A program made the translations under genes and the position numbers. A stretch of DNA of 32,000 nucleotides from Methanopyrus kandleri AV19 (GTDB lineage Archaea > JAADCQ01 > Methanopyri > Methanopyrales > Methanopyraceae), in the NCBI RefSeq assembly GCF_000007185.1, contig NC_003551.1, positions 720,001-752,000 of the forward strand, in the 5' to 3' direction. The notes beneath the pieces are model-generated. The model made no database searches. It was not told the DNA's origin and worked only from the letters and a program-made list of their open reading frames with translations. Positions 1 through 32,000 of this stretch are shown here, one piece after another; positions within the stretch are counted from its first letter, which is position 1; the number at the start of each line of letters is the position of its first letter.

Positions 1-403
1 GGACTAAGGTGCCGTCGTACCTTCTAGCGTATTCGTCGTTAAGTACTGCGGCACGGGCGTGACCTATGTGGAGGGGACCCGAAGGGTTCGGTGCGAACCG
101 AAGGCGAACGTTCCCCGGTTCAGCTCCGGGAAGGGGTTTGAGCCCTTCTTTGTCCCGGGCTACGTCTTCGCGCGGTCCTCCGAGTTCTTCCAGCTCGCGT
201 CTGATTTCCTCTCCGGACATCTTGTTAACTTCGCGGACCACCTCTCTGACGGTCTTCAGGACTTCTTTCGCCCTAGGACGTAGCTCTTCGTGTTCCTTCA
301 TGATCTTCTTCATCACCGCGTTGGGATTCGCCCTCCCACCGTATCGGGCCGCGTTCTCCAGAGCGTACCTGCGGACGAGATCTCGAAGTTCCTTCTCCTC
401 CAC
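1..403 (-). CDS. gltX: Glutamyl-tRNA synthetase, N-terminal part; the gene continues beyond the window start
   Basis: My translation of the minus strand from GTG at 403-401 gives [35 protein letters not shown]...[34 protein letters not shown]. This carries the class I HIGH motif in the context typical of archaeal GluRS. The ORF track misses it because the frame runs off the window. The plus-strand ORFs 59-283 and 66-431 are antisense shadows. Confidence 0.85.
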
Positions 404-609
404 GGTCCATTCTCCCCGAGATAATCAGTGAGGGGGTGTCCCCCGTCCTCCGGCCCCGGGATCATCGACAGGCGACGGCCTTCTCCCCCGGGGGACCCAG
501 ACGGGAGTCATCTTTTGCGAAGTCTGGCCCCGGACGCCGCCGACTCATTAGCCCCTTAATTACGTTCTCCCCGCTACGGAGAGGCGCAGTACCGGGCCCG
601 ACCCAGACC

Positions 610-625
610 CGAAATTTCTATATAG
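610..625 (+). promoter_or_regulatory. Archaeal BRE/TATA promoter for the tRNA-Lys gene
   Basis: cgaaatttctatatag: a purine-rich BRE-like cgaaa followed by the TATA-like ctatatag, centred about 31 nt upstream of the mature tRNA 5' end at 653. It is the only AT-rich block in a GC-rich spacer. Confidence 0.5.
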
Positions 626-652
626 ATCCTCGAGGGTAGTTCGGTTCGGGTC

Positions 653-730
653 GGGCCGGCAGCTCAGTCTGGCTAGAGCGCGGGACTTTTAATCCCGTGG
701 TCCCGGGTTCAAATCCCGGCCGGCCCACCA
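653..730 (+). tRNA. tRNA-Lys (anticodon UUU) with genomically encoded 3' CCA and C at position 8
   Basis: Cloverleaf folded by hand. Acceptor GGGCCGG/CCGGCCC; D stem GCTC/GAGC; anticodon stem CGGGA/TCCCG with loop CTTTTAA; T stem CCGGG/CCCGG with loop TTCAAAT; discriminator A, then CCA. No intron. Confidence 0.95.
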
Positions 731-737
731 AAATGCT

Positions 738-825
738 CAATTGTTATGAAGATCATAACATTCGAACGGTTCGGGGTAAACCTTGTGTGGGTCGAGTTCA
801 ATCGTTACGATTTCCATAACAATTG
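738..825. repeat. Nested AT-rich inverted repeats between the convergent tRNA-Lys and argS 3' ends
   Basis: caattgttatg (738-748) is the exact reverse complement of cataacaattg (815-825). A local hairpin at 742-760 has tgttatga and tcataaca as arms and a 3-nt loop, aga. Confidence 0.7.
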
Positions 826-848
826 GGTTGGAGGAAGGAGTTGACACA

Positions 849-2627
849 TTACATCCGCTCCAGCGTCGGAATTCCGAGGAGATTCATCAGGTTCTCCGCC
901 ACGATCGTGAATGCCTCTACGAGCTTCAGTCGCGCCTCCCGTACTTCATCGTCCTCAACGTGCAGCACGGGAACCTCCTCGTAGAACGTGTGGAACGTCT
1001 TCGCCAGGTCGTACGCGTACTCGGCGAGGATGTCCGGGCGCCGCTTGCGCACGCACTGGGCTACGTGGCGTGGGAACTTCGACATCTTGAGGATCAACTC
1101 GAACGAGTGATCGTCGTTCAAGTATGCCGCATCGAAGCGGTTCACCTCCTCGTCTGCCTTCCGGAGGATCGACTTGGCCCTCGCGTAAGCGTACTGGATG
1201 AACGGTCCACCACGACGGAAGTCGAGGGCTTCGTCCCAGTCGAACTCTATCGGTTTGTTGGGACTCACTCTGGCGATAGCGAAGCGTACGGCCCCTATGG
1301 CGATCTCCTCCGCGATCTTCTCTCGCTCCTCGTCGCTCAGTTCCTCCGCTACGCCCGCTGCCTTCATCTTCTCGAGTGCGCGCTTCTTGGCTTCCTCCAG
1401 GAACTCGTCGAGCGTCACGTATCTACCCTTCCTAGTAGACATCGATCCTTCCGGCAGATGGATGAACTCGTAGAACACCACGTCGATACGGTCGGGGTTC
1501 TCCTCGAGCATGTCCAGTACGGCCCGTAGCTGTTCGACCGCTAACTTGTGATCCGCTCCTAGCACGTCTACCACGAACGTGGCTCGTCCGAGCTTCCAGA
1601 GGTGATAGGCGATGTCACGGGTGGTGTACAGCGTAGTGCCGTCGCTGCGCGTGAGTACGAGCTCCTTGTCGATTCCGTAGTCTTCCAGGTCGACTACCAC
1701 GGCTCCATCCTCGCGCTCCTCCGCGACTCCCATGTCCAGCAGCTTCTCCACGATCTCCAGTGCATCGCGCGCGAACTCGCTCTCGTACACGAATCGGTCA
1801 TGCGCCACCCGGAGGCGCTCCAGCGTTTGGATGTGCCCTCTCAGACACTCCTCCACTACGGTCTGGAACGCGTCGGCGATGCGCTCCGCTCGAGATTCTT
1901 CCTCCACTAGGTAACGTTCGTACGATCTCAGGAACCTCTCGACTACTTCCTCCAGCTCGGGATCTTCCTCGATCTCACGCGCGGCTTCAGTGTACAGCTT
2001 ACCGAAGAACTCGTCCGGTTTTTCGCCCTCGGGTACTTCGGGCCGCCCCTCCTTTATGTACTTCCACGCGAGCATCGCGATCTGCTTACCCATATCGTTC
2101 ACGTAATACTGCACTTCCACCCCGTAGTTCGTGAAGACCATGCACCTCGCGAGAATGTCCCCGATGACAGCGTTTCTACCGTGGCCGATGTGTAAAGGAC
2201 CGTTGGGGTTCGCGCTAGTGTGCTCCAAGATTACGGGGCGACCCATACCGAGGTCGAGCGAGCCGTACTCTTCGCCGTAGTAGAATATCGACCTGAGCGT
2301 CAGCGCCGCGTACTGGGACCTGTCGAGCTTCAAGTTGATGAAGCCCGGGCCTTCCACCCAAGCCTTTTCCACGAACACCACGTCGTCGAGGTCAGACTCC
2401 TCGACGATCGTTTCAGCCAGCTCTCTGGGGTTCTCGTCCAGCTCTTTAGCTAGGGAGAGTGCCACCGGCGTGGCCAGATCGGCACCTTCGACGGGTGGGT
2501 TCTCGTCGATAGGAACCTCTATCAGCTCGTCTACTTCGTACACGGACGAGATCGCGTCCCGGATCGATGTTCTTATGGTGCGAATCGTAACCGAAAACGG
2601 GTCGCGAGGTGTGGTTTCCTCGGCCAA
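849..2627 (-). CDS. argS: Arginyl-tRNA synthetase
   Basis: 592-aa ORF with SANPNGPLHIGHGRNAVIGD (class I HIGH region), MSTRKG (KMSK-like) and the C-terminal anticodon-binding-domain ending ...ERM typical of ArgRS. Confidence 0.95.
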   Translation of the reverse strand: MAEETTPRDPFSVTIRTIRTSIRDAISSVYEVDELIEVPIDENPPVEGADLATPVALSLAKELDENPRELAETIVEESDLDDVVFVEKAWVEGPGFINLKLDRSQYAALTLRSIFYYGEEYGSLDLGMGRPVILEHTSANPNGPLHIGHGRNAVIGDILARCMVFTNYGVEVQYYVNDMGKQIAMLAWKYIKEGRPEVPEGEKPDEFFGKLYTEAAREIEEDPELEEVVERFLRSYERYLVEEESRAERIADAFQTVVEECLRGHIQTLERLRVAHDRFVYESEFARDALEIVEKLLDMGVAEEREDGAVVVDLEDYGIDKELVLTRSDGTTLYTTRDIAYHLWKLGRATFVVDVLGADHKLAVEQLRAVLDMLEENPDRIDVVFYEFIHLPEGSMSTRKGRYVTLDEFLEEAKKRALEKMKAAGVAEELSDEEREKIAEEIAIGAVRFAIARVSPNKPIEFDWDEALDFRRGGPFIQYAYARAKSILRKADEEVNRFDAAYLNDDHSFELILKMSKFPRHVAQCVRKRRPDILAEYAYDLAKTFHTFYEEVPVLHVEDDEVREARLKLVEAFTIVAENLMNLLGIPTLERM

Positions 2628-2642
2628 CGTGGGCGAACCCCT

Positions 2643-3872
2643 TCACTTGGGTCGGAACCTGAGCAGGGCTCCGAGTCCCCGAAACGCGTTATAAAACTGA
2701 GCGCCCTCTTCGGTCTCGGTTGAGATGATCTCGACGTTGGATCCCATCTGCTCGGCCAGTTCCACGTAGTAATCCACTATGTCTTTGATTTCTTCCACGT
2801 TGAGCTCTGCTTCCCCGCATTCCGGGCACTCTTCCACGTATTTCTTCGCCTCGTCTTTCTCCTTCACCGTAACGATGTTCTCGTACCCGCACTCCGGACA
2901 TCGTAGGATTACCTTGTATCCCTCGAGGTCCTCGGAAACTAGCAGTACCTCCACGGCACCCATCTTGAGGAGTTCGTCGACTTCCTCTCCATACGCCGCG
3001 AGTTCACCGTTCACGGCCTCCTCCATGAACTTTCGCACGAGGCGCTTCTCCCGGACTAGCTCGGCTTCCTTCAGCGCTTCTTCGGCTTTGTTCAGGGCCT
3101 CCCGGAGCCCGGACTCGTCCGTGTTGCCGACGTCCACCACGGTGAGTACCTTTTCCTTTAGATCCTTGGGGAGGTAGTCGCCGTCCAGGAACTCCTCCTT
3201 CGTGGGACCTGGACCTCCGACGATGATTCCCTTCAGATCCTTCACGTCTTCGAAAGCCTCGCGGGCGGCTTCTCCCACCTTCTGGTAAAACTCGTGGGCG
3301 GCGTGCTCGATCAACCGGTCGAACCTACGCTGAGATTGACCTCCGGCCTTATGCTTACCCGGCACGTCGGACGTCAGCCTCTTCACGGGTTCGATTCGCT
3401 TACCTTTCACGAGACCTATCGTGGCCTCCCGGCGGTCCATTACCAGGATTCCGTAGACGTCCTTCTCTTCGAGGTATTCCTTGAGGGGTTCTAGATAGAA
3501 TTTCGAATCACATCGGTAGATGAACCGGTCCACGGGCTCGGGCGGTTCGATCAGCTCCGCGACCATCTTCTCCTTGGTACCGTCCTGGACGGTGCCGACG
3601 AGAACTACGAGTCCGTTTTCCGGAGTCTCTCCGACCATTTTGAGACGCTGCATCACGACCTCGATAGCTGATTGGACGTTCTTCCGGGTGCGCTTACTCT
3701 TGATGTTGCTGGCTTGGGAGTACTCCTCCCGCATCTGAGCGATGACGTCGCTCAGACGATTCTCCGGCGGGATGTAAATCGTGATGAGCTCGGTGCCTTG
3801 TCCGCGCAGGTTTTCCAGTCTCTCTATCATCTTCCTGAACCTATATCTCTCGACCGTAGACGATTCGGCCAT
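2643..3872 (-). CDS. prf1: Peptide chain release factor aRF1
   Basis: GGQSQRRF (GGQ motif), NIKSK (NIKS motif) and a C-terminal CPECG...CPECG zinc ribbon. The ORF track starts at GTG 3881. I prefer ATG 3872 (MAESSTVERYRF...) because AGGGGGTG lies 6 nt upstream of it on the minus strand. Confidence 0.92.
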   Translation of the reverse strand: MAESSTVERYRFRKMIERLENLRGQGTELITIYIPPENRLSDVIAQMREEYSQASNIKSKRTRKNVQSAIEVVMQRLKMVGETPENGLVVLVGTVQDGTKEKMVAELIEPPEPVDRFIYRCDSKFYLEPLKEYLEEKDVYGILVMDRREATIGLVKGKRIEPVKRLTSDVPGKHKAGGQSQRRFDRLIEHAAHEFYQKVGEAAREAFEDVKDLKGIIVGGPGPTKEEFLDGDYLPKDLKEKVLTVVDVGNTDESGLREALNKAEEALKEAELVREKRLVRKFMEEAVNGELAAYGEEVDELLKMGAVEVLLVSEDLEGYKVILRCPECGYENIVTVKEKDEAKKYVEECPECGEAELNVEEIKDIVDYYVELAEQMGSNVEIISTETEEGAQFYNAFRGLGALLRFRPK

Positions 3873-3878
3873 CGTGAA

Positions 3879-3893
3879 CACCCCCTAGGGGTG
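3879..3893. promoter_or_regulatory. Back-to-back Shine-Dalgarno palindrome in the aRF1/pyrH divergent spacer
   Basis: caccccctaggggtg reads AGGGGTG toward pyrH (ATG 3901) and AGGGGGTG toward aRF1 (ATG 3872). It contains the perfect 10-bp palindrome cccctagggg at 3882-3891. Confidence 0.45.
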
Positions 3894-3900
3894 AGACAGC

Positions 3901-4572
3901 ATGTATTCGGTCGTGGCACTGGGTGGCTCGGTCGTAAACGTGGATAAACCCGAACGCATCAAGGAAACCGCCGAAATCTTGCGAAATGGGCTCGATTCCG
4001 GGCTGAAGATATGCGTCGTCGTCGGTGGTGGGCCGACCGCCCGTCGGTACATAAACGTAGCGCGAAACCTCGGGACACCGGAAACTCTACTCGACGAGAT
4101 GGGTATCGCCGTTACCCGGCTGAACGCGATGCTTCTAGGGGCGGCGTTGGGTCTGCACGATCTGCACGTGCCTGAGACCCCAGTAGAAGCCGCGAGAATA
4201 GTCCGGCGGAACGGTGTGGCAGTCTGCGGTGGTACACATCCCGGCCACACAACCGACGCCGTAGCGGCCATGATCGCGGAACTGCTCGAGGGTCCACTCG
4301 TCATAGTTACCAATGTCGACGGGGTGTACGACAAGGACCCCAGTGAACCAGGCGCGCGCAAACTCCGGGAACTGAGGCCCGAAGAGCTGGAAGAACTGGC
4401 AGTCCGCGCTGAGCTTAAGGCGGGGGGAAGCTTCGTAGTGGACCCCCTCGCCGCCAAGATGATAAGCAGGGGTCAAATCGTCACGCACGTGGTTTCGTGG
4501 GAAGACTTCCGGTCCCGTGGGTTGGAAAACGTGGTTCGAGGCCGTCATAATGGGACGATAATCGAGGGGTGA
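3901..4572 (+). CDS. pyrH: Uridylate (UMP) kinase, archaeal type
   Basis: 223 aa from the amino-acid kinase family: VVALGGSVV..., VVVGGGPTARRY, TRLNAMLL, GGTHPGHTTDAVAAMIAE, TNVDGVYDKDP. Length and motif order match archaeal PyrH. Confidence 0.85.
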   Translation: MYSVVALGGSVVNVDKPERIKETAEILRNGLDSGLKICVVVGGGPTARRYINVARNLGTPETLLDEMGIAVTRLNAMLLGAALGLHDLHVPETPVEAARIVRRNGVAVCGGTHPGHTTDAVAAMIAELLEGPLVIVTNVDGVYDKDPSEPGARKLRELRPEELEELAVRAELKAGGSFVVDPLAAKMISRGQIVTHVVSWEDFRSRGLENVVRGRHNGTIIEG

Positions 4573-4578
4573 AAGGGT

Positions 4579-4770
4579 TTGACGGAGCGCGTACCTCCCC
4601 ACTCCCACTGTATCGTTTGTGGGGCCGCAATCCCGGAAGGGGAGCGATTTTGCAGCGAGAAGTGCCGGATGGAATACGAACGTAGGAGGAAGAAGGCGGC
4701 GACACTCCAGTGGATGCTGGCCGGAGCTCTCATAGCCCTAGGTGTGGTCCTGATGCTCCGGGGTGTATGA
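4579..4770 (+). CDS. Small Zn-ribbon protein with C-terminal TM helix (DUF2116-like)
   Basis: 63 aa: HCIVCGAAIPEGERFCSEKCRMEYERRRKK, followed by the hydrophobic WMLAGALIALGVVLML. Starts 7 nt after the pyrH stop. Confidence 0.6.
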   Translation: MTERVPPHSHCIVCGAAIPEGERFCSEKCRMEYERRRKKAATLQWMLAGALIALGVVLMLRGV

Positions 4771-5484
4771 GCGGAGTGAGGGCAATCCGGCTCCGCGAAC
4801 GCCGATCAACACGTCACCGGGTGTTGGGAGCTCGAGGACGGGACAGAACACATCGCTGCCACCCGCGATCGTCCCTTCGTACTCCACCCAAGTAAAGAAC
4901 GCGTATCCCGGCTCCGGAGTTTCGTACTCGAACTTTTTGGGGATGGGTTTGTCGGTCCGGATTACCTCAAGTGGTTCGATGTCTTCTGGGAGACCCGGCC
5001 GATATCTCGGCGTCCTAGGTGGTCGGCGGATAGGGTTGGCCCCAATCCGCACTTCCTGTGGCACGATCGTCGGTTCATACCTCTCGAGAACGGCGTTGAT
5101 GACGGGTACGAACTTCTCTTCTAGGAGTAGTGTGTCGATCATCTCACATGCTACCACATCGGCGTTCACATCCACATCCCGCGCGTCCCCTACTACTACC
5201 TCCCACTCCACGTCGTGCGGGACGTGTTTCCTGAGGTTCTTCTCGAGAAGTCGGGCTCGTTTGGGATTCTTTTCTACGGCGATCACGCGCTCGGCGCCGG
5301 CGTGGGCTGCAACCACCGATAAAGGTCCTGTGCCGGCTCCAAGGTCCGCGAAAGTGTCCTCTGCGACTTCCGCTACCATCGAGGTGAAGACGAAAACGCG
5401 CCTTACGTCACGGAGCAGGTCGAGCTGGTAGGAGTCTACCAACAGCTTGAACTCACCTACTGGAGTTCTTATGGTTTTAATCAT
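4738..5484 (-). CDS. Class I SAM-dependent methyltransferase (archaeal predicted RNA methylase type)
   Basis: 248 aa with the SAM-binding motif I FADLGAGTGPLSVVAA, then RVIAVEKNP and VVGDARD. Its ATG overlaps the upstream NYN gene stop as ATGA (5481-5484). Confidence 0.75.
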   Translation of the reverse strand: MIKTIRTPVGEFKLLVDSYQLDLLRDVRRVFVFTSMVAEVAEDTFADLGAGTGPLSVVAAHAGAERVIAVEKNPKRARLLEKNLRKHVPHDVEWEVVVGDARDVDVNADVVACEMIDTLLLEEKFVPVINAVLERYEPTIVPQEVRIGANPIRRPPRTPRYRPGLPEDIEPLEVIRTDKPIPKKFEYETPEPGYAFFTWVEYEGTIAGGSDVFCPVLELPTPGDVLIGVRGAGLPSLRSYTPEHQDHT

Positions 5485-6020
5485 TCGTCACTCACCACAT
5501 CCTTAGCTTCTTCGGGTTTCTCTTCTTTCCCCTCTGATTCCCGCTCCTTGCGCGGTTTAAGCTTGATTACATAGTCTGCCGCATTTTGTAGTGCTGTACT
5601 AAATCCTGGATCTGCTCCTATTACAATGGTGACCTTACCCTGCTCCTTCGCCTTAGCTATAATTGGAAGAAAGTCAGTGTCACGCGTCATTAGTGCGATT
5701 GCGTCGACGTTATCACTGTAAATAAGTTCCATTGCCTCAACCGCTAAGTACACATCAACGTCTCCCGGAATCACTCTAGGAACAAAACCCTGATTGGCTA
5801 CAGCTTCAATAAGTTTGTCCGAAGCGTATTGGTTCAGGAACGCTAATCCTACTCTAATATTACCCAATTCTTCAACTAATTCTCTAACCTCCTTCAAACT
5901 GACATCGAACTCTTTACGGAGCATATTCGGTCCGTCAATCAACATTGCAATGTCAAGATTGCCCCGCTTAGCTTTTCTCTTGATTACACCACTCATATAA
6001 TCTTTGACCGTATCGAGCAA
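5481..6020 (-). CDS. NYN/LabA-like (DUF88) predicted ribonuclease domain protein
   Basis: 179 aa: IAMLIDGPNM...VDVYLAVEAMELIY...DAIALMTRDTDFLPIIAKAKEQGKVTIVIGA, the acidic-residue pattern of NYN/LabA domains. TTG start at 6020, preceded by GGAGGTG 8 nt upstream. G+C is markedly low. Confidence 0.75.
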   Translation of the reverse strand: MLDTVKDYMSGVIKRKAKRGNLDIAMLIDGPNMLRKEFDVSLKEVRELVEELGNIRVGLAFLNQYASDKLIEAVANQGFVPRVIPGDVDVYLAVEAMELIYSDNVDAIALMTRDTDFLPIIAKAKEQGKVTIVIGADPGFSTALQNAADYVIKLKPRKERESEGKEEKPEEAKDVVSDE

Positions 6021-6041
6021 CTCATCACCACCTCCAGTCGG

Positions 6042-6800
6042 TTAACGTGCTGGGCGCTCGGGTTCATAGACTCTCAACTTACACTCTCCACCGGGAGAGA
6101 AGTGGTAAGGGAACTCTTCCACGACGGCCGCGTCTACGACCCCCTGTCGCGTCAACACGGCTGTAAGGTGAGGGCACGACTGAGAGTAGAGCACTACAGG
6201 GCCCTTATGAGAAGCTAGGAACCTGCGCACCGAACCGTTGGATAGTACCATTCCCGTAGAGAGCAATACGGATTCACCGAACTTTATATTCCTCTCGACC
6301 CGGAGACGTGGATCCTCGTCTACGATCTGAAGGAGTATTCCGCGATCCCGTAGTTCTCGCGCTATGTGGGCGGAGTATCCCACCAGTATCACCTCATCGC
6401 CGAGCTTTTCGGCGGTGTCGGCGACGATCTTCGCTCGGAGGGTAACGGCTCTGCCGTAGTCCCTGGGCAAGCTGATCTCCTCCTCAGGCTCCACGTTCTC
6501 CGCGCTCGCCACCGCATCGAGGGCTGCGCTCCGGGCCTGAGGCTCCTGAAACCTGCGCCACACTTCCTTCAGCTTCAGTCCCAGTATCTCCCGGAGTCGG
6601 AGGCATTTCTCGGGGTGGAGTGACGCTCCTTCCAGCCCTCTTTCCGTTTTGATTAGCGTAACGATATCGTCGTGGACGCGGTCTCCGCCGGGTGGCCTCC
6701 TGTATCCCTCCAGGGCGAGTGCCGCCGCTACTCGGTCGTTCTTACCCTCCGCTATCAGCTCCCTTACTACCCTCGAATAGAGCTTCCAGCGCCTCTTCAT
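6042..6800 (-). CDS. Conserved hypothetical protein, possibly DUF364/DUF4213-like (Rossmann-like C-terminal half)
   Basis: I start the frame at ATG 6800 (MKRRWKLYS...) rather than the track's 6896. The C-terminal half, DEVILVGYSAHIARELRDRGILLQIVDEDP...VLLSTGMVLSNGSVRRFL...GPVVLYSQSCPHL, resembles the DUF364 layout from memory. The family call is weak. Confidence 0.45.
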   Translation of the reverse strand: MKRRWKLYSRVVRELIAEGKNDRVAAALALEGYRRPPGGDRVHDDIVTLIKTERGLEGASLHPEKCLRLREILGLKLKEVWRRFQEPQARSAALDAVASAENVEPEEEISLPRDYGRAVTLRAKIVADTAEKLGDEVILVGYSAHIARELRDRGILLQIVDEDPRLRVERNIKFGESVLLSTGMVLSNGSVRRFLASHKGPVVLYSQSCPHLTAVLTRQGVVDAAVVEEFPYHFSPGGECKLRVYEPERPAR

Positions 6801-7074
6801 CGCACTCCCCCGATCCGGACCTGCTTCCGACCTGTACCTCGACGCGACCGTAGTCCCGGAGGGCTCTCTTGACTGGACCCTCCGGATCCCCTTCACCTCG
6901 GACGTCCACTAGGATCACGTACTCCACGGCGCGGAAGGCCCCGACGATGTCGGATCCTCGGGTTGCTCGCACCGACAACACGTCGAAGCCGGCGCGCCTC
7001 AGGGCTTCGGATACTTCTTTCTCGAGCCTCCGCTCAGGAACTGGTTTGTGGGAAAGGAGGTGCACGTCGACCAT
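6742..7074 (-). CDS. Small hypothetical protein (110 aa)
   Basis: Internal ATG at 7074 (MVDVHLLSHKPVPERRLEKEVSEALRRAGFDVLSVRATRGSDIVGAFRAVEYVILVDVRGEG...) lies 8 nt after the PhoH-like stop. The N-terminal 60 codons of the track ORF (to 7254) run antisense through the PhoH gene end and are rejected. The 3' end overlaps the next gene by 59 nt. Confidence 0.5.
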   Translation of the reverse strand: MVDVHLLSHKPVPERRLEKEVSEALRRAGFDVLSVRATRGSDIVGAFRAVEYVILVDVRGEGDPEGPVKRALRDYGRVEVQVGSRSGSGECDEEALEALFEGSKGADSGG

Positions 7075-7082
7075 CAGCTCGC

Positions 7083-8198
7083 TCAAGCCTGCTCGACCTC
7101 CAGTCCCATCCCCAGTAGCTCCTGTAGCACCTCCTCGACGTACCGCGCGTACCTGCCCCGCTGTCCCATGAACGGTCCGAAGTCCTTCTGGTCGATCCAT
7201 ACCTTCAGGTTCGGACCGGCTATGTCCACGTCCACGATACGTTCTCCTATCCACGGCACCGGGTGGATGTCCGCGATGAAGTCGACGAAGTCCAGTGTGA
7301 GGTGCGTCACGACGATCCTCATGTTCGTCTCCGCCTCTATCCTCTCGATACGCTCACCTCCCGTTCCTACGACGCGACCTACGTGGCCTTCCTTGGTAAC
7401 GATCACCGCCTGCGGAACGTTCTCGGTCTTGATCTCGAGGTCTTCCGCGATCGGCTCCACGTAGAGCACCGTGAGCACGTCGGCGTCCGGTGCCTCGACT
7501 TGGACCACGTCCATGATCTCCCGCTCCACGTCGTTCATCTCCCTGTTACGGACGCGGATTTCCAGCTGTAGGTGCACGCCCCGCTCAGCACCGGGGCGTA
7601 CGATGTCCCTCGTGCCCAGGTCCACGACTTCCGCCTTGGGTTCCTCTGCCAAGACCTCACGCATCACGGTGGCTCCGCACCGGTCGATGTCGACGTCCTT
7701 CTGAAGTACCGGGTCGCCGGTGATCAGCAGTCGGGAGTTGTGACCCATTCGCGCCAGCACCTCACCCGCGTTCTCGGGCAGCATGTTCTGGACTTCATCC
7801 AGCAGTATCACGGCGTCGTCGAACGTGCGTCCACGGACGAAGTGCGTATCCACGATCATGATCTTGCCCTCGTCCACTAACTGCTGGAGCTCGTCCCGCC
7901 CGGTGAACCGTGAGAGCACGTCCATGACCGGGGTAACCACCATCTCTTCGAACTTCTCGGGCAGGTCCGCGGAGCTCATCTCTTGCTTGGTGGCCACGTC
8001 GACGAGTGGACGGGTCACTATGAACCGGTCGTACTCACCTTCCATCACGGCCTGCACGCCGTACGCCGCACAGAACAGGGTCTTACCGGTGCCCGTGGGG
8101 CCGAACACGGCCACTATTTCATTCTCCTCGTTTAGCAGCGCTTCGACCAGTCGCTCCTGTCCTTCGGTCTGCGGCTCTACACCCATCAACTCCTTCAT
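7083..8198 (-). CDS. PhoH-like P-loop ATPase fused to a C-terminal KH RNA-binding domain
   Basis: 371 aa: Walker A VFGPTGTGKTLFCAAYG, Walker B VILLDEVQN, PhoH-like LLITGDPVQKD, and a C-terminal KH GxxG signature VGRVVGTGGERIERIE. Confidence 0.85.
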   Translation of the reverse strand: MKELMGVEPQTEGQERLVEALLNEENEIVAVFGPTGTGKTLFCAAYGVQAVMEGEYDRFIVTRPLVDVATKQEMSSADLPEKFEEMVVTPVMDVLSRFTGRDELQQLVDEGKIMIVDTHFVRGRTFDDAVILLDEVQNMLPENAGEVLARMGHNSRLLITGDPVLQKDVDIDRCGATVMREVLAEEPKAEVVDLGTRDIVRPGAERGVHLQLEIRVRNREMNDVEREIMDVVQVEAPDADVLTVLYVEPIAEDLEIKTENVPQAVIVTKEGHVGRVVGTGGERIERIEAETNMRIVVTHLTLDFVDFIADIHPVPWIGERIVDVDIAGPNLKVWIDQKDFGPFMGQRGRYARYVEEVLQELLGMGLEVEQA

Positions 8199-8210
8199 TC
8201 CTCTCCCCCC

Positions 8211-9026
8211 TTACCGCCCGAATCTTCTTTCACGCTTCTGGAATTCACGGATCGCGCGCAGCAAGTCAATCTTCCGAAACTCAGGCCAGTACACGTCCAC
8301 AAAGTACAGCTCGGAGTACGCGGAGTACCAGAGCAGGAAGTTGCTGAGTCTTTCCTCACCACTGGTTCTTATGATCAGCTCCGGATCCGGGAGATCTCCC
8401 ACGTATACGTACTTTCTGAACGTTCCTTCATCGATCTCATCGGGGTCGAGCCGGCCGACTTTCACGTCGTGCGCTATCTCGCGAACAGCGTCGATAATCT
8501 CCTGCCTCCCACCGTAGGCTACGGCGACGTTCAGGAACCTGTCCTTGTACTCCTTAGTGGCGCGTTCGGCCTTTTTGATAGCTCTGCGGACACGGGTCGG
8601 GAGCAGATGGAGCCTCCCGACGGCACGGACGGCGACCTTTCGTCGATGGATCCGCTCGCTCTCCGCGAGTGCCTTGAACCGCTCTTCCATGAGGTCGAAG
8701 AGCCGCTTGAGCTCCTCCTTCGGTCGGTTCAGGTTCTCGGTAGACAGCGCGTACACAGTAACAGCCTTAACACCTAAGTCGAGACACCACTCCAGCACGT
8801 CCTCGAGTTTGTCAGCTCCGTACCGATGACCTTCCCACGGTTCCAATCCCAGCTCTCGGGCGAACCTTCTGTTTCCGTCCATAATGATGCCTACATGCTC
8901 AGGGACTCTGCCTTCCTTCACCTTCTCCTCAAGTATCCTCTCGTACATCTTATATACCGGCTTAAGCGAGACGCGAACGGCCTGCCGCAGCACGCGGCGA
9001 GAGTTCACCCCGGTGACGCGTTTCAA
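8211..9026 (-). CDS. uppS: cis-prenyltransferase (undecaprenyl/di-trans,poly-cis polyprenyl diphosphate synthase)
   Basis: 271 aa: HVGIIMDGNRRFA, TVYALSTENLNRP, IRTSGEERLSNFLLWYSAYSELYF. These are canonical UppS motifs. Confidence 0.9.
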   Translation of the reverse strand: MKRVTGVNSRRVLRQAVRVSLKPVYKMYERILEEKVKEGRVPEHVGIIMDGNRRFARELGLEPWEGHRYGADKLEDVLEWCLDLGVKAVTVYALSTENLNRPKEELKRLFDLMEERFKALAESERIHRRKVAVRAVGRLHLLPTRVRRAIKKAERATKEYKDRFLNVAVAYGGRQEIIDAVREIAHDVKVGRLDPDEIDEGTFRKYVYVGDLPDPELIIRTSGEERLSNFLLWYSAYSELYFVDVYWPEFRKIDLLRAIREFQKRERRFGR

Positions 9027-9044
9027 AACTTCGGGTAACCTTCC

Positions 9045-9062
9045 TCACCCCCTCAAGGGGGA
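9045..9062. promoter_or_regulatory. C5-N4-G5 palindromic element in the uppS/phosphoesterase divergent spacer
   Basis: tcaccccctcaaggggga: AAGGGGGA sits 3-6 nt upstream of the ATGATG at 9066-9071, and the minus strand reads AGGGGGTGA toward uppS. Confidence 0.4.
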
Positions 9063-9065
9063 TTC

Positions 9066-9563
9066 ATGATGATCGGGATCTTGTCGGACACCCACGACAA
9101 CCTGAAGGCCATCGAACGGCTTGCTAGCGAGCTGAACGAGGCGGACGTTGAGGTCGTACTCCATGCGGGTGACTACGTGGCTCCCTTCACCCTCCCGGTG
9201 CTCGCGAAGGTGGAGTGTGACGAGTTTATAGGGGTTTTTGGAAACAACGACGGCGAGCGTGACTATTTGCGCGAAAAGGCGGAGGAAGTGGGCTTCGAGC
9301 TGGTCGGCGAGATCTTCACGGGCGAGGTCTTGGGTCTCCGAGTGGCCATGATTCACGGCACCGAAGAGGCCGTAGTCGAGGCCCTCGCCCGCTGTGGCGA
9401 GTACGATCTGGTGGTTTACGGCCACACCCACGAACCGGAGGAGCGCGTGGTCGGAGACACGCTCGTGGTTAATCCCGGAGAGGTATGTGGGTACGTCACC
9501 GGGCGCCGAACGGCCGCGCTGCTCGACCCCGATGAGAAGAAGGTAGAGTTCGTCGAGTTTTGA
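9066..9563 (+). CDS. MJ0936/YfcE-type metallophosphoesterase
   Basis: 165 aa: GILSDTHDN, HAGDY, GNNDGE, MIHGT, GHTHEP. This is the full calcineurin-like motif set in the short MJ0936 architecture. Confidence 0.8.
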   Translation: MMIGILSDTHDNLKAIERLASELNEADVEVVLHAGDYVAPFTLPVLAKVECDEFIGVFGNNDGERDYLREKAEEVGFELVGEIFTGEVLGLRVAMIHGTEEAVVEALARCGEYDLVVYGHTHEPEERVVGDTLVVNPGEVCGYVTGRRTAALLDPDEKKVEFVEF

Positions 9564-9626
9564 CCCGACATGCCCGATGAAGATCACGGCCTTCGCCTGA
9601 GACGTGACGAGATCCACCCGAGCTGA

Positions 9627-10787
9627 GGGGACACTCCCATCCTCCGAAAGACGGAGCTCGATGACCCGCGACTCGCGCACGTACTCCGTGAGCGCGTAGC
9701 CGACTATCCCTCACTGCTGGCCGCCCTCCGAACTCCGGTTCGGCGCTACACGCTCCGGGTTAACACTCTGAAAGCGGACCTGGAGGATGTCGTCGAATGT
9801 CTCGCCTCGGATTTTCCCGATCGGGAGGTTAGAGAGTCTCCTTACTCCGAGTACGCGGTCGAGATCGAGGTGAAAGGACCGTACCCCGTGGAGGGGAACC
9901 ACCACGTCGTAGTCGCCGACAAGTTCGCGGCCGAGAGCGTCTACGTGGGGGCGGATCTCTACGCTCCCGGGGTGGTGCAAGCGGACCCCGACATCCGTAG
10001 AGGCGACCGCGTGACCGTAGTCTCGGAACGCGGGCACCCGGTCGCATCCGGTGAGGCGGCGCTCCAGGGGCGTGAGATGGAAAAGCGGGACCGAGGTACT
10101 GCCGTCCGCGTGGATCGCCCCACCTTTAGTGCCCCAAAAGTCCGTGAGACCGAAGCGTACCGGCGAGGTTGGGTGTACTCCCAGGGTCTGCCCTCCATCT
10201 TGGCCGTAGAGGCCCTGTCTCCGGAGCCCGGCGAAACCGTGGTCGACCTCTGTGCGGCTCCGGGTGGGAAGTGTTCCCACGTGGCTCAGATCACCGGTCC
10301 GGAGTCCAAGATAGTAGCTATCGACCGCTCCGCACCACGACTCGAACGGATGGAGGCTCGACTACGTCGCCTGGGTATCGACTGGGTCGAGACCGTGCAC
10401 GGGGACGCCAGGAAGGTCGTCAGGAGGCTGCGGGGAACGGCAGACGTTGTCCTCGTTGACCCGCCTTGCACCGCCTTAGGTGTCAGGCCGAAACTCTGGG
10501 TCGAGGCGACTTACGAGGAGGCGCTCGGGCTACCGTCTTACCAGTATTCGTTGCTCAGAGCCGGATACGAAGTCCTTAAGGAGGGCGGAAGACTCCTATA
10601 CTCCACGTGCACTCTCACGCCCACCGAAAACGAACTCGTGGTCGAACGTGCGATACGGGAGCTAAACCTTGAGCCCGAGACGCCGGTGCTTCGACCCGCC
10701 AGACGCTCAGGTCCGGGCGTTGTCTTCCTCCCCCATCGTGCGGATGTCCCTGGATTCTTCTACGCAGTACTCGTTAAGGAAGGATGA
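9627..10787 (+). CDS. NOL1/NOP2/Sun-family RNA (cytosine-C5) methyltransferase with PUA domain; start codon unresolved
   Basis: DLCAAPGGKCSH (SAM motif), VLVDPPCTALG (motif IV PC) and LLYSTCTLTPTENE (motif VI TC). A PUA-like VVVADKFAAESVYVGADLYAPGV lies upstream. The frame is open from 9627 and encodes ...SLLAALRTPVRRYTLRVNTLKADLEDVVECL, but the first ATG/GTG/TTG is GTG 9870. The coordinate 9627 is the first codon after an in-frame TGA, not a proven start. Confidence 0.8.
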   Translation, partial: GDTPILRKTELDDPRLAHVLRERVADYPSLLAALRTPVRRYTLRVNTLKADLEDVVECLASDFPDREVRESPYSEYAVEIEVKGPYPVEGNHHVVVADKFAAESVYVGADLYAPGVVQADPDIRRGDRVTVVSERGHPVASGEAALQGREMEKRDRGTAVRVDRPTFSAPKVRETEAYRRGWVYSQGLPSILAVEALSPEPGETVVDLCAAPGGKCSHVAQITGPESKIVAIDRSAPRLERMEARLRRLGIDWVETVHGDARKVVRRLRGTADVVLVDPPCTALGVRPKLWVEATYEEALGLPSYQYSLLRAGYEVLKEGGRLLYSTCTLTPTENELVVERAIRELNLEPETPVLRPARRSGPGVVFLPHRADVPGFFYAVLVKEG

Positions 10788-10800
10788 GGGAGTAGACGTC

Positions 10801-11811
10801 GTGTCCGACGGCGTCGTGAAACGACGGGCAATACCGGCGATGGCGGCGGGTGTAGCCGTTGTCCTCATCATGATTTGGTCGTTCGATCCTCGTAAGGTCC
10901 TCACCGTAATCGCGAGAACGGAGCCGCGGCTGTTCGCGCTCGCCGTCTGTATCCAACTGGTTGACTTACTACTGTGGGCGCTGCGATGGCACCTGGTGTT
11001 GGTACGAGGCGGGGTAAAGGCACCGTTCCGCCTGGTCTTCGCGGTCAATAACGTCTCGATGCTCGTGAACAACATCACCCCGAGCGCCAGGAGCGGCGGT
11101 GAGCCACTCCGTGTGTACCTACTGGCTCGTATGACCAGGTACCGGGCGCGTGATATCGCCTCCTCCGTCGTTATCGATAGGGTTCTCGACTACTTTCCCC
11201 TGACGTTACTACTACTGTTGAGCGCCTTCCTGATCGCGGGAAGTGGAGGAAGAGGCGGGATTCTCGTCATCCTACTCGGTGGCGTGTCTTTTCTTACAGC
11301 CGCTTTGATACTGTCGCTTTGGTTCTTAGCGAGTGAGCGATACGTGCACAGGGTCGCTCGAGGGGTTCTCCGGCTCCTGTCCCGTGTATCTCGTCGCGTA
11401 CGCGCACGCCGCCTGTGGGAGGAGCTTGATGAGTGGGTGGAAAGGTTCGTGAAGCAGCTTCGAGAGCTCCTCCAGGATCGTCTCACGCTGATTCAGGGCA
11501 CCCTGTTATCGGCTGCAGTGTGGGGGTGCGAGATCCTCAGGACATACGTCGTGTTTTTATCGTTGGGACGCGAGGTGCCCCTACCCGTTATCGTGGTGTC
11601 GTTTACGGTCTCGATGTTCGCGGGTGTTCTCCCGTTACTTCCCGGTGGACTCGGACTGGTGGAGATATCCACTGCATCGGTTTACAGGCTGTGGGGGATC
11701 GACCCGGGAACCAGCGCTGCGGTTGCACTATTAGACCGGCTGATCTCGTACTGGATGGTGAACGCGATCGGTGTGATCAGTCTTTTACGCATCTCACGGC
11801 GAGAAAGATAA
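10801..11811 (+). CDS. Polytopic membrane protein, UPF0104/flippase-like (LPG-synthase TM-region) family
   Basis: At least 8 hydrophobic segments, and NNITPSARSGGEPLRVYLL, which matches the conserved loop of the UPF0104 family as I remember it. The start is uncertain: ATG 10744, GTG 10801, GTG 10816 and ATG 10840 are all in frame. Confidence 0.65.
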   Translation: MSDGVVKRRAIPAMAAGVAVVLIMIWSFDPRKVLTVIARTEPRLFALAVCIQLVDLLLWALRWHLVLVRGGVKAPFRLVFAVNNVSMLVNNITPSARSGGEPLRVYLLARMTRYRARDIASSVVIDRVLDYFPLTLLLLLSAFLIAGSGGRGGILVILLGGVSFLTAALILSLWFLASERYVHRVARGVLRLLSRVSRRVRARRLWEELDEWVERFVKQLRELLQDRLTLIQGTLLSAAVWGCEILRTYVVFLSLGREVPLPVIVVSFTVSMFAGVLPLLPGGLGLVEISTASVYRLWGIDPGTSAAVALLDRLISYWMVNAIGVISLLRISRRER

Positions 11812-11817
11812 GGAGGT

Positions 11818-12183
11818 GTGATGTCCTTGCCATACGAGCTCGGGAAAGTCGAGACGATTATAAAGCCGGATGACGGTGGGGTGATCTCCGCCGATATAAA
11901 AGTGTTGGCTACAGTGAGCTTGCACCGCGGCCCTACGATCATCGCCGAAGTCGATCCCAGGATAGCCGGAGAGATCGAGGAAGACGACCACGTCATCGTC
12001 GACTTACCCTTGATACCTTCTCCGAATGAGTCCAGACCACAACCCAGGATAGTGAAGATTATTAAGGATGAGAAGCTCGTGAACCGCGTGAAGGCGGAAA
12101 TCGAGAAGGAACCCGAGACCATGGTTCCACCCGTGATTCCCGGGCAGCCGGCCACACCTCCACCCGAGGACATGTTCGGCTGA
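11818..12183 (+). CDS. Hypothetical 120-aa protein with Pro-rich C-terminus
   Basis: The strong SD aaGGAGGTGtg sits directly upstream of GTGATG at 11818-11823. The protein is acidic (…AEVDPRIAGEIEEDDHVIVDLPL…PPVIPGQPATPPPEDMFG). I recognise no family. Confidence 0.6.
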   Translation: MMSLPYELGKVETIIKPDDGGVISADIKVLATVSLHRGPTIIAEVDPRIAGEIEEDDHVIVDLPLIPSPNESRPQPRIVKIIKDEKLVNRVKAEIEKEPETMVPPVIPGQPATPPPEDMFG

Positions 12184-12206
12184 TAGCCGCCTGGGGAGGC
12201 AGATGA

Positions 12207-14036
12207 TTGATTTTTAAAAAGAGAAAAGGTGGTAAGCGTGAACGGCCCGAGATAGATCTCAAGCTTAAACCTCCGGAGGAAGGTGAGGGAGCTCCGAAGC
12301 TCAAGCTCCCCAAGCCGGAGGGGAGGCCCGGCGAGTCGAAAGGCGCAGAGGCCGTCCCCAAATTAAAGCTTAAACCCCCGAAACCTAGTGAAAAACCTCC
12401 TAGTGGAGAAGAGGAGGAAAAGAAGAAAGAAGAGCGCCCACCGGCTGAAATTAAGCCTCCTAAGCCACCGGAAGAGCGTACCGCTCCCTCGAATTTGGAA
12501 GCTGAACTAGAGCGGCTGAAAGCCGAGAATAAAAAGCTTAGAGAAGAATTAGACGAATGGCGCAACAAAGCCAAGAGTGCGATGGGAGAGAGGGATAGAC
12601 TAAGGTCCGAAATTAAAAGACTTAAGGAAGAACTTGAGAAGCAAGAGAAGGAACTTGATAAGTACATCAAAATTTCGAAGCAACTGAAAGAAAAGTTAGA
12701 AAAAGCTAAAAGAGAATCGGAGGAACTTAAAGAAAAAGCGGAAGAGTACCGTGAACGGTACGAAAAGATTGCTGGGAAATACAATGAGCTTAAGTCGAAG
12801 CTGGAGGATCTCTCGGACCAAAATCGTCGTCTCGCAGAGAATCTAAAGAAACTCAAAGAGAAGTATAATGAAATTAAGGAGGAGAGAGATAGGCTAAAGG
12901 AAGAAACGAAAGAAGTGGGGAAACTCAAGGACCAGTTAGCTAAGCTTCAAAGTAAACTTAAGGAGGTTAAAAGCGAAAGAGACGACCTCGCCAACGAAGT
13001 CGAAGCCCTGAGGAATGAGAACGAAAAACTTAGGAAGAAAATAGACAAACTGAAGTCTGAGCTGAGTAATCTCCAGAAGAAGCTCAAAGATAGGGAGAAG
13101 AAATTGGAAAAGGCTCGCCAGCATATCGGGAAGCTCAGGGAGGAAATTAAGAGAAGGGATGAGGAGATTAGGAAGCTTAGGAAGGCACAAAGTAAGTTGA
13201 AGGATGAAATTAAAAGGTATGAGGAAGGGAAGCGACTTCTGGTTCCACCCGAGACTGAAATGGCGATAGCAAAGGTGAAGGGTAGTATTGTAATAGGAAA
13301 GAATTCAATGGTTAAGGCACTCCAAGAGGATGAGCCCATAGTAGTTAAGGAGGAAATTAATGTCAAAGATAATTCGCGAATTTACGGGACGATTGTGGCT
13401 AAAAACATCTCAATTGGGAGTAATGTAAAGATTTACGGGAATGTAATTTGTGAAAACAAGTTGGAAATCGGAGAAGGCTCTACGGTAAAAGGCCATGTAA
13501 TTTCTATTAATTCACTGAAGACGAGTGCGGATGTGATAATAGAAGGGAGTATGGTCAGCGGAGACGACATCTCGCTCGCTAACAACGTGGAGGTCAAGGA
13601 GGTTCTGATCACGCCAGGGTCGGTCAAGGCCAGTCAAGGCCTCAGCGTTGCGGCGGTGCTGTGTAATGACTTCGAATCAGCCGGTTCCATAGAGGCGGAT
13701 TATATTCTAGCGGATGAGAGGGTCAAGCTGGGTGACGACAGCTTCGTCAAGACGGTGATCGTTCGAGAGGGACCGGTGGAGCAAGGAGTGAACTCATGCG
13801 TCTACTACGGCTCGTTGTCCATCAAGGGTCGGAACCCGAAGCTCTACATAAACACCGAACCGTTCGACGATCCCGTCGCTAACAGGGTATTCCGCAAGAC
13901 GATTTCCAACGTGGAGCGCCTCGGGCCGTTTCATCTAGCGAAGTCGGAGAAAGACGCTAAGTTCGTGTTGAACAGGGTCACCAAGATGGACATCGCGGAG
14001 ATCGTGAAGGAACTGCGAGAATCTCTGAAGGTCTAA
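12207..14036 (+). CDS. 609-aa protein: Lys/Pro-repeat N-terminus, long coiled coil, and a bactofilin-like beta-helix C-terminal region
   Basis: TTG start with GGGGAGG 6 nt upstream. Residues ~17-60 carry PKLKL(K)P(P)KP repeats. Residues ~95-340 are an uninterrupted heptad-like K/E/L-rich sequence (LEAELERLKAENKKLREELDEW...). Residues ~350-530 have a repeating pattern, SRIYGTIVAKNISIGSNVKIYGNVICENKLEIGEGSTVKGHVIS...IIEGSMVSGDDISLANNVEVK, typical of bactofilin/DUF583-type beta-helices. Confidence 0.8.
   Translation: MIFKKRKGGKRERPEIDLKLKPPEEGEGAPKLKLPKPEGRPGESKGAEAVPKLKLKPPKPSEKPPSGEEEEKKKEERPPAEIKPPKPPEERTAPSNLEAELERLKAENKKLREELDEWRNKAKSAMGERDRLRSEIKRLKEELEKQEKELDKYIKISKQLKEKLEKAKRESEELKEKAEEYRERYEKIAGKYNELKSKLEDLSDQNRRLAENLKKLKEKYNEIKEERDRLKEETKEVGKLKDQLAKLQSKLKEVKSERDDLANEVEALRNENEKLRKKIDKLKSELSNLQKKLKDREKKLEKARQHIGKLREEIKRRDEEIRKLRKAQSKLKDEIKRYEEGKRLLVPPETEMAIAKVKGSIVIGKNSMVKALQEDEPIVVKEEINVKDNSRIYGTIVAKNISIGSNVKIYGNVICENKLEIGEGSTVKGHVISINSLKTSADVIIEGSMVSGDDISLANNVEVKEVLITPGSVKASQGLSVAAVLCNDFESAGSIEADYILADERVKLGDDSFVKTVIVREGPVEQGVNSCVYYGSLSIKGRNPKLYINTEPFDDPVANRVFRKTISNVERLGPFHLAKSEKDAKFVLNRVTKMDIAEIVKELRESLKV
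12255..12390 (+). repeat. Three imperfect coding repeats (aagct[tc]aa[ag]c... encoding PKLKLKPPKP-like units)
   Basis: Units lie at about 12259-12280 (LKLKPPEE), 12295-12321 (PKLKLPKPEG) and 12355-12386 (PKLKLKPPKPSE). Confidence 0.6.
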
Positions 14037-15109
14037 CCCAGTAGCCCTCGCTCATGTCCCACGTACCAGTGTAGCGACGACCCTCGGACCGTGCGAACGA
14101 ACCCTTCCCCTCTCACCTCCCATTTATCGTTGGCTTTCCGAACTTCGCACAGAACCCTCTCCGTGGGTTCAGGACGGACTGTGATTCTATTGTCTTCAGG
14201 CAGGTAACAGACGTAGTACTTCTCACCTTGCCCTGACCATATTTCGCCACCGTTCAGTTCCAGTTTGAGTCGCTTGCCAACCACTAGAGTGTAAACGTCG
14301 AGACGGTCTACAATGCTGTTGCCGACAACTAGACTACGCTCAGGAACGCGCGAGTCGCTGATGTGAGCTCCCGCACCTACTACGGACCATCTCCCGATTT
14401 CACAGCGCGAGAGGCGTGCATTCATGCCCACGAAACACCGCTCCTCGATTTTACACCCATGGATCTCTGCTCCATCTCCGACGAAAGTCACCGGGCCGAG
14501 TTCCGAGCGTTCGATTTCACAGTGTGAGGACACGGAAACCCGTTTGTGTAACACTGAGCGACGGATCGAAGAGAAGTTCGAGATCATGGCGCCTCCGTGG
14601 ACTGTGACGTGCTCCAGCTCCACGAACGCCGCCACTCGGGCGTTGCCGCGTATTCTGGATTCCCTCACGGACACGAGGTGAGGGTGTTTGAAGGCGGGGC
14701 ACAACCAGGCTTCCGAAGAGTCTCGTACCTTGAACCACCGGTTAGTGGGTGACCTCTTCGGGTCGACTACGACGGTTAGATCTAGGTAGAAAGGCTTTCC
14801 GACGCGTTCCTCCAGGAGTTCACGGGCCCGCTTGCCGATCTCTCGGATGGTGCTGCCCTCGCGACCGATGAGGGTAGCCTTCAGCGATTCCTTATGGACC
14901 ACGAGTTCTGCTCGGGCGTAGACGAGTTCAGGACGTCCGCGGCCGGGCCGGATCTCCTTTACCTCGATTCCCACTTCCCGTGGGAGTGATCCGTGGAGTA
15001 CTTCGCGTAAGGCCGAGCGCAGGGCTCTCTCGACGGTGCGTTCACTCGGTAGGTGCGATGTAGTACTCGTAGTTCGGTCGTCTCTGGGTTCGGATTGCGG
15101 GCTGCTCAC
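14033..15109 (-). CDS. Fusion of an Era-type KH domain and a left-handed beta-helix (hexapeptide-repeat) domain
   Basis: The N-terminal part, ERALRSALREVLHGSLPREVGIEVKEIRPGRGRPELVYARAELVVHKESLKATLIGREGSTIREIGKRARELLEERVGKPFYLDLTVVV, follows the C-terminal KH domain of Era GTPases. The middle, FVGDGAEIHGCKIEERCFVGMNARLSRCEIGRWSVVGAGAHISDSRVPERSLVVGNSIV, is hexapeptide-repeat LbH. The only in-frame starts are GTG 15163 and GTG 15109; I chose 15109 because it overlaps less. Confidence 0.7.
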   Translation of the reverse strand: MSSPQSEPRDDRTTSTTSHLPSERTVERALRSALREVLHGSLPREVGIEVKEIRPGRGRPELVYARAELVVHKESLKATLIGREGSTIREIGKRARELLEERVGKPFYLDLTVVVDPKRSPTNRWFKVRDSSEAWLCPAFKHPHLVSVRESRIRGNARVAAFVELEHVTVHGGAMISNFSSIRRSVLHKRVSVSSHCEIERSELGPVTFVGDGAEIHGCKIEERCFVGMNARLSRCEIGRWSVVGAGAHISDSRVPERSLVVGNSIVDRLDVYTLVVGKRLKLELNGGEIWSGQGEKYYVCYLPEDNRITVRPEPTERVLCEVRKANDKWEVRGEGFVRTVRGSSLHWYVGHERGLLG

Positions 15110-15533
15110 AGACGTACACCACCAGACAGTCCTGAGGTGCCTCGACGTACCGAACGTTCCCACTGCGAGTCGTCACGGCGGCCAGTGGATCACCTTTCCT
15201 GAGCCGATCTCCTACGTCGGCTATCGGTGTGACTACGTAACCTTCAACCGGTATCTGGTACACCCGGTCCCCGGGCTTCAAGAAGACGAGTGATCGCCGA
15301 TCTACCGGTTCTATGACGACGTGTCGGGTGACCTTGGCCTCCGGTACGTCGAAGACTGACCTGGCCTCCTCGTACACCACCTGTTCGTAGAATATCGGCT
15401 CGTCTAACTCTTCGGCGATCTTCTCCGCTAGCTCACGCGAGCGTACGATCACCTCGAACTCGGGGTCCGTGAGCAAGATCTTGCCGCTCTCTGGAACTTC
15501 GTCGGTCTCCACGTATATCCTGGGAAGTGCCAA
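15042..15533 (-). CDS. Archaeal conserved protein with a biotinyl/lipoyl-like hybrid-barrel C-terminal domain (DUF2118-like)
   Basis: 163 aa: GDRVYQIPVEGYVVTPIADVGDRLRKGDPLAAVTTRSGNVRYVEAP resembles the single-hybrid-motif fold. It starts 2 nt after the GGPP synthase stop. Confidence 0.55.
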   Translation of the reverse strand: MALPRIYVETDEVPESGKILLTDPEFEVIVRSRELAEKIAEELDEPIFYEQVVYEEARSVFDVPEAKVTRHVVIEPVDRRSLVFLKPGDRVYQIPVEGYVVTPIADVGDRLRKGDPLAAVTTRSGNVRYVEAPQDCLVVYVCEQPAIRTQRRPNYEYYIAPTE

Positions 15534-15535
15534 CT

Positions 15536-16510
15536 TCAGAACTCCCTCTCTACAACGAAATCCGCCAACTTTTCTAGGAACTCCCGATGCTCGTTCTCGG
15601 GGAGCTCGCGCAGCGCAGCCTTAGCGCGATCGGCGTACTCTCGGGCCCGCTTTTTAGCGTAATCTATCGCACCGAGATCTTCGAGTATCTGAATAACCTC
15701 GCGAACGTCCTCGCGTGAAGCATCCTCGTTCCCGAGGACCGAAAGTATGCGCTCCCGCTGCTCCTCATCGGCGAGCTCCAGGCCCTTGATCACGATCAGC
15801 GTCTTCTTCCCCTCGACGATGTCGCTGCCCACGGGCTTACCGAGTTCGGACTCGTCTCCGACAAGGTCGAGGACGTCGTCCTGTATCTGGAACGCGATCC
15901 CCAAGTTCTCGCCGTACTCCCGAAGCGCTTCCAGTTGCTCGCGGTTCGCCCCGGCTTTAAGCCCGCCTACGACGCACGATGTCCGTATGAGCGCTGCCGT
16001 TTTCTTCCGGATCATTTCGAGGAACTCATCCTCGGTGACTTCAGTCCTGTTCTCGAACCCGATGTCCATGGCTTGGCCCTCACAGATCTCCGTGCAGGCG
16101 CGGGCGAGTTCTTTCACTGCCTCTACGTCTCCGCCTTCCGCCGCCACTTCGAAGGCTTTGGAGAACAGGGTGTCTCCCGCCAGTATGGCTACCGGTACTC
16201 CCCACTTCACGTGTACCGCCGGGACTCCGCGTCGTTCGTCGTCTTCGTCCATGATGTCGTCGTGAATTAGAGTGAACGTATGAATCAGCTCGACCGCGAC
16301 CGCTTCAGGGAGTACGTCCTCTTCCGATCCACCTAACATGAGACACGATTTGATGGCGAGGAGGGGTCGGATTCGCTTACCTCCCGCTTCGATTAGGTGC
16401 CAACACGCATCGTAGAGGTCCTCTGGGCCTCCTCTGGGTAGTACCTCCTCAATCTTGGCGTCGACGAGCTCGCGTGCACGGTTCAGCTCTTTCAGTATCT
16501 CACTCCGCAT
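15536..16510 (-). CDS. idsA: Short-chain (E)-isoprenyl diphosphate synthase (geranylgeranyl diphosphate synthase)
   Basis: 324 aa with the first Asp-rich motif LIHDDIMDEDDERRG and the second IAFQIQDDVLD. Confidence 0.9.
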   Translation of the reverse strand: MRSEILKELNRARELVDAKIEEVLPRGGPEDLYDACWHLIEAGGKRIRPLLAIKSCLMLGGSEEDVLPEAVAVELIHTFTLIHDDIMDEDDERRGVPAVHVKWGVPVAILAGDTLFSKAFEVAAEGGDVEAVKELARACTEICEGQAMDIGFENRTEVTEDEFLEMIRKKTAALIRTSCVVGGLKAGANREQLEALREYGENLGIAFQIQDDVLDLVGDESELGKPVGSDIVEGKKTLIVIKGLELADEEQRERILSVLGNEDASREDVREVIQILEDLGAIDYAKKRAREYADRAKAALRELPENEHREFLEKLADFVVEREF

Positions 16511-16522
16511 GGAATCGTCCCC

Positions 16523-17884
16523 TTATAACGGCAGACTTAGCTTCGTGCCGTCGAACATTATGAATACGTCTCGGTTCACCTCGTAACCCTCCTGAGTGGC
16601 CAGTTCGGCGTACGCGGCCAGCATATCCGGGTCACCGTGTGCCGGGACGATGAACTCCGGCTGGAGCATTCTGAGCATTAGGCGATGGTCTTCACGACCC
16701 GCGTGCCCTGACACGTGCACGTCCTTGAACATTTTCACACCCTTCAGCCGGAGCTTGGTGTCCAACACGTAGCGGTTGGCTCGATTTATAGGGGACGGAA
16801 TTGTGGACGACGAGAACACTACGCTATCTTCTTCGGTCAGTCGGTACGGGAGCTCGCCGTCAACGATCCGCGGTAACACGGCGCCCGGCTCTCCCTGGTG
16901 TCCCGTGACGATCAGTAGGTAATCCTCCTTCTCCTTGTTCGCCCGTTCGAGTCCCCGCCGAATAGTCTCGGGGCGATCGTAAATCCTGGCACCCGCGGGG
17001 AGGTTCAGGAGACCGAGCTCTTCGGCGATCCTCCCGTATTTGCCCATGGATCTTCCGGCGAGGATCACTTTCCTGCCTAATCTGTCCGCAGTGTCTGCGA
17101 TCGCCTGTATCCGTTCTATGTGTGACGAGAACGTTGTAACGATAATCCCCTCACTTTCCTCGTCGGCGAATCTGAGCACGTCGTTTACCATTTCCCTAGC
17201 TACAGATTCGGAAGGTGTCTTAATTTCTTCAGCGACCCTCAAACTCTCAGTAATGAGCAGTAACACACCTTCTTTGCCCAGCTGTTTGAGCCTTTTATAA
17301 TCCGGTTTGTATCCTATTATTTGATTATCATCGAACTTAAAATCGCACGCATATACTATTGCTCCGTAGGGAGTATGCAACACTGGTAGGACACAGCACG
17401 GTATGCTGTGGCTTATAGGGATAAATTCAAGTCGGAGTTTCGAGGAGATCTGCACTTCGTCTCCAGGCTCGACTGTGTACAAGTTAATCATGATATCTTC
17501 GGCTTCATCTGCGTACCTTATCTCATTCCTGAGGTCGGCTTTCACGAGTTCTATTGTGAACTCAGTTCCGAATACCGGGCACTTGTACTTAAAGAGCAGC
17601 TTAGGTACCGCTCCGATGTGGTCTAAGTGAGCGTGGGACAGGACCGCGGCGACCGTCTTGGAACGATGGGGGCGTAAGATAGGGTCGTTCGGTATCGCTT
17701 TCACTCTACGGAGTTCCCTGGCTGAGGCTTTCTGAAAATCTTTTTCGAAAACTAGTGATTTGTCCAGGGACATACCACAGTCGAAGATCACTATCTCCTC
17801 GTCCACGCGGACCGCGGTCATGTTTCGTCCACCGGCCTCGCCGTATCCCCCTACTGCGAACACCTCGACGGTCAACGGTTCCAC
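16523..17884 (-). CDS. rnj: Archaeal RNase J (metallo-beta-lactamase/beta-CASP 5'-3' exoribonuclease)
   Basis: 453 aa: FAVGGYGEAGGRNMTAVRV, MBL motif LSHAHLDHIG, and beta-CASP C-terminal motifs VSGHAGREDH and VPAHGD. An alternative TTG start at 17875 would give a TTGA overlap with the IDI2 stop. Confidence 0.85.
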   Translation of the reverse strand: MEPLTVEVFAVGGYGEAGGRNMTAVRVDEEIVIFDCGMSLDKSLVFEKDFQKASARELRRVKAIPNDPILRPHRSKTVAAVLSHAHLDHIGAVPKLLFKYKCPVFGTEFTIELVKADLRNEIRYADEAEDIMINLYTVEPGDEVQISSKLRLEFIPISHSIPCCVLPVLHTPYGAIVYACDFKFDDNQIIGYKPDYKRLKQLGKEGVLLLITESLRVAEEIKTPSESVAREMVNDVLRFADEESEGIIVTTFSSHIERIQAIADTADRLGRKVILAGRSMGKYGRIAEELGLLNLPAGARIYDRPETIRRGLERANKEKEDYLLIVTGHQGEPGAVLPRIVDGELPYRLTEEDSVVFSSSTIPSPINRANRYVLDTKLRLKGVKMFKDVHVSGHAGREDHRLMLRMLQPEFIVPAHGDPDMLAAYAELATQEGYEVNRDVFIMFDGTKLSLPL

Positions 17885-18969
17885 CCCGTTCGGCGATCAC
17901 CGGTGCAGACGAGATCGAGTGGGACTCCCCGGCACTCCAACCACTCACGCAGCTTCCCGTACACTACTATGGGGACGCTGCTCATTTCCTCCACGGACGA
18001 ACACCCCGCCATCAACATCGCGATCTTGACCTCGCGAGCGATCGACTTCAGGAAGCGGACGCAGCCTCTGACGCCCTCGGCCAGCACTTTACGGAGCACT
18101 GGTAAGGCCATTCCGGCGCAGTCCGCACCTAGAGCCAGAACCTTCGCGACGTCCATTCCCGTGCGCACGCCTCCGGTTCCAATTATCGCGAGATCGTTAC
18201 CGACGACGCTTCTGACTTCGAGTATTGAAGCCGCTGTGGGGACTCCCCAATCGGAGAACGCGTAGCCGAGTGGTATCTCACCGTGGGCCTTCGACCGGAC
18301 GGCTTCGACCACCGCCCAGTTGGTTCCACCGGCTCCACCGACGTCGATACCGTCCACGATATCCCGGACCAACTTGGCGTCTTCGGCTGACACGCCGGCT
18401 CCGGTCTCCTTCAAGACCACCGGCACGTCCACCGTTTCGCAGACTTCGGCGAGTACGTCCACGAACCCGGCGGCGTCCGCCTCACCTTCCAACTGAACCG
18501 CTTCCTGCAGCACGTTCACGTGAACGGCCAGCGCGTCTGCGTCCACCATATCGACGACTTCGAGCGCGAGGTCTGGGCCGTTCTCGCGCAGCTGCGGGAG
18601 CCCGATGTTGGCCAGCACCAGGCCGTCGGGGTACTCCTCCCGTACCACCTCGAACGTCCACCGCACCTCCGGATCCTTCACGCCGGCTCGCTGGCTTCCG
18701 ACCCCTATACCTATCTCAAGCTCGCGGGCTACTCGGGCGAGCTTCCGGTTGATCTCGCCGGTTTTAGGATGGCCTCCCGTCATTCCGGCGATTATCAGCG
18801 GGAAGGAGAGCCGCTTCCCGAAGAGTTCGATTTCCATGTCCACGTCGTCGAAGTCGAGCTCCGGGAGCGCCCGATGTACTATCTTCACGCAGTCGAACAG
18901 CGGGCTTTCCTCCGATTCGACGTCCTCCCAAATACACGCTAGCACGTGTTCCCACTTCCGTTCTCTCAT
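17872..18969 (-). CDS. fni: Type 2 isopentenyl-diphosphate delta-isomerase (FMN-dependent)
   Basis: Starts at ATG 18969 (MRERKWEHV...), 4 nt after the IPK stop. Motifs: FPLIIAGMTGG, GVGSQRAG, VVLKETGAGVS, IDVGGAGGTNWAVVE, IIGTGGVRTGMDVAKVLALGAD. Confidence 0.9.
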   Translation of the reverse strand: MRERKWEHVLACIWEDVESEESPLFDCVKIVHRALPELDFDDVDMEIELFGKRLSFPLIIAGMTGGHPKTGEINRKLARVARELEIGIGVGSQRAGVKDPEVRWTFEVVREEYPDGLVLANIGLPQLRENGPDLALEVVDMVDADALAVHVNVLQEAVQLEGEADAAGFVDVLAEVCETVDVPVVLKETGAGVSAEDAKLVRDIVDGIDVGGAGGTNWAVVEAVRSKAHGEIPLGYAFSDWGVPTAASILEVRSVVGNDLAIIGTGGVRTGMDVAKVLALGADCAGMALPVLRKVLAEGVRGCVRFLKSIAREVKIAMLMAGCSSVEEMSSVPIVVYGKLREWLECRGVPLDLVCTGDRRTGWNR

Positions 18970-18973
18970 CCCT

Positions 18974-19693
18974 TCAGCGCGTGATCCTCGTACCAACGTG
19001 CTCACCCCGAAGGAATCGGTCGACGTTTTCCGGATCCCGAGCATCGAACATGTACACTTCCGCGCCGCGCTCCGCTATGCGTGCGGCCCTTCGCAGTTTC
19101 TCCGCGATGCCCCCCGTCACATCTACGCCGGCAGAACCCTCCAGCTGCCGTGCCAAGTCTCGCGCTTCATCCGGAGAGAGCTCCCTTAAGGGCTCCCCCT
19201 CCTCCGGTGTTCTCGGGTAAACTCCGTCGACGCTCATCCCGAAACCGACCCGGTCCGGGCCCAGCCAGGAGACCCGCTCGGCGATTTCGTCGCCCGACAT
19301 GATCCTAAACCCGTCCCCGTCGTGGTCCGGGACGACGTCACCGTAGAGTAGGGGAACGCAACCACGTTCCAACAGGTCCACTAACACGTTGAGCGAGTAC
19401 AGTACCGTCGCGGGTGTCACCGGGTACACGCGCACTCCCGAGTCCACTGCCACCTTCTCGACGATAGAAAGTAGCTCGTGCATCGCCCGTCGAACCTCCG
19501 AAACACCCTTTTGCAGGTCGCTTACTCTCGACGCCGCGTAGTGCCCGAACGACCCGCCGCCGTGGATGAGTACTAAATCTCCCCTCCAGTCTGAGATGAC
19601 TTTCATAAGTCTTCGAATACGGTCTTCCCTGGCCGTTTTCGGTTTCGATTTGTCGGTGATCACACTCCCTCCGAGCTTCAGAACCGTGAACAC
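18974..19693 (-). CDS. Isopentenyl phosphate kinase (archaeal mevalonate pathway)
   Basis: 239 aa from the amino-acid kinase family: VLKLGGSVITDK, LIHGGGSFGHYAA (conserved His), MSGDEI, DVTGG. Sits in the ipk-fni-idsA context. Confidence 0.85.
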   Translation of the reverse strand: MFTVLKLGGSVITDKSKPKTAREDRIRRLMKVISDWRGDLVLIHGGGSFGHYAASRVSDLQKGVSEVRRAMHELLSIVEKVAVDSGVRVYPVTPATVLYSLNVLVDLLERGCVPLLYGDVVPDHDGDGFRIMSGDEIAERVSWLGPDRVGFGMSVDGVYPRTPEEGEPLRELSPDEARDLARQLEGSAGVDVTGGIAEKLRRAARIAERGAEVYMFDARDPENVDRFLRGEHVGTRITR

Positions 19694-19815
19694 AGGAGCC
19701 CTCGACGGGACCTCGACCCGCCCGTAAAACGGCCTTCGGGGGCGATGAGGACACCCGAGGCCTCGGGGAACGATGACCGGAGCGGTGGGCGGCCGAGCTT
19801 GTAGGGGGTAGTTCC

Positions 19816-20862
19816 ATGAAGCCGGTGACCTTGATTAGGCCCTCAGGTGAGGTGACGGCTAAGAGCGCGCCCGTCCGAAAGACGTTACTGGGTGAACTGG
19901 CGCGGCGGTTAGAGCGGAGGCTCGGCGAGGTGGTCCGGGTACGCGGGCCGAGGCTAATAGTCCCGGGCCACCATCCGAACGCCGCTTCGGAGTTCGGTGT
20001 CGAAGGTGCGCTACCGGGATACAAGGTGAGACCGAAACCGGCCACAATACTCAAAGCCACGCGACGCGCGTTGCGGGAGTGCCCAGAGGAGATCAGGGTG
20101 GACGTCCGGTCACACCACGACGGCGTTTCGGGACATGCGCTGTTCGAGTCCGTGAGGGAGATCGTCGAGTCTACCGGCCGTAAGACTAGCAAGCGTGGGT
20201 CCCGACTGCTGGTGGAGGTCTATCCCGACGTCGCTTACGTCTGCGGACCCGAGAAAGCCGGTCCCGGTGGTCTTCCTGTGGGCACGCAGGGGCGTGCGCT
20301 GTGCTTACTTTCTGGAGGCTTCGACAGTCCCGTGGCCACGTGGATGGTTATGCGTAGAGGACTCGAGTGCAAAGGGTTGCACTTTTTAGTCACGGAGTCG
20401 GAGCTTGAAGCGGCCCGTGAGAACGAGCGAGTCCTCCGACGCTGGTGCCCGGACTTCGATCTCCTAGTGGACGAGTCGCACCGTGAGTTCCTGGAGACCG
20501 CCGAGGAGCGACTGACCGGACGACTCAAACGATACCTGTGCGTTGTTTGCAAGATGAGGATGCTCGAGCGTGCCTCTCAATGGGCCGATCGGCTCGGGTG
20601 TGATTGTATTGTCACCGGTGACTCATTGGGTCAAGTGGCGAGTCAAACCGTATGGAACCTCAAGCTGGAGGAGTCTCAAGTGAATGGTATCGTACTACGT
20701 CCGTTGGTCGGTCTGAACAAACCCGAGATAGTCCGATACGGACGTAGGATAGGGGTCCCTGAACGCGATCCGGGACGATGTCCGTTCGTTCCGGAGAGAC
20801 TTATCGTTAAACCCAGGAAACGGGAGGCGTTGCGCGCGTATCGGGAGGTGATTAAGGGATGA
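19816..20862 (+). CDS. thiI: tRNA 4-thiouridine/thiamine sulfurtransferase ThiI (THUMP + PP-loop ATPase, no rhodanese domain)
   Basis: 348 aa: N-terminal MKPVTLIRPSGEVTAKSAPVRK (ThiI-like), PP-loop ALCLLSGGFDSPVATWM, and IVTGDSLGQVASQT. Confidence 0.8.
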   Translation: MKPVTLIRPSGEVTAKSAPVRKTLLGELARRLERRLGEVVRVRGPRLIVPGHHPNAASEFGVEGALPGYKVRPKPATILKATRRALRECPEEIRVDVRSHHDGVSGHALFESVREIVESTGRKTSKRGSRLLVEVYPDVAYVCGPEKAGPGGLPVGTQGRALCLLSGGFDSPVATWMVMRRGLECKGLHFLVTESELEAARENERVLRRWCPDFDLLVDESHREFLETAEERLTGRLKRYLCVVCKMRMLERASQWADRLGCDCIVTGDSLGQVASQTVWNLKLEESQVNGIVLRPLVGLNKPEIVRYGRRIGVPERDPGRCPFVPERLIVKPRKREALRAYREVIKG

Positions 20863-20928
20863 TCATTAACTCCGTCGGTAGAAAGGTGCTCTAACGTCTG
20901 AGAATTTGAGGGGTGGTGTCCATAGGCT

Positions 20929-21837
20929 TTGAGAGAAGAAGTCGCGTCCAGCCCTCAAGGGCTCGGACTCGAGATATTGGCTAAACACAAAGTGTCTGAC
21001 TTCGTTCGTCACGGTGCCATTGCGGTGAAACCCGATGAACCGCTATGGAACGCGTTGAAGGCTATGGTCACTCACGGCATTCACGGTGCGGCGGTGATGG
21101 AGGACTCCAAAATAGTCGGAGCGTTCGAGGAGGATGATTTGCTCCGTGCCCTCCGTGCGCTCGAGGAGGACGCTCTCGCGGCCGAAGTTAAGCGGTTCAT
21201 GAAACCGGCCGTGGTGGTGAAGTCGAGCGATACTTTCCAAAACGCCATGGTTGAAATGCTGAAAGGCAACACGACCCGGGCATTCGTACGTTCTTCCGGT
21301 CTCCTAAGGAGCGGCGTGTACGGTGTGATCTCCGCTTCTGATATTGTACGAGTACTTACGGGGGATTACAGGGGGTTCAGGGCTCCCGGCAACACGGATC
21401 GACCGGTTTCGCCTCCGAAAGTCGGTGACATATTCTGGCCCGGAAGTGTAGCCATCAAGCAAGTGATTCGGAACTCTCCTTTGACCCTGGACGCTTCCAG
21501 CTCCGTTGCCGATGTCGCGAGGTGTATAAGCGAGAAGGGTCGACACTACGCGGTCCTCCTGGAGGGGGAGTCCCCGATCGGCCGCGCCGGTGACAAGGAC
21601 GTGATGGGTGCCGCTCTCGACGCGATTCTAAACCGAAGAGATTTACACGACCTCACGGCCAGAAATTATCTGCAAGAAATGGTGGTGGTGCCTCCCGAGA
21701 CGCCTCTACATGAGGCTCTTTGGGAAGTTATCGACAAAATGTCAGATAGAATATACGTGATGGATGGCAGGAAGTTAACCGGGGTCGTGCCATTAATAGA
21801 TGCCGTCTACACACTGGCGAAAGTAGCTAGTGATTGA
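20929..21837 (+). CDS. CBS-domain protein (two Bateman modules)
   Basis: 302 aa with four CBS-like units (e.g. VSDFVRHGAIAVKPDEPLWNALKAMVTHGIHGAAVMED and VGDIFWPGSVAIKQVIRNSPLTLDASSSVADVARCISEKGRHYAVLL). No other domain is evident. TTG start. Confidence 0.7.
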   Translation: MREEVASSPQGLGLEILAKHKVSDFVRHGAIAVKPDEPLWNALKAMVTHGIHGAAVMEDSKIVGAFEEDDLLRALRALEEDALAAEVKRFMKPAVVVKSSDTFQNAMVEMLKGNTTRAFVRSSGLLRSGVYGVISASDIVRVLTGDYRGFRAPGNTDRPVSPPKVGDIFWPGSVAIKQVIRNSPLTLDASSSVADVARCISEKGRHYAVLLEGESPIGRAGDKDVMGAALDAILNRRDLHDLTARNYLQEMVVVPPETPLHEALWEVIDKMSDRIYVMDGRKLTGVVPLIDAVYTLAKVASD

Positions 21838-21877
21838 CTTCTGACAAGGTATACAATCGCTCTGGCGATCATCGGGG

Positions 21878-23083
21878 GTGGGGCTTTTGGTCGACCTGGA
21901 CTGCTGCGTAGTGTGTGGTGACAGTCCGGAAAGTATCGTCGATGAAGTCGTCGAAAGGCTTGGTGACCGTGCCGATTTCGGAATCGTGTTTTTTCACGAT
22001 ATAGATCCCGAGGACGTAGTCTCCGAGCTCAGTTATGGAGTTGAGCGTTTCGTCGGCTGTGTGGCTGGAGAGGGTCACTATCCGGGGTCGGTTAAGGGGC
22101 ATAAGATCAGCTTACTGGCGTTGAAGACGGAATGGATGGCCAAGTTCGGTACCGGCGGATCGGCGCGTCAAGATCCTGGCGAGGCTTCTCGTGGTGCACT
22201 GGAGGAGGCTTTCGAGGACCTGGATTTCGATCCCTACGACGTCTCCTACTCAGCGCTCAATCTTAAAGATCCAAAACGTATCGTCATGTACAGGCCGGTT
22301 ATCGGCATAACGTTCATTGAGGGGGCCACGTTTCACAACCTCGGTGGTACGGGTCTCGAAGTGCTCTCCGGCTTCAGATTCGGGAGTGGTCCTGCGGCCG
22401 AAAGTATCCGCACCTTCGGAGCGCTGTCCAGCGATCCTGAGTTGGAGAGTGCTCCGGTGGTGTGCGATAAAGGGGTGTTCGAAAGCGGTGCTGTTTACGC
22501 TACTATTTCCACGTTCTTGAAGGTCAGTTGGTCGTTCGCATCCTCACTGAAACCCGTGACGAAGCTCGGAACGGTAACGAAAAGTAGGGAGAACGTGATC
22601 GTTGAGATCGACGGGCGTCCCGCCGGCGAGGTTTACATCGAGAAACTCGAAGAGGTGACCGACTACGTCAAGGCATGCCCGAACGAGTACGTCTACAAGG
22701 AGCTTCCACCGCTCGGTGTGGTTCGTGTGTTCCCCTCCGTCGGACACAGGATCATCCCACGCACCCCGCTAGAGGTTACCGACGACTACATCCGAACGGC
22801 GGGTTACGTCGTGGAGGGCGAGCAGCTGCTGCTTCTCGGCTTCGATGATAGGCCGAACGCTCCCGTTAGGGCCTACCAGGGATCCTTGAGCTCAGGTGAG
22901 GAGCCGCTAGCATCCATTCTGGTCACGTTCGCGGGACGCAAGCCGCTCAAGGAGGAGATCCCCGACAAGCATTGCGTGGGGATGTACTCCTTCGGAGAGA
23001 TCATCCCGATTACCGGGTATAACGAGTTTCACAACCACGTATCCGCGTGCCTGACGATCTTCAGAGAGCCGGTGTTCGACTGA
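21878..23083 (+). CDS. Stand-alone FIST (FIST_N + FIST_C) sensor-domain protein
   Basis: 401 aa. The C-terminal LVTFAGRKPLKEEIPDKHCVGMYSFGEIIPITGYNEFHNHVSACLTIF matches the FIST_C ending (GEI...hN.T). The N-terminal half has the FIST_N pattern (ADFGIVFFH...GCVAGE). GTG start about 26 nt downstream of the TATA-like gtataca. Confidence 0.6.
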   Translation: MGLLVDLDCCVVCGDSPESIVDEVVERLGDRADFGIVFFHDIDPEDVVSELSYGVERFVGCVAGEGHYPGSVKGHKISLLALKTEWMAKFGTGGSARQDPGEASRGALEEAFEDLDFDPYDVSYSALNLKDPKRIVMYRPVIGITFIEGATFHNLGGTGLEVLSGFRFGSGPAAESIRTFGALSSDPELESAPVVCDKGVFESGAVYATISTFLKVSWSFASSLKPVTKLGTVTKSRENVIVEIDGRPAGEVYIEKLEEVTDYVKACPNEYVYKELPPLGVVRVFPSVGHRIIPRTPLEVTDDYIRTAGYVVEGEQLLLLGFDDRPNAPVRAYQGSLSSGEEPLASILVTFAGRKPLKEEIPDKHCVGMYSFGEIIPITGYNEFHNHVSACLTIFREPVFD

Positions 23084-23137
23084 TCGGTCGACAAAGGTGA
23101 TAACTCGCCGGTCACGGGGGCGGCCCGGGGCGTCCGC

Positions 23138-23650
23138 TTGAGAGACGTTATCCGGGGAAGGGCCTGGGTCTTCGGGGACGATATCGACACCGACCAGATC
23201 ATCCCGGGTCGATACCTCACTACCCAGGACCCCGAGGAGCTGGCCAAGCACGTGATGGAAGGGGCCGATCCGGAGTTCCCCGAGAAGGTCCGCGAGGGCG
23301 ACGTGATCGTGGCCGGGAAGAACTTCGGCTGCGGTTCCTCCCGTGAGCACGCGCCGATCGCGCTCAAAGCTGCCGGAATCGCCTGCGTGGTCACGAGGTC
23401 CTTCGCCCGTATCTTCTACCGGAACGCGATCAACCTGGGGTTACCCCTAGTGGTTTGCCCCGGCGTGGACGACGCGTTCGAGGATGGCCAGGGGATCGAG
23501 GTGAATCTCCGAGAGGGGTATGTCAGGAACCTCGACACCGGTGAGGAGCTGGAGGCGAAACCACTCCCGGACTTCATGATGAGGATACTCGAGGCCGGCG
23601 GCCTGGTGGAATTGATCAAGCGGGAAGGGCCACGGGCTTTCGAGGGGTGA
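23138..23650 (+). CDS. leuD: Aconitase-family dehydratase small subunit (3-isopropylmalate dehydratase LeuD or homoaconitase HacB type)
   Basis: 170 aa: VFGDDIDTDQIIPGRYL, AGKNFGCGSSREHAP, FARIFYRNAINLGLP. The paralog assignment is not resolvable here. Confidence 0.85.
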   Translation: MRDVIRGRAWVFGDDIDTDQIIPGRYLTTQDPEELAKHVMEGADPEFPEKVREGDVIVAGKNFGCGSSREHAPIALKAAGIACVVTRSFARIFYRNAINLGLPLVVCPGVDDAFEDGQGIEVNLREGYVRNLDTGEELEAKPLPDFMMRILEAGGLVELIKREGPRAFEG

Positions 23651-24663
23651 CCTCCGTGGCGTACAAGATCGCTGTGATCCCGGGAGACGGCATCGGACCG
23701 GAAGTCATCGAGGCAGCCCTCCACGTGATCGAGCCGCTGATCGACGCGGAGTTCGTCGAGGGTGAGGCCGGCGACGAATGCGCTGAGAAGCACGGCGATC
23801 CGCTGCCGGAGGATACCTTGGAGCTATGCCACGAAGCCGATGCGATCCTATTCGGGGCCGCGGGTGAGACGGCGGCCGACGTGATCGTCCGGCTGAGACA
23901 GGAGCTCGACCTGTACGCGAACATCAGACCGGTACGTGGGTTTCCGGGACTCCGTGAGCTCACCGGTGAGCCGTACGTGCGGGACGACGTGGACTTCGTG
24001 ATAGTGCGCGAGAATACCGAGGGGCTGTACTCAGGGATCGAGGGGAGATTCCGAGACACCGCGTACACCTTGAGGATCATCACAGAAGAAGGGACGCGGC
24101 GTATCGCCGAAGTAGCTTGCGATTTAGCGGAGGAGCGCGGTTCGAATACCGTTACGTGTGTGCACAAGGCGAACGTCATGCGTGAGACGTGTGGGCTCTT
24201 CCGCGAAGTGTGCAAGGAGGTGGTCGAATCCCGTGGACTGGAGTTCGAGGAGTACTACGTGGACGCTGCGGCTATGTTCATGATTACCGAGCCGGAGCGC
24301 TTCGACGTCGTCGTGACACCGAACATGTTCGGCGACATACTATCTGACGAGGCGGCAGCACTCGTTGGTGGGCTGGGGTTGGCGCCCAGCGGGAACGTCG
24401 GCGACCGCCATGGGCTGTTCGAACCGGTGCACGGATCGGCGCCGGACATCGCGGGTAAAGGAATCGCGAACCCGTTCGCGACGATCCTTTCCGCGGTCAT
24501 GATGCTAGAGTGGTTGGGTGAGGACGAAGCCGCGGAAGCCGTAAGAGAGGCCGTGGGTGAGGCGATCCGAGAAGGTGTCGTCACGCCGGATCTAGGAGGT
24601 GATAAAAAGACGATGGAGGTGGCGGAGTTCGTCAGGGAAGCTGCCCTCAACCGGGTCCAGTAG
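23647..24663 (+). CDS. leuB: Beta-decarboxylating dehydrogenase (3-isopropylmalate / homoisocitrate dehydrogenase family)
   Basis: 338 aa: IAVIPGDGIGPEV, LYANIRP, VRENTEGLYSG, NMFGDILSDEAA, FEPVHGSAPDIAGKGIANP. GTG start overlaps the leuD stop by 4 nt. Confidence 0.85.
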   Translation: MTSVAYKIAVIPGDGIGPEVIEAALHVIEPLIDAEFVEGEAGDECAEKHGDPLPEDTLELCHEADAILFGAAGETAADVIVRLRQELDLYANIRPVRGFPGLRELTGEPYVRDDVDFVIVRENTEGLYSGIEGRFRDTAYTLRIITEEGTRRIAEVACDLAEERGSNTVTCVHKANVMRETCGLFREVCKEVVESRGLEFEEYYVDAAAMFMITEPERFDVVVTPNMFGDILSDEAAALVGGLGLAPSGNVGDRHGLFEPVHGSAPDIAGKGIANPFATILSAVMMLEWLGEDEAAEAVREAVGEAIREGVVTPDLGGDKKTMEVAEFVREAALNRVQ

Positions 24664-24955
24664 TGGGTCCAGTGGTGGACGATCCAGTAGTGGATTCTTC
24701 CTTCCCCGCACCCTGCTCCTCTCCGGATCGGCCTCCCACGTCCTTAACTTTCGTCTTGGCGGCGATCTCCGACGGCGACAGTGGGTGAGGTTTACGGTTC
24801 TTGAGCTCCGGCGGTAGTACCACCTTAGACATCTTCTCCTGTTCCTCGATCTCCTGTTTGATAGGCGAGATACTGACGAACCCCGCGGCCATACCGATGA
24901 CGAACCCTAGAATCGCGGAAGCCTTCAGGACGGTTTCGGTCTTCAAGTCCGTCAA
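24647..24955 (-). CDS. Possible small membrane protein (one TM helix, low-complexity Thr/Gly/Ser tail)
   Basis: This is the only plausible frame in an otherwise 309-nt gap. TM segment ASAILGFVIGMAAGFVSI. The start is uncertain: TTG 24955 or TTG 24946. No family recognised. Confidence 0.4.
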   Translation of the reverse strand: MTDLKTETVLKASAILGFVIGMAAGFVSISPIKQEIEEQEKMSKVVLPPELKNRKPHPLSPSEIAAKTKVKDVGGRSGEEQGAGKEESTTGSSTTGPTTGPG

Positions 24956-24972
24956 CCCCGGAGGGAAATGTC

Positions 24973-25683
24973 ATGATGTCGATCAAAATGACGATCGGAG
25001 CCACCGGAGCCGCTGAGGCGGCTTCGCACGGGGACGTGATCGTGGTAGTGGACGTCGTGAACACTTCCTCTGCGGCTGAGGTCGCCTTACGCGAAGGGGC
25101 TGTCGCCGTAGTAGGGGCGGCTCCCGATAGTGCTTATCGGGTCCTCTCGGGTGAGCACGCGGCTAAATACCCGTTCGCGGAGACACCCGAAGGCGTTGAC
25201 CCGGTAGAGCGAGGCCGGGAAGCTGGTAAGATAGCCGTGGAAGAGGGCTGCGATGTAGTACTCGTGGTAGACGGCGGCGAAGATAACGCGAGTTTGGCTA
25301 GGAAAGGCGTTGAGGACGTCGGGGCGGAAATCCGGGAGGTCGTACCTAACGCGGGCCCTAGGATTAAGGACGTGGTGGATCCGGCGGGTAAGGTCTTCTT
25401 GTTCGCCACGGCTACGGGCGGAACGCTCTACGATGTCGCTAAGACTCACGGGGCTCCGGCGGTAACGTTCGGAACCGTCGTGCGTCGCTCTTTCACCAGG
25501 GCGTGTGTGGAGAGAGCACTGAGGTTAGCCGGCAGGTATGGGGCGGGCGTCACGATAGTGGTTTCATCGATCTTCGCCCCGGAAGACTTAGACGCCGGCG
25601 CGAGGATTTTCGAGGAGGCCTGTAAGGTCATCACGGAAAGCGTCTGTGAAGAACGGTTCGAGGACGTCGTTTCGAGACTGTAG
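24973..25683 (+). CDS. Possible 2-phosphosulfolactate phosphatase (ComB)-like protein
   Basis: 236 aa. DVIVVVDVVNTSSAAEVALREGAVAVVG resembles the ComB N-terminal VIDVLRASST..AL..GA motif. FATATGGTLYD and VSSIFAPEDLDAGARI resemble the TTTNGT and EDxxCAG regions. Divergent, so the call is tentative. GGAGGG lies 7 nt upstream of the ATG. Confidence 0.4.
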   Translation: MMSIKMTIGATGAAEAASHGDVIVVVDVVNTSSAAEVALREGAVAVVGAAPDSAYRVLSGEHAAKYPFAETPEGVDPVERGREAGKIAVEEGCDVVLVVDGGEDNASLARKGVEDVGAEIREVVPNAGPRIKDVVDPAGKVFLFATATGGTLYDVAKTHGAPAVTFGTVVRRSFTRACVERALRLAGRYGAGVTIVVSSIFAPEDLDAGARIFEEACKVITESVCEERFEDVVSRL

Positions 25684-25695
25684 GGGAGGCTTCGG

Positions 25696-26904
25696 TTGGG
25701 ACGGTACGTGGATAGGTACCCGGACGAGAACGGGTATTTCGGTGAGTACGGAGGGCGTTTCGTGCCGGAGACGCTCATGCCCGCGCTGGAGGAACTAGAG
25801 GATGCGTTCAAAGAAGCACGTGAAGACCCAGAGTTCTGGGAAGAACTCGAAGAACTGTGGCGGAAGTACGCCGGGCGCCCGACTCCACTGTACTACGCAC
25901 GGAACCTGTCGCGGAAACTCGGCGTCAAGGTGTACCTCAAGCGCGAGGACTTGGTCCACGGCGGGGCACACAAGCTGAACAACACACTCGGTCAGGCCCT
26001 GCTCGCCGATCGTATGGGTAAAGATCGCATCATCGCGGAGACCGGTGCCGGACAACACGGACTCGCCACCGCCATGGCCGGGGCCGCACTGGGCAAGAAA
26101 GTCGAGATCTACATGGGGGCCATCGACGTAGAGCGCCAGAAACACAACGTCTTCAGGATGGAGCTGATGGGGGCCAAAGTCCACCCCGTGAAAGCCGGAA
26201 CGCAGACGCTCAAGGACGCGATCAACGAGGCGCTGCGCGACTGGATAACGAACCTCGAGACTACTCATTACCTCTTGGGTTCCGTCGTCGGGCCGCACCC
26301 TTACCCGTGGATCGTCCGCGAGTTTCAGCGGGTGATCGGCAGGGAGACGAAGGAGCAGATCACGGAGCTAGAGGGAGGTCTTCCGGACGCGATCGTGGCG
26401 TGTACGGGGGGAGGCAGTAACTCCATCGGGATATTCTACGACTTCCTGGACGATGAGGAAGTAGCGCTATACGCCGTCGAGGCCGGTGGCAAGGGGCTGG
26501 ATACTGACGAACATTCGGCCTCGCTGTGCGCCGGGGAGGTGGGGGTCCTCCACGGTTGTCGGACCAAAGTCCTTCAGGATGAGCACGGCCAGATCCGACC
26601 GACACACAGCATCGCACCTGGTCTCGACTATCCTGGAGTGGGTCCGGAGCTCGCGTTCCTAGTGGACGAAGGTAGAGTCACCGCCGACGCCGTGACGGAC
26701 GAGGAAGCACTGCGTGGTTTCGTCATGCTGAACGAAACCGAAGGGATACTCCCAGCGCTCGAATCCGCACACGCGGTCTATTACGTGAAAAAGCTGGTGG
26801 AAAGAGGTGAACTGGACCGTGGGGACGTTGTCGTCGTGAACCTGTCGGGGAGAGGCGACAAGGACGTAAGGATAGCGGCGGAGGAATTGGGGGTGGAGAT
26901 CTAG
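25696..26904 (+). CDS. trpB: Tryptophan synthase beta chain (TrpB1-type)
   Basis: 402 aa: [44 protein letters not shown] (PLP lysine), [16 protein letters not shown]. Confidence 0.92.
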
Positions 26905-27300
26905 CTACTCCTTCGGTACTATACGGAACTTACAGATATCGTCGCCCGCCAGCTGGCACTTCGTCTCCTCTATCTCCATGCTCTTATCGTACTTCAGCTC
27001 CGCTAGCTTGCGGAATAAGGCCTGCTCCAACTCACAAGCGGGCTCGGTGAATCCCATTTCCTCCTTAACCTCGGGGTTCTCCTCGTAGAATTCCACCGTA
27101 ACCGTCGTTTCTACGGTGATGACTATTTCTTCCGGGTCCTCCTTATCACCCACGAAGTCAACCTTTATCCCCTCCATGCCCATATCCTCGAGCAACTCCA
27201 GCATCTCTTCGAGGGAGTCCGCGCGCTCGTAGACGATTTCCGCGAGGAGCTCTCCCTTCTCTCCCGCTCCCTCCTCAAGGTCTTTTATCAGCTCATCCAA
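26905..27300 (-). CDS. Small V4R-domain protein (predicted small-molecule-binding)
   Basis: The C-terminus, ACELEQALFRKLAELKYDKSMEIEETKCQLAGDDICKFRIV, matches the V4R ending (E.kC...Gd..C.F.i). The track ORF runs to 27393, antisense through the conserved N-terminus of the mptD-like gene, so I prefer TTG 27300 (MDELIKDLEEG...). Confidence 0.5.
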   Translation of the reverse strand: MDELIKDLEEGAGEKGELLAEIVYERADSLEEMLELLEDMGMEGIKVDFVGDKEDPEEIVITVETTVTVEFYEENPEVKEEMGFTEPACELEQALFRKLAELKYDKSMEIEETKCQLAGDDICKFRIVPKE

Positions 27301-27311
27301 GGGGGAGACCC
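27301..27311. promoter_or_regulatory. G-run/C-run palindrome filling the 15-bp V4R/mptD divergent spacer
   Basis: ggggagacccc: GGGGGAG lies 9 nt upstream of TTG 27316 on the plus strand, and the minus strand reads GGGGTCTCCCC immediately upstream of TTG 27300. Confidence 0.4.
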
Positions 27312-27315
27312 CGAC

Positions 27316-27681
27316 TTGAAGTATTTCAAGAGGTTGTCCGATCGGGAGCGCGCGATATTCGAGGCTGGAATCACGCTGGGCGCTATATATCATCAGTTCT
27401 GCGGCACGCCTGTATCACCCGGCACCGCGGAGGAGGTGGCCAAGTGTATCGAACGTGCTGCCCTACTTCAGCCCTGCGTAATCGATGCTCGGGTGGAGGT
27501 GGACGTATCATCCGAGGATACCGACAACTACGGTGGGTACACGGAGGTTTCAGGCCGGAACCTACGAGTTACGATTGTAACTAGGTGCGGGGAGTGGGAG
27601 GCCGTAGGGAAGCTCGAGTTCATCGAGGAGCTGAACTACCCACTTATGTGGGTTGAGGAGATCCGGCGGGTGGAACAGTGA
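27316..27681 (+). CDS. mptD: MptD-like archaeal dihydroneopterin aldolase family protein (methanopterin biosynthesis)
   Basis: 121 aa. RERAIFEAGITLGAIYHQFCGTPVSP and the overall length match my memory of the MJ0408/MptD family. Not verified by alignment. Confidence 0.55.
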   Translation: MKYFKRLSDRERAIFEAGITLGAIYHQFCGTPVSPGTAEEVAKCIERAALLQPCVIDARVEVDVSSEDTDNYGGYTEVSGRNLRVTIVTRCGEWEAVGKLEFIEELNYPLMWVEEIRRVEQ

Positions 27682-28961
27682 CCGTTATCGGGATAGCCGC
27701 CGACTTCGATCCACCCCACCGGGGACACGCTTACCTATTAGACCGTGCCCGAGACCTCGGTGACGAAGTCGTGGTGTTCCTCAACGCTGATTACACCGCG
27801 CACCATACCCCACCTCTCCTACCGTACCGCTTACGTCGCGAGATAGTGTTAGAGCTCGGCGCAGACGAGGTGATACCAGTCCGGGGGTACCACCAGCGAT
27901 TTCCACTTGCCTACACGGTCCCCGTGCGAGTCAGACTCATGGCGGAGGAGGGCGTGGATGTTATCCTCGACGCTGGACCGTCGCGAAACCTCGATCGGCT
28001 CCGTGAGCACGTCGAGAGGGTGTTGGAGGTAAGTGACCTCTTCTCCATTCCTCCGAACGTTCCGGCCCGTAATGTGGTCCGATGGTTGGCGGCCGTCGAG
28101 TACGTGAACCGAGAGCTGGGAACGGACGTCGAGCTACTCCTTATTCCGGAGCTCGAAGGGTATTCCGGTCGCAAGATCAGAGCCGCGCTCCGGCGCTCCG
28201 GCTATTCACCCGATTCGCTCAGAAAAGTCAGGCGTCACTTGCCCCGGGAAACGTTCAAAAAACTTGAACGATACCTCAAGGCGCGGACACCACCGATAGC
28301 CCGGCGAAAGGAGCTCCTCGACGTCTTGAACCGCGCGTCGAGCTACGAGCTCTGTAGCATCGCACACCTCAACACCATCGCCGTTCGGGAGATCCTCAGA
28401 GGGCGTCCATTCAGATCGGAGCGTCAGGTTTGGGGGGCACTCCGCAGAGCCGACTACGGTTCGGTGCTCACGCGGCTCGCATTGGCGAACACCGAGTGTC
28501 GCGTAACCTCGGACGAGATCGCTCGGATCGCTCTAAGCTGGTGTGTCGAGCGTCTTGTCCCGGAGAACCAATCTCCCGACTCGATGTACCGGCGCGATTG
28601 GTTCGTGGCGGCTCTTTCCAGCCATGGGGTTAAGGCCCGCGATGCGGATCGACTGTACAAGCGAGCCGATTCCTACGAAGAGGCTCGTCGACTGGCTCGT
28701 AGACGTTACGGCGTCGATCCCGGAGTCCCGCGGTTCGAGACCCTCATAGGTGAAGCTAGGGTTTCGGACGGAGAATATCGTCCGGCTATATCGGCCAACG
28801 GCCGACTGGGGGTTGTCGAGGACGGGTTTCAGGAACTGCGCGCGACGGCATTCGGAGCCACGTTGCTCAGGTACGTCCTGGACGACCCCTTCGTGGACGC
28901 CGTGATTCGGGTGGAAGACGAGGAGGCCAGACTGATCGTTTTCCCGGGGGACTCGCCGTGA
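27678..28961 (+). CDS. HxGH nucleotidyltransferase-fold protein of the COG1323 / TmcAL (YlbM)-like family
   Basis: 427 aa. The N-terminus VIGIAADFDPPHRGHAYLLDRARDLGDEVVVFLNADYTAHHTPPLLPYRLRREIVLELGADEVIPV parallels TmcAL (G..EYNPFHNGH...VMSGNFvQRGEP...R...AL..GaDLViELP). SGRKIRAAL parallels SATSIR. The GTG start overlaps the mptD stop (GTGA). Confidence 0.55.
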   Translation: MTVIGIAADFDPPHRGHAYLLDRARDLGDEVVVFLNADYTAHHTPPLLPYRLRREIVLELGADEVIPVRGYHQRFPLAYTVPVRVRLMAEEGVDVILDAGPSRNLDRLREHVERVLEVSDLFSIPPNVPARNVVRWLAAVEYVNRELGTDVELLLIPELEGYSGRKIRAALRRSGYSPDSLRKVRRHLPRETFKKLERYLKARTPPIARRKELLDVLNRASSYELCSIAHLNTIAVREILRGRPFRSERQVWGALRRADYGSVLTRLALANTECRVTSDEIARIALSWCVERLVPENQSPDSMYRRDWFVAALSSHGVKARDADRLYKRADSYEEARRLARRRYGVDPGVPRFETLIGEARVSDGEYRPAISANGRLGVVEDGFQELRATAFGATLLRYVLDDPFVDAVIRVEDEEARLIVFPGDSP

Positions 28962-30166
28962 GGAGGATTTGGTTCCACTTGGACTCAAAGAATAGGTACA
29001 GCCTGGCACACGTGCTCGGGGCCGTAGAGGCCCGTGCCCCCGAGCTAATACCGTACATCGAGGTCTCCAGGAACCCGGATCCGGAGCCCGGGGACATCGT
29101 GGTGTTCTCGTTCAACACGTTCATGGCTCCCGAGGTCTTCGAGGTGGTGGAACGTCTCCATGATGACGTGGTGAAACTGGCGGGTGGTCCCCACCCATCG
29201 GCCCGACCGGACCAGTGCCTCGAGCACGGGTTCGACATCGTCCTGATCGGGGAGGGGGAGGAAGTAGTCCCGGAGGTACTCCGTGAACTCATTCGTGGTA
29301 AGGAACCTGAAGAACGCCCCGGCGTTTACTTGGGTGAGGGGAATCCTCAACCAGCCCCGCGGGTGGAGGATCTCGACCGCTTTCCGCCGTACTCCGAGGG
29401 TTTTCGCATATTCTGTTCCGTCGAAATCACCCGAGGATGCCCTTGGGGTTGTGCCTTCTGTCAAGTCACCAGACTCTTCGGGCCGAAGCTGCGGCATCGG
29501 TCCGTGGAGGACGTGGTCCGATGGGTCAGGAGAGGGGTCGAGCGGTACGGTCACACCTTCGCTCGCTTCGTCGCTCCGGATGCTCTGGCATACGGGTCAC
29601 CCGACGGTATCCGGCTGAAGCCGGACCGAGTGAAGCGTCTCCTCCGATCACTCCGCTCGATTGAGGGGTTAGAAAAGGTGTTTTTCGGTAGCTTTCCGGC
29701 GGAACTCAGACCCGACTCCATCGCCAAAGGGGATGCCATTGAACTGATCGCTCACTATGCGGACAACGAGCGTGTCAACATCGGAGCACAGTCCGGGAGC
29801 GAACGCGTACTCAAGAGGATTGAGCGAGGGCATACCGTGGAGGACGTCGAAGTGGCCGTAGAGAAGGCGCTGGAAGTAGGTCTGAAACCTGTGGTCGATT
29901 TCATCTTCGGGTTGCCCGGGGAGACGGAGGAGGACCAGTTAGCGTCAGTAGAACTCGCCCGGTGGATAATCAAGCGGGGTGGTGAGGTCAGACTCCACTA
30001 CTTCATGCCACTGCCCGGAACACCGCTGGAGAACGAGGAGCCAGCACCGCTCTCGTCCAAGATCCGGCGTATACTCGGACGGTGGACTCAAGAAGGTAAG
30101 GCGGAAGGCGCGTGGGGACACCAGATGAGGCTCTCCAAGACCGCGATGAAAGTCCTGAGCGGGTAA
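28958..30166 (+). CDS. Radical SAM protein with an N-terminal B12-binding-like domain
   Basis: 402 aa. CxxxCxxC cluster motif CPWGCAFC at 29438-29461. Upstream Rossmann-like DIVVFSF...GGPHPS...DIVLIGEGEE, typical of B12-binding-domain radical SAM proteins. Downstream GAQSGSERVLKRIERGHT and DFIFGLPGETEED. Confidence 0.85.
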   Translation: MRRIWFHLDSKNRYSLAHVLGAVEARAPELIPYIEVSRNPDPEPGDIVVFSFNTFMAPEVFEVVERLHDDVVKLAGGPHPSARPDQCLEHGFDIVLIGEGEEVVPEVLRELIRGKEPEERPGVYLGEGNPQPAPRVEDLDRFPPYSEGFRIFCSVEITRGCPWGCAFCQVTRLFGPKLRHRSVEDVVRWVRRGVERYGHTFARFVAPDALAYGSPDGIRLKPDRVKRLLRSLRSIEGLEKVFFGSFPAELRPDSIAKGDAIELIAHYADNERVNIGAQSGSERVLKRIERGHTVEDVEVAVEKALEVGLKPVVDFIFGLPGETEEDQLASVELARWIIKRGGEVRLHYFMPLPGTPLENEEPAPLSSKIRRILGRWTQEGKAEGAWGHQMRLSKTAMKVLSG

Positions 30167-30972
30167 TGGAATTGGAGGTCCTCGTGCTAAGCCCGGCCGC
30201 ATTGTACAGACGTACTGTGAAAGCACTTCGAGATCTGACCGGCTTCGCCCGGGAGGTGGTGGGACTCGAGGAGTTCGGTGTAGGTATAGTAGAAAACCCG
30301 CGTGAATACGTTCGGTGGTTAGCCAAACGAGTTGATGAGGGGACGGCTGAGGACGCTCTTCTCACGCTGGTCGGAGGGTCGGGAGCGCTCGTCGTACGCG
30401 TTGGCGGTGATACGTATCACGTGCTGATAGGTCCCGCTTACCGGTCTGAGGAATCCGTGAAAGCCGCACTGGCGCACGAGCTGGCCCACCTACTGCAGCA
30501 TCGATTGAAGCTGTTCCCCAAGGATGTACCCAGACCGGCAGGAGCTGTCAGGTCCGTGCTGCTACCACTCGAAGTGGGTGCCGAAGAGCTCGTGCTCAGA
30601 GAGCTCCCGGAAATAGGTGAGGTGAGGATCAGGATGGCCCAGGAGGAGGCGCGGGAGTGGCGTCGGACGGGCGACCCGATACTGGACCTCGAGAACGCGC
30701 TCGTCGCCGTCCCGATAAGGCTAGCCGCTCGACGTCTCGGACTCGACACCTCCGTGCAGGAACCCTCGATCGAGGATCCGGAGCTGAGGGAGGTGAAAGA
30801 AGAGCTGGTGAAACTGGCCCGAGGTGTCGACCCGTGGGACCAGTCGGACGTGGAACGTTATACCCGCAAGTCCGTGTCGATACTCCTGGATTGGCTGCTG
30901 GATCAGGATCGGCACCACTCGACGAGCGACTCGAACAACCGTAAACCGTCATCGGAGTTCAGGAGACGGTGA
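30166..30972 (+). CDS. Hypothetical protein with an HExxH zinc-metallohydrolase motif
   Basis: Starts at ATG 30166, overlapping the radical SAM stop (TAATG). HELAH lies at 30475-30489 in the context KAALAHELAHLLQH. The last ~23 codons overlap the 3' end of purQ on the opposite strand. Confidence 0.55.
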   Translation: MELEVLVLSPAALYRRTVKALRDLTGFAREVVGLEEFGVGIVENPREYVRWLAKRVDEGTAEDALLTLVGGSGALVVRVGGDTYHVLIGPAYRSEESVKAALAHELAHLLQHRLKLFPKDVPRPAGAVRSVLLPLEVGAEELVLRELPEIGEVRIRMAQEEAREWRRTGDPILDLENALVAVPIRLAARRLGLDTSVQEPSIEDPELREVKEELVKLARGVDPWDQSDVERYTRKSVSILLDWLLDQDRHHSTSDSNNRKPSSEFRRR

Positions 30973-31583
30973 GCCGCGCGCTCAGGGTGAGGCATCATTC
31001 CGAGGACGTTCCCATCGTCGTTCACAACTCCCGTAATACCGCCGACGGAGCCGTTGAGGTTGTACTCCTCTGAGACGTCGCCGTCGGGTCCGCAGAACCT
31101 GAACACCACGTTGTCCTCGATCTCCTCCGGGTTTTCGTAGTAGTACCGTCCCTCCGCGTGGGCGATCGGAACTCGAATGACTTCGTCCTCCTGGTACTTG
31201 GTCGTGAACGGGGTGTCAGTACGTTCCACGCGTAAGTAGACCCAATCGCAGATGAACCTGTTCCCGACGTTGACCGTGAGAGTACCCGGGATGAGCTCCG
31301 CTTCGGCTAGTATCTGCATTCCGTTACACACTCCCAGCACGGGGCGCCCGTCCTCTGCACACTCTCGAATCTCCTCCAAAATCGGGGATAGCGCGGCGAT
31401 GGCGCCCGCCCGGATGTAATCCCCGTAAGTGAATCCGCCCGGGATGATCACGGCGTCGAAGTCGTCTAACCCACCATCTTCGTGCCAGACGAACTCCGGA
31501 TCTCCACCAGCGAGCTTCACGGCCCATGCCATCTCGAGGTCGCAGTTCGTGCCGGGAAACCTGATGACAGCCACACGGACCAA
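30903..31583 (-). CDS. purQ: Phosphoribosylformylglycinamidine synthase, glutamine amidotransferase subunit
   Basis: 226 aa: VAVIRFPGTNCD, catalytic GVCNGMQIL, MPHPER. TTG start. Confidence 0.9.
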   Translation of the reverse strand: MVRVAVIRFPGTNCDLEMAWAVKLAGGDPEFVWHEDGGLDDFDAVIIPGGFTYGDYIRAGAIAALSPILEEIRECAEDGRPVLGVCNGMQILAEAELIPGTLTVNVGNRFICDWVYLRVERTDTPFTTKYQEDEVIRVPIAHAEGRYYYENPEEIEDNVVFRFCGPDGDVSEEYNLNGSVGGITGVVNDDGNVLGMMPHPERAAHRLLNSDDGLRLFESLVEWCRS

Positions 31584-31652
31584 ACTCAGGCCCCCGATGA
31601 TGACCTACCCCGGGACCGAGGTGATGGGGAGTCCCAAGTACGCCGAGGGGGT

Positions 31653-31907
31653 TCACTCGACGACCTCGATCTCGTAGTCTTCGACGACTGGATTTGCAAG
31701 AAGTCTCCGACACATCTCATCGACGAGCTCTACGGCCTCTTCTTCGTCGTTGATGTCGAGCTCGATCCTGTAGATCTTGGCCGTCCGAACGTCTTCCACC
31801 TCCTCGTATCCCAGTCGGTGTAACGCCCTCTTCACAGTCTCACCTTCGGGGTCCAATGCCTTCGGTTTCAAGCTCACGCGAACCTCGACGGTGACCAACT
31901 GTGTCAC
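31653..31907 (-). CDS. purS: Phosphoribosylformylglycinamidine synthase subunit PurS
   Basis: 84 aa: VEVRVSLKPKALDPEGETVKRALHRLGY...VRTAKIYRIEL..., the PurS pattern. Lies directly upstream of purQ. Confidence 0.85.
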   Translation of the reverse strand: MTQLVTVEVRVSLKPKALDPEGETVKRALHRLGYEEVEDVRTAKIYRIELDINDEEEAVELVDEMCRRLLANPVVEDYEIEVVE

Positions 31908-32000
31908 CCCGGTAGCATGGCCAGCTTCTCCTCATCACCTCGCAGGATTCTCTCGGCGGCTTCCCTGTAACCCGCCAGAACGTCTCCTTCGTCTTTTCTG
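31904..32000 (-). CDS. purC: C-terminal fragment of an upstream pur gene, probably SAICAR synthetase
   Basis: My translation of the minus strand gives ...RKDEGDVLAGYREAAERILRGDEEKLAMLPG, ending in a TGA that overlaps the purS GTG (GTGA). This resembles the PurC C-terminus (DKD..R...g....aY.ev..Rl). Only 32 codons are visible. Confidence 0.4.
   Translation of the reverse strand, partial: RKDEGDVLAGYREAAERILRGDEEKLAMLPG

Follow-up and report, generated by a model that had tools for sequence, protein, structure and literature searches.

The 32,000-nt window of Methanopyrus kandleri AV19 analyzed here contains three adjacent same-strand genes, which raise two questions: what kind of protein the third gene encodes, and whether it works with its neighbors. 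The earlier note proposed an envelope/cytoskeletal module of a flippase-like membrane protein, a small Pro-tailed protein and a coiled-coil/bactofilin-like protein. The gaps of 6 nt and 23 nt that it gave between the genes were confirmed from the ORF coordinates, which are as follows:

10801..11811, + strand: gene 1, flippase-like (UPF0104 / LPG_synthase_TM) polytopic membrane protein, 336 aa from GTG 10801
11821..12183, + strand: gene 2, orphan protein, 120 aa from ATG 11821 (121 aa from GTG 11818)
12193..12199, + strand: Shine-Dalgarno-like GGGGAGG, 7 nt before TTG 12207 of gene 3, read from the sequence
12207..14036, + strand: gene 3, multidomain protein, 609 aa, TTG start

The strong Shine-Dalgarno sequences claimed for both downstream genes are present, GGGGAGG for gene 3 and AAGGAGGT, ending 3 nt before ATG 11821, for gene 2. 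An in-frame GTG is found at 11818 in gene 2, while the orthologs begin at Met; counted to the ATG that they use, the gap between genes 1 and 2 is 9 nt. The start of gene 1 is uncertain, and ATG 10744 (355 aa) was chosen by gene callers elsewhere for the identical protein. At its stop, gene 3 shares 4 nt with the end of a convergent KH-LbH gene. All three genes have orthologs in several lineages of the Methanopyri, with an identity of 0.73-0.97 at codon position 2 and 0.32-0.46 at codon position 3. Therefore, genes 1 to 3 are real genes under purifying selection and not chance ORFs.

The orthologs of gene 3, from 7 Methanopyri loci, are 614-700 aa long and share an overall identity of 43-50%. 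The protein can be divided into these parts:

12207..12227, + strand: residues 1-7, MIFKKRK, candidate membrane-targeting sequence (MTS)
12228..12491, + strand: residues 8-95, Pro/Lys/Glu-rich linker, presumably extended (composition P 0.21, K+R 0.27, E+D 0.20)
12492..13241, + strand: residues 96-345, coiled-coil rod from a heptad scan, with one register shift near residue 229
13218..13262, + strand: residues 338-352, YEEGKRLLVPPETEM, junction/cap between rod and beta-helix, near-invariant in orthologs
13260..13634, + strand: residues 352-476, triangular beta-solenoid of ~7 windings of 18 residues, bactofilin/halofilin-like
13635..14033, + strand: residues 477-609, lineage-specific C-terminal domain of long beta-hairpins, then an alpha/beta tail

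Our main reading, to which we give a probability of about one half, is that the product of gene 3, which is confined to the Methanopyri, is a structural protein of the cytoplasm and not an enzyme, and that in it a candidate membrane-binding tip and a linker are followed by a rod of fixed length, a halofilin-related solenoid and an end domain.

The N-terminal sequence M-I-F-[KR]-[KR] is invariant in 7/7 orthologs. It is similar to MFSKKKK, the MTS consensus defined by experiment for bactofilins, in which M1, F2 and the lysines are critical (PMC12448750). Unlike in bactofilins, the candidate MTS of gene 3 lies ~345 residues away from the beta-helix, with the linker and the rod in between. Neither a signal peptide nor a TM segment was found at the N-terminus. 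By likeness to the bactofilin targeting peptides, the tip would bind the inner face of the membrane. The basic, PKLKLKPPKP-repeat N-terminus described in the earlier note was located at residues 51-60, with PKLKLPKP at 30-37 and DLKLK at 17-21. The N-linker varies in length from 96 to 183 aa across the orthologs, while [KR]LKL motifs persist in it. The PKLKL motifs would be amphipathic segments carried on a flexible Pro/Lys/Glu linker.

Behind the linker, about 245 residues of uninterrupted coiled coil had been claimed. The length held up in the heptad scan (~250 residues), but the strict continuity did not, since a first register runs from ~95 to 228, shifts near 229 and gives way to a second that extends to ~345. 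Leu predominates at position d, and three of the a positions hold Asn. The rod is probably a parallel dimer and, with ~250 residues, would measure about 35 nm. Its length is invariant: the W118 motif and YEEG are 221 residues apart in 7/7 orthologs, with no indels. Such a rod would fix how far away the C-terminal module sits, or bridge two sites. The matches of the rod in Pfam, NCBIfam and PADLOC were generic coiled-coil noise. Crescentin, FilP/Scy and the cyanobacterial CCRPs share with gene 3 a long heptad rod, a stutter-like discontinuity and a non-helical head and tail. By analogy, this likeness to coiled-coil-rich cytoskeletal proteins suggests that a self-assembling scaffold is possible. 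However, none of them has a beta-solenoid tail, and Rod_CreS, with its cut-off at 100 bits, gives gene 3 a score of 26, a match of composition only that establishes no homology.

The repetitive string GTIVAKNISIGSNVKIYGNVICENKLEIGEGSTVKGHVIS...IEGSMVSGDDISL, which the earlier note read as a beta-helix, was located at residues 394-457. The AF2 model agrees, with a beta-solenoid at a pLDDT of 92.7 and a pTM of 0.86. The length of the beta-domain, 184 aa, is identical in all orthologs. Which kind of beta-helix it is was less simple to decide. The pattern had been said to match bactofilin (DUF583), and this did not hold at the level of Pfam: the C-terminal region scores 24.9 bits against PF04519 (positions 8-97 of 98, E 2.5e-5), under the 27.9-bit gathering threshold, and the full-length protein 21.8 bits. 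Two orthologs, L007 (27.6 bits) and L004 (20.0 bits), also fall below it. LbH_EIF2B scores higher than PF04519, at 30.2 bits, and is likewise sub-threshold (cut-off 54), as are Hexapep (17.6 vs 27) and Hexapep_GlmU (11 vs 23.3). With both sets of scores sub-threshold, the Pfam profiles alone cannot tell bactofilin from hexapeptide (LbH) repeats in the gene 3 sequence.

These scores bear on a rival explanation, in which the repeat is a left-handed beta-helix (LbH), either an acyltransferase or a non-catalytic oligomerization module of the eIF2B-epsilon or dynactin p25/p27 kind, and the coil is a trimeric stalk. LbH_EIF2B is the top Pfam match of gene 3 and reaches 43.2 bits in L007, where Hexapep, at 30.3 bits, passes its cut-off of 27. 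The PDB profile matches of gene 3 are LbH proteins at <=26 bits, with the non-catalytic eIF2B-epsilon (E 4e-5) as the best, together with GlmU and LpxD; no bactofilin, 6RIA included, is among the 60 matches listed. Two related proteins, P0011 and P0009, match LpxD and YdcK better than 6RIA, and the KH-LbH gene adjoining gene 3 is a bona fide one. Structure points the other way. The AF2 model superposes poorly on GlmU, LpxD and LpxA (TM 0.21-0.24, rmsd ~12 A), compared with a TM of 0.38-0.44 to right-handed helices, and the helix may be right-handed. Foldseek returned no significant match of the model in the PDB, whereas a true LbH would be expected to match hundreds of LbH entries strongly and significantly; the absence of 6RIA from the best 50 speaks against a bactofilin as well. 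At hexapeptide position i+4, gene 3 carries large residues (L, M, I), and Asn at heptad a with Leu at d suggests dimers over trimers.

Remote homology points to the bactofilin superfamily. In an exhaustive HMM search of 1.8 billion proteins with the gene 3 profile, 64/80 top remote matches were PF04519-positive and 14/80 Hexapep-positive, even though databases contain far more LbH enzymes than bactofilins. Proteins with the architecture of the archaeal halofilin HalA were among the remote matches at library-wide E-values of 1e-9 to 1e-5. The hhalign comparison of the gene 3 profile to a HalA-like alignment gave 97.9% (E 3e-13, 104 columns onto the HalA subdomain), a figure inflated by the fact that this alignment was built from matches to the query profile. 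The control, gene 3 against the neighboring KH-LbH family, gave 16% over 27 columns. Searched in turn against the PDB, the HalA-like profile matches bactofilin 6RIA best (E 1.7e-6) and 2N3D at 4e-3. A direct comparison of gene 3 to the Thermus bactofilin TtBac by hhalign showed no similarity (1.8%). The hhhPxxT motif of the junction is shared with P0011 and with both HalA-like subdomains, where it also stands ahead of the beta-helix. Because HalA-type proteins are the best remote relatives, their own top PDB match is 6RIA and the superposition on LbH enzymes is poor, we favor the reading that the beta-helix is a remote relative of the bactofilin superfamily, connected to it through the HalA halofilins as an intermediate family, as judged from profiles and the model. 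An ordinary hexapeptide acyltransferase was rejected on the low TM (~0.22) and on 16% against 97.9% in hhalign, and an LbH of any kind seems improbable to us.

HalA is described as right-handed and bactofilin-like and affects cell shape in Haloferax; its reported occurrence is chiefly in Halobacteria and Methanomicrobia and not in Methanopyri (PMC11459167). The HalA halofilins (Haloferax volcanii HVO_1610 family) have in common with gene 3 an archaeal origin, a triangular beta-helix, windings of 18 residues and the hhhPxxT cap, along with an accompanying element, hydrophobic or basic, that is a candidate for membrane binding. They differ in having two six-winding subdomains joined head-to-head via a hydrophobic alpha-hairpin (RNPxP in the matches) and no long coiled coil (PMC11459167). 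Gene 3 instead has one longer solenoid, which the 250-residue rod precedes and an extra, conserved domain follows. Neither the RNPxP hairpin nor the second subdomain was found in its sequence or model.

Nowhere is the gene 3 protein more conserved than in that extra domain, which carries the invariant motif LGDDSxVKTVIxxxGPVEQGxxSC. The domain has no relatives outside the Methanopyri, and the remote matches end at about profile position 145. AF2 confidence drops to 42-72 in the tail. Together, the beta-helix and the end domain would serve in self-association or docking.

Nucleotide-independent polymerization via the free ends of the helix is a characteristic of the bactofilin superfamily. The solenoid of gene 3 would be non-enzymatic like that of the canonical bactofilins (TtBac 6RIA, Caulobacter BacA 2N3D), but the gene 3 protein is ~4-5 times larger, and where their helix ends are free, its solenoid continues into the rod at one end and the C-terminal domain at the other. 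With both ends occupied, end-to-end stacking in the bactofilin style may be impossible for it. This also speaks for a second rival, in which the solenoid (bactofilin, DUF342 or FapA-type) only dimerizes or docks, gene 3 is a non-polymerizing tether or adaptor, for example at the pole or division site, and its adjacency to the flippase and gene 2 is incidental. AlphaFold-Multimer gave no filaments for HalA or HalB either (PMC11459167). The invariant length of the rod suits a spacer or tether, and unrelated housekeeping genes lie within the same co-directional run. FapA (PF03961) is the best Pfam match of ortholog L004 (23.5 bits) and also appears in P0011 (22.9 bits) and P0001; however, none of these scores reaches the cut-off of 31, and the Pfam search gave no FapA match in gene 3 of the window. 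The conserved MTS-like tip points to membrane association, which is equally compatible with a tether. We regard this explanation as possible but somewhat doubtful.

Of genes 1 to 3, gene 2 shows the highest conservation, with homologs in the Methanopyri only (70-97% identity). Its product has a beta-rich body of ~95 residues, followed by a Pro-rich tail with an invariant PPPEDMFG at the C-terminus. No family match was found in Pfam, NCBIfam or PADLOC, and the sole match in the PDB search, dynactin p27, was insignificant. This protein, with its invariant tail, is the best candidate for a partner of the gene 3 protein.

Gene 1 was correctly described as a UPF0104/MprF-type flippase-like membrane protein. 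It matches the MprF-type flippase domain over its full length (PF03706, 231 bits against a cut-off of 33.4, profile positions 2-302 of 302) and TIGR00374 at 223.9 bits (cut-off 43.2), and hydropathy shows several TM segments. Unlike MprF, it has no lysyl-PG synthase domain, and its scores against the specific equivalogs fall well short of their cut-offs (MprF 32.7 vs 600, GlcN-PG flippase 30.2 vs 320, HpnL 54 vs 196). The Methanopyri orthologs are 53-94% identical to it and the next relatives <=33%.

The position of the flippase gene could mean that genes 1 to 3 make up a dedicated envelope module, in which the scaffold positions or regulates the transporter for the export of lipid or pseudomurein precursors. 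Besides the short gaps, the flippase gene and gene 2 overlap by 50 nt in MAG orthologs, the order flippase, gene 2, gene 3 is kept in every Methanopyri locus recovered, and the locus is set among isoprenoid genes (UPP synthase, GGPP synthase, IPK, IDI2). However, the whole 16 kb neighborhood is collinear in these close relatives, all of one small class, and genes 2 and 3 are found only in Methanopyri, while PF03706 proteins are widespread. Thus, the three-gene order carries no specific signal: the co-conservation survey proposed in the earlier note did find the order kept in the relatives, but it is uninformative on linkage. An RsmB/PUA gene, itself preceded by a metallophosphoesterase gene, ends 13 nt before the flippase start, so the short gaps do not set genes 1 to 3 apart as a unit. 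Since no AT-rich promoter-like element was seen between 9223 and 11289 either, the co-directional run looks, from its sequence, like a mixed operon of five genes. At a distant homolog of the flippase, the neighbors are unrelated and include no counterparts of genes 2 and 3. The literature searched holds no precedent for such a module. The proposed module is therefore unsupported rather than refuted, and we consider it unlikely. By position, the flippase-like gene would be co-transcribed with genes 2 and 3, and position is what any functional coupling is drawn from. To assign the locus a role in the export of pseudomurein or lipid is purely speculative.

To return to our main reading, the parts of gene 3 together would make a membrane-associated scaffold or filament, and a cytoskeletal scaffold is plausible. 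A bolder version, which we offer as a long shot, is that an anchored dimeric rod of ~35 nm, with its halofilin-like beta-helix and C-terminal domain, forms a submembrane lattice or filament that organizes envelope growth, with gene 2 as an adaptor and possibly including the flippase. If true, this would be a new, previously unrecognized cytoskeletal element of the Methanopyri, in an organism that is rod-shaped, hyperthermophilic and walled with pseudomurein.

Three genes on the + strand were proposed in an earlier note, which was based on the sequence alone, to form an envelope or cytoskeletal module that includes a coiled-coil/bactofilin-like giant. All three ORFs were recovered exactly where they had been placed, the predicted gaps of 6 nt (gene 1 to gene 2) and 23 nt (gene 2 to gene 3) were borne out, and every peptide string quoted from the giant was found.

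The three genes (window positions)
10801-11811, + strand: gene 1, flippase-like, ORF of 336 aa with a GTG start
11818/11821-12183, + strand: gene 2, the small gene, ORF of 121/120 aa
12207-14036, + strand: gene 3, the giant, ORF of 609 aa with a TTG start

Upstream of gene 2 lies AAGGAGGT, and GGGGAGG is found 7 nt before gene 3. Compared with the orthologs in Methanopyri MAGs, identity is 0.73-0.97 at codon position 2 versus 0.32-0.46 at position 3, and this contrast indicates that the three genes are real. The minus-strand ORFs at 11682-12173 and 12062-12928 were rejected as genes, being shadows of the purine-rich coding strand. The GC content of the window is about 0.58-0.62, a Methanopyrus-type composition, and that of gene 3 is 0.47. 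Horizontal transfer was dismissed as the cause, since the drop tracks the Lys/Glu-rich composition of the product and all relatives keep the gene in synteny. GC also dips at 5001-6000 and 17001-18000, to 0.50 and 0.51 from a background of about 0.6. Apart from a tRNA-Lys with anticodon TTT (653-730, + strand), neither Rfam nor ARAGORN gave a match in the window.

Gene 1 had been called a UPF0104 membrane protein, and its product scores well over the cut-offs of both PF03706 (231 bits, cut-off 33.4) and TIGR00374 (224 bits, cut-off 43.2), while falling far under those of substrate-specific equivalogs. These profiles make it a flippase-like membrane protein of the UPF0104 family that lacks a synthase domain. 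Its start is ambiguous, as an identical 355-aa product has been called elsewhere from an ATG at 10744. In the MAG orthologs the flippase frame extends past the start of the small gene by 50 nt (locus L004, 7001-8369; locus L007, 6992-8357), whereas in the window it ends at 11811, 6-9 nt short of the small gene (11821), so the flippase C-terminus is variable. Translation of the two genes is probably coupled. The overlap argues for co-transcription, not for shared function.

The gene 2 product matched no family in the Pfam, NCBIfam, PADLOC or PDB profiles, and an apparent relationship to dynactin p27 (E 0.02) was discarded as noise because its per-domain E values were 15-55. Its homologs are confined to Methanopyri at 70-97% identity, which makes it the best conserved of the three genes. 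The protein has a Pro-rich tail ending in an invariant PPPEDMFG, a terminal peptide that may be of the docking-motif type. TATA-like AT-rich strings within gene 2 (11856 and 11893) were rejected as promoters; the 11856 element is not conserved in L007, the one ortholog stretch compared.

The gene 3 product has neither a signal peptide nor a TM segment and should therefore be cytoplasmic. It was divided as follows.

Regions of the gene 3 product (residues; all encoded on the + strand)
1-7: MIFKKRK tip, with M-I-F-[KR]-[KR] invariant in 7/7 orthologs
8-95: Pro/Lys/Glu-rich linker, 96-183 residues long among orthologs
96-345: coiled coil with clean heptads and one register shift near residue 229
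338-352: conserved junction, YEEGKRLLVPPETEM
352-476: beta-solenoid of 18-residue windings (AlphaFold, high confidence)
477-609: long beta-hairpins, then an alpha/beta tail of lower confidence (AlphaFold)

In bactofilins, the membrane-targeting sequence (MTS) has been experimentally dissected; its consensus is MFSKKKK, in which Met1, Phe2 and the lysine residues are critical (PMC12448750). Two or three [KR]LKL motifs are always kept in the linker of the gene 3 orthologs. The coiled coil had been described as uninterrupted, and the heptad check confirmed its length and clean heptads but not its continuity, given the shift near 229. Most d positions hold Leu, and Asn occurs three times at a, a signature that looks dimer-like. 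From the W118 motif to YEEG there are 221 residues in every ortholog, and from YEEG to GPVEQG there are 184. Since these spacings are constant despite ortholog identities of only 43-50%, the rod length is under selection. Coiled-coil matches in Pfam, NCBIfam and PADLOC (SMC, Rad50, JetC, LmuB, crescentin, arcadin-4 and others) were set aside as compositional, all being far under cut-offs. Conservation within the protein peaks in LGDDSxVKTVIxxxGPVEQGxxSC, a motif on the C-terminal hairpins.

The solenoid could belong either with the bactofilins or with the hexapeptide left-handed beta-helix (LbH) acyltransferases. Searches against both kinds of profile, as the earlier note had proposed, did not discriminate, since all scores of the window protein were below cut-off: Bactofilin (PF04519) 24.9 bits against 27.9, covering model positions 8-97 of 98, LbH_EIF2B 30.2 against 54, and Hexapep 17.6 against 27. 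The L007 ortholog scored 43.2 bits with LbH_EIF2B, 30.3 with Hexapep and 27.6 with Bactofilin, and the L004 ortholog 23.5 with FapA. Sequence profiles thus do not settle the choice between Bactofilin and Hexapep. Against PDB sequences, the family profile found LbH proteins, with eIF2B-epsilon best (E 4e-5), followed by GlmU and LpxD, and no bactofilin was among the 60 matches listed. Direct hhalign of the family profile with the fragment of the Thermus bactofilin TtBac was null.

An exhaustive HMM search covering 1.8 billion representative proteins returned a single strong relative, encoded in a Methanopyri MAG, and 169 weak matches, all within the solenoid. Among 80 shorter remote matches, 64/80 were PF04519-positive (E <= 1e-3) and only 14/80 Hexapep-positive, even though LbH enzymes are far commoner in nature than bactofilins. 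Eleven remote matches have the architecture of the archaeal halofilin HalA, in which two solenoid subdomains are linked by a hydrophobic hairpin (PMC11459167). When the Methanopyri family was aligned with nine HalA-like proteins, hhalign gave 97.9% probability over 104 columns, a figure subject to selection bias because the HalA-like alignment was drawn from the query profile's own matches. A control against the genuine LbH family of the adjoining gene gave 16% over 27 columns. The alignment falls on the C-terminal subdomain, which in HalA itself is the one with BLAST-detectable homology to TtBac (PMC11459167). The HalA-like profile in turn placed the bactofilin 6RIA at the top of the PDB (E 1.7e-6), with Caulobacter BacA (2N3D) at E 4e-3.

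The trimmed AlphaFold model containing the solenoid had a pLDDT of 92.7 and a pTM of 0.86; both gene 3 models were built from a two-sequence alignment. Foldseek found no significant match in the PDB for either model, so only relative TM values were used: 0.21-0.24 against LbH enzymes (rmsd about 12 A) and 0.38-0.44 against right-handed helices. A true LbH model would be expected to match the many LbH entries in the PDB strongly. The helix is probably right-handed. We conclude that the solenoid lies in the bactofilin superfamily, at a halofilin-like periphery. The reading of the region as bactofilin-like rather than acyltransferase therefore holds at superfamily level, through the HalA alignment and the low LbH TM values, but not for PF04519 membership. 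The claim that it matches DUF583 did not hold as stated, given the sub-threshold score and the null TtBac alignment, and by Pfam's own criterion the solenoid is outside PF04519. Three of the HalA-architecture proteins (P0057, P0075 and P0137) carry the IMG label "predicted acyltransferase (DUF342 family)", so bactofilin-like solenoids are still misnamed as LbH enzymes in public annotation. The gene 3 case illustrates how easily the two kinds of repeat are confused.

A GTDB-wide scan found the gene 3 C-terminal region in four Methanopyri-type species only. The order flippase, small gene, giant was kept in every Methanopyri locus recovered, as the proposed arrangement predicts, but the whole 16 kb is equally conserved. 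It is collinear upstream (UPP synthase, PhoH, metallophosphoesterase, RsmB/PUA) and downstream (convergent KH-LbH, DUF2118, GGPP synthase, beta-CASP, IDI2 and IPK genes). The RsmB/PUA methyltransferase gene, itself preceded by the metallophosphoesterase gene, ends only 13 nt before gene 1, and no AT-rich promoter-like element was found between 9223 and 11289, so tight spacing does not delimit a three-gene unit. The genes around a flippase homolog elsewhere, 32% identical, are unrelated, and none is bactofilin-like. On these grounds a module that includes the flippase was not upheld. Overall, the observations of the earlier note were confirmed and its interpretation was supported in part.

Several neighbours have features of their own. 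The RsmB/NOL1-type methyltransferase gene with a PUA domain (9570-10787, + strand) has an in-frame TGA at 9624-9626, a position that is Arg in Methanopyri orthologs (IHPS*GD versus IHPSRGA). Coding sequence is conserved on both sides, and the next canonical start, at 9870, would cost about 80 conserved residues. The TGA could be a sequencing error or reflect a pseudogene, read-through or an unusual start. The convergent gene at 14033-15163 (- strand) fuses an Era-type KH domain to a genuine hexapeptide LbH domain. It is kept in all Methanopyri loci at 311-330 aa, and its end and the stop of the giant overlap by 4 nt. Its true start is probably later, since the listed ORF of 376 aa extends into the DUF2118 gene. 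Isoprenoid-lipid genes surround the locus, namely those for UPP synthase and GGPP synthase (8211-9026 and 15536-16510, both - strand). Further out, the L004 and L007 flanks carry a beta-CASP RNase J-like gene, IDI2 (FMN_dh) and isopentenyl phosphate kinase.

The nearest non-Methanopyri relative sharing the junction is P0011, a remote profile match from a Euryarchaeota MAG (RLG67904.1; L016, 72-1262) with a short coiled coil, an LxxPPxT junction and a PF04519-positive solenoid. The solenoid is followed by a Pro-rich linker and then a double-psi barrel that is CDC48_N-like; this is another undescribed bactofilin-like architecture. Junction and solenoid are common to P0011 and gene 3, but the coiled coil of P0011 spans only about 35 residues and its C-terminus differs. 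The long-rod architecture is thus not shared, and the fusion is lineage-specific. In the literature searched, no paper was found linking Methanopyrus with bactofilins or describing a coiled-coil/bactofilin fusion.

The hydrophobic-basic tip and amphipathic KLKL motifs, on a flexible linker, would be suited to binding archaeal membranes, which are anionic. The rod is probably a parallel dimer, about 35 nm long, and may act as a fixed-length spacer; the solenoid with its private end domain could serve self-association or partner docking. The most plausible partner would be the 120-aa gene 2 protein. Since neither end of the helix is free, it is uncertain whether the protein could polymerise end to end as bactofilins do.

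For now the finding is of limited practical use: only one small class, which is genetically intractable, has the family, and all functional statements about it are inferred. Archaeal cell-shape machinery is little known beyond haloarchaea. Bactofilin-type proteins were first tied to archaeal morphology in 2024, with the halofilins. The gene 3 protein would bring the superfamily to Methanopyri in a new architecture of MTS-like tip, linker, invariant-length coiled coil, solenoid and private domain. This layout combines coiled-coil rods with beta-helical polymers, the two main principles of nucleotide-independent cytoskeletons, and its strictly conserved rod length hints, in a concrete and testable way, at a molecular ruler or spacer.

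Follow-up and report, generated by a model that had tools for sequence, protein, structure and literature searches.

In Methanocaldococcus jannaschii, 7,8-dihydroneopterin aldolase activity has reportedly been published for the MptD protein MJ0408. TmcAL (YlbM in B. subtilis; also known from T. maritima; PDB 5Y0N-5Y0T) is the tRNA-Met cytidine acetate ligase, and MJ0951 (UPF0348, PDB 3GMI) shares its fold. Class-B B12 radical SAM enzymes are described as methylating unactivated carbon centres (PMC13469106). Among characterised proteins, the nearest relative of the radical SAM enzyme analysed here is MgmA/QCMT, the MCR glutamine C-alpha-methyltransferase (PMC9401015, PMC11796369). In Methanopyrus kandleri, genes related to these systems, followed by a gene for an orphan HExxH protein, form a string that we read, with a probability of roughly 55%, as a Methanopyri-specific, co-transcribed juxtaposition of separate functions rather than as one pathway.

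Organization of the four-gene string

The string occupies the plus strand of the window, the whole 32-kb stretch of DNA analysed (Table 1). Reading of the sequence gave the junctions GTGA at 27678-27681 (ORF1/ORF2), GTGA at 28958-28961 (ORF2/ORF3) and TAATG at 30164-30168 (ORF3/ORF4). The initial annotation had placed the four ORFs and these junctions at exactly the same positions, and its positions for the HRGH, CPWGCAFC and HELAH motifs are correct by residue arithmetic. Because of their family matches and conserved homologues, ORF1-ORF4 are genuine genes, and the string, which has no gaps, is very probably carried on a single mRNA whose putative promoter is the AT-rich box upstream of ORF1. 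No RNA family was matched within the string.

Table 1. Coordinates of the string, its motifs and its flanking features.
Feature	Position	Strand	Within	Description
V4R-domain protein	26905-27300	-		divergent; PF02830 64 bits, residues 101-160 of 162-aa form
TATA-like AT-rich box TCTTTTATCA	27281-27290	+		custom scan; ~26-35 nt upstream of ORF1 start
GGGGGAG Shine-Dalgarno-like run	27301-27307	+		read in sequence
ORF1	27316-27681	+		121 aa, TTG start
ORF2	27678-28961	+		427 aa, GTG start
HRGH	27717-27728		ORF2	residues 14-17; HIGH-type ATP motif
NADYTAHH	27783-27806		ORF2	invariant in family
Central helical domain	28158-28712	+	ORF2	residues 161-345; net +21, pI 10.8
SGRxIR	28164-28181		ORF2	KMSKS-like position
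C-terminal beta-rich domain	28713-28958	+	ORF2	residues ~346-427; AF2 strands 354-423
ORF3	28958-30166	+		402 aa, GTG start
B12-like domain	~29093-29278		ORF3	PF02310 35 bits
AGGPHP	29180-29197		ORF3	in B12-like domain; invariant
CPWGCAFC (CxxxCxxC)	29438-29461		ORF3	residues 161-168
ORF4	30166-30972	+		268 aa from ATG 30166; longest form from GTG 30112
HELAH	30475-30489		ORF4	residues 104-108
E136/E140/E141	30571-30588		ORF4	invariant
purQ-like gene	30903-31583	-		convergent, bounds string; named from translation
purS-like ORF	31653-31907			named from translation

The divergent V4R gene of the initial annotation is real, but its 15-bp distance from ORF1 holds only if TTG 27300 is the start; the start is ambiguous, and the longest ORF, from ATG 27393, would overlap ORF1 by 78 bp. 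The encoded protein is very acidic (pI 4.1). No helix-turn-helix was found in it, the MsvR model covering the V4R part alone. With no DNA-binding domain detected and an adjacency limited to Methanopyri, the suggested role as regulator of the string finds no support. At the other end, ORF4 and the purQ-like gene overlap by 70 bp at their 3' ends, on opposite strands; this neighbour is kept in loci L001, L002 and L004 and is not adjacent in L016.

Overlapping junctions are the norm in the window, unrelated gene pairs included. About 21 same-strand junctions were counted, 16 of which measure 30 bp or less and 7 of which overlap; IDI2 and RNase J, whose functions are unrelated, overlap by 13 bp, and an NYN gene and the following methyltransferase gene by 4 bp. 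The start/stop overlaps of the string are best read as a sign of how extremely densely genes are packed here, not of a functional bond. A mobile or defence island assembled from a nucleotidyltransferase, a radical SAM enzyme and a metallopeptidase effector is barely conceivable. Its mix of enzyme classes superficially resembles some anti-phage systems, but the GC content of the string is normal and equal to that of its flanks, PADLOC returned only a weak, generic radical SAM match (26 bits), and the chromosomal context is conserved in Methanopyri from the trpB side to the purQ side, which together effectively refute such an island. ORF1, moreover, is a core cofactor-biosynthesis enzyme.

Predicted products of ORF1-ORF4

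ORF1 matched PF04038 over its full length (123 bits, E 1e-35) and is 100% identical to PDB 2IEC, the M. kandleri protein deposited as 'uncharacterized'. It aligned over its full length with MJ0408 (2OGF, E 3.7e-25) and also matched 2I52 (E 3.7e-17). The initial MptD assignment thus passes the HMM search and agrees with the MJ0408 match. Judged by its sequence, ORF1 is an MptD-type 7,8-dihydroneopterin aldolase of the methanopterin/pterin branch; from family membership and the activity reported for MJ0408, it would cleave 7,8-dihydroneopterin to 6-hydroxymethyl-7,8-dihydropterin for methanopterin.

ORF2 matched PF01467 (44.5 bits), PF16581 (31.9 bits, in the helical domain) and, over its N-terminal 66 residues only, PF05636 (model positions 1-68 of 402). 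The TmcAL/COG1323 layout initially ascribed to it stands at the fold level, where Foldseek retrieved TmcAL (5Y0T, E 1.2e-10) and MJ0951 (3GMI, E 1e-9) over ~315-340 columns and paired the helical domains, but not at the sequence level, where the TmcAL equivalog models failed (NF010191, with a cut-off of 360, gave 29 bits). In sequence ORF2 is nearer to MJ0951 than to TmcAL (E 2e-5 as a single sequence, 2.3e-8 with a family profile, positions 9-291). The helical domain is basic in each of the eight members of the family (net +6 to +21), against a pI of 4.3-6 for most enzymes encoded in the window, and it is likely to form a polyanion- or RNA-binding surface. The C-terminal beta domain (AF2 pLDDT ~87-95), which carries a conserved T395..RY..D402 motif, lies outside the TmcAL and MJ0951 Foldseek matches and is peculiar to a subfamily whose members were found in Methanopyri and Methanofastidiosia only. 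ORF2 is predicted to bind ATP through its HRGH and SGRxIR motifs and, by analogy with TmcAL, would most likely form an acyl-adenylate on, or transfer a nucleotidyl group to, a substrate, most plausibly RNA, held by the basic helical domain.

The initial description of ORF3 as a B12-domain radical SAM enzyme holds and can be narrowed to TIGR04013, the MJ_1487 family (490.5 bits over the full length; cut-off 251). PF04055 was matched with 101 bits, and the nearest solved chain is 9CCB (E 1.6e-25). ORF3 is not MgmA, since it scored 123 bits against TIGR04014, for which the cut-off is 360. Its conserved cysteines are the three radical-SAM ones only, and thus no auxiliary cluster is expected. ORF3 would be a radical SAM enzyme of class-B type that combines one [4Fe-4S] site with a Rossmann domain of the cobalamin type and most likely methylates an unactivated carbon. 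MjCyc assigns MJ1487 computationally to a BzaE-like step, at only 29% identity (PMC11742838).

The annotated ORF4 start in the public record P0001 is TTG 30172; a start at 30166 or 30172 is backed by an N-terminal strand, 'VxVLxP', conserved in distant homologues, and by an AF2 strand at residues 4-9. The AF2 model (pLDDT 87.8, pTM 0.86) is disordered over its C-terminal ~17 residues. No Pfam or NCBIfam family was matched, and the PDB yielded no significant fold or sequence match (best Foldseek E 0.25; TM 0.27 with archaemetzincin). Matches to zincin families, the best at E 0.003 and all below the cut-offs, centred on the HExxH helix in five of the six family members scanned. HELAH, initially the only feature recognised, is confirmed as an HExxH motif, but it is accompanied by an invariant downstream Glu cluster. 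ORF4 may be a small zinc-hydrolase-like protein in which His104 and His108, together with a Glu further downstream, are the predicted ligands and Glu105 is the predicted catalytic residue. Its family has ~10 known members in Methanopyri and one other archaeal lineage: seven close relatives, all from Methanopyri, and three distant ones among 1.84 billion representatives.

Gene neighbourhoods and candidate functions

The order TrpB-V4R-ORF1-ORF2-ORF3-ORF4 is kept in all seven Methanopyri loci (L001-L004, L014-L016), and the four genes are contiguous in these seven independent genomes or MAGs down to 60% identity for ORF2 and 50% for ORF4, which is compatible with selection for co-expression. The string was absent from every locus examined outside the class Methanopyri, and at none of these do the four families co-occur, a situation in which the initial annotation itself held their link to be incidental. 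This sampling was thin, covering seven ORF2 loci, nine TIGR04013 loci and the loci of distant ORF4 homologues, and the homology searches were word- or pattern-based, so that divergent clusters could escape. In M. jannaschii the counterparts MJ0408, MJ0951 and MJ_1487 are dispersed, hundreds of genes apart by locus-tag numbering. Since the genes occur together in the Methanopyri lineage only, they are more likely to be packed together than to be pathway partners. The shared function initially deduced from the overlaps is therefore not supported by a string confined to Methanopyri, whose homologues lie in other contexts elsewhere.

Seven Methanofastidiosia-type loci hold ORF2 orthologues (32-39% identity, with the same motifs and C-terminal domain), flanked by divergent and convergent genes whose translations read as housekeeping or translation genes; no DHNA, rSAM or ORF4 match was found in these seven loci. 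TIGR04013 occurs at nine non-Methanopyri loci, which an identity matrix assigns to four lineages, always with at least 445 bits (cut-off 251), in four other contexts. A bona fide adenine deaminase gene lies upstream (1-4-bp overlap in L023, L025 and L030; ~70 bp in L008) or nearby (L024); UbiD/AcnX genes are neighbours in Methanolobus (L007); MJ1316/NOG1 genes with Translin, EndoV and RtcA are found in L027; and in Anaerolineae-type contigs (L010, L026), which also carry GGDEF and cellulase genes, TIGR04013 directly follows, after a 1-nt gap, a TtuA-like PP-loop homologue of tRNA sulfurtransferases (297 bits, below the TtuA cut-off of 450).

These neighbourhoods bear on a possible, though rather doubtful, alternative in which ORF2 and ORF3, perhaps with ORF4, form an RNA (tRNA/rRNA) modification module and MptD is an unrelated 5' passenger. 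ORF2 would activate or attach a group, or mark a site, on RNA held by its basic domain, and ORF3 would C-methylate the base or the attached group. The TmcAL/MJ0951 fold across ~330 residues argues for it, as do the helical domain, strongly basic in every member in an otherwise acidic proteome, the TtuA-like and L027 contexts, and the presence of TIGR04013 in archaea as well as in bacteria, as would suit a substrate that is universal, RNA for instance. However, the Methanofastidiosia orthologues of ORF2 have no rSAM neighbour, Methanosarcinia-type TIGR04013 has no ORF2-like or PP-loop neighbour, MJ0951 and MJ1487 lie far from each other, no RNA-binding domain is recognisable in ORF3, the protein characterised that is closest to it, MgmA, acts on a protein, and the TtuA-like match is under its cut-off; RNA-related neighbours are, besides, common by chance in archaeal genomes. 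The tRNA/rRNA hypothesis of the initial annotation thus gains some support, modest and indirect, but only as regards ORF2 and perhaps ORF3. Two ATP-dependent partners of RNA-base-modifying type, TtuA-like and TmcAL-like, are coupled to TIGR04013 in two unrelated lineages, a hint that the ORF2-ORF3 coupling may be real.

The same loci weaken the other initial hypothesis, a methanopterin module downstream of MptD in which ORF3 would be the missing radical C-methylase for C7 and/or C9 of the pterin, ORF2 would activate a building block of the side chain and ORF4 would process an intermediate. None of the nine non-Methanopyri TIGR04013 loci has an adjoining pterin or methanopterin gene, Anaerolineae-type bacterial contigs also hold TIGR04013, and ORF2 orthologues occur in Methanofastidiosia, where both Mtr and the Wood-Ljungdahl/H4MPT pathway have been lost from the Methanofastidiosaceae (PMC9635834). 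Two distant homologues of ORF4, P0136 and P0137, show translational coupling to hisF, a true one by its 378-390 bits (cut-off 294.55), and ORF2 is RNA-enzyme-like in fold and charge. On the other side, the gene two places upstream of ORF3, probably on the same transcript, encodes a true MptD, most named TIGR04013 matches come from H4MPT-using methanogens, and class-B radical SAM chemistry is, we infer, what C7/C9 methylation needs. MJ0619 has been re-assigned as the tetraether synthase GDGT-MAS, its pterin-methylase activity not being reproduced (PMC9433317), and the C7/C9 methylase is therefore an orphan activity again, for which TIGR04013 is a low-probability candidate. We consider the module as a whole very unlikely.

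It is highly improbable that the substrate of ORF3 and ORF4 is a protein or peptide, which they would, for example, help to mature (MCR, some other enzyme of methanogens, or a RiPP-like product), with ORF2 providing ATP-dependent activation. MgmA-like C-methylation by ORF3 would here be combined with a zinc peptidase, ORF4, as suggested by the kinship of ORF3 to the MCR glutamine C-methyltransferase (TIGR04014 and 9CCB matches), by its weak matches to RiPP radical SAM models and by the zincin-type HExxH...E signature of ORF4. Yet ORF3 falls far under the MgmA cut-off, in a distinct family, and TIGR04013 is found in Anaerolineae-type bacteria, a class not known to carry MCR. No mcr genes were found near TIGR04013 or the string in any locus read, the string has no intergenic space or small ORF for a precursor peptide, and the ORF4 family is missing from nearly all TIGR04013-bearing lineages.

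Comparison with known systems

Read as a juxtaposition of separate functions, the string is best compared gene by gene. ORF4 differs from minimal zincins and gluzincins (DUF6782, Peptidase_M78/IrrE, SprT/WLM, M48) in that none of these families reaches significance and no PDB fold matches; like them, it has an HExxH helix after a small beta-sheet subdomain and an invariant Glu cluster ~28-33 residues downstream. ORF2 shares with TmcAL and MJ0951 the HxGH motif and the succession of a Rossmann-type catalytic domain and a helical domain, and with MJ0951 the PF01467 + PF16581 architecture, although the sequence match to the latter is weak (E 2e-8 with profile). By comparison with TmcAL, an RNA-binding partner domain is expected to be basic, and the helical domain fits; unlike TmcAL and MJ0951, ORF2 has an additional ~80-residue C-terminal beta domain and an invariant NADYTAHH. 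ORF3 resembles MgmA/QCMT in its N-terminal cobalamin-type domain (binding predicted) and its MiaB/RimO-like radical SAM core with one CxxxCxxC cluster, whereas TIGR04013 is a 'hypothetical equivalog' in its own model and MgmA a characterised paralogue. Finally, ORF1 and MJ0408 have the segments GITLGA-x-HQF-x-GTPVS and QPCV in common and show no structural difference.

Organization of the gene string

The initial annotation described four plus-strand genes chained by start/stop overlaps and regarded them as an operon, probably with a shared function. The ORF listing of the window contains all four (ORF1–ORF4, table below), the three junctions were read directly in the sequence, and the coordinates of the HRGH, CPWGCAFC and HELAH motifs are exact. 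The longest form of ORF4 begins at 30112, and a start at 30166 or 30172 agrees with the homologues and with the predicted first β-strand. The string has no intergenic space, and the sole T5 run on the plus strand falls inside ORF3. A custom scan located a TATA-like box upstream of ORF1. Given the lack of intergenic space and of T-runs at the gene boundaries, co-transcription of the four genes appears likely from the sequence.

The analysis speaks for caution in inferring a shared function from overlapping starts and stops when an archaeal genome is very compact. Within the window, the genes at 16 of some 21 same-strand junctions lie no more than 30 bp apart, and 7 junctions are overlaps. Examples are IDI2 and RNase J, which overlap by 13 bp within the isoprenoid gene string, and the 4-bp junctions between an NYN-domain protein and a methyltransferase and between the LeuD-like and isopropylmalate-dehydrogenase-like genes. 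The overlaps of ORF1–ORF4 are nothing exceptional for the M. kandleri genome, and the translational coupling of the string is a matter of genome compaction as much as of function. GC content is uniform across the string and its flanks, and on this ground the reading of the string as a foreign island was dropped; a PADLOC search for defence systems was negative, and that reading was dropped as well. No RNA family, riboswitch or RNA gene was found within the string.

Disorder is predicted for the last 17 or so residues of ORF4, which lie inside its overlap with the purQ-like gene, and homologues from other Methanopyri are shorter or divergent there. This tail may simply result from the coding needs of purQ on the other strand. 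At one Methanopyri locus (L016), the ORF4 homologue is separated from the purQ-like gene by a 320-aa Cys-rich protein and a further ORF.

The divergent V4R gene is real, its V4R domain being recognized by Pfam. The 15-bp gap reported between this gene and ORF1 is obtained with one choice of V4R start, but the start is ambiguous and the distance is therefore not certain. The V4R domain alone is recognizable in the protein, with no DNA-binding domain found in Pfam or NCBIfam, and its adjacency to the string is confined to Methanopyri. The suggested regulatory role is not supported.

Features of the window and of homologous loci (L-numbers, loci from other genomes, MAGs or contigs).
Sequence	Positions	Strand	Feature	Remarks
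Window	653–727	+	tRNA gene	67.9 bits; sole gathering-level Rfam match of the window
Window	12207–14036	+	609-aa protein	Extreme Lys/Glu content (98 K, 91 E); N-terminal repeats of KLKLKPPKP type
Window	15536–19693	−	Amino-acid-kinase-family (isopentenyl phosphate kinase-like), FMN_dh (IDI2-like), RNase J (β-CASP), polyprenyl synthetase	RNA nuclease (RNase J) embedded within isoprenoid cluster
Window	24973–25683	+	236-aa ORF	No Pfam match; 12 bp 5′ of trpB-like gene; 73–78% conserved across other Methanopyri loci
Window	26905–27300	−	V4R gene
Window	27281–27290		TATA-like box	About 30 nt 5′ of ORF1 start
Window	27316–27681	+	ORF1	121 aa
Window	27383–27392		TATATAT stretch	Near alternative V4R start
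Window	27393	−	ATG of longest V4R ORF	Overlaps ORF1 5′ end by 78 bp, opposite strand
Window	27678–27681	+	GTGA	ORF1/ORF2 junction
Window	27678–28961	+	ORF2	427 aa
Window	27717–27728	+	HRGH	ORF2
Window	28958–28961	+	GTGA	ORF2/ORF3 junction
Window	28958–30166	+	ORF3	402 aa
Window	29438–29461	+	CPWGCAFC	ORF3
Window	30164–30168	+	TAATG	ORF3/ORF4 junction
Window	30166–30972	+	ORF4	268 aa
Window	30475–30489	+	HELAH	ORF4
Window	30903–30972		ORF4/purQ-like 3′ ends	Convergent 70-bp overlap
L023	4283–7472		Adenine deaminase, TIGR04013	Deaminase upstream, 1–4-bp overlap
L025	4235–7499		Adenine deaminase, TIGR04013	Deaminase upstream, 1–4-bp overlap
L030	4159–7359		Adenine deaminase, TIGR04013	Deaminase upstream, 1–4-bp overlap
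L008	5189–8478		Adenine deaminase, TIGR04013	Deaminase about 70 bp upstream
L024	1662–7441		Adenine deaminase, TIGR04013	Near, not adjacent
L007 (Methanolobus)			UbiD, AcnX, TIGR04013	UbiD and AcnX genes upstream
L010	6079–8257		TtuA-like PP-loop enzyme, TIGR04013	PP-loop gene directly upstream, 1-nt gap
L026	5079–7257		TtuA-like PP-loop enzyme, TIGR04013	PP-loop gene directly upstream, 1-nt gap
L027 (archaeal)			TIGR04013	With RtcA, MJ1316-domain protein, NOG1, Translin, EndoV
L012	6123–7639		ORF4 homologue P0136	Overlaps hisF stop codon; converges on M48 peptidase
L028	5192–6630		ORF4 homologue P0137	Overlaps hisF stop codon; converges on M48 peptidase

Family assignments of the four products

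HMM searches and structure comparison bore out most of the family assignments made initially. ORF1 matches PF04038 over the full model (123 bits, cut-off 25; residues 8–114, model positions 1–108 of 108), and its residues 2–116 align with 2OGF (MJ0408) with an E-value of 3.7e-25. MJ0408 is the enzyme characterized as MptD. This full-length match and close kinship uphold the MptD-type call, and on sequence grounds the placement of ORF1 in the MptD/archaeal dihydroneopterin aldolase family stands. ORF1 is also 100% identical, across all 121 residues, to PDB entry 2IEC, deposited as an uncharacterized conserved archaeal protein. The public relatives of ORF2–ORF4 bear Methanopyrus names.

The HxGH motif of ORF2 lies at the N-terminus (H14-R-G-H17), with H14, G16 and H17 invariant in 8 family members; DFDPxHxGH, NADYTAHH and SGRxIR are family invariants. 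ORF2 matches PF01467 (CTP_transf_like; 44.5 bits, cut-off 21) followed by the archaeal PF16581 (HIGH_NTase1_ass; 31.9 bits, cut-off 26.7), the domain order of MJ0951-type proteins. PF05636 (HIGH_NTase1) is matched by residues 1–66 only (model positions 1–68 of 402), and the scores for both TmcAL equivalog models fall far short of the cut-offs (29 of the required 360 bits for NF010191 and 26 of 238 bits for NF010192). The nearest solved relative by sequence is MJ0951 (3GMI), with an E-value of 2e-5 for the single sequence and 2.3e-8 for the family profile over positions 9–291. The AF2 model of ORF2 is of moderate quality (pLDDT 76) and was built on a narrower alignment. Its Foldseek alignments to the TmcAL structures of T. 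maritima and B. subtilis (E 1e-10 to 1e-7) and to 3GMI (E 1e-9) extend across some 315–340 columns, TmcAL 5Y0T giving an E-value of 1.2e-10 over 329 columns with a TM-score of ~0.48–0.50. The match takes in both domains of the TmcAL fold, the class-I-like catalytic domain and the helical tRNA-binding domain; the remaining Foldseek matches reach only the Rossmann core. The proposed likeness to TmcAL/COG1323 thus holds at the level of fold and superfamily but not for TmcAL itself, and ORF2, judged by the equivalog models, is no TmcAL.

The central helical domain of ORF2 carries a net charge of +21 (pI 10.8) and is basic in 8/8 family members, unlike nearly all enzymes of the window, whose pI is 4.3–6. 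The most likely ligand of ORF2 is a polyanion, for example RNA. An additional β-rich domain of about 80 residues forms the C-terminus. A word-based protein search with ORF2 returned Methanopyri only, while a genome-contig scan with the single sequence and a metagenome scan with the alignment both returned Methanopyri and Methanofastidiosia. This archaeal subfamily, related to TmcAL/MJ0951 and conserved in its basic domain, is a plausible candidate enzyme for an RNA modification of hyperthermophilic methanogens that has yet to be described.

ORF3 matches TIGR04013 along its whole length (490.5 bits, cut-off 251; residues 4–386, model positions 1–382 of 382), as well as PF02310 (35.2 bits, cut-off 32.1) and PF04055 (101 bits). 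With its B12-type domain and CxxxCxxC motif it is a B12-domain radical SAM protein, as first proposed. C161, C165 and C168 are invariant in 13 sequences, as are AGGPHP and GEGE of the N-terminal Rossmann domain, and no other Cys is conserved. With no further Cys conserved, ORF3 has no auxiliary cluster and is no methylthiotransferase. TIGR04013 turned up in several lineages of methanogens (Methanopyri, Methanosarcinales, Methanothrix); the model takes its name from M. jannaschii MJ_1487 and has the NCBIfam status of hypothetical equivalog. The sole mention of its function found in the literature is computational: MjCyc places MJ1487 at a BzaE-like step of anaerobic dimethylbenzimidazole synthesis (29% identity) and MJ0865 at a BzaD-like step, the two assignments resting on 24–29% identity (PMC11742838). 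The family of MJ0865, TIGR04014, is now an experimentally supported MCR glutamine C-methyltransferase, so both assignments look unreliable. The BzaE-like assignment of MJ1487 was not adopted, given the 29% identity and the hypothetical status of the family.

ORF4 has no family match in Pfam or NCBIfam. HELAH is indeed its recognizable feature, to which a downstream Glu cluster can be added. A word-based protein search gave 7 close relatives, all from Methanopyri, and a profile search, run exhaustively over 1.84 billion representatives, added only 3 more distant proteins, one of which (P0135) lacks a contig record. H104, E105, H108, E136, E140 and E141 are invariant in 9 family sequences, the 3 distant ones included; conservation does not extend to H112, the candidate for a third His. 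The pattern of HExxH plus downstream Glu is gluzincin-like, and the HMM matches below threshold, to zincin families, are each centred on the HExxH helix. A confident AF2 model was obtained (pLDDT 87.8, pTM 0.86), and no significant match to the PDB was found by Foldseek or by sequence. The ORF4 family is an orphan HExxH family, whereas the other components of the string are new members of known families.

Neighbourhoods of the homologues and function of the string

All Methanopyri genomes and MAGs found preserve the order TrpB-V4R-ORF1-ORF2-ORF3-ORF4, with homologues down to 60% (ORF2) and 50% (ORF4) identity; they belong to a single class. Outside Methanopyri, co-localization was seen at none of 7 ORF2, 9 TIGR04013 and 3 ORF4-family loci, a small sample, biased by word- and pattern-based searches and drawn from lineages other than Methanococcales, Methanobacteriales and Archaeoglobi. 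The M. jannaschii counterparts MJ0408, MJ0951 and MJ_1487 lie far apart on the chromosome. Conserved co-localization, which the initial annotation had named as a check on shared function, is absent wherever this check was applied outside Methanopyri. A single-pathway interpretation is not supported; the juxtaposition is probably a lineage-specific packing effect and not a four-part pathway. We give a probability of roughly 0.55 to the best-supported view, in which genes of separate function are co-expressed from the string. ORF1 would supply the pterin branch, ORF2 would act as an ATP-dependent ligase or nucleotidyltransferase, probably on RNA, ORF3 would be a class-B-type radical SAM C-methylase, and ORF4 a putative small zinc hydrolase.

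The nine TIGR04013 loci outside Methanopyri, all at or above 445 bits, fall into four lineages by identity matrix and into four contexts (table). The adenine deaminase at the five Methanosarcinia-type loci is genuine (TIGR01178, 634–650 bits). At all five, the 3′ end of the TIGR04013 gene is overlapped by an unannotated ORF of about 112 aa that converges on it and matches no family, which makes the three genes a recurrent trio. The contigs with the TtuA-like enzyme look bacterial, carrying GGDEF response regulator, cellulase and PA14 genes, and their TIGR04013 members are 418–483 aa long; one cluster of homologues (P0081) is labelled Anaerolineae by NCBI. Thus the family extends beyond methanogens. 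Coupling of TIGR04013 with an ATP-dependent enzyme of RNA-base-modifying type is seen in two lineages that are unrelated, the enzyme being TmcAL-like in Methanopyrus and TtuA-like in Anaerolineae. This coupling and the conserved basic domain of ORF2 would fit ORF2 and ORF3 being a genuine RNA-modification pair, a tentative and weaker alternative to separate functions.

Seven Methanofastidiosia-type loci encode orthologues of ORF2 that share its motifs and C-terminal domain. Their divergent and convergent neighbours are, judged by eye from the translations, NMD3-like, aIF2-β-like and DUF167-like, and none of the seven loci has matches to the dihydroneopterin aldolase, the radical SAM protein or ORF4. 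The loss of both Mtr and the Wood-Ljungdahl/H4MPT pathway from Methanofastidiosaceae (PMC9635834) speaks against a role of ORF2 in methanopterin synthesis. The archaeal lineage of the ORF4 homologues P0136 and P0137 also has OapABC, MreB/Salactin-like and NiFe-hydrogenase genes. The PF00977 gene coupled to these homologues was considered as the H4MPT-associated hisAF_rel (TIGR00734) and proved to be an ordinary hisF, and so it provides no connection to methanopterin.

The initial proposal that the string serves methanopterin synthesis is therefore unlikely, in view of ORF2 orthologues in a lineage without the H4MPT pathway, the four other contexts of TIGR04013 and the ordinary hisF beside the ORF4 relatives. 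In its favour is the presence beside mptD of ORF3, a B12-type radical SAM enzyme common to several methanogen lineages. Lloyd et al. (PMC9433317) identified MJ0619, which had long been listed as the pterin methylase for C7/C9, as the tetraether synthase GDGT-MAS and were unable to reproduce pterin methylation, which leaves the C7/C9 methylase activity of methanopterin orphan again. It is conceivable, if improbable, that TIGR04013 is the radical C-methylase for the C7 and/or C9 methyls, with the mptD adjacency in Methanopyrus as the one genomic trace left of that connection and the bacterial copies as neofunctionalized transfers. ORF3/TIGR04013 is a cheaply testable candidate for this activity. 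Protein or peptide maturation by the string enzymes, for which the supports are the MgmA paralogy of ORF3 and the HExxH motif of ORF4, we consider similarly unlikely. Even if the juxtaposition is probably unimportant as a pathway, three of the four genes of the string are uncharacterized.

Comparison with known systems

ORF2 shares the HxGH motif and the two-domain fold with TmcAL, but the full-length TmcAL models are not matched. ORF3 is paralogous to the MCR glutamine C-methyltransferase MgmA/QCMT and clearly belongs to a distinct family, scoring 123.3 bits against the TIGR04014 cut-off of 360. Compared with the zincin/gluzincin metallopeptidases, ORF4 has the HExxH motif and the Glu but lacks a significant sequence or fold match to the family.
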